From positions 1,727,266 to 1,759,265 of the forward strand of contig NZ_CALYLO010000001.1 in the NCBI RefSeq assembly GCF_944800085.1: a stretch of DNA of 32,000 nt. Reading direction: 5' to 3'. Numbering within the stretch: position 1 is the first letter of the stretch; every line of letters starts with the position of its first letter. The translations under genes were made by a program, and so were the position numbers. Below, in pieces: positions 1 through 32,000 of the stretch. This DNA comes from Paenibacillus melissococcoides. Lineage in GTDB: Bacteria > Bacillota > Bacilli > Paenibacillales > Paenibacillaceae. Below the pieces are notes generated by a model that searched no databases, was not told where the DNA came from, and worked only from the letters and a program-made list of their open reading frames with translations.

Positions 1-83
1 CGATTAAGAGGCATTTAAAATCGCCTGCTTATCATAAAGGTATGGGCTGGCGAATACATCGCGCCGCAGCAGGAGGTGCAGCA

Positions 84-1004
84 ATGACCGCAATTATCAA
101 GACGACCCGATTAACGAAGACCTATGGCGATCAAATCGCGGTGGACAACCTGAACATGACGGTGAGGCAAGGGCAGATTTATGGCTTCCTCGGCCAGAAT
201 GGCGCAGGCAAAACCACGACCATTCGCATGCTGCTCGGGTTAATCAAGCCGACGCGCGGGGAGATCGAAATGTTCGGGGAACATCTGCACAGCAAGCAGA
301 AGGAGATATTAAGGAGAGCAGGGTCGATTGTCGAGTTTTCAGGCTTCTATGAAAACTTGACCGCCCGGGAGAATCTGCTCATCAATGCCAAGCTCATGGG
401 CGTTCCTAAAAAGAATGCCATCGAGGAAGCGCTCGAGATCGTCGGGCTGCAGCATGAGCCCGCCAAGCGGCTCGGCCAATATTCCTTGGGAATGAAGCAG
501 CGGCTGGGCATCGCCCGCGCCATCCTTCATCATCCGGAGCTGCTTATCCTCGATGAGCCGACCAACGGCTTGGATCCGATCGGCATCAAGGAGATCCGGA
601 AGCTCATCAAGTCGCTGGCCGAAGAACGAAACATAACGATTCTGATTTCGAGCCATATTTTATCCGAAGTCGAGCAATTGGCCGATCATATCGGCATTAT
701 TCATCAAGGCAAGCTGCTAGAGGAGCTCTCCTTTGCCGAGCTTCGGCGGCGGAACCGCAAATTTCTCGAGTTCCAGGTCTCGAATGATAACCGGGCGGCC
801 ATGCTGATGGAGCAGCATTTCGGCATTTCCGACTATGAGGTGCAGGACGGCGGGATTATCCGTGTGTACTCGCATCTTGGTCAACAGGGGCAGATTAATA
901 AGTTGCTGGTCGAGCATGAGATCGAAGTGACGAGAATTGCGCTGAGCGAAGATGGATTGGAAGATTATTTCATTCACTTGATAGGGGGCGGAACGATTGG
1001 TTAA
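84..1004 (+). CDS. bcrA: ABC transporter ATP-binding protein, BcrA-like (bacitracin-type efflux ATPase), 306 aa
   Basis: ORF 42..1004. AGGAGG at 71-76 favours the ATG at 84. Walker A GQNGAGKTT, signature SLGMKQR, Walker B LLILDEP. Near-collinear with my recollection of B. licheniformis BcrA, including the C-terminal LIGGGTIG. Followed by an overlapping permease and a PAP2 phosphatase. Confidence 0.8.
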   Translation: MTAIIKTTRLTKTYGDQIAVDNLNMTVRQGQIYGFLGQNGAGKTTTIRMLLGLIKPTRGEIEMFGEHLHSKQKEILRRAGSIVEFSGFYENLTARENLLINAKLMGVPKKNAIEEALEIVGLQHEPAKRLGQYSLGMKQRLGIARAILHHPELLILDEPTNGLDPIGIKEIRKLIKSLAEERNITILISSHILSEVEQLADHIGIIHQGKLLEELSFAELRRRNRKFLEFQVSNDNRAAMLMEQHFGISDYEVQDGGIIRVYSHLGQQGQINKLLVEHEIEVTRIALSEDGLEDYFIHLIGGGTIG

Positions 1005-1731
1005 TTTGATATATACCGATCTTCTGAAGCTGAAGCGGGCCAAAATGTTCATGGTCAGCCTGATTGGAGCCGCGGCCGCCCCGATTATGGTCTTTATCGG
1101 GTATCTGGATTACATGGCCAAAAAGCCCGGCATGCCCGTCTTATACAGCGACGCGTGGTCGGAGAGCAATCTGTATACGACCCTGCTTATCGGGACGCTG
1201 CTGTACGGCGTCATCACGGCTTATCTGTTCAACCGCGAATATGCGGAAGACACCTTGAAAAACCTGTTGACTATCCCGGTGTCCAGAACCGGTCTCATTG
1301 CCAGCAAGCTGGTGCTGCTGTTCCTGTGGATCATGGTATTGACCTTTACGTCGTGGGGACTGACGTTTATATTCGGATTGCTGGGGCAGTTTGAAGGCTT
1401 GACTGCCGGCGTTGTGCTGCAGTCGTTGAAGAAGTTTTTAATCGGGGGCAGTCTGCTCTTTCTCTTGTCGACCCCGACGATGTTCGTTTCTTTTCTGTTC
1501 AAAAACTATGTGCCGACCATTATTTTTACGGCCGTGATTACGATGGGGAACGTGGCGTTGGCCAACCGGGAATACAAGGCGATCTTTCCGTGGTCGGCGG
1601 TCCATGTAATCGCGGAGAACGGCTTCGTTCCGGCTTATCCTCCGCTGTATTCCTATGCGGTGATTATTGCCGCCGCAGTCATCGGGTTGATGGCCACGAT
1701 CGTGTACTTCAACAAAACGGACATTCATTGA
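997..1731 (+). CDS. bcrB: ABC-2 type membrane permease, BcrB-like, 244 aa
   Basis: TTG start overlaps the bcrA stop by 8 nt. Uniformly hydrophobic with about 6 predicted TM segments. Sits between the bcrA-like and bcrC-like genes. Confidence 0.7.
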   Translation: MVNLIYTDLLKLKRAKMFMVSLIGAAAAPIMVFIGYLDYMAKKPGMPVLYSDAWSESNLYTTLLIGTLLYGVITAYLFNREYAEDTLKNLLTIPVSRTGLIASKLVLLFLWIMVLTFTSWGLTFIFGLLGQFEGLTAGVVLQSLKKFLIGGSLLFLLSTPTMFVSFLFKNYVPTIIFTAVITMGNVALANREYKAIFPWSAVHVIAENGFVPAYPPLYSYAVIIAAAVIGLMATIVYFNKTDIH

Positions 1732-1794
1732 AGTCGTCCAGTTGATTCTGTCGTCATATAGAAAGAGAAATACAAATAGAGGAGGAAGGTCATT

Positions 1795-2388
1795 TTGTCT
1801 CAATGGAATATAGATATCTTTCGCGCCATTAATGATCTGGGCAAGCAATTCGCTTCCCTCAATCCGGCCGCCGTCTTCGTGGCGGAATATATGCTGTACC
1901 TGCTGGCCTTGGCCATGCTTGTCTATTGGTTCACCCGCAGCGGCCGGAACCGAATGATGGTGATCCAGGCGGGACTTGCGTTTATTTTGGCGGAAATCAT
2001 GGGGAAAGCGGCCGGCAAGCTCTACTCGCATCATCAGCCGTTCGCTGAGCTTCCGCAGGTCAATAAGCTGATTGACCATGCTATCGATAATTCTTTTCCG
2101 AGCGATCATACGATTCTCTTCTTCTCCGTCTGTGTCTCCTTCTGGCTCGTTCGCAGGAAGGAAGGGTGGATCTGGCTTGCGCTCGCATGCTGCGTAGCCG
2201 TCTCCCGGATCTGGGTAGGGGTTCATTATCCTGTAGATATCGCGGCGGGGGCGCTTATGGGCATTGTGTCCGCCTTGGTCATGTACTGGCTCATTCCCAA
2301 GCTCGGGTTCGTCAAGCGACTGCTTGCTCTGTATGAACGGGCGGAGCGGCGCATCCTGCCGAGCAGAAGCAAATCCGATAGCTTCTGA
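1795..2388 (+). CDS. bcrC: PAP2-family undecaprenyl-diphosphate phosphatase, BcrC-like, 197 aa
   Basis: GGAGGA at 1781-1786, TTG start at 1795. PAP2 motifs FPSDHT and SRIWVGVHYPVD. Length and layout match B. subtilis/B. licheniformis BcrC. Confidence 0.8.
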   Translation: MSQWNIDIFRAINDLGKQFASLNPAAVFVAEYMLYLLALAMLVYWFTRSGRNRMMVIQAGLAFILAEIMGKAAGKLYSHHQPFAELPQVNKLIDHAIDNSFPSDHTILFFSVCVSFWLVRRKEGWIWLALACCVAVSRIWVGVHYPVDIAAGALMGIVSALVMYWLIPKLGFVKRLLALYERAERRILPSRSKSDSF

Positions 2389-2392
2389 GAAG

Positions 2393-2660
2393 AAGGGGAG
2401 CTGTCCCATAAGTAGTTATTAGCTGCAGTGAGACAGCCCCCCTGCTTCTCGCCGCTCGACTCCCCGAAAAAACTGCGAAAGTGCAGTTTTCCCTTGTGAC
2501 GCGTACTCTGTTACAGGCATTCCTGCAAAACCGCAGGAATTTCAGCCATGCCAAGGGATTGGAAGAAAAAATAGGGGAAATTGATGTACTGTTGCAGGAA
2601 TGGCATCAGATAGCGGCGGAAATCGTGTAAATTCCTGTACCAATGCAGGATTCGCCTGCC
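2393..2660 (+). repeat. Copy A of a ~265-bp structured non-coding dispersed repeat (partner in inverted orientation at 24232-24492)
   Basis: By-eye alignment with the reverse complement of 24232-24492. Shared blocks: GGGG.TGTCCC...CAGTGAGACAGCCCCCTG, AACTGC.AAA.TGCAG, GTACTC.GTT.CAGG.ATTCCTGCA, AATTTCAG, TTGCAGGAAT, GTAAATT.CTG.A...CAGGAT. Contains several short hairpins, e.g. ATTCCTGC-6nt-GCAGGAAT. Confidence 0.75.
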
Positions 2661-2920
2661 TTACCTTCCGATCGGCAGCGGGGCTCGCCTGCTTCTGGCC
2701 GCGAAGACGCTACTGCCGTGGACGCTGATTGAGAAGCTGGTCTTGCGTCTCCTTCGCTGAACTGGCCTGCGGGAGAAGGAGATCAGGGCTCTCTGCCAAA
2801 AAATCACGCTCTATGCAACCTTCTGCGAATCATCTCCGTCTGGGAGTGTGAAAAAGCGGTCAACCAATTGCGCAATTGGAGTCCATGATATGACCTGCAC
2901 TCCAGAGAGGATGACATCGA

Positions 2921-3882
2921 ATGAACAAAACCATTACCGCTTCTATCGCTTTGGCGATCGCGCTGATGAGCGCGCAACCTTTTGCCACGCCGGCGAGCGC
3001 GATGAACGATCAAGGGACGGCAGTTCCCGTGGAGCAAGAACGTAATTTTTATGATGAATATGTGAAGCAGTTCGTCCATAATGAGAACGGAGAGATCATC
3101 GGCACGACCCGCGAGACGAGCCTCAACCAGGACTGGCTGAAGAAAGTCGCCGAGCGGTACAGCTTGACCGTTGACGGCCAGAACGTCGATGCCGGCGCTG
3201 TCCTGGACGGCAACTGCCTCCTCATTCCGCTGCGGCCGGTCATGGAGGGTATCGGTTACGAACTGACATGGGACGCCAAGAACAAGTCGGTCGAAGCTGT
3301 GAAGGGCGCTCTATGGACAAGCATGAAGCTCAACAAGGACCAGTACAACTATGCTAAGATGCCGATCCAGCTCGGCAAAGCTCCCGTGATCAAAGAAAAT
3401 AGGATGTATGTGCCGCTGCAATTTGCAGCCGAAGTGCTGAAGGCGGACGTGAGCTTGAACGAGCAAGGCGATGTCACGATACAGAGCGGCCGCATCAGCT
3501 CCCGGAAGATTCCTTCGGGGGCATGCATTGGGTGATCGTCGTCAATGGCGAGGGCATCGGCGTCAAGTCTGAGGACGTCTTCACGACGGAAGATGACGTG
3601 ATGGTGCCGGCGGAAGCGATCGGGAAGGCGCTTGGCTACACAGTCGAGCTTAATAAGGATACGGGCGCTTATGAATTCGTGCGCGGCGCGAAATGGATCG
3701 CCTTGAAGGAAGGCGGGAACACAGCCGCCGTCGGCAAAATGAGCGTCGAACTGAAAACGGCTCCGATCGTCAAGGACGGCAAGATCTATCTTCCGTTCGG
3801 CTCGCTGGCCGATGTCTTCGGCGTAAAGGCGGGCATCGACCCGACCGGCGTCATTGGAATTCAAGAAGAGTTATCATCATAG
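2921..3882 (+). pseudogene. Secreted copper-amine-oxidase-N-terminal-domain (stalk-like) protein, split by a frameshift (ORFs 2921..3535 and 3523..3882)
   Basis: N-terminal signal peptide MNKTITASIALAIALMSAQPFATPASA. Both ORFs carry the repeated domain pattern (..LIPLRPVMEGIGYELTWD..MYVPLQFAAEVL.. and ..MVPAEAIGKALGYTVEL..IYLPFGSLADVF..). The frames change next to a G5 run at 3517-3521; one extra G would fuse them. Confidence 0.6.
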
Positions 3883-4178
3883 ATCAACAAGAGATAAAAA
3901 ACATACGAACAAGATATGAAAAAGGAAAAGACATGCTTCGGAGATTCGCCCGGACTAAGGGAGAGCTCGAGGCATGTCTTTTATCGTCCTGCGCCTGGAA
4001 GAGCTCCAGGTTGGAGGCAAGCGCATCCTGAACGTGCCCGCTGAGGTCTTGACCGTCACTCCAGTCTGCCGCCCGAGGACTGTCGGCACGAATACGATGT
4101 CTGTCAGGACGGAACGGCAGATCTCCTCCAGCGAACAAGTACAATAAACGTATCAACTCATTAGGGGAGGGGTCAGCG

Positions 4179-4358
4179 ATGCTGCTGGATACGAAAAAGA
4201 AAAAAATACGCTTTGCCGTCATCATGCTTGCCGTATGGGGGACGGGAGGCGTCATATATGCCATCAAAGGCAGCCTCCTGCTCTCGATCGTCGCGTTCGC
4301 CGTGGCGCTTGGAATGGGCTTGAAGCTCTATGGCGCCCTGAAACAGTCGGACAAATAA
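4179..4358 (+). CDS. Small hydrophobic protein, 59 aa, two predicted TM helices (below the ORF-track cutoff)
   Basis: ATG at 4179 preceded by GGGGAGGGG (4164-4172). Translation: MLLDTKKKKIRFAVIMLAVWGTGGVIYAIKGSLLLSIVAFAVALGMGLKLYGALKQSDK. Stop at 4356-4358, 15 nt before the next gene's ATG. Confidence 0.55.
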   Translation: MLLDTKKKKIRFAVIMLAVWGTGGVIYAIKGSLLLSIVAFAVALGMGLKLYGALKQSDK

Positions 4359-4373
4359 GGCAGGGTGAGAGCG

Positions 4374-5078
4374 ATGATACTGGAAGTGAACCATTTACAT
4401 GGTTGGTATACGAAAAAGAAGCCCGTTATCGAGGATGTTCACTTGCGGATCGAGGAGGGGAGCATCTGCGCTTTGCTCGGCGCGAACGGCGCGGGAAAAA
4501 CAACCTTGCTCCATATTCTGGCCTCAATCCACAGCCAATATAGCGGGGAGATTCGCTACTGCGGCGAGAAGCTGACGCCGGGCAATTCGTTGCGGCTGAA
4601 GCGCCATCGATACTTTATCCCTGATCATCCGGAACTGTTCGATGAGATGCCGTCCATCGCCTTTATGGAATTGGTGCACCGCTTATACGGCAAAAGGCTC
4701 GATACAGACCGGTTGGCGGAACTATGCGCGGCCTTCTCTTTCGACGCATTCCTTCATCGGAAGATCGGCGCCTTGTCGCTGGGCAACAGGCAGAAGACGG
4801 CGCTTATCAATGCGCTGCTGCTTCAATGCCCGCTGCTTATTATGGACGAGCCGCTGGTGGGCCTGGACGCGGTGGCGATCGAGACCTTCTACCGGGAACT
4901 AAGGGCCTATGCGGCGCAAGGGAATGCGGTGCTGCTGTCCACTCACTTATTCCCGATTGTGGACCGTCTTTGCGACCAAGCCTTCATTCTTCACCAGGGG
5001 ACCATCGAGGAATGCGTCACGATAAGCGAGCGGCGCTCGGTAAAAGAGCGCTTCTTCCGGGTGATTGGCCATGACTAA
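4374..5078 (+). CDS. ABC transporter ATP-binding protein, ~234 aa
   Basis: Walker A GANGAGKTT, signature LSLGNRQK, Walker B LLIMDEP. I prefer the ATG at 4374 (GGGTGAG upstream) over the GTG at 4365. Confidence 0.8.
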   Translation: MILEVNHLHGWYTKKKPVIEDVHLRIEEGSICALLGANGAGKTTLLHILASIHSQYSGEIRYCGEKLTPGNSLRLKRHRYFIPDHPELFDEMPSIAFMELVHRLYGKRLDTDRLAELCAAFSFDAFLHRKIGALSLGNRQKTALINALLLQCPLLIMDEPLVGLDAVAIETFYRELRAYAAQGNAVLLSTHLFPIVDRLCDQAFILHQGTIEECVTISERRSVKERFFRVIGHD

Positions 5079-6210
5079 CCCCGCATCGGTCTTTCAAGTT
5101 CTGCTGCTCGATGAGACCAAGAATAAAAAGTGGACCAGGGAGCTGTTCGCGGTCGCGGCCGTCATGGCGGTCATCCTGTTCGTCATCCCCGCTCCGTATA
5201 CAGCTCTCGGCCTCCAATCGCTGGGCACCCTTCTGAAGGGGACGATGGCGGCTGCATTGTATTTGTCGACGCTGTCGTCCATCTCCAAGGTCCGAGACCG
5301 GAAGTACAAGCTGATGCTGTCTCTGCCGATAGACAAGAGAACGTTCATTTTCCAGTATGCGCTCGTGTTATGGATCAAGACCTATGCGCTTCGCGTCATG
5401 CCCATAGTCCTGTCCATTCTTGCCGTAAGCATGCATAGCGGGAGGCTCACGCTTCTGCAATCCGTCTTGGCAGGGGCGGCATGCGCCATCGCCGGGTGGA
5501 CCGCTTCATTCGTCAGCATTGGCGCCGTTATTTTCGCTTATGAACGCGGCTTCCTGCGGTTCCCGTCGGGGCGATCGAGCATGAAGTTCAACTGGCTCAA
5601 GCGGGAGTTCGTCCGCTTCGCAAGCGATAAAGTGCTCCTTGTGAATCACATTGGGTATTCGTTGTTTATACTCTTTTTCCTCTGGAACGCCGTTACGGTC
5701 TCCGGTGTGGACAACGAATTGGCGCTCTTCCTGTTGACTCTGCTGTCGACATGCTCGACGCCCGGCGTGTTGTTCTCCTATGAGAAGCCCTGCCGCGAGC
5801 TGCTGCTGTCGCTGCCGGTATCGATGAAGAGCCTGTTCGCCGGGAAATATATATTCAGTCTCGTGATTACGGTGCCTCTGTATGCGGCTGCCTATGCGAT
5901 CGTCCGCGCCTCTCATCCGGCGGGGTATTCGCCAGGGCTGCTCTTTGTCATGCTGTGCTCGCTCGTACTCATCACGTTCCTCAAGCTGTATTACGACTAT
6001 AAGCGGCCGAATTACAATTGGAGCCATACCCGCCAGATGTTCGAGCATAAGCGCAAGTATGCGCTCTGGGCCATGTCGATGGCCGTATCGGCAACCTGGA
6101 TGTTATACTCATATGTGTCGATACCCGGGATCATCGCTGCCCAATCGCTATTGACGTGGGGCTTCCTGTTCGCGATTCGGAGGGGAGGACACTCAGACCG
6201 GGCAACCTAG
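5071..6210 (+). CDS. Polytopic membrane protein, presumed permease partner of the preceding ATPase, ~379 aa
   Basis: ATG overlaps the ATPase stop (ATGACTAA). Highly hydrophobic throughout with many TM segments. I recognise no family motif. Confidence 0.6.
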   Translation: MTNPASVFQVLLLDETKNKKWTRELFAVAAVMAVILFVIPAPYTALGLQSLGTLLKGTMAAALYLSTLSSISKVRDRKYKLMLSLPIDKRTFIFQYALVLWIKTYALRVMPIVLSILAVSMHSGRLTLLQSVLAGAACAIAGWTASFVSIGAVIFAYERGFLRFPSGRSSMKFNWLKREFVRFASDKVLLVNHIGYSLFILFFLWNAVTVSGVDNELALFLLTLLSTCSTPGVLFSYEKPCRELLLSLPVSMKSLFAGKYIFSLVITVPLYAAAYAIVRASHPAGYSPGLLFVMLCSLVLITFLKLYYDYKRPNYNWSHTRQMFEHKRKYALWAMSMAVSATWMLYSYVSIPGIIAAQSLLTWGFLFAIRRGGHSDRAT

Positions 6211-6233
6211 AAAAGAGTAGCCGGTGGTGTAAG

Positions 6234-7412
6234 ATGGATATTAGTACGGCGTGGATCATCGTTTTATTCTTCCTGCTCCTGTATATACGGACCAAAGACG
6301 TTGCGGCATCGCTGCTATTCGGCGTGCTGACCTATGTGAATTTTGTGTTCGCCCTTCAGATCAGCCACATTCTATGGGCAGAGATGCTGAACATGCATCA
6401 TCCGGCGGCTGAGCAGTTATTTCTGTTCGCGTTCATCGGAATCGTCGCCTATCTGATCGGGCGCTTGTTTGCGGACGGAGCGAAGCGGGAGGGCCGCGGC
6501 GAGCAGCATGTGTTTTCTTTGCGGCAGCGCATATTTATTTTGTTCGGCAATATGTGCATGATTATGGGAGGGATATATCTTTCCCTTATCTTTTACCGGG
6601 ACGCGACCGATGTGGACGGCATGCTTTTGCATACTCTTCTGCTCATGGTGTATATCGCCGTCATTGTTTCGAGTCACCGGTTATATACGCACACGTTCGC
6701 GAAGGAAATGGAGAAGCGGCAGATGGAGCGGGAATTGGGGCAGATGGAGGAGTATGCGGCATCCCTGGAAGCGGTGCTGCATGATATGCGGGCATTTAAG
6801 CATGACTATGCCAACATTTTATCGACCCTGCAAGGGTTCATTGAGGAAGAGAATTATACAGAGCTGAAGCGCTACTTCTATGACGATGTATATGGGTATT
6901 CCGAGAAGCTGTTCCAGATGAATACGAGACTGTCCCTGCTCGGACATATCAAGATCGCGCCGCTCAAAGGGGTTGTCTCCTCCAAAATGCTGCGAGCCCT
7001 GACGGAGCGAATCGATATCTTTATCGACATTGCGGAAGACATTGACGAGGTGGACATGTCCACGATCGATCTGTGCCGAATCATGGGGATTCTGATGGAC
7101 AATGCGATCGAGGCAGCGCTGGAGACGCCGGAGCCGCGGATCGAGCTGGGCATCGTGTCCGCGAAGGATTCCGCGCTTTTCATTATCAAAAACAGTTGCT
7201 CTGCGCAGGTCCCTCCGCTTTATAAAATGTTCGAATACGGATTTTCCACCAAAGGAGAGAATCGGGGTCTCGGCCTGTCAACCGTGCGGGAACTGCTCGA
7301 TCGCAAGTACCCCCAGGCGACTCTGAACACGGAGATCGACCCTGCCGCAATGACATTCATGCAGCAGCTTCGAATCAAGCAGATCCATCACGGGAAGGAT
7401 ATATCGGGATAA
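6234..7412 (+). CDS. Membrane sensor histidine kinase, HPK10 / AgrC-ComD-NatK-like (GHKL), ~392 aa
   Basis: N-terminal half has ~5-6 TM segments. H-box MRAFKHDYANIL, N-box LMDNAIEA, G-box GFSTKGENRGLGLSTV. ATG at 6234 chosen because the longer ORF start overlaps the permease. Confidence 0.75.
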   Translation: MDISTAWIIVLFFLLLYIRTKDVAASLLFGVLTYVNFVFALQISHILWAEMLNMHHPAAEQLFLFAFIGIVAYLIGRLFADGAKREGRGEQHVFSLRQRIFILFGNMCMIMGGIYLSLIFYRDATDVDGMLLHTLLLMVYIAVIVSSHRLYTHTFAKEMEKRQMERELGQMEEYAASLEAVLHDMRAFKHDYANILSTLQGFIEEENYTELKRYFYDDVYGYSEKLFQMNTRLSLLGHIKIAPLKGVVSSKMLRALTERIDIFIDIAEDIDEVDMSTIDLCRIMGILMDNAIEAALETPEPRIELGIVSAKDSALFIIKNSCSAQVPPLYKMFEYGFSTKGENRGLGLSTVRELLDRKYPQATLNTEIDPAAMTFMQQLRIKQIHHGKDISG

Positions 7413-7425
7413 AGGGGATTACCTT

Positions 7426-8172
7426 ATGTTGAGCGTCTATATATGCGAGGACAACACACGGCAGCGGGAACAGCTTGAACGAATCGTGACCCATTCCATT
7501 ATCAAGCAGAAGCTGGATATGAAGGTGGCTCTGGCTACCGGCGACTATCGCGAACTGGTGGAGCGGCCGGGACGCGACGGCACTCCGGCCCTTTTCCTGC
7601 TGGATATTGATCTGAAGGCCGATATGAACGGCATCCAGCTCGGCGGTCTGCTGCGCGACAAGTATCCGGACTGCTTGATCGTCTTTGTAACTACTCATTC
7701 GGAACTGAGCTATCTGACGTTTCAGTACAAAGTCGAAGCCTTTGATTTTATTATGAAAGATCATCCGGACCAATTTCAGATGCGGTTGGAGGAGTGTCTC
7801 CGCATAGCATATGAACGCCATTTGAAGAAGGGCGCAGATCCCCGGAGGATCACGATCGAAACCGATGAATCCATTATCAATGTGAAATATGAGGATGTGC
7901 TCTTTTTCGAGACTTCTTCCTCGCCGCATAAAATCAAGCTCCATGAGCGGAACCGGCAGATCGAATTCTATGGAACGCTGAAGGAGCTGGAGAAGCAGCT
8001 GGACGATCGGTTCTACCGCTGCCACAAGGCGTATATTGTTAATGTGAATAATATCCAAGAGATAGACAAGCTGAAGCGGGTGGTCCATATGGTTAACGGA
8101 GAGACATGCTATGTTTCCTTCCGCTATTATAACGGACTCCTGAAGGCCATGACGACCCAGACGGATAAATGA
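7426..8172 (+). CDS. LytR/AlgR (LytTR) family response regulator, 248 aa
   Basis: AAAGGGGA RBS. Receiver domain (ICEDN...LLDIDL). C-terminal LytTR pattern (..VKYEDVLFFETSSSPHKIKLH..FYGTLKELEKQL..FYRCHKAYIVN). Confidence 0.85.
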   Translation: MLSVYICEDNTRQREQLERIVTHSIIKQKLDMKVALATGDYRELVERPGRDGTPALFLLDIDLKADMNGIQLGGLLRDKYPDCLIVFVTTHSELSYLTFQYKVEAFDFIMKDHPDQFQMRLEECLRIAYERHLKKGADPRRITIETDESIINVKYEDVLFFETSSSPHKIKLHERNRQIEFYGTLKELEKQLDDRFYRCHKAYIVNVNNIQEIDKLKRVVHMVNGETCYVSFRYYNGLLKAMTTQTDK

Positions 8173-8183
8173 ACGCTCCACGC

Positions 8184-8218
8184 GACACAACCCTCCGGCG
8201 GCACCGGAGGGTTGTGTC
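8184..8218. terminator. Perfect 15-bp stem / 5-nt loop hairpin between convergent genes
   Basis: GACACAACCCTCCGG cggca CCGGAGGGTTGTGTC. There is no clear U-tract on either side, so function as an intrinsic terminator is uncertain. Confidence 0.45.
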
Positions 8219-8237
8219 ATGTATGGGAGCCGCCGCC

Positions 8238-16989: not shown

Positions 16990-17821
16990 GGGCGTGTATG
17001 CAAACCTTAAGCCAACCAGATCATGGAAGAGGCCAGCTTTAAGAAGGCAACAAAAGTACAGGCCAATTTATCGTACCGAGTTGCCAGCCGACGATTATGT
17101 TTGAGTTTGTTGAACAGGCATTCGACCAGATGACGCTCTTTATACAACCACCAGTCGGTTGTACGTTGGATCGTGCGATTCTTCTTACTGGGAATGACGG
17201 AATGGGCCAGTTTCTCTTCCAAAAGCGCAATGATTTTATCGGTATCGTATCCGCGATCCGCCAAAACATGTTTACCTTGTATGTCTTGGGTTTGCAGGAT
17301 CTCATAACCCGTTACACAATCATTGATGTTGCCTGCGGTTACTTCGAAGCGTAGCGGATTGCCAAGGCCGTCTACAACGGCATGAATCTTGCTGGTTAAG
17401 CCTCCGCGTGATCGTCCGATGGCTTGGAATTGCTGGCCCCTTTTGCCCCCGCGCCGTGTTGGTGAACACGAACGATGGAAGCATCGAGCATAACACTTTC
17501 GTCATCGGGATTGGCAGCCAGAACCTCTAGCATTCGATCAAAGATGCCTGCTTTCTCCCAGCGGCGGAAACGACTGTAGACACTGCTCCAGGAGCCATAA
17601 TGCTCTGGCAAGTCTCGCCAAGGCGCACCAGAACGAATCACCCAAAGCATGGCATTGAACATTTTTCGGTTATCGATTGCCGGACGTCCACCCTGTGGTT
17701 TCCGTTCCGGTGGCAAGAGGTCTTTGAGTCGTTCCCATTGGTCATCTCGTATCTCATATCGTCTTCTCATAGGATAAGTTTACCAGATATTTGGCTATTT
17801 CGATAGTTTGCGTACACGCCC
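16990..17821 (-). mobile_element. IS5-family insertion sequence (IS427-group-like), copy 2, 832 bp, inside vanY
   Basis: Same IRs and orientation as copy 1. TA (or CTA/CTAG) duplication. Removing the IS and one TA restores gct cta gaa gaa = ALEE of VanY. Confidence 0.9.
17007..17770 (-). CDS. IS5-family DDE transposase (orfA/orfB, -1 frameshift), copy 2
   Basis: Identical to the copy 1 protein except for substitutions caused by 3 SNPs (17400, 17436, 17525). Confidence 0.85.
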
Positions 17822-18512
17822 TAGAAGAATATATGGATTTTTTGAAGGAACAGAAGTCCATTACGACTACAATAGACCACCAAGTCTATAAAATCTTTTA
17901 CTATCCTATCTCCCAAAATACAACAATTTCTGTGCCTGCGAATGGCCAGTATGAAATTTCAGGCAACAATATGGATGGCGTGATTGTGACAGTGTATTCT
18001 GGTAAGCGAGACTAAGTTTACGGCGGACAAGGCTCGGGCGGAGAGGAACGGATGAACGGCGGAAGCAGGTTGTAGAATTGGGTTGTTCGGGCATTTTTTG
18101 CCTCCTATATGTACGCATTATTCAAAATCATCCTGCTCAAGTTTGGCCAGGCAGACGTCGAGTTTCTATGGGTACGGCTAATGCGAAACTCGACCAACCC
18201 GGAATGTATTGCCGCTCGGCTGCATGCCGGCAATCTGATTTTCCTTATTGCGGGTGGTAACAGCTTCGCTATGACATGATTGAACAGAAAACAGGTATCT
18301 CAAGAGTAACTGTCGCAAAAAGAAATCAATCCAGATGTGATTTTTAAAGATGGTAAAACAGAGCGTATGAATGTATTCATTCGTTATAGAAACATAGAGA
18401 GCCAAGAATAAATAATTTCTTAGTACGGTTATTCTAATTTCTTGTACATTCATGCCCATAAGCGAACCAGCATTGTTTCAGGGTGGCGCGACAAGAAATT
18501 GGAGGAGAAATA

Positions 18513-18989
18513 TTGGAAAATAAAAAATTGACATTCGTATTATTCATAATCTATGTATTAGCACTTATTTGGTTAGTTCTTTTTAAGTTACAGTTTTCTT
18601 TTGATCAAATAGACAGAGTGCGAGTAATTAATATGATTCCACTTAATAAGTCTGTGTTTTCTGAGGTGTATAGCAATATAAGCATTTTTGTACCTTTGGG
18701 TATCTATATTTGCATGTTGAAAAGTAAGTGGTCTTTTATGAAAAAACTTGTTTCAATTCTTGGTTTTACTCTGGCATTTGAGATTATACAATTTGTTTTA
18801 GCAATCGGAAGAAGTGATATTACTGATATACTGGCCAATACACTTGGAGGTACAATCGGTATTGGTATTTATGAGCTATTATTCAAGATTCTAAAACACA
18901 GGACGAATAAATTTATAAATTTATTTGCCTTGGTGTTAACTTCTTGTGCCATATTTTTTATTCTCTTTATATTTAAAAGGCACAGGTAG
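18513..18989 (+). CDS. vanZ: VanZ-like membrane protein, ~158 aa
   Basis: GGAGGAG at 18501-18507 followed by TTG at 18513. LIWLVLFKLQ, FEIIQFVLAIGRSDITDILANTLGG match the VanZ family and the Tn1546 VanZ pattern. Very AT-rich. Confidence 0.8.
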   Translation: MENKKLTFVLFIIYVLALIWLVLFKLQFSFDQIDRVRVINMIPLNKSVFSEVYSNISIFVPLGIYICMLKSKWSFMKKLVSILGFTLAFEIIQFVLAIGRSDITDILANTLGGTIGIGIYELLFKILKHRTNKFINLFALVLTSCAIFFILFIFKRHR

Positions 18990-19042
18990 GTACGTAATGA
19001 ATGAATTAGATTAGATGGAACACGGTATGTGGGGAAAATTTC

Positions 19043-19075
19043 CTTAACGTTGTAAATTCGCATTTTCCTGACGCT
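19043..19075 (-). repeat. Tn1546-like (Tn3-family) right terminal inverted repeat, inner 33 of 38 bp; outer GGGGT missing
   Basis: The reverse complement AGCGTCAGGAAAATGCGAATTTACAACGTTAAG matches 31/33 of my recollection of the Tn1546 IR (GGGGTAGCGTCAGGAAAATGCGGATTTACAACGCTAAG). Confidence 0.7.
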
Positions 19076-19344
19076 GGAGCCGATGTTCAGCGATGTCAGG
19101 GAAAAGCTGGAGATGCATCGCGCGTTTGTGATGCCGCATACCGTCTACATCCCGGAGAACCATCATGCCGGCACGATTGAGATCGTTACGGTGATGGCAG
19201 GGTCCATCGAATTAACGATCGGAGAGAAGACGTATTCGCTGCAAACCTTTGATTCCATCCAATTCTCGGCCGCGGAATCCCACCGCTATCATAATCCCGG
19301 CGAGGAGGAAGCGGTATTTGCATCTAACGATGTGTTACCCTTGA
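19070..19344 (+). repeat. Direct repeat copy 2 (relic of the XRE-cupin gene 3' end), right flank of the van island
   Basis: See 9632-9905. Carries an extra T at ~19318 that shifts the frame at the C-terminus. Confidence 0.9.
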
Positions 19345-19385
19345 TCGAGAGGATTATGAATGATACTAGTGAAATGGGGTCATAA
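19083..19385 (+). pseudogene. 5'-truncated, frameshifted duplicate of the cupin domain of the XRE-cupin regulator
   Basis: MFSDVREKLEMHRAFVMPHTVYIPENHHAGTIEIVTVMAGSIELTIGEKTYSLQTFDSIQFSAAESHRYHNPGEEEAV is identical to residues ~104-181 of the 9336..9905 product (ATG-9336 numbering), followed by a divergent tail. No HTH domain and no RBS. Confidence 0.85.
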
Positions 19386-19401
19386 TAAAACGCAACAAAA
19401 A

Positions 19402-19437
19402 AAAGACTCTGGCGGTTACATGGCCGCCAGAGTCTTT
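19402..19437 (-). terminator. Intrinsic terminator of the metallophosphoesterase gene (14-bp stem, U-tract on the minus strand)
   Basis: AAAGACTCTGGCGG ttacatgg CCGCCAGAGTCTTT. The A8 run at 19397-19404 gives a T-run on the minus strand. The stop codon lies in the loop. Confidence 0.75.
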
Positions 19438-20291
19438 GCTTGTTCTTGTTCGCTATTCGATGCGGATGATGCCAACGGCAAGCGGTGGATGGTGATTTCA
19501 GGCCGGCTGCCTACGCGAATGTTCACTCCAGTCTGCCCCAAGCCTTCGCTGATATAGAATGGTTTGCCGTCATAGACATGCAGACCTTTGATCATATTCA
19601 TGCCGACCAGCTTCCCCATGGCCGCCAAATGATACGGCTTCGGCCAATGGATTTGTCCTCCATGAAAATGGCCGCAAAGCAAATAATCAAACCGATAGCG
19701 TCTCATGTTCAGCACAATATTCGGATCATGCGTAAGGACAAGACGGTATCCGTGCCCGATTCCATGGAAGGAAGCGGCGAGATCGCTTCGTTCCGTGCTG
19801 GAGTCATCGATCCCGATAATATTGAGCCGCGTACCGTTGATGTCAATCCTGTCATTCTCGTTCTGCAGCGTTTTACAACCGTTCTGCTCTAAGGTTTGCT
19901 GCAACGAAGCAAAGTCCTTCCCCTTCAGCACATAATCATGATTCCCGAACACTGCGTACATGCCGTATTTCGGCTGCAGGCGGTTCAGCACCTTGAGATA
20001 AGGGACCAGCTTCGGTATAGAGCGGGTCCGATCGAGAAAATCGCCGGTAAGAGCGATGAGATCGATCTGTTCATCTGCAAGCTTGTCGAATAATTGATTG
20101 GGCGAAATCGAGATGTTCTCCAGATGCAAGTCCGATAGATGCAAGACATGAATGGCCTGTCCGGAACGATTCGGTCCATTGCTCTCCAAGCTGATCTTGT
20201 TCATATTTACTTGCCGCGTATTCAGATGAGCTTTATATAAAAGGTAGGTCAGCATAGCCAGGAGGATTGCGATAAACACAAAAAATAGCAT
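19416..20291 (-). CDS. Membrane-anchored metallophosphoesterase (calcineurin-like, YkuE-type), 291 aa
   Basis: N-terminal TM. Motifs HLSDLHL, GDFLD, GNHD, THDP, GHFHGG. Confidence 0.85.
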   Translation of the reverse strand: MLFFVFIAILLAMLTYLLYKAHLNTRQVNMNKISLESNGPNRSGQAIHVLHLSDLHLENISISPNQLFDKLADEQIDLIALTGDFLDRTRSIPKLVPYLKVLNRLQPKYGMYAVFGNHDYVLKGKDFASLQQTLEQNGCKTLQNENDRIDINGTRLNIIGIDDSSTERSDLAASFHGIGHGYRLVLTHDPNIVLNMRRYRFDYLLCGHFHGGQIHWPKPYHLAAMGKLVGMNMIKGLHVYDGKPFYISEGLGQTGVNIRVGSRPEITIHRLPLASSASNSEQEQAKTLAAM

Positions 20292-20465
20292 AGCTTAAAT
20301 CTCCTTTCTATATACCAGTATATAAGGATCGGCAGGTCGATGTCTGCGGTAATTCATGGAGTGGATGGTATTCCATCTTCGATCTATGATCTTGGATGTA
20401 TGCCGGCCGGTGATTTCGCGCAAATTAAGCATTCAAGAGGAAGCTTGGTTGCGGAGGAAAAGAAC

Positions 20466-21578
20466 ATGTCCAAAAAAGTTCTGTTACTGCCCTTTTTGCA
20501 AATCAAAATGGGACATCATCAAGCCGCCGACGCGCTGGTGGAGCACATGCTGTCGATCGATCCGTCCATCGAATGCGATATCGTTGATATTTTGGACTAC
20601 AGCTACGGCAGCCGCGTGGAAGGCTTGGTGTCCTCAACCTATTTGAAATGGATTCACTTCCTGCCGCTCACTTACAGCTGGATGTACCGCAAAAGCTGCG
20701 GCGGCCAGCTCCGCCATAAGAGGCGTTACCGCCTCTATGAGATGATCTTTATGAGAGGCATGCAACAATTGATACGGGAAAAGCAGCCGGATTGCATCCT
20801 GTGCACTCATTCGCTGCCGTCGTACTTGCTTGATCGCTTGAAATGCAAAGGCCTGCTATCCATTCCGGTAATCAATGTGTATACGGATTTTTTTATCAAT
20901 GATGTGTGGGGGAGGGACGGGATCGATTATCATTTCGTTCCGGATACGCATATCAAGGACTGGTTGACCAGCCGATCCGTTCAGGCCGAGCATATCTTCG
21001 TCACCGGCATACCGGTGCATCCCCAATTCACCGCTTCGCGTCCGGAACGGAAACAAGCGAATTCCGAATTCACGGTCTTGATTACGGGGGGAAATCTCGG
21101 CGCCGGGGTGATGAAGGCGATGTGCCGCACGATCGGGAAGGCGGAGGGCGTGCGGTATATCGTGTTATGCGGGAAGAACAAAGCGCTCTATCGCCATTTG
21201 AAGAAGAAAAACTGCCCCAGCATCATTCCGATGCCTTATATTGAATCGAGAGCGGAAATGAATGATTTATACAATCAAGCCGACGCGGTACTGACCAAGC
21301 CGGGGGGAGTAACGATTAGCGAATGCTTGTATAAAAAAGTGCCGATTCTCGTCTACCATGCCTTGCCCGGGCAGGAAGAAATCAATCTGCTGCATCTGCT
21401 CGACCAACAATTGATCGTGTACGTGAAGGATTGGGCGAAAGAGACGATGGACAAGCAACTCCAACTGCTCTGGAATAAAAAGGCGATGGAGCGTCTGACG
21501 GGACAAATGAATGCTTACAGCAGGGATATATCGGATCTGAGTTCAACGCTTCGCCACGTTCTCAAACTGCCGCAGTAG
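20466..21578 (+). CDS. MGDG-synthase-like / UgtP-like glycosyltransferase (GT28 family), ~370 aa
   Basis: GGAGG RBS before the ATG at 20466. N-terminal MSKKVLLLPFLQIKMGHHQAADAL (MGDG_synth pattern). C-terminal LTKPGGVTISECL (GT28 C-terminus). Confidence 0.75.
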   Translation: MSKKVLLLPFLQIKMGHHQAADALVEHMLSIDPSIECDIVDILDYSYGSRVEGLVSSTYLKWIHFLPLTYSWMYRKSCGGQLRHKRRYRLYEMIFMRGMQQLIREKQPDCILCTHSLPSYLLDRLKCKGLLSIPVINVYTDFFINDVWGRDGIDYHFVPDTHIKDWLTSRSVQAEHIFVTGIPVHPQFTASRPERKQANSEFTVLITGGNLGAGVMKAMCRTIGKAEGVRYIVLCGKNKALYRHLKKKNCPSIIPMPYIESRAEMNDLYNQADAVLTKPGGVTISECLYKKVPILVYHALPGQEEINLLHLLDQQLIVYVKDWAKETMDKQLQLLWNKKAMERLTGQMNAYSRDISDLSSTLRHVLKLPQ

Positions 21579-21603
21579 AGGGCCGGAGCTGCATATGCAT
21601 AAT

Positions 21604-21627
21604 AGCCGCATGATGGCGGCTTTTTTT
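21604..21627 (+). terminator. Intrinsic terminator after the glycosyltransferase gene
   Basis: AGCCGC atgatg GCGGCT followed by T7. Confidence 0.65.
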
Positions 21628-21683
21628 GTGCGCCAATTTGGCTGTTCGGCCTGCCGCGAGCATCTCTTGGGCGAAGACACGGA

Positions 21684-21712
21684 TTGACGAATACGAACAT
21701 GCCGTCTATAAT
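21684..21712 (+). promoter_or_regulatory. Near-consensus sigma-A promoter: TTGACG - 17 nt - TATAAT
   Basis: -35 at 21684-21689, -10 at 21707-21712, exact 17-nt spacer. About 95 nt upstream of the AAA+ gene. Confidence 0.7.
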
Positions 21713-21715
21713 TTG

Positions 21716-21750
21716 ATTTAGTAATTTAGTAAATAAGTAAATTACTAAAT
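21716..21750. promoter_or_regulatory. Perfect 13-bp inverted repeat (operator-like) immediately downstream of the -10
   Basis: ATTTAGTAATTTA gtaaataag TAAATTACTAAAT. Also readable as four 8-nt units: ATTTAGTA ATTTAGTA AATAAGTA AATTACTA. Confidence 0.55.
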
Positions 21751-21807
21751 AATTAATGTTGAAGCATCGCGGCGCGTTAACCGAAACGGCCCGAGAGGAG
21801 GAGGAAC

Positions 21808-22929
21808 ATGAATCACGAGGAAGAATTTCGCTTGTCGCCTGCAAGACAATTGACCGAGATCGAACAAGCGCTTGTCTGGACAAAGCCGCCTTCTCATCAA
21901 GCAAGCGAGGAAGAATTGCGGATATGTAAAGAAATAAAGCGCAACTGGAACCGCGGCGAGATGAAAATCGCGAATATTTTGCTGGAGGGCGATGCCGGCT
22001 CGGGCAAAACGCAGCTTGCCAAAGCATTGTCCGCCCATTTCGGGCTGCCCTATACGAAGGTGACTTGCTTCGCCGATATGGATAAATCCGATGTGATCGG
22101 GGCGATTTTGCCGGTGATTGCGCCCGAACGGATCAAAAAGCTGGAACCGGAAGAACAGCTTGCCTTGAACGCTTTGTATGAGAGCGACGGGTTCCGGAGC
22201 GCCACGGAAATATTGACGGACGCCCTGGGGGTACCCCCGGAAGAGGCGGCCCTGAAGATGAAGCAATTGTTGAAGAGGGTTGGGCAACATCACGAGGGCG
22301 AAGCGGTGGAGTATCGATTTTACCCCTCCGAGATCGTCAGGGCGTATCAGCATGGCTATCTGCTGGAAATCCAAGAGCCGACCGTAATTCGCGATGCGGC
22401 CGTGCTCATGGCCCTGAACTCGGCTCTAGAGCTGGATGGAAGCATCAACCTGCCGACCGAAGTGATCCGCCGGCATCCCGACTTCATCGCGGTCATTACG
22501 ACGAATCGCAGTTATGCCGGGACGAGGCCGCTGAACGAAGCGCTGCGCGACCGGGTGCAGCATACGGAGAAGATGGATCTGCCGGCCAAGAGTGTTATGG
22601 TGGAGCGGGCCATGGCCAAAACGGGCTCTCGAAATCAACGGGTGCTGGGCGTGTTGGCGGATGTCATCATTGTTCTCGATCAAGCAGCCCGGACCCATGC
22701 CATCAAGGGCGTGGCCGGGATGCGCTCGTTCTTCTACTGGGCGGATGCGGTTGCCGGAGGCGCTTCGGCCCGTGAGTCGCTCTATTATAAAGTCATTTAC
22801 AAGATGACGACCGATTCCGAAGAAATCAAACGCTTGGAAGAAGCGCTGCAAAGCCGTGAGCTGTTGGCAGGTCTGGATGATATAGATGCCGCCGCAAAAA
22901 AAAAACAATTTTTGGAACCGCTGAAATAA
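21808..22929 (+). CDS. AAA+ ATPase, AAA_5 / CbbQ-NorQ-MoxR-like, 373 aa
   Basis: GAGGAGGAGG RBS. Walker A GDAGSGKTQLAKAL. A Walker-B-like region GYLLEIQEP. Sensor-1-like AVITTN. Arg-finger-like NEALRDRV. A ~70-aa insertion lies between Walker A and Walker B. Confidence 0.75.
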   Translation: MNHEEEFRLSPARQLTEIEQALVWTKPPSHQASEEELRICKEIKRNWNRGEMKIANILLEGDAGSGKTQLAKALSAHFGLPYTKVTCFADMDKSDVIGAILPVIAPERIKKLEPEEQLALNALYESDGFRSATEILTDALGVPPEEAALKMKQLLKRVGQHHEGEAVEYRFYPSEIVRAYQHGYLLEIQEPTVIRDAAVLMALNSALELDGSINLPTEVIRRHPDFIAVITTNRSYAGTRPLNEALRDRVQHTEKMDLPAKSVMVERAMAKTGSRNQRVLGVLADVIIVLDQAARTHAIKGVAGMRSFFYWADAVAGGASARESLYYKVIYKMTTDSEEIKRLEEALQSRELLAGLDDIDAAAKKKQFLEPLK

Positions 22930-22961
22930 GGTCATGGGGGGCAGCCGACGACATTGCTGCT

Positions 22962-24023
22962 ATGGATGACAACCAAGCCGAGGAAAGGGGCGTCGCCTTG
23001 AAAAAGACGGCGGATAGCGACGAAAGCTCGATTGGCGCAGCGGCATCCAGTGAATCAGCCGGTACGGCAAGCCGGGATCTGGGAGAGGACGGGGCCCCTC
23101 TTTATCATCAGCTCCATCCGGATTCGGTGCCGGACGACGCGAAGCCCCGACAGCGGGATTTCCGGAAAAGGCGGAATCAAGAGGCTAGAGAGGCGGCGGC
23201 TCAGTCGATTCATAAAGGGATCAGGCTCATCGTTCATCATCCGGACGTCCTGGATGAGCATCGTCAGGAATATGCCCGCCTGAGCAAGGAGCTGATGCCT
23301 ATCGTGCGGGAAATGGCCAGACAAGCGCTTCCGCTGCTGGAGTATGAGAGTTCTTCGGAATGGGCGAGGAACCGGTATTACGGCAGCAAATTTGTGGCTG
23401 ACAGCGTAGCTTACCGCGATTATAAGCATTTCGCCAAGCGGCGTCCTCCGACGGAGTCCCCGTCCCTGGCCGTCGGTCTGAGAGTGGATGAGTCGGCATC
23501 GATGTCCGCCTTCGGCAGGCTTGAAGCCGCCAAGCGCGCGGCGCTCGCCGTCTACGAATTTTGCCGAATGTGCGAGCTGCCTGTATGCATCTATGGCGAT
23601 ACGGCAGACGCTTCCCGCTTGGAACAGATGTCGATATTTGCTTACACCGACTTCGAGAAGGCGGATCCCGAAGATCGGTTCAGGCTGATGGGGATGCGGG
23701 CCAGAAGCAATAACCGGGATGGACTGGCTCTTCGAATCCTTGGAGATCGGTTAGCTGCCGCTCCGCAGCAGACCAAGCTGCTGATCAGCATCAGCGACGG
23801 CCAACCGAAAGCGAGGGATGACTATACGGGAAGCTGTGTGATCCAGGATATGCAGCAGACCATCGCCGGGTATGAGCGGAAGGGAGTGGCCGTGCTGGCC
23901 GCCGCCATCGGCCAGGATAAGGAGGTCATTAGCCAGATCTATGGAGCCGAGCGATTTTTGGATATGACGAATTTGCAAGAGCTCCCGGTCAAGCTGGTCC
24001 GGCTTATCGCCCGGTATATGTGA
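22962..24023 (+). CDS. von Willebrand factor A (VWA) domain protein, NorD/CobT-like, 353 aa
   Basis: MIDAS DESASMS (DxSxS) and SDGQP. Acidic low-complexity N-terminus. Typical partner of CbbQ/NorQ-type AAA+ proteins. No obvious RBS, so probably translationally coupled. Confidence 0.75.
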   Translation: MDDNQAEERGVALKKTADSDESSIGAAASSESAGTASRDLGEDGAPLYHQLHPDSVPDDAKPRQRDFRKRRNQEAREAAAQSIHKGIRLIVHHPDVLDEHRQEYARLSKELMPIVREMARQALPLLEYESSSEWARNRYYGSKFVADSVAYRDYKHFAKRRPPTESPSLAVGLRVDESASMSAFGRLEAAKRAALAVYEFCRMCELPVCIYGDTADASRLEQMSIFAYTDFEKADPEDRFRLMGMRARSNNRDGLALRILGDRLAAAPQQTKLLISISDGQPKARDDYTGSCVIQDMQQTIAGYERKGVAVLAAAIGQDKEVISQIYGAERFLDMTNLQELPVKLVRLIARYM

Positions 24024-24231
24024 TGGCCCGGTTCCTATCCCAATCTGAAAAATAGGAAGTGCTGAGAAAAATGGAGGCCGACAAAGATTGCCGACATGGG
24101 CTGGGAGCTGAGGCAAATCGTAAAGCCGTGGGAGTGTCTCATAGGCATTGCAAAATGATTGAGGTGACGAGTCAACAGAGAATGTGGATGCGGGAAAAAC
24201 GGCGGCGGGCAAAGCGATAGAAGATAGATGA

Positions 24232-24492
24232 GGCAGCGTGATCCTGGTTAATGCAGCAATTTACGTTATTTGACCTCCTATTTTGATGAAATTCCTGCAA
24301 AAGCACATTATTTTCATCGATTTTTATTTTATATTTATTGGATAGTCTGAAATTGATGCAGTTGTGCAGGATTCCCTGCAACGGAGTACAGGTCATAAAG
24401 GAAAGCTGCAGTTTTGCAGTTTTCGGCGAGACGAGCTTTGAGAATCAGGGGGCTGTCTCACTGTAGTTAAATACTGCCTTTGGGACACCCCC
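24232..24492 (-). repeat. Copy B of the ~265-bp structured dispersed repeat (inverted relative to 2393-2660)
   Basis: See copy A. Begins directly 3' of the minus-strand gene 24508..24957, just as copy A begins directly 3' of bcrC. Confidence 0.75.
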
Positions 24493-24507
24493 TTTTTTTG
24501 GTTTCCG

Positions 24508-32000: not shown

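What the first reader, a model, noticed from the sequence alone, without database searches (positions are those of the whole stretch)
19043..19080. Truncated Tn1546-like right inverted repeat fused to host DNA through a 6-bp microhomology (GACGCT)
54 bp downstream of vanZ, the reverse complement of 19043-19075 matches 31/33 positions of the Tn1546 38-bp terminal IR as I recall it. The outermost 5 nt (GGGGT) are missing.

The junction hexamer GACGCT (19070-19075) is shared by the IR (..CCTGACGCTACCCC) and by the host cupin gene (..TTGGACGCTGGAGCC, see 9632-9637). There is no 5-bp Tn3-family target duplication and no left IR anywhere in the window.

The cluster was therefore once part of a Tn1546-like transposon, but reached this site by illegitimate (microhomology) joining rather than by transposition.
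Basis: partly seen in the sequence, partly recalled or inferred. Interest (0 to 1): 0.65.

Follow-up and report, generated by a model that had tools for sequence, protein, structure and literature searches.

The report
Dead Tn1546-type transposon end beside vanZ
Next to a vancomycin-resistance gene cluster in a soil Paenibacillus chromosome lies the broken-off end of a Tn1546-type transposon, showing that the cluster once travelled in such a transposon but was fixed here by ordinary recombination, not by transposition.

Summary
Window 19043-19075 matches the inner 33 nt of the Tn1546 terminal repeat at 31/33 positions, with 0 matches expected by chance. It matches 40/40 nt (19036-19075) of the right end of a complete Tn1546-like van transposon I found in Brevibacillus laterosporus. 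That element has 38-bp inverted repeats, a 5-bp target duplication (TATTT) and a decayed tnpA.

The outer 5 nt (ACCCC) are missing. The break lies in a GACGCT hexamer that both parents carry: the intact repeat, and the cupin gene in four related, van-free Paenibacillus species. The window holds no second repeat, no tnpA and no tnpR, and the break shows no 5-bp duplication.

The van segment (9936-19069) is bracketed by an imperfect direct repeat of the cupin 3' end (9632-9935 and 19070-19372, about 96% identical over 285 bp). The first 114 bp are identical, and all seven later substitutions are synonymous.

Integration therefore most likely combined a homologous crossover in the cupin gene with one microhomology joint. 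This could be a single crossover of a recircularised fragment, or homology-facilitated illegitimate recombination. The junction is base-for-base identical in four other assemblies.

This is a new member of known kinds and moderately interesting for the origin of Tn1546.

The parts
9324..9905 (+). Host HTH_3 + Cupin_2 regulator gene, full length (called as 189 aa from 9336). It contains the native GACGCT at 9632-9637.
   Evidence: ORF. Pfam HTH_3 1.5e-14 and Cupin_2 1.8e-13. Orthologues in P. dendritiformis, P. thiaminolyticus BO5, P. profundus and P. apiarius end with the same ...VLHLTMCYP*.
9632..9935 (+). Left copy of the direct repeat: the last 274 bp of the cupin gene plus about 30 bp of tail. 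It is robust to 9915 and weaker but alignable to AAATGG at 9930-9935.
   Evidence: the repeat finder families D2 and D3; pairwise alignment; 96.1% over 285 bp.
9936..10044 (+). Left edge of the van segment (ATCAGCGGATATCC...) and the region upstream of vanR. The same edge occurs in P. apiarius and B. laterosporus B9, each with unrelated DNA to its left.
   Evidence: blastn starts at 9936 against L025 (98.7%) and L002 (98.1%); alignment.
10045..11884 (+). vanR (10045-10740) and vanS (10730-11884).
   Evidence: NCBIfam VanR-A 531 bits (cut-off 500) and VanS 441 bits (cut-off 400). 91.5% nt identity to Tn1546 and 97.5% to L028.
11884..12715 (-). IS5-family insertion sequence, copy A (832 bp). Terminal repeats are GGGCGTGTAYGCAAAC and it is flanked by TA. 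It sits exactly at the vanS stop codon.
   Evidence: Pfam DUF4096 and DDE_Tnp_1_2; NCBIfam IS5 family transposase; boundaries read.
13234..15852 (+). vanH (13234-14214), vanA-type ligase (14207-15241) and vanX (15244-15852).
   Evidence: NCBIfam VanH-A/Pt 707 bits (cut-off 700); generic D-Ala-D-Lac ligase 681 bits (cut-off 550); VanA-specific model 769 bits, just under its 775 cut-off; VanX 373 bits. About 90% nt identity to Tn1546.
16290..18018 (+). vanY pseudogene. It is frameshifted (16290-16649 and 16639-17010) and split by IS copy B, with its 3' remnant at 17822 to about 18018.
   Evidence: ORFs; Pfam VanY; blastn to L025, L028 and L001 on both sides of the IS.
16990..17821 (-). IS5-family insertion sequence, copy B. 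It is 99.2% identical to copy A and flanked by TA.
18513..18989 (+). vanZ. It is 95% identical to the VanZ of the B. laterosporus Tn1546-like element and only 38% identical to VanZ-A of Tn1546.
18995..19037 (+). Post-vanZ segment homologous to Tn1546 (90.7% over 43 nt). After it the window lacks about 115 bp present in Tn1546 and about 420 bp present in L028.
   Evidence: blastn; sequences read.
19036..19075 (-). Relic of the right terminal inverted repeat of a Tn1546-family transposon. It comprises the inner 33 nt (19043-19075) plus 7 nt of adjoining interior. The outer 5 nt (5'-GGGGT on the - strand) are missing.
   Evidence: 31/33 to Tn1546 IRL and IRR; 40/40 to L028 10918-10957 and L029.
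19070..19075 (.). GACGCT: the 6-bp overlap shared by the repeat and the cupin gene, which is the illegitimate joint.
   Evidence: Intact IRR in L028 and L029 reads ...CCTGACGCTACCCC. Cupin orthologues read ..TGGACGCT... The hexamer occurs 23 times in the window.
19070..19372 (+). Right copy of the direct repeat: a 5'-truncated cupin fragment with an extra T near 19316 that shifts the frame. Its tail resembles the P. dendritiformis G25-126 tail.
   Evidence: ORF 19083-19385 hits Cupin_2.
19416..20291 (-). Host metallophosphoesterase gene, the native right-hand neighbour region of the cupin gene in relatives.
   Evidence: Pfam Metallophos; synteny in L013, L014 and L030-L034.

Best explanation
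Window 19036-19075 is a dead relic of the right terminal inverted repeat of a Tn1546-family (Tn3-family) transposon that once carried this vanRSHAX-Y-Z cluster. It keeps the inner 33 nt of the repeat but lacks the outer 5 nt, which are invariant in every complete copy seen here. From general Tn3-family knowledge, the inner part is where the transposase binds and the outer tip is where it cuts. There is no partner repeat and no transposase gene nearby, so the relic cannot act as a transposon end.

The relic is fused to the interior of the host HTH-cupin gene at a GACGCT hexamer present in both parents. That makes the joint a microhomology-mediated illegitimate joint. The van segment (9936-19069) is bracketed by direct repeats of the cupin 3' end. 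The segment plus one repeat copy makes a 9,438-bp unit.

The most likely history has three steps. First, in a close relative, a fragment consisting of the cupin 3' end, the van cluster and the IRR was cut out or taken up, and was closed or joined at the two GACGCT copies. Second, it entered this chromosome by a homologous crossover within the cupin gene. This would be either a Campbell-type single crossover of the circularised fragment or homology-facilitated illegitimate recombination. The result was one intact hybrid cupin gene on the left and a truncated copy on the right. Third, the truncated copy picked up a frameshift, two IS5-family copies landed in the cluster, and vanY decayed.

Shown: the identity of the relic, its truncation, the shared hexamer, the flanking repeat, and the absence of transposition hallmarks. 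Inferred: the order of events and the circle-or-linear intermediate. The confidence of 0.6 is for the whole statement. The relic and its non-transpositional junction alone rate about 0.9, and the specific recombination path about 0.5.
For: Repeat identity:
- 31/33 to Tn1546, with 0 expected by chance.
- 40/40 to the IRR side of a complete Tn1546-like van transposon in B. laterosporus (L028 1187-10962). That element has 38-bp repeats, a TATTT duplication on both sides and TnpA fragments about 92% identical to Tn1546 TnpA. L029 carries the same element.
- VanZ is 95% identical to that element's VanZ.

Not a transposition product:
- The outer ACCCC is absent.
- There is no second repeat at up to 10 mismatches.
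- There is no tnpA or tnpR.
- The flank is cupin coding sequence, not a 5-bp duplication.

Microhomology:
- GACGCT is native in the cupin gene of four van-free species and of P. dendritiformis strains.
- It is native in the intact IRR.

Recombination:
- A 285-bp direct repeat at 96.1% identity flanks the insert.
- There are 0 differences in the first 114 bp and 8 in the next 160 bp (P = 0.0135 for that clustering).
- All 7 substitutions are synonymous (P about 2-3e-4 if all were neutral).
- The right tail resembles the native G25-126 tail; the left tail, next to van, does not.

Empty sites and published precedent:
- Relatives have cupin, a variable spacer and then the metallophosphoesterase gene, without van.
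- Single crossovers of recircularised, partly deleted molecules give 109-950 bp duplications of the homologous locus. Joints in homology-facilitated illegitimate recombination carry 3-10 bp microhomology (PMC3240628).
Against: - No van-free strain of the same lineage and no donor with a cupin-van adjacency was found, so donor and recipient alleles are inferred rather than observed.
- Both repeat copies share lineage-specific residues (F118, M120, A167). Any donor was therefore very close, and an in-situ duplication is not excluded.
- When the differences are polarised by outgroups, only 2-3 substitutions are specific to the right copy. The synonymous-only argument for that copy is therefore weak (P = 0.02-0.12).
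- A plain Campbell crossover does not by itself explain the identical first 114 bp. It needs heteroduplex repair, or alleles that happened to be identical there.
- The rest of the genome could not be scanned for a left repeat or tnpA.
Confidence: 0.6

Rival explanations
1. Transposition here, followed by local decay. A complete Tn1546-like element transposed next to the cupin gene in an ancestor. Later microhomology-mediated rearrangements produced today's structure. One deletion between the GACGCT in the IRR and a GACGCT in a second cupin copy removed the repeat tip. Other deletions removed tnpA and the left repeat.
For: Microhomology deletions clearly happen in this region. The window lacks about 115 bp (against Tn1546) or about 420 bp (against L028) between vanZ and the IRR, with an A-run at the deletion joint. 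The L028 element shows how far tnpA can decay in place. GACGCT is a frequent hexamer, with 23 copies in 32 kb.
Against: This needs a pre-existing second cupin copy to the right of the element, but every relative has a single copy. The left edge of the van segment at 9936 is not a transposon end; it is an edge shared with P. apiarius and B9. There is no trace of tnpA or tnpR. It requires more steps than the recombination model.
Confidence: 0.2
2. Double illegitimate insertion with an in-situ duplication of about 300 bp of target. A van-IRR fragment was joined at both ends by microhomology (ATGG on the left, GACGCT on the right) across a staggered or replicating target. The two cupin copies then diverged in place, and gene conversion kept the first 114 bp identical.
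For: Both copies share lineage-specific amino acids. Differences are split about evenly between the copies when polarised by outgroups. A possible ATGG overlap exists at the left joint: host tail ..GAAATGG.. and the P. apiarius flank ..TTATGGAA|ATCAGCGG.
Against: The truncated right copy should drift neutrally, yet all of its substitutions are synonymous. The non-coding tail is far more diverged than the coding part: about 5 differences in 31 nt, then about 50%, against 5% in the coding part. That pattern fits two alleles that diverged under selection rather than one duplicated tract. This rival also needs an extra gene-conversion step.
Confidence: 0.15
3. The repeat relic is unrelated to the van cluster. 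It comes from an independent Tn3-family element or miniature repeat element that happened to land beside vanZ and was later truncated.
For: The same repeat core occurs in 7 metagenome contigs without van genes. B. laterosporus B9 has a 239-bp miniature element with Tn1546-like repeats near its van cluster. TnpA proteins 95-97% identical to Tn1546 TnpA are spread across soil Bacillales.
Against: Position and orientation are the same as in Tn1546 and in L028. The 43-nt post-vanZ segment is shared with Tn1546, and the 7 nt internal to the repeat also match. vanZ is 97% identical in nucleotides to the L028 vanZ, which lies inside a complete element.
Confidence: 0.05

Closest known systems
Tn1546 (Tn3 family; the VanA transposon of Enterococcus, Arthur et al. 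1993, cited from my own knowledge). Sequence was taken here from pWZ1668, NC_014475.1.
   Same: Same cargo order, vanRSHAX-Y-Z, at about 86-91% nt identity for vanR to vanY. The same right repeat lies downstream of vanZ in the same orientation (31/33). The 43-nt post-vanZ segment is shared.
   Different: The window has only 33 of the 38 repeat nucleotides and lacks the terminal GGGGT. It has no IRL, no tnpA, no tnpR and no 5-bp duplication. Its vanZ is a different type (38% aa identity). About 115 bp between vanZ and the IRR are missing. It carries vanW and second-vanZ remnants and two IS5-family insertions.
Tn1546-like van transposon in Brevibacillus laterosporus (GCA_002259955.1, NOLX01000018.1; L028 1187-10962; also L029).
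   Same: The repeat is identical over the 40 nt retained in the window, including the T variant and GACGCT. VanZ is 95% identical, vanRS 97.5% nt and vanHAX 92.8% nt.
   Different: The Brevibacillus element is structurally complete: both 38-bp repeats, a TATTT duplication and tnpA remnants. The window has only the truncated right end, and its left part follows the P. apiarius/B9 type from 9936.
vanA-PA and vanA-PT operons of Paenibacillus apiarius and P. thiaminolyticus (Guardabassi et al. 2005, AAC 49:4227). The paper is not held in the library, so this is cited from my own knowledge and from the reference list of PMC9689679.
   Same: This is a chromosomal vanA-type cluster of soil Paenibacillus. 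It is 96-98.7% nt identical to the P. apiarius cluster in vanRS, vanY and vanZ, and it has the same left edge.
   Different: P. apiarius has an intact vanW and two vanZ-like genes, and no repeat relic within 10 kb. Its cluster is not at the cupin locus. I could not check whether the 2005 paper mentions a repeat downstream of vanZ-PT.
Single-crossover integration of a recircularised fragment, and homology-facilitated illegitimate recombination (PMC3240628; de Vries & Wackernagel 2002 and Prudhomme et al. 2002 from my own knowledge).
   Same: One homologous region is duplicated on both sides of foreign DNA (109-950 bp in the E. coli experiments, about 285-300 bp here). One illegitimate joint has 3-10 bp of microhomology (6 bp here).
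   Different: Those are laboratory events with short inserts. Here the product is a 9.1-kb resistance cluster fixed in a natural lineage. The intermediate and the transfer route (transformation, conjugation or transduction) are unknown.

Membership tests
Tn3-family transposon (Tn1546 subgroup), as a functional or complete element | Two terminal inverted repeats of about 38 bp | tested here: not met
   Only one repeat-like site exists in 32 kb at up to 10 mismatches. It covers 33 of 38 nt.
Tn3-family transposon (Tn1546 subgroup), as a functional or complete element | Repeat begins with the conserved terminal 5'-GGGG | tested here: not met
   The terminal GGGGT is replaced by cupin sequence (GCTCC on the repeat strand). 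The complete ends in L001, L028 and L029 and in six of seven metagenome contigs all read ...ACCCC.
Tn3-family transposon (Tn1546 subgroup), as a functional or complete element | 5-bp target-site duplication | tested here: not met
   The flank is the interior of the cupin gene. The duplication present is about 285-300 bp, not 5 bp. Controls: TTCTT in pWZ1668 and TATTT in L028 and L029.
Tn3-family transposon (Tn1546 subgroup), as a functional or complete element | DDE transposase TnpA, with a resolvase and res site | tested here: not met
   tblastn with Tn1546 TnpA and TnpR against the window gives a best E-value of 4. The rest of the genome was not testable.
Tn1546-family descent (a relic, not a functional element) | Repeat sequence homology, in the Tn1546 position and orientation relative to vanZ | tested here: met
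   31/33 to Tn1546 and 40/40 to L028. The post-vanZ segment is 90.7% identical to Tn1546.
VanA-type glycopeptide resistance cluster | vanR, vanS, vanH, a D-Ala-D-Lac ligase and vanX, in that order | tested here: met
   NCBIfam scores against cut-offs: VanR-A 531/500, VanS 441/400, VanH-A/Pt 707/700, D-Ala-D-Lac ligase 681/550 and VanX 373/320. The VanA-specific model scores 769, just under its 775 cut-off.
Single-crossover or homology-facilitated illegitimate integration | A homologous segment shared with the recipient, adjacent to the foreign DNA | tested here: met
   The cupin 3' end lies on both sides of the insert at 96.1% identity over 285 bp.
Single-crossover or homology-facilitated illegitimate integration | An illegitimate joint with 3-10 bp of microhomology present in both parental sequences | tested here: met
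   GACGCT occurs in the intact IRR and in van-free cupin orthologues.
Single-crossover or homology-facilitated illegitimate integration | One repeat copy carries the donor allele and the other the recipient allele | tested here: inconclusive
   Differences are synonymous only and clustered, and the tails are unlike, which favours two alleles. No donor and no conspecific empty site was found, and both copies share lineage-specific residues.

The most novel reading that the evidence does not exclude
The relic, together with the complete but decaying Tn1546-like van transposon in Brevibacillus laterosporus, would mean that the van cargo was already inside a Tn1546-family transposon while still circulating among soil Paenibacillaceae. 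In that case clinical Tn1546 was not assembled in or near enterococci. It would be one surviving branch of a soil transposon lineage whose other branches have been immobilised by recombination (this window) or by tnpA decay (Brevibacillus).
Probability: 0.45. Interest if true: 0.6.

Novelty: new member of a known kind. Interest (0 to 1): 0.45.

Why it matters
The vanA operon has long been thought to come from soil Paenibacillus-like bacteria. The step that put it into the Tn1546 backbone is undocumented. Here a Tn1546-family repeat is physically attached to a chromosomal Paenibacillus van cluster. A structurally complete relative, with both repeats and a target duplication, sits in Brevibacillus laterosporus. 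Both place transposon-borne van clusters in the soil reservoir.

Yushchuk et al. 2022 (PMC9689679) noted only 'a transposase pseudogene upstream of vanR' in four Brevibacillus strains. That paper nowhere uses the term Tn3 and names 'an unknown vehicle' for the transfer.

In this lineage the cluster is no longer mobilisable as a transposon. It could still be lost, or moved as a 9.4-kb circle, by recombination between the flanking 285-bp repeats. That bears on risk assessment of environmental van genes.

Tried and rejected
- MAFFT alignment of the vanZ-to-repeat region against Tn1546 misaligned because of the internal deletion. I replaced it with direct reading and blastn.
- The key older paper (Guardabassi 2005, PMC1251550) is not held. 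Full-text searches for Paenibacillus or Brevibacillus with Tn1546 found no description of this junction.
- Contexts of the closest VanZ homologues outside the family have no repeat within 10 kb: L022, L023 and L024 (P0001, P0002 and P0004; the last is from Pseudalkalibacillus salsuginis). The repeat is therefore not a general vanZ neighbour.
- The P0127 look-up returned nothing.
- I searched with Tn1546 TnpA hoping to see a hit on the 7.48-Mb chromosome of this lineage. None of the top 120 of 923 hits lies on it, but the list is truncated, so this is inconclusive.
- Exact-protein look-ups gave no clear van-free place. The four longer loci all show vanZ next to the truncated cupin copy, and the six short contigs end inside that copy. 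The empty site therefore had to come from other species.
- Rfam over the whole window found no match.
- Chance resemblance is rejected.
- I considered that GGAGC might be a variant repeat tip. I rejected this because it continues as cupin coding sequence for 285 bp.

Full report
**1.

Read directly, window 19043-19075 is CTTAACGTTGTAAATTCGCATTTTCCTGACGCT, followed by GGAGCC. I fetched a real copy from Enterococcus faecalis plasmid pWZ1668 (L001).

- Its left repeat is GGGGTAGCGTCAGGAAAATGCGGATTTACAACGCTAAG.
- Its right repeat reads CTTAACGTTGTAAATCCGCATTTTCCTGACGGTACCCC on the + strand.
- Both ends are flanked by TTCTT.

The window matches either repeat at 31 of 33 positions. A mismatch-tolerant search finds this one site and none in 100 shuffles. 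The five outermost nucleotides are absent. No other repeat-like site exists in the 32 kb at up to 10 mismatches. tblastn with Tn1546 TnpA and resolvase finds nothing.

**2. What surrounds it**

The window holds a chromosomal vanA-type cluster:

| Feature | Coordinates |
|---|---|
| vanR | 10045-10740 |
| vanS | 10730-11884 |
| IS5-family element, copy A | 11884-12715 |
| vanH | 13234-14214 |
| D-Ala-D-Lac ligase (vanA-type) | 14207-15241 |
| vanX | 15244-15852 |
| vanY, frameshifted and split by IS copy B | 16290 to about 18018 |
| IS5-family element, copy B | 16990-17821 |
| vanZ | 18513-18989 |

vanR to vanY are about 86-91% identical in nucleotides to Tn1546. vanZ is not the Tn1546 type (38% amino-acid identity). 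The 43 nt after vanZ (18995-19037) are 90.7% identical to the corresponding Tn1546 segment. The window then skips about 115 bp that Tn1546 has and runs into the repeat.

**3. A better reference than Tn1546**

I followed close VanZ homologues into their contigs. This turned up a structurally complete Tn1546-like van transposon in Brevibacillus laterosporus (L028 1187-10962, GCA_002259955.1). The same element occurs in a metagenome scaffold (L029).

- Its left repeat is GGGGTACCGTCAGGAAAATGCGGATTTACAACGCTAAG.
- Its right repeat is CTTAACGTTGTAAATTCGCATTTTCCTGACGCTACCCC.
- The pentamer TATTT lies on both sides.
- Fragmented TnpA reading frames are about 92% identical to Tn1546 TnpA.
- It has no resolvase gene, and then vanRSHAX-Y-Z.

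The window is identical to this element over all 40 nt it retains (19036-19075). Its VanZ is 95% identical. Two points follow. The ancestral repeat read GACGCT followed by ACCCC, so the overlap with the host really is six bases. And the window's right end descends from a transposon of this type.

**4. The host side**

GACGCT at 9632-9637 lies in a host gene for an HTH_3/Cupin_2 regulator (9324-9905). A scan of species-representative genomes with that protein found orthologous loci in four species:

- P. dendritiformis G25-126 (92.8% nt identity across the flank)
- P. thiaminolyticus BO5
- P. profundus
- P. apiarius

Further P. dendritiformis strains came from exact-protein look-ups. All have a single cupin gene. 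A variable spacer follows (0.7 kb, about 2.7 kb with three genes, or 3.7 kb), and then the metallophosphoesterase gene that lies at 19416-20291 in the window. None has van genes there. All carry ..GGACGCT.. at the same codon position. Both parents of the joint are therefore documented.

**5.

The cupin 3' end occurs twice in direct orientation, at 9632-9915 and 19070-19354. It is alignable, more weakly, on to AAATGG at 9935 and 19372. The copies bracket the van segment and are 9,438 bp apart.

They are 96.1% identical over 285 bp, but unevenly so. There are no differences in the first 114 bp. Then come seven substitutions and one extra T in the next 160 bp. The non-coding tail is much more diverged.

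- All seven substitutions are synonymous. The chance of that is 2-3 x 10^-4 if all were neutral, and 0.02-0.12 if only the two or three right-copy-specific changes are counted.
- The clustering of the differences has P = 0.0135.
- The extra T is unique to the right copy. Every orthologue shares the left copy's reading frame and its ...VLHLTMCYP end.
- The right copy's tail resembles the P. dendritiformis G25-126 tail. The left copy's tail, which abuts van, does not.
- Both copies share amino acids seen in none of 13 other alleles, so both come from this clade.

**6. Mechanism**

A transposase would have left a complete repeat and a 5-bp duplication, so this joint is not a transposition product. 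The structure is: an intact hybrid gene, then foreign DNA, then an illegitimate joint with 6-bp microhomology, then a 5'-truncated second copy of the same gene.

That is what a single homologous crossover of a recircularised fragment produces. Experiments in E. coli recovered exactly such 109-950-bp duplications. The same paper reports 3-10-bp microhomologies at the illegitimate joints of homology-facilitated recombination (PMC3240628).

I therefore favour this history. A fragment running cupin 3' end, van, IRR, from a close relative, was joined at the two GACGCT copies and entered through a crossover left of 9746. I rate the relic and its non-transpositional junction as near certain, and this particular path at about 0.5.

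The rivals are:

- local transposition followed by microhomology deletions (needs a second cupin copy that no relative has)
- double illegitimate insertion with an in-situ duplication of about 300 bp, followed by gene conversion
- an unrelated Tn3-family repeat that landed beside vanZ by coincidence (contradicted by the shared synteny)

**7. Distribution**

The right junction and the right cupin copy are base-for-base identical in four other assemblies (L003-L006). Two of these, L003 and L004, match the window at 100% over 20.9 kb. The exact cupin, VanZ and phosphoesterase proteins are each seen on 11 contigs. The arrangement is therefore fixed in a lineage rather than a one-off. I found no clear van-free member: the four longer loci all show vanZ beside the truncated cupin copy, and the six short contigs end inside that copy.

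**8. Comparison with the known**

This is not a Tn3-family transposon. Four defining features were tested and are not met. It is a relic of one, attached to a vanA-type cluster that is otherwise closest to the P. apiarius type: 96-98.7% identity in vanRS, vanY and vanZ, with the same left edge at 9936.

I found no description of the relic in the searchable literature. The 2005 paper on the Paenibacillus operons could not be read. Yushchuk et al. 2022 note only a 'transposase pseudogene' upstream of vanR in four Brevibacillus strains and never mention Tn3.

**9. Verdict**

The finding is a new member of known kinds. It is of moderate interest because it ties the Tn1546 backbone physically to soil Paenibacillaceae van clusters.

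Noticed in passing
L028 1187-10962 (B. laterosporus GCA_002259955.1, NOLX01000018.1); L029 455-10118: A structurally complete Tn1546-like van transposon in a soil Brevibacillus. It has 38-bp repeats and a 5-bp TATTT duplication. Its tnpA is broken into several frames that are about 92% identical to Tn1546 TnpA. It has no resolvase gene and carries vanRSHAX-Y-Z. I found no description of it as a Tn3-family element in the searchable literature.
   Followed up: partly
window 9936; L025 1955; L002 6001: The van cluster has the same left edge (ATCAGCGGATATCCTACGTGGAT...) about 100 bp upstream of vanR in this window, in P. apiarius and in B. laterosporus B9. The DNA to its left is unrelated in all three. 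That suggests a recurrent breakpoint or the end of an unrecognised mobile unit. The edge contains a 10-bp direct repeat, ATCAGYGGAT.
   Followed up: partly
L002 3028-3266, 17765-17802 and 1714-1878 (B. laterosporus B9, NZ_CP011076.1): A 239-bp miniature element is bounded by Tn1546-like repeats (one has 2 mismatches to the Tn1546 IRR, the other 9) and lies 2.7 kb upstream of the B9 van cluster. A degenerate right-end repeat lies about 4.7 kb downstream of vanY. A short TnpA C-terminal fragment (51% identity) is also present. No matching 5-bp duplications were seen.
   Followed up: partly
window 11884-12715 and 16990-17821: Two 832-bp IS5-family copies, 99.2% identical, each flanked by TA. Copy A sits exactly on the vanS stop codon and supplies the G of a new TAG stop, leaving vanS intact. 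Copy B splits vanY, which also carries a frameshift near 16640.
   Followed up: yes
window 12714-13121 and about 18020-18239: Remnants of genes that are intact in the P. apiarius cluster. One is a vanW fragment between vanS and vanH. The other is the start of a second vanZ-like gene after vanY. This cluster is therefore a deletion derivative of a vanRS-W-HAX-Y-Z-Z type.
   Followed up: partly
window 2380-2640 (+) and 24250-24510 (-); L013 14030-14260: A dispersed repeat of about 250 bp, with two inverted copies 22 kb apart that enclose the whole van locus. It is also present in P. dendritiformis G25-126. It starts with a GC-rich hairpin (GGGGCTGTC...GACAGCCCC). It has no Rfam match.
   Followed up: partly
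one search hit list (for example P0211-P0214, P0229, P0261, P0266): Full-length TnpA proteins 95-97% identical to Tn1546 TnpA occur in many soil Bacillales, including Bacillus, Cytobacillus, Paenibacillus kyungheensis, P. polymyxa and B. laterosporus. The Tn1546 backbone is therefore common outside enterococci.
   Followed up: no
L042 and L044, about 5760-5822 (IMG/VR contigs): An IRL-like and an IRR-like Tn1546-family repeat lie almost back to back (GGGGTAGCGTCAGGAAAATGAGCTTAGCGTTGTAAATCCGCATTTTCCTGACGCTACCCC). This is a minimal, roughly 60-bp repeat-only element on contigs classed as viral.
   Followed up: no
window 19355-19415 compared with L013 10584-11261, L014 10573-14271 and L030 3571-6246: The spacer between the cupin gene and the metallophosphoesterase gene is highly variable among relatives: 44 bp here, 0.7 kb, about 2.7 kb with three genes, and 3.7 kb. 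It looks like a local hotspot for insertions and deletions.
   Followed up: partly
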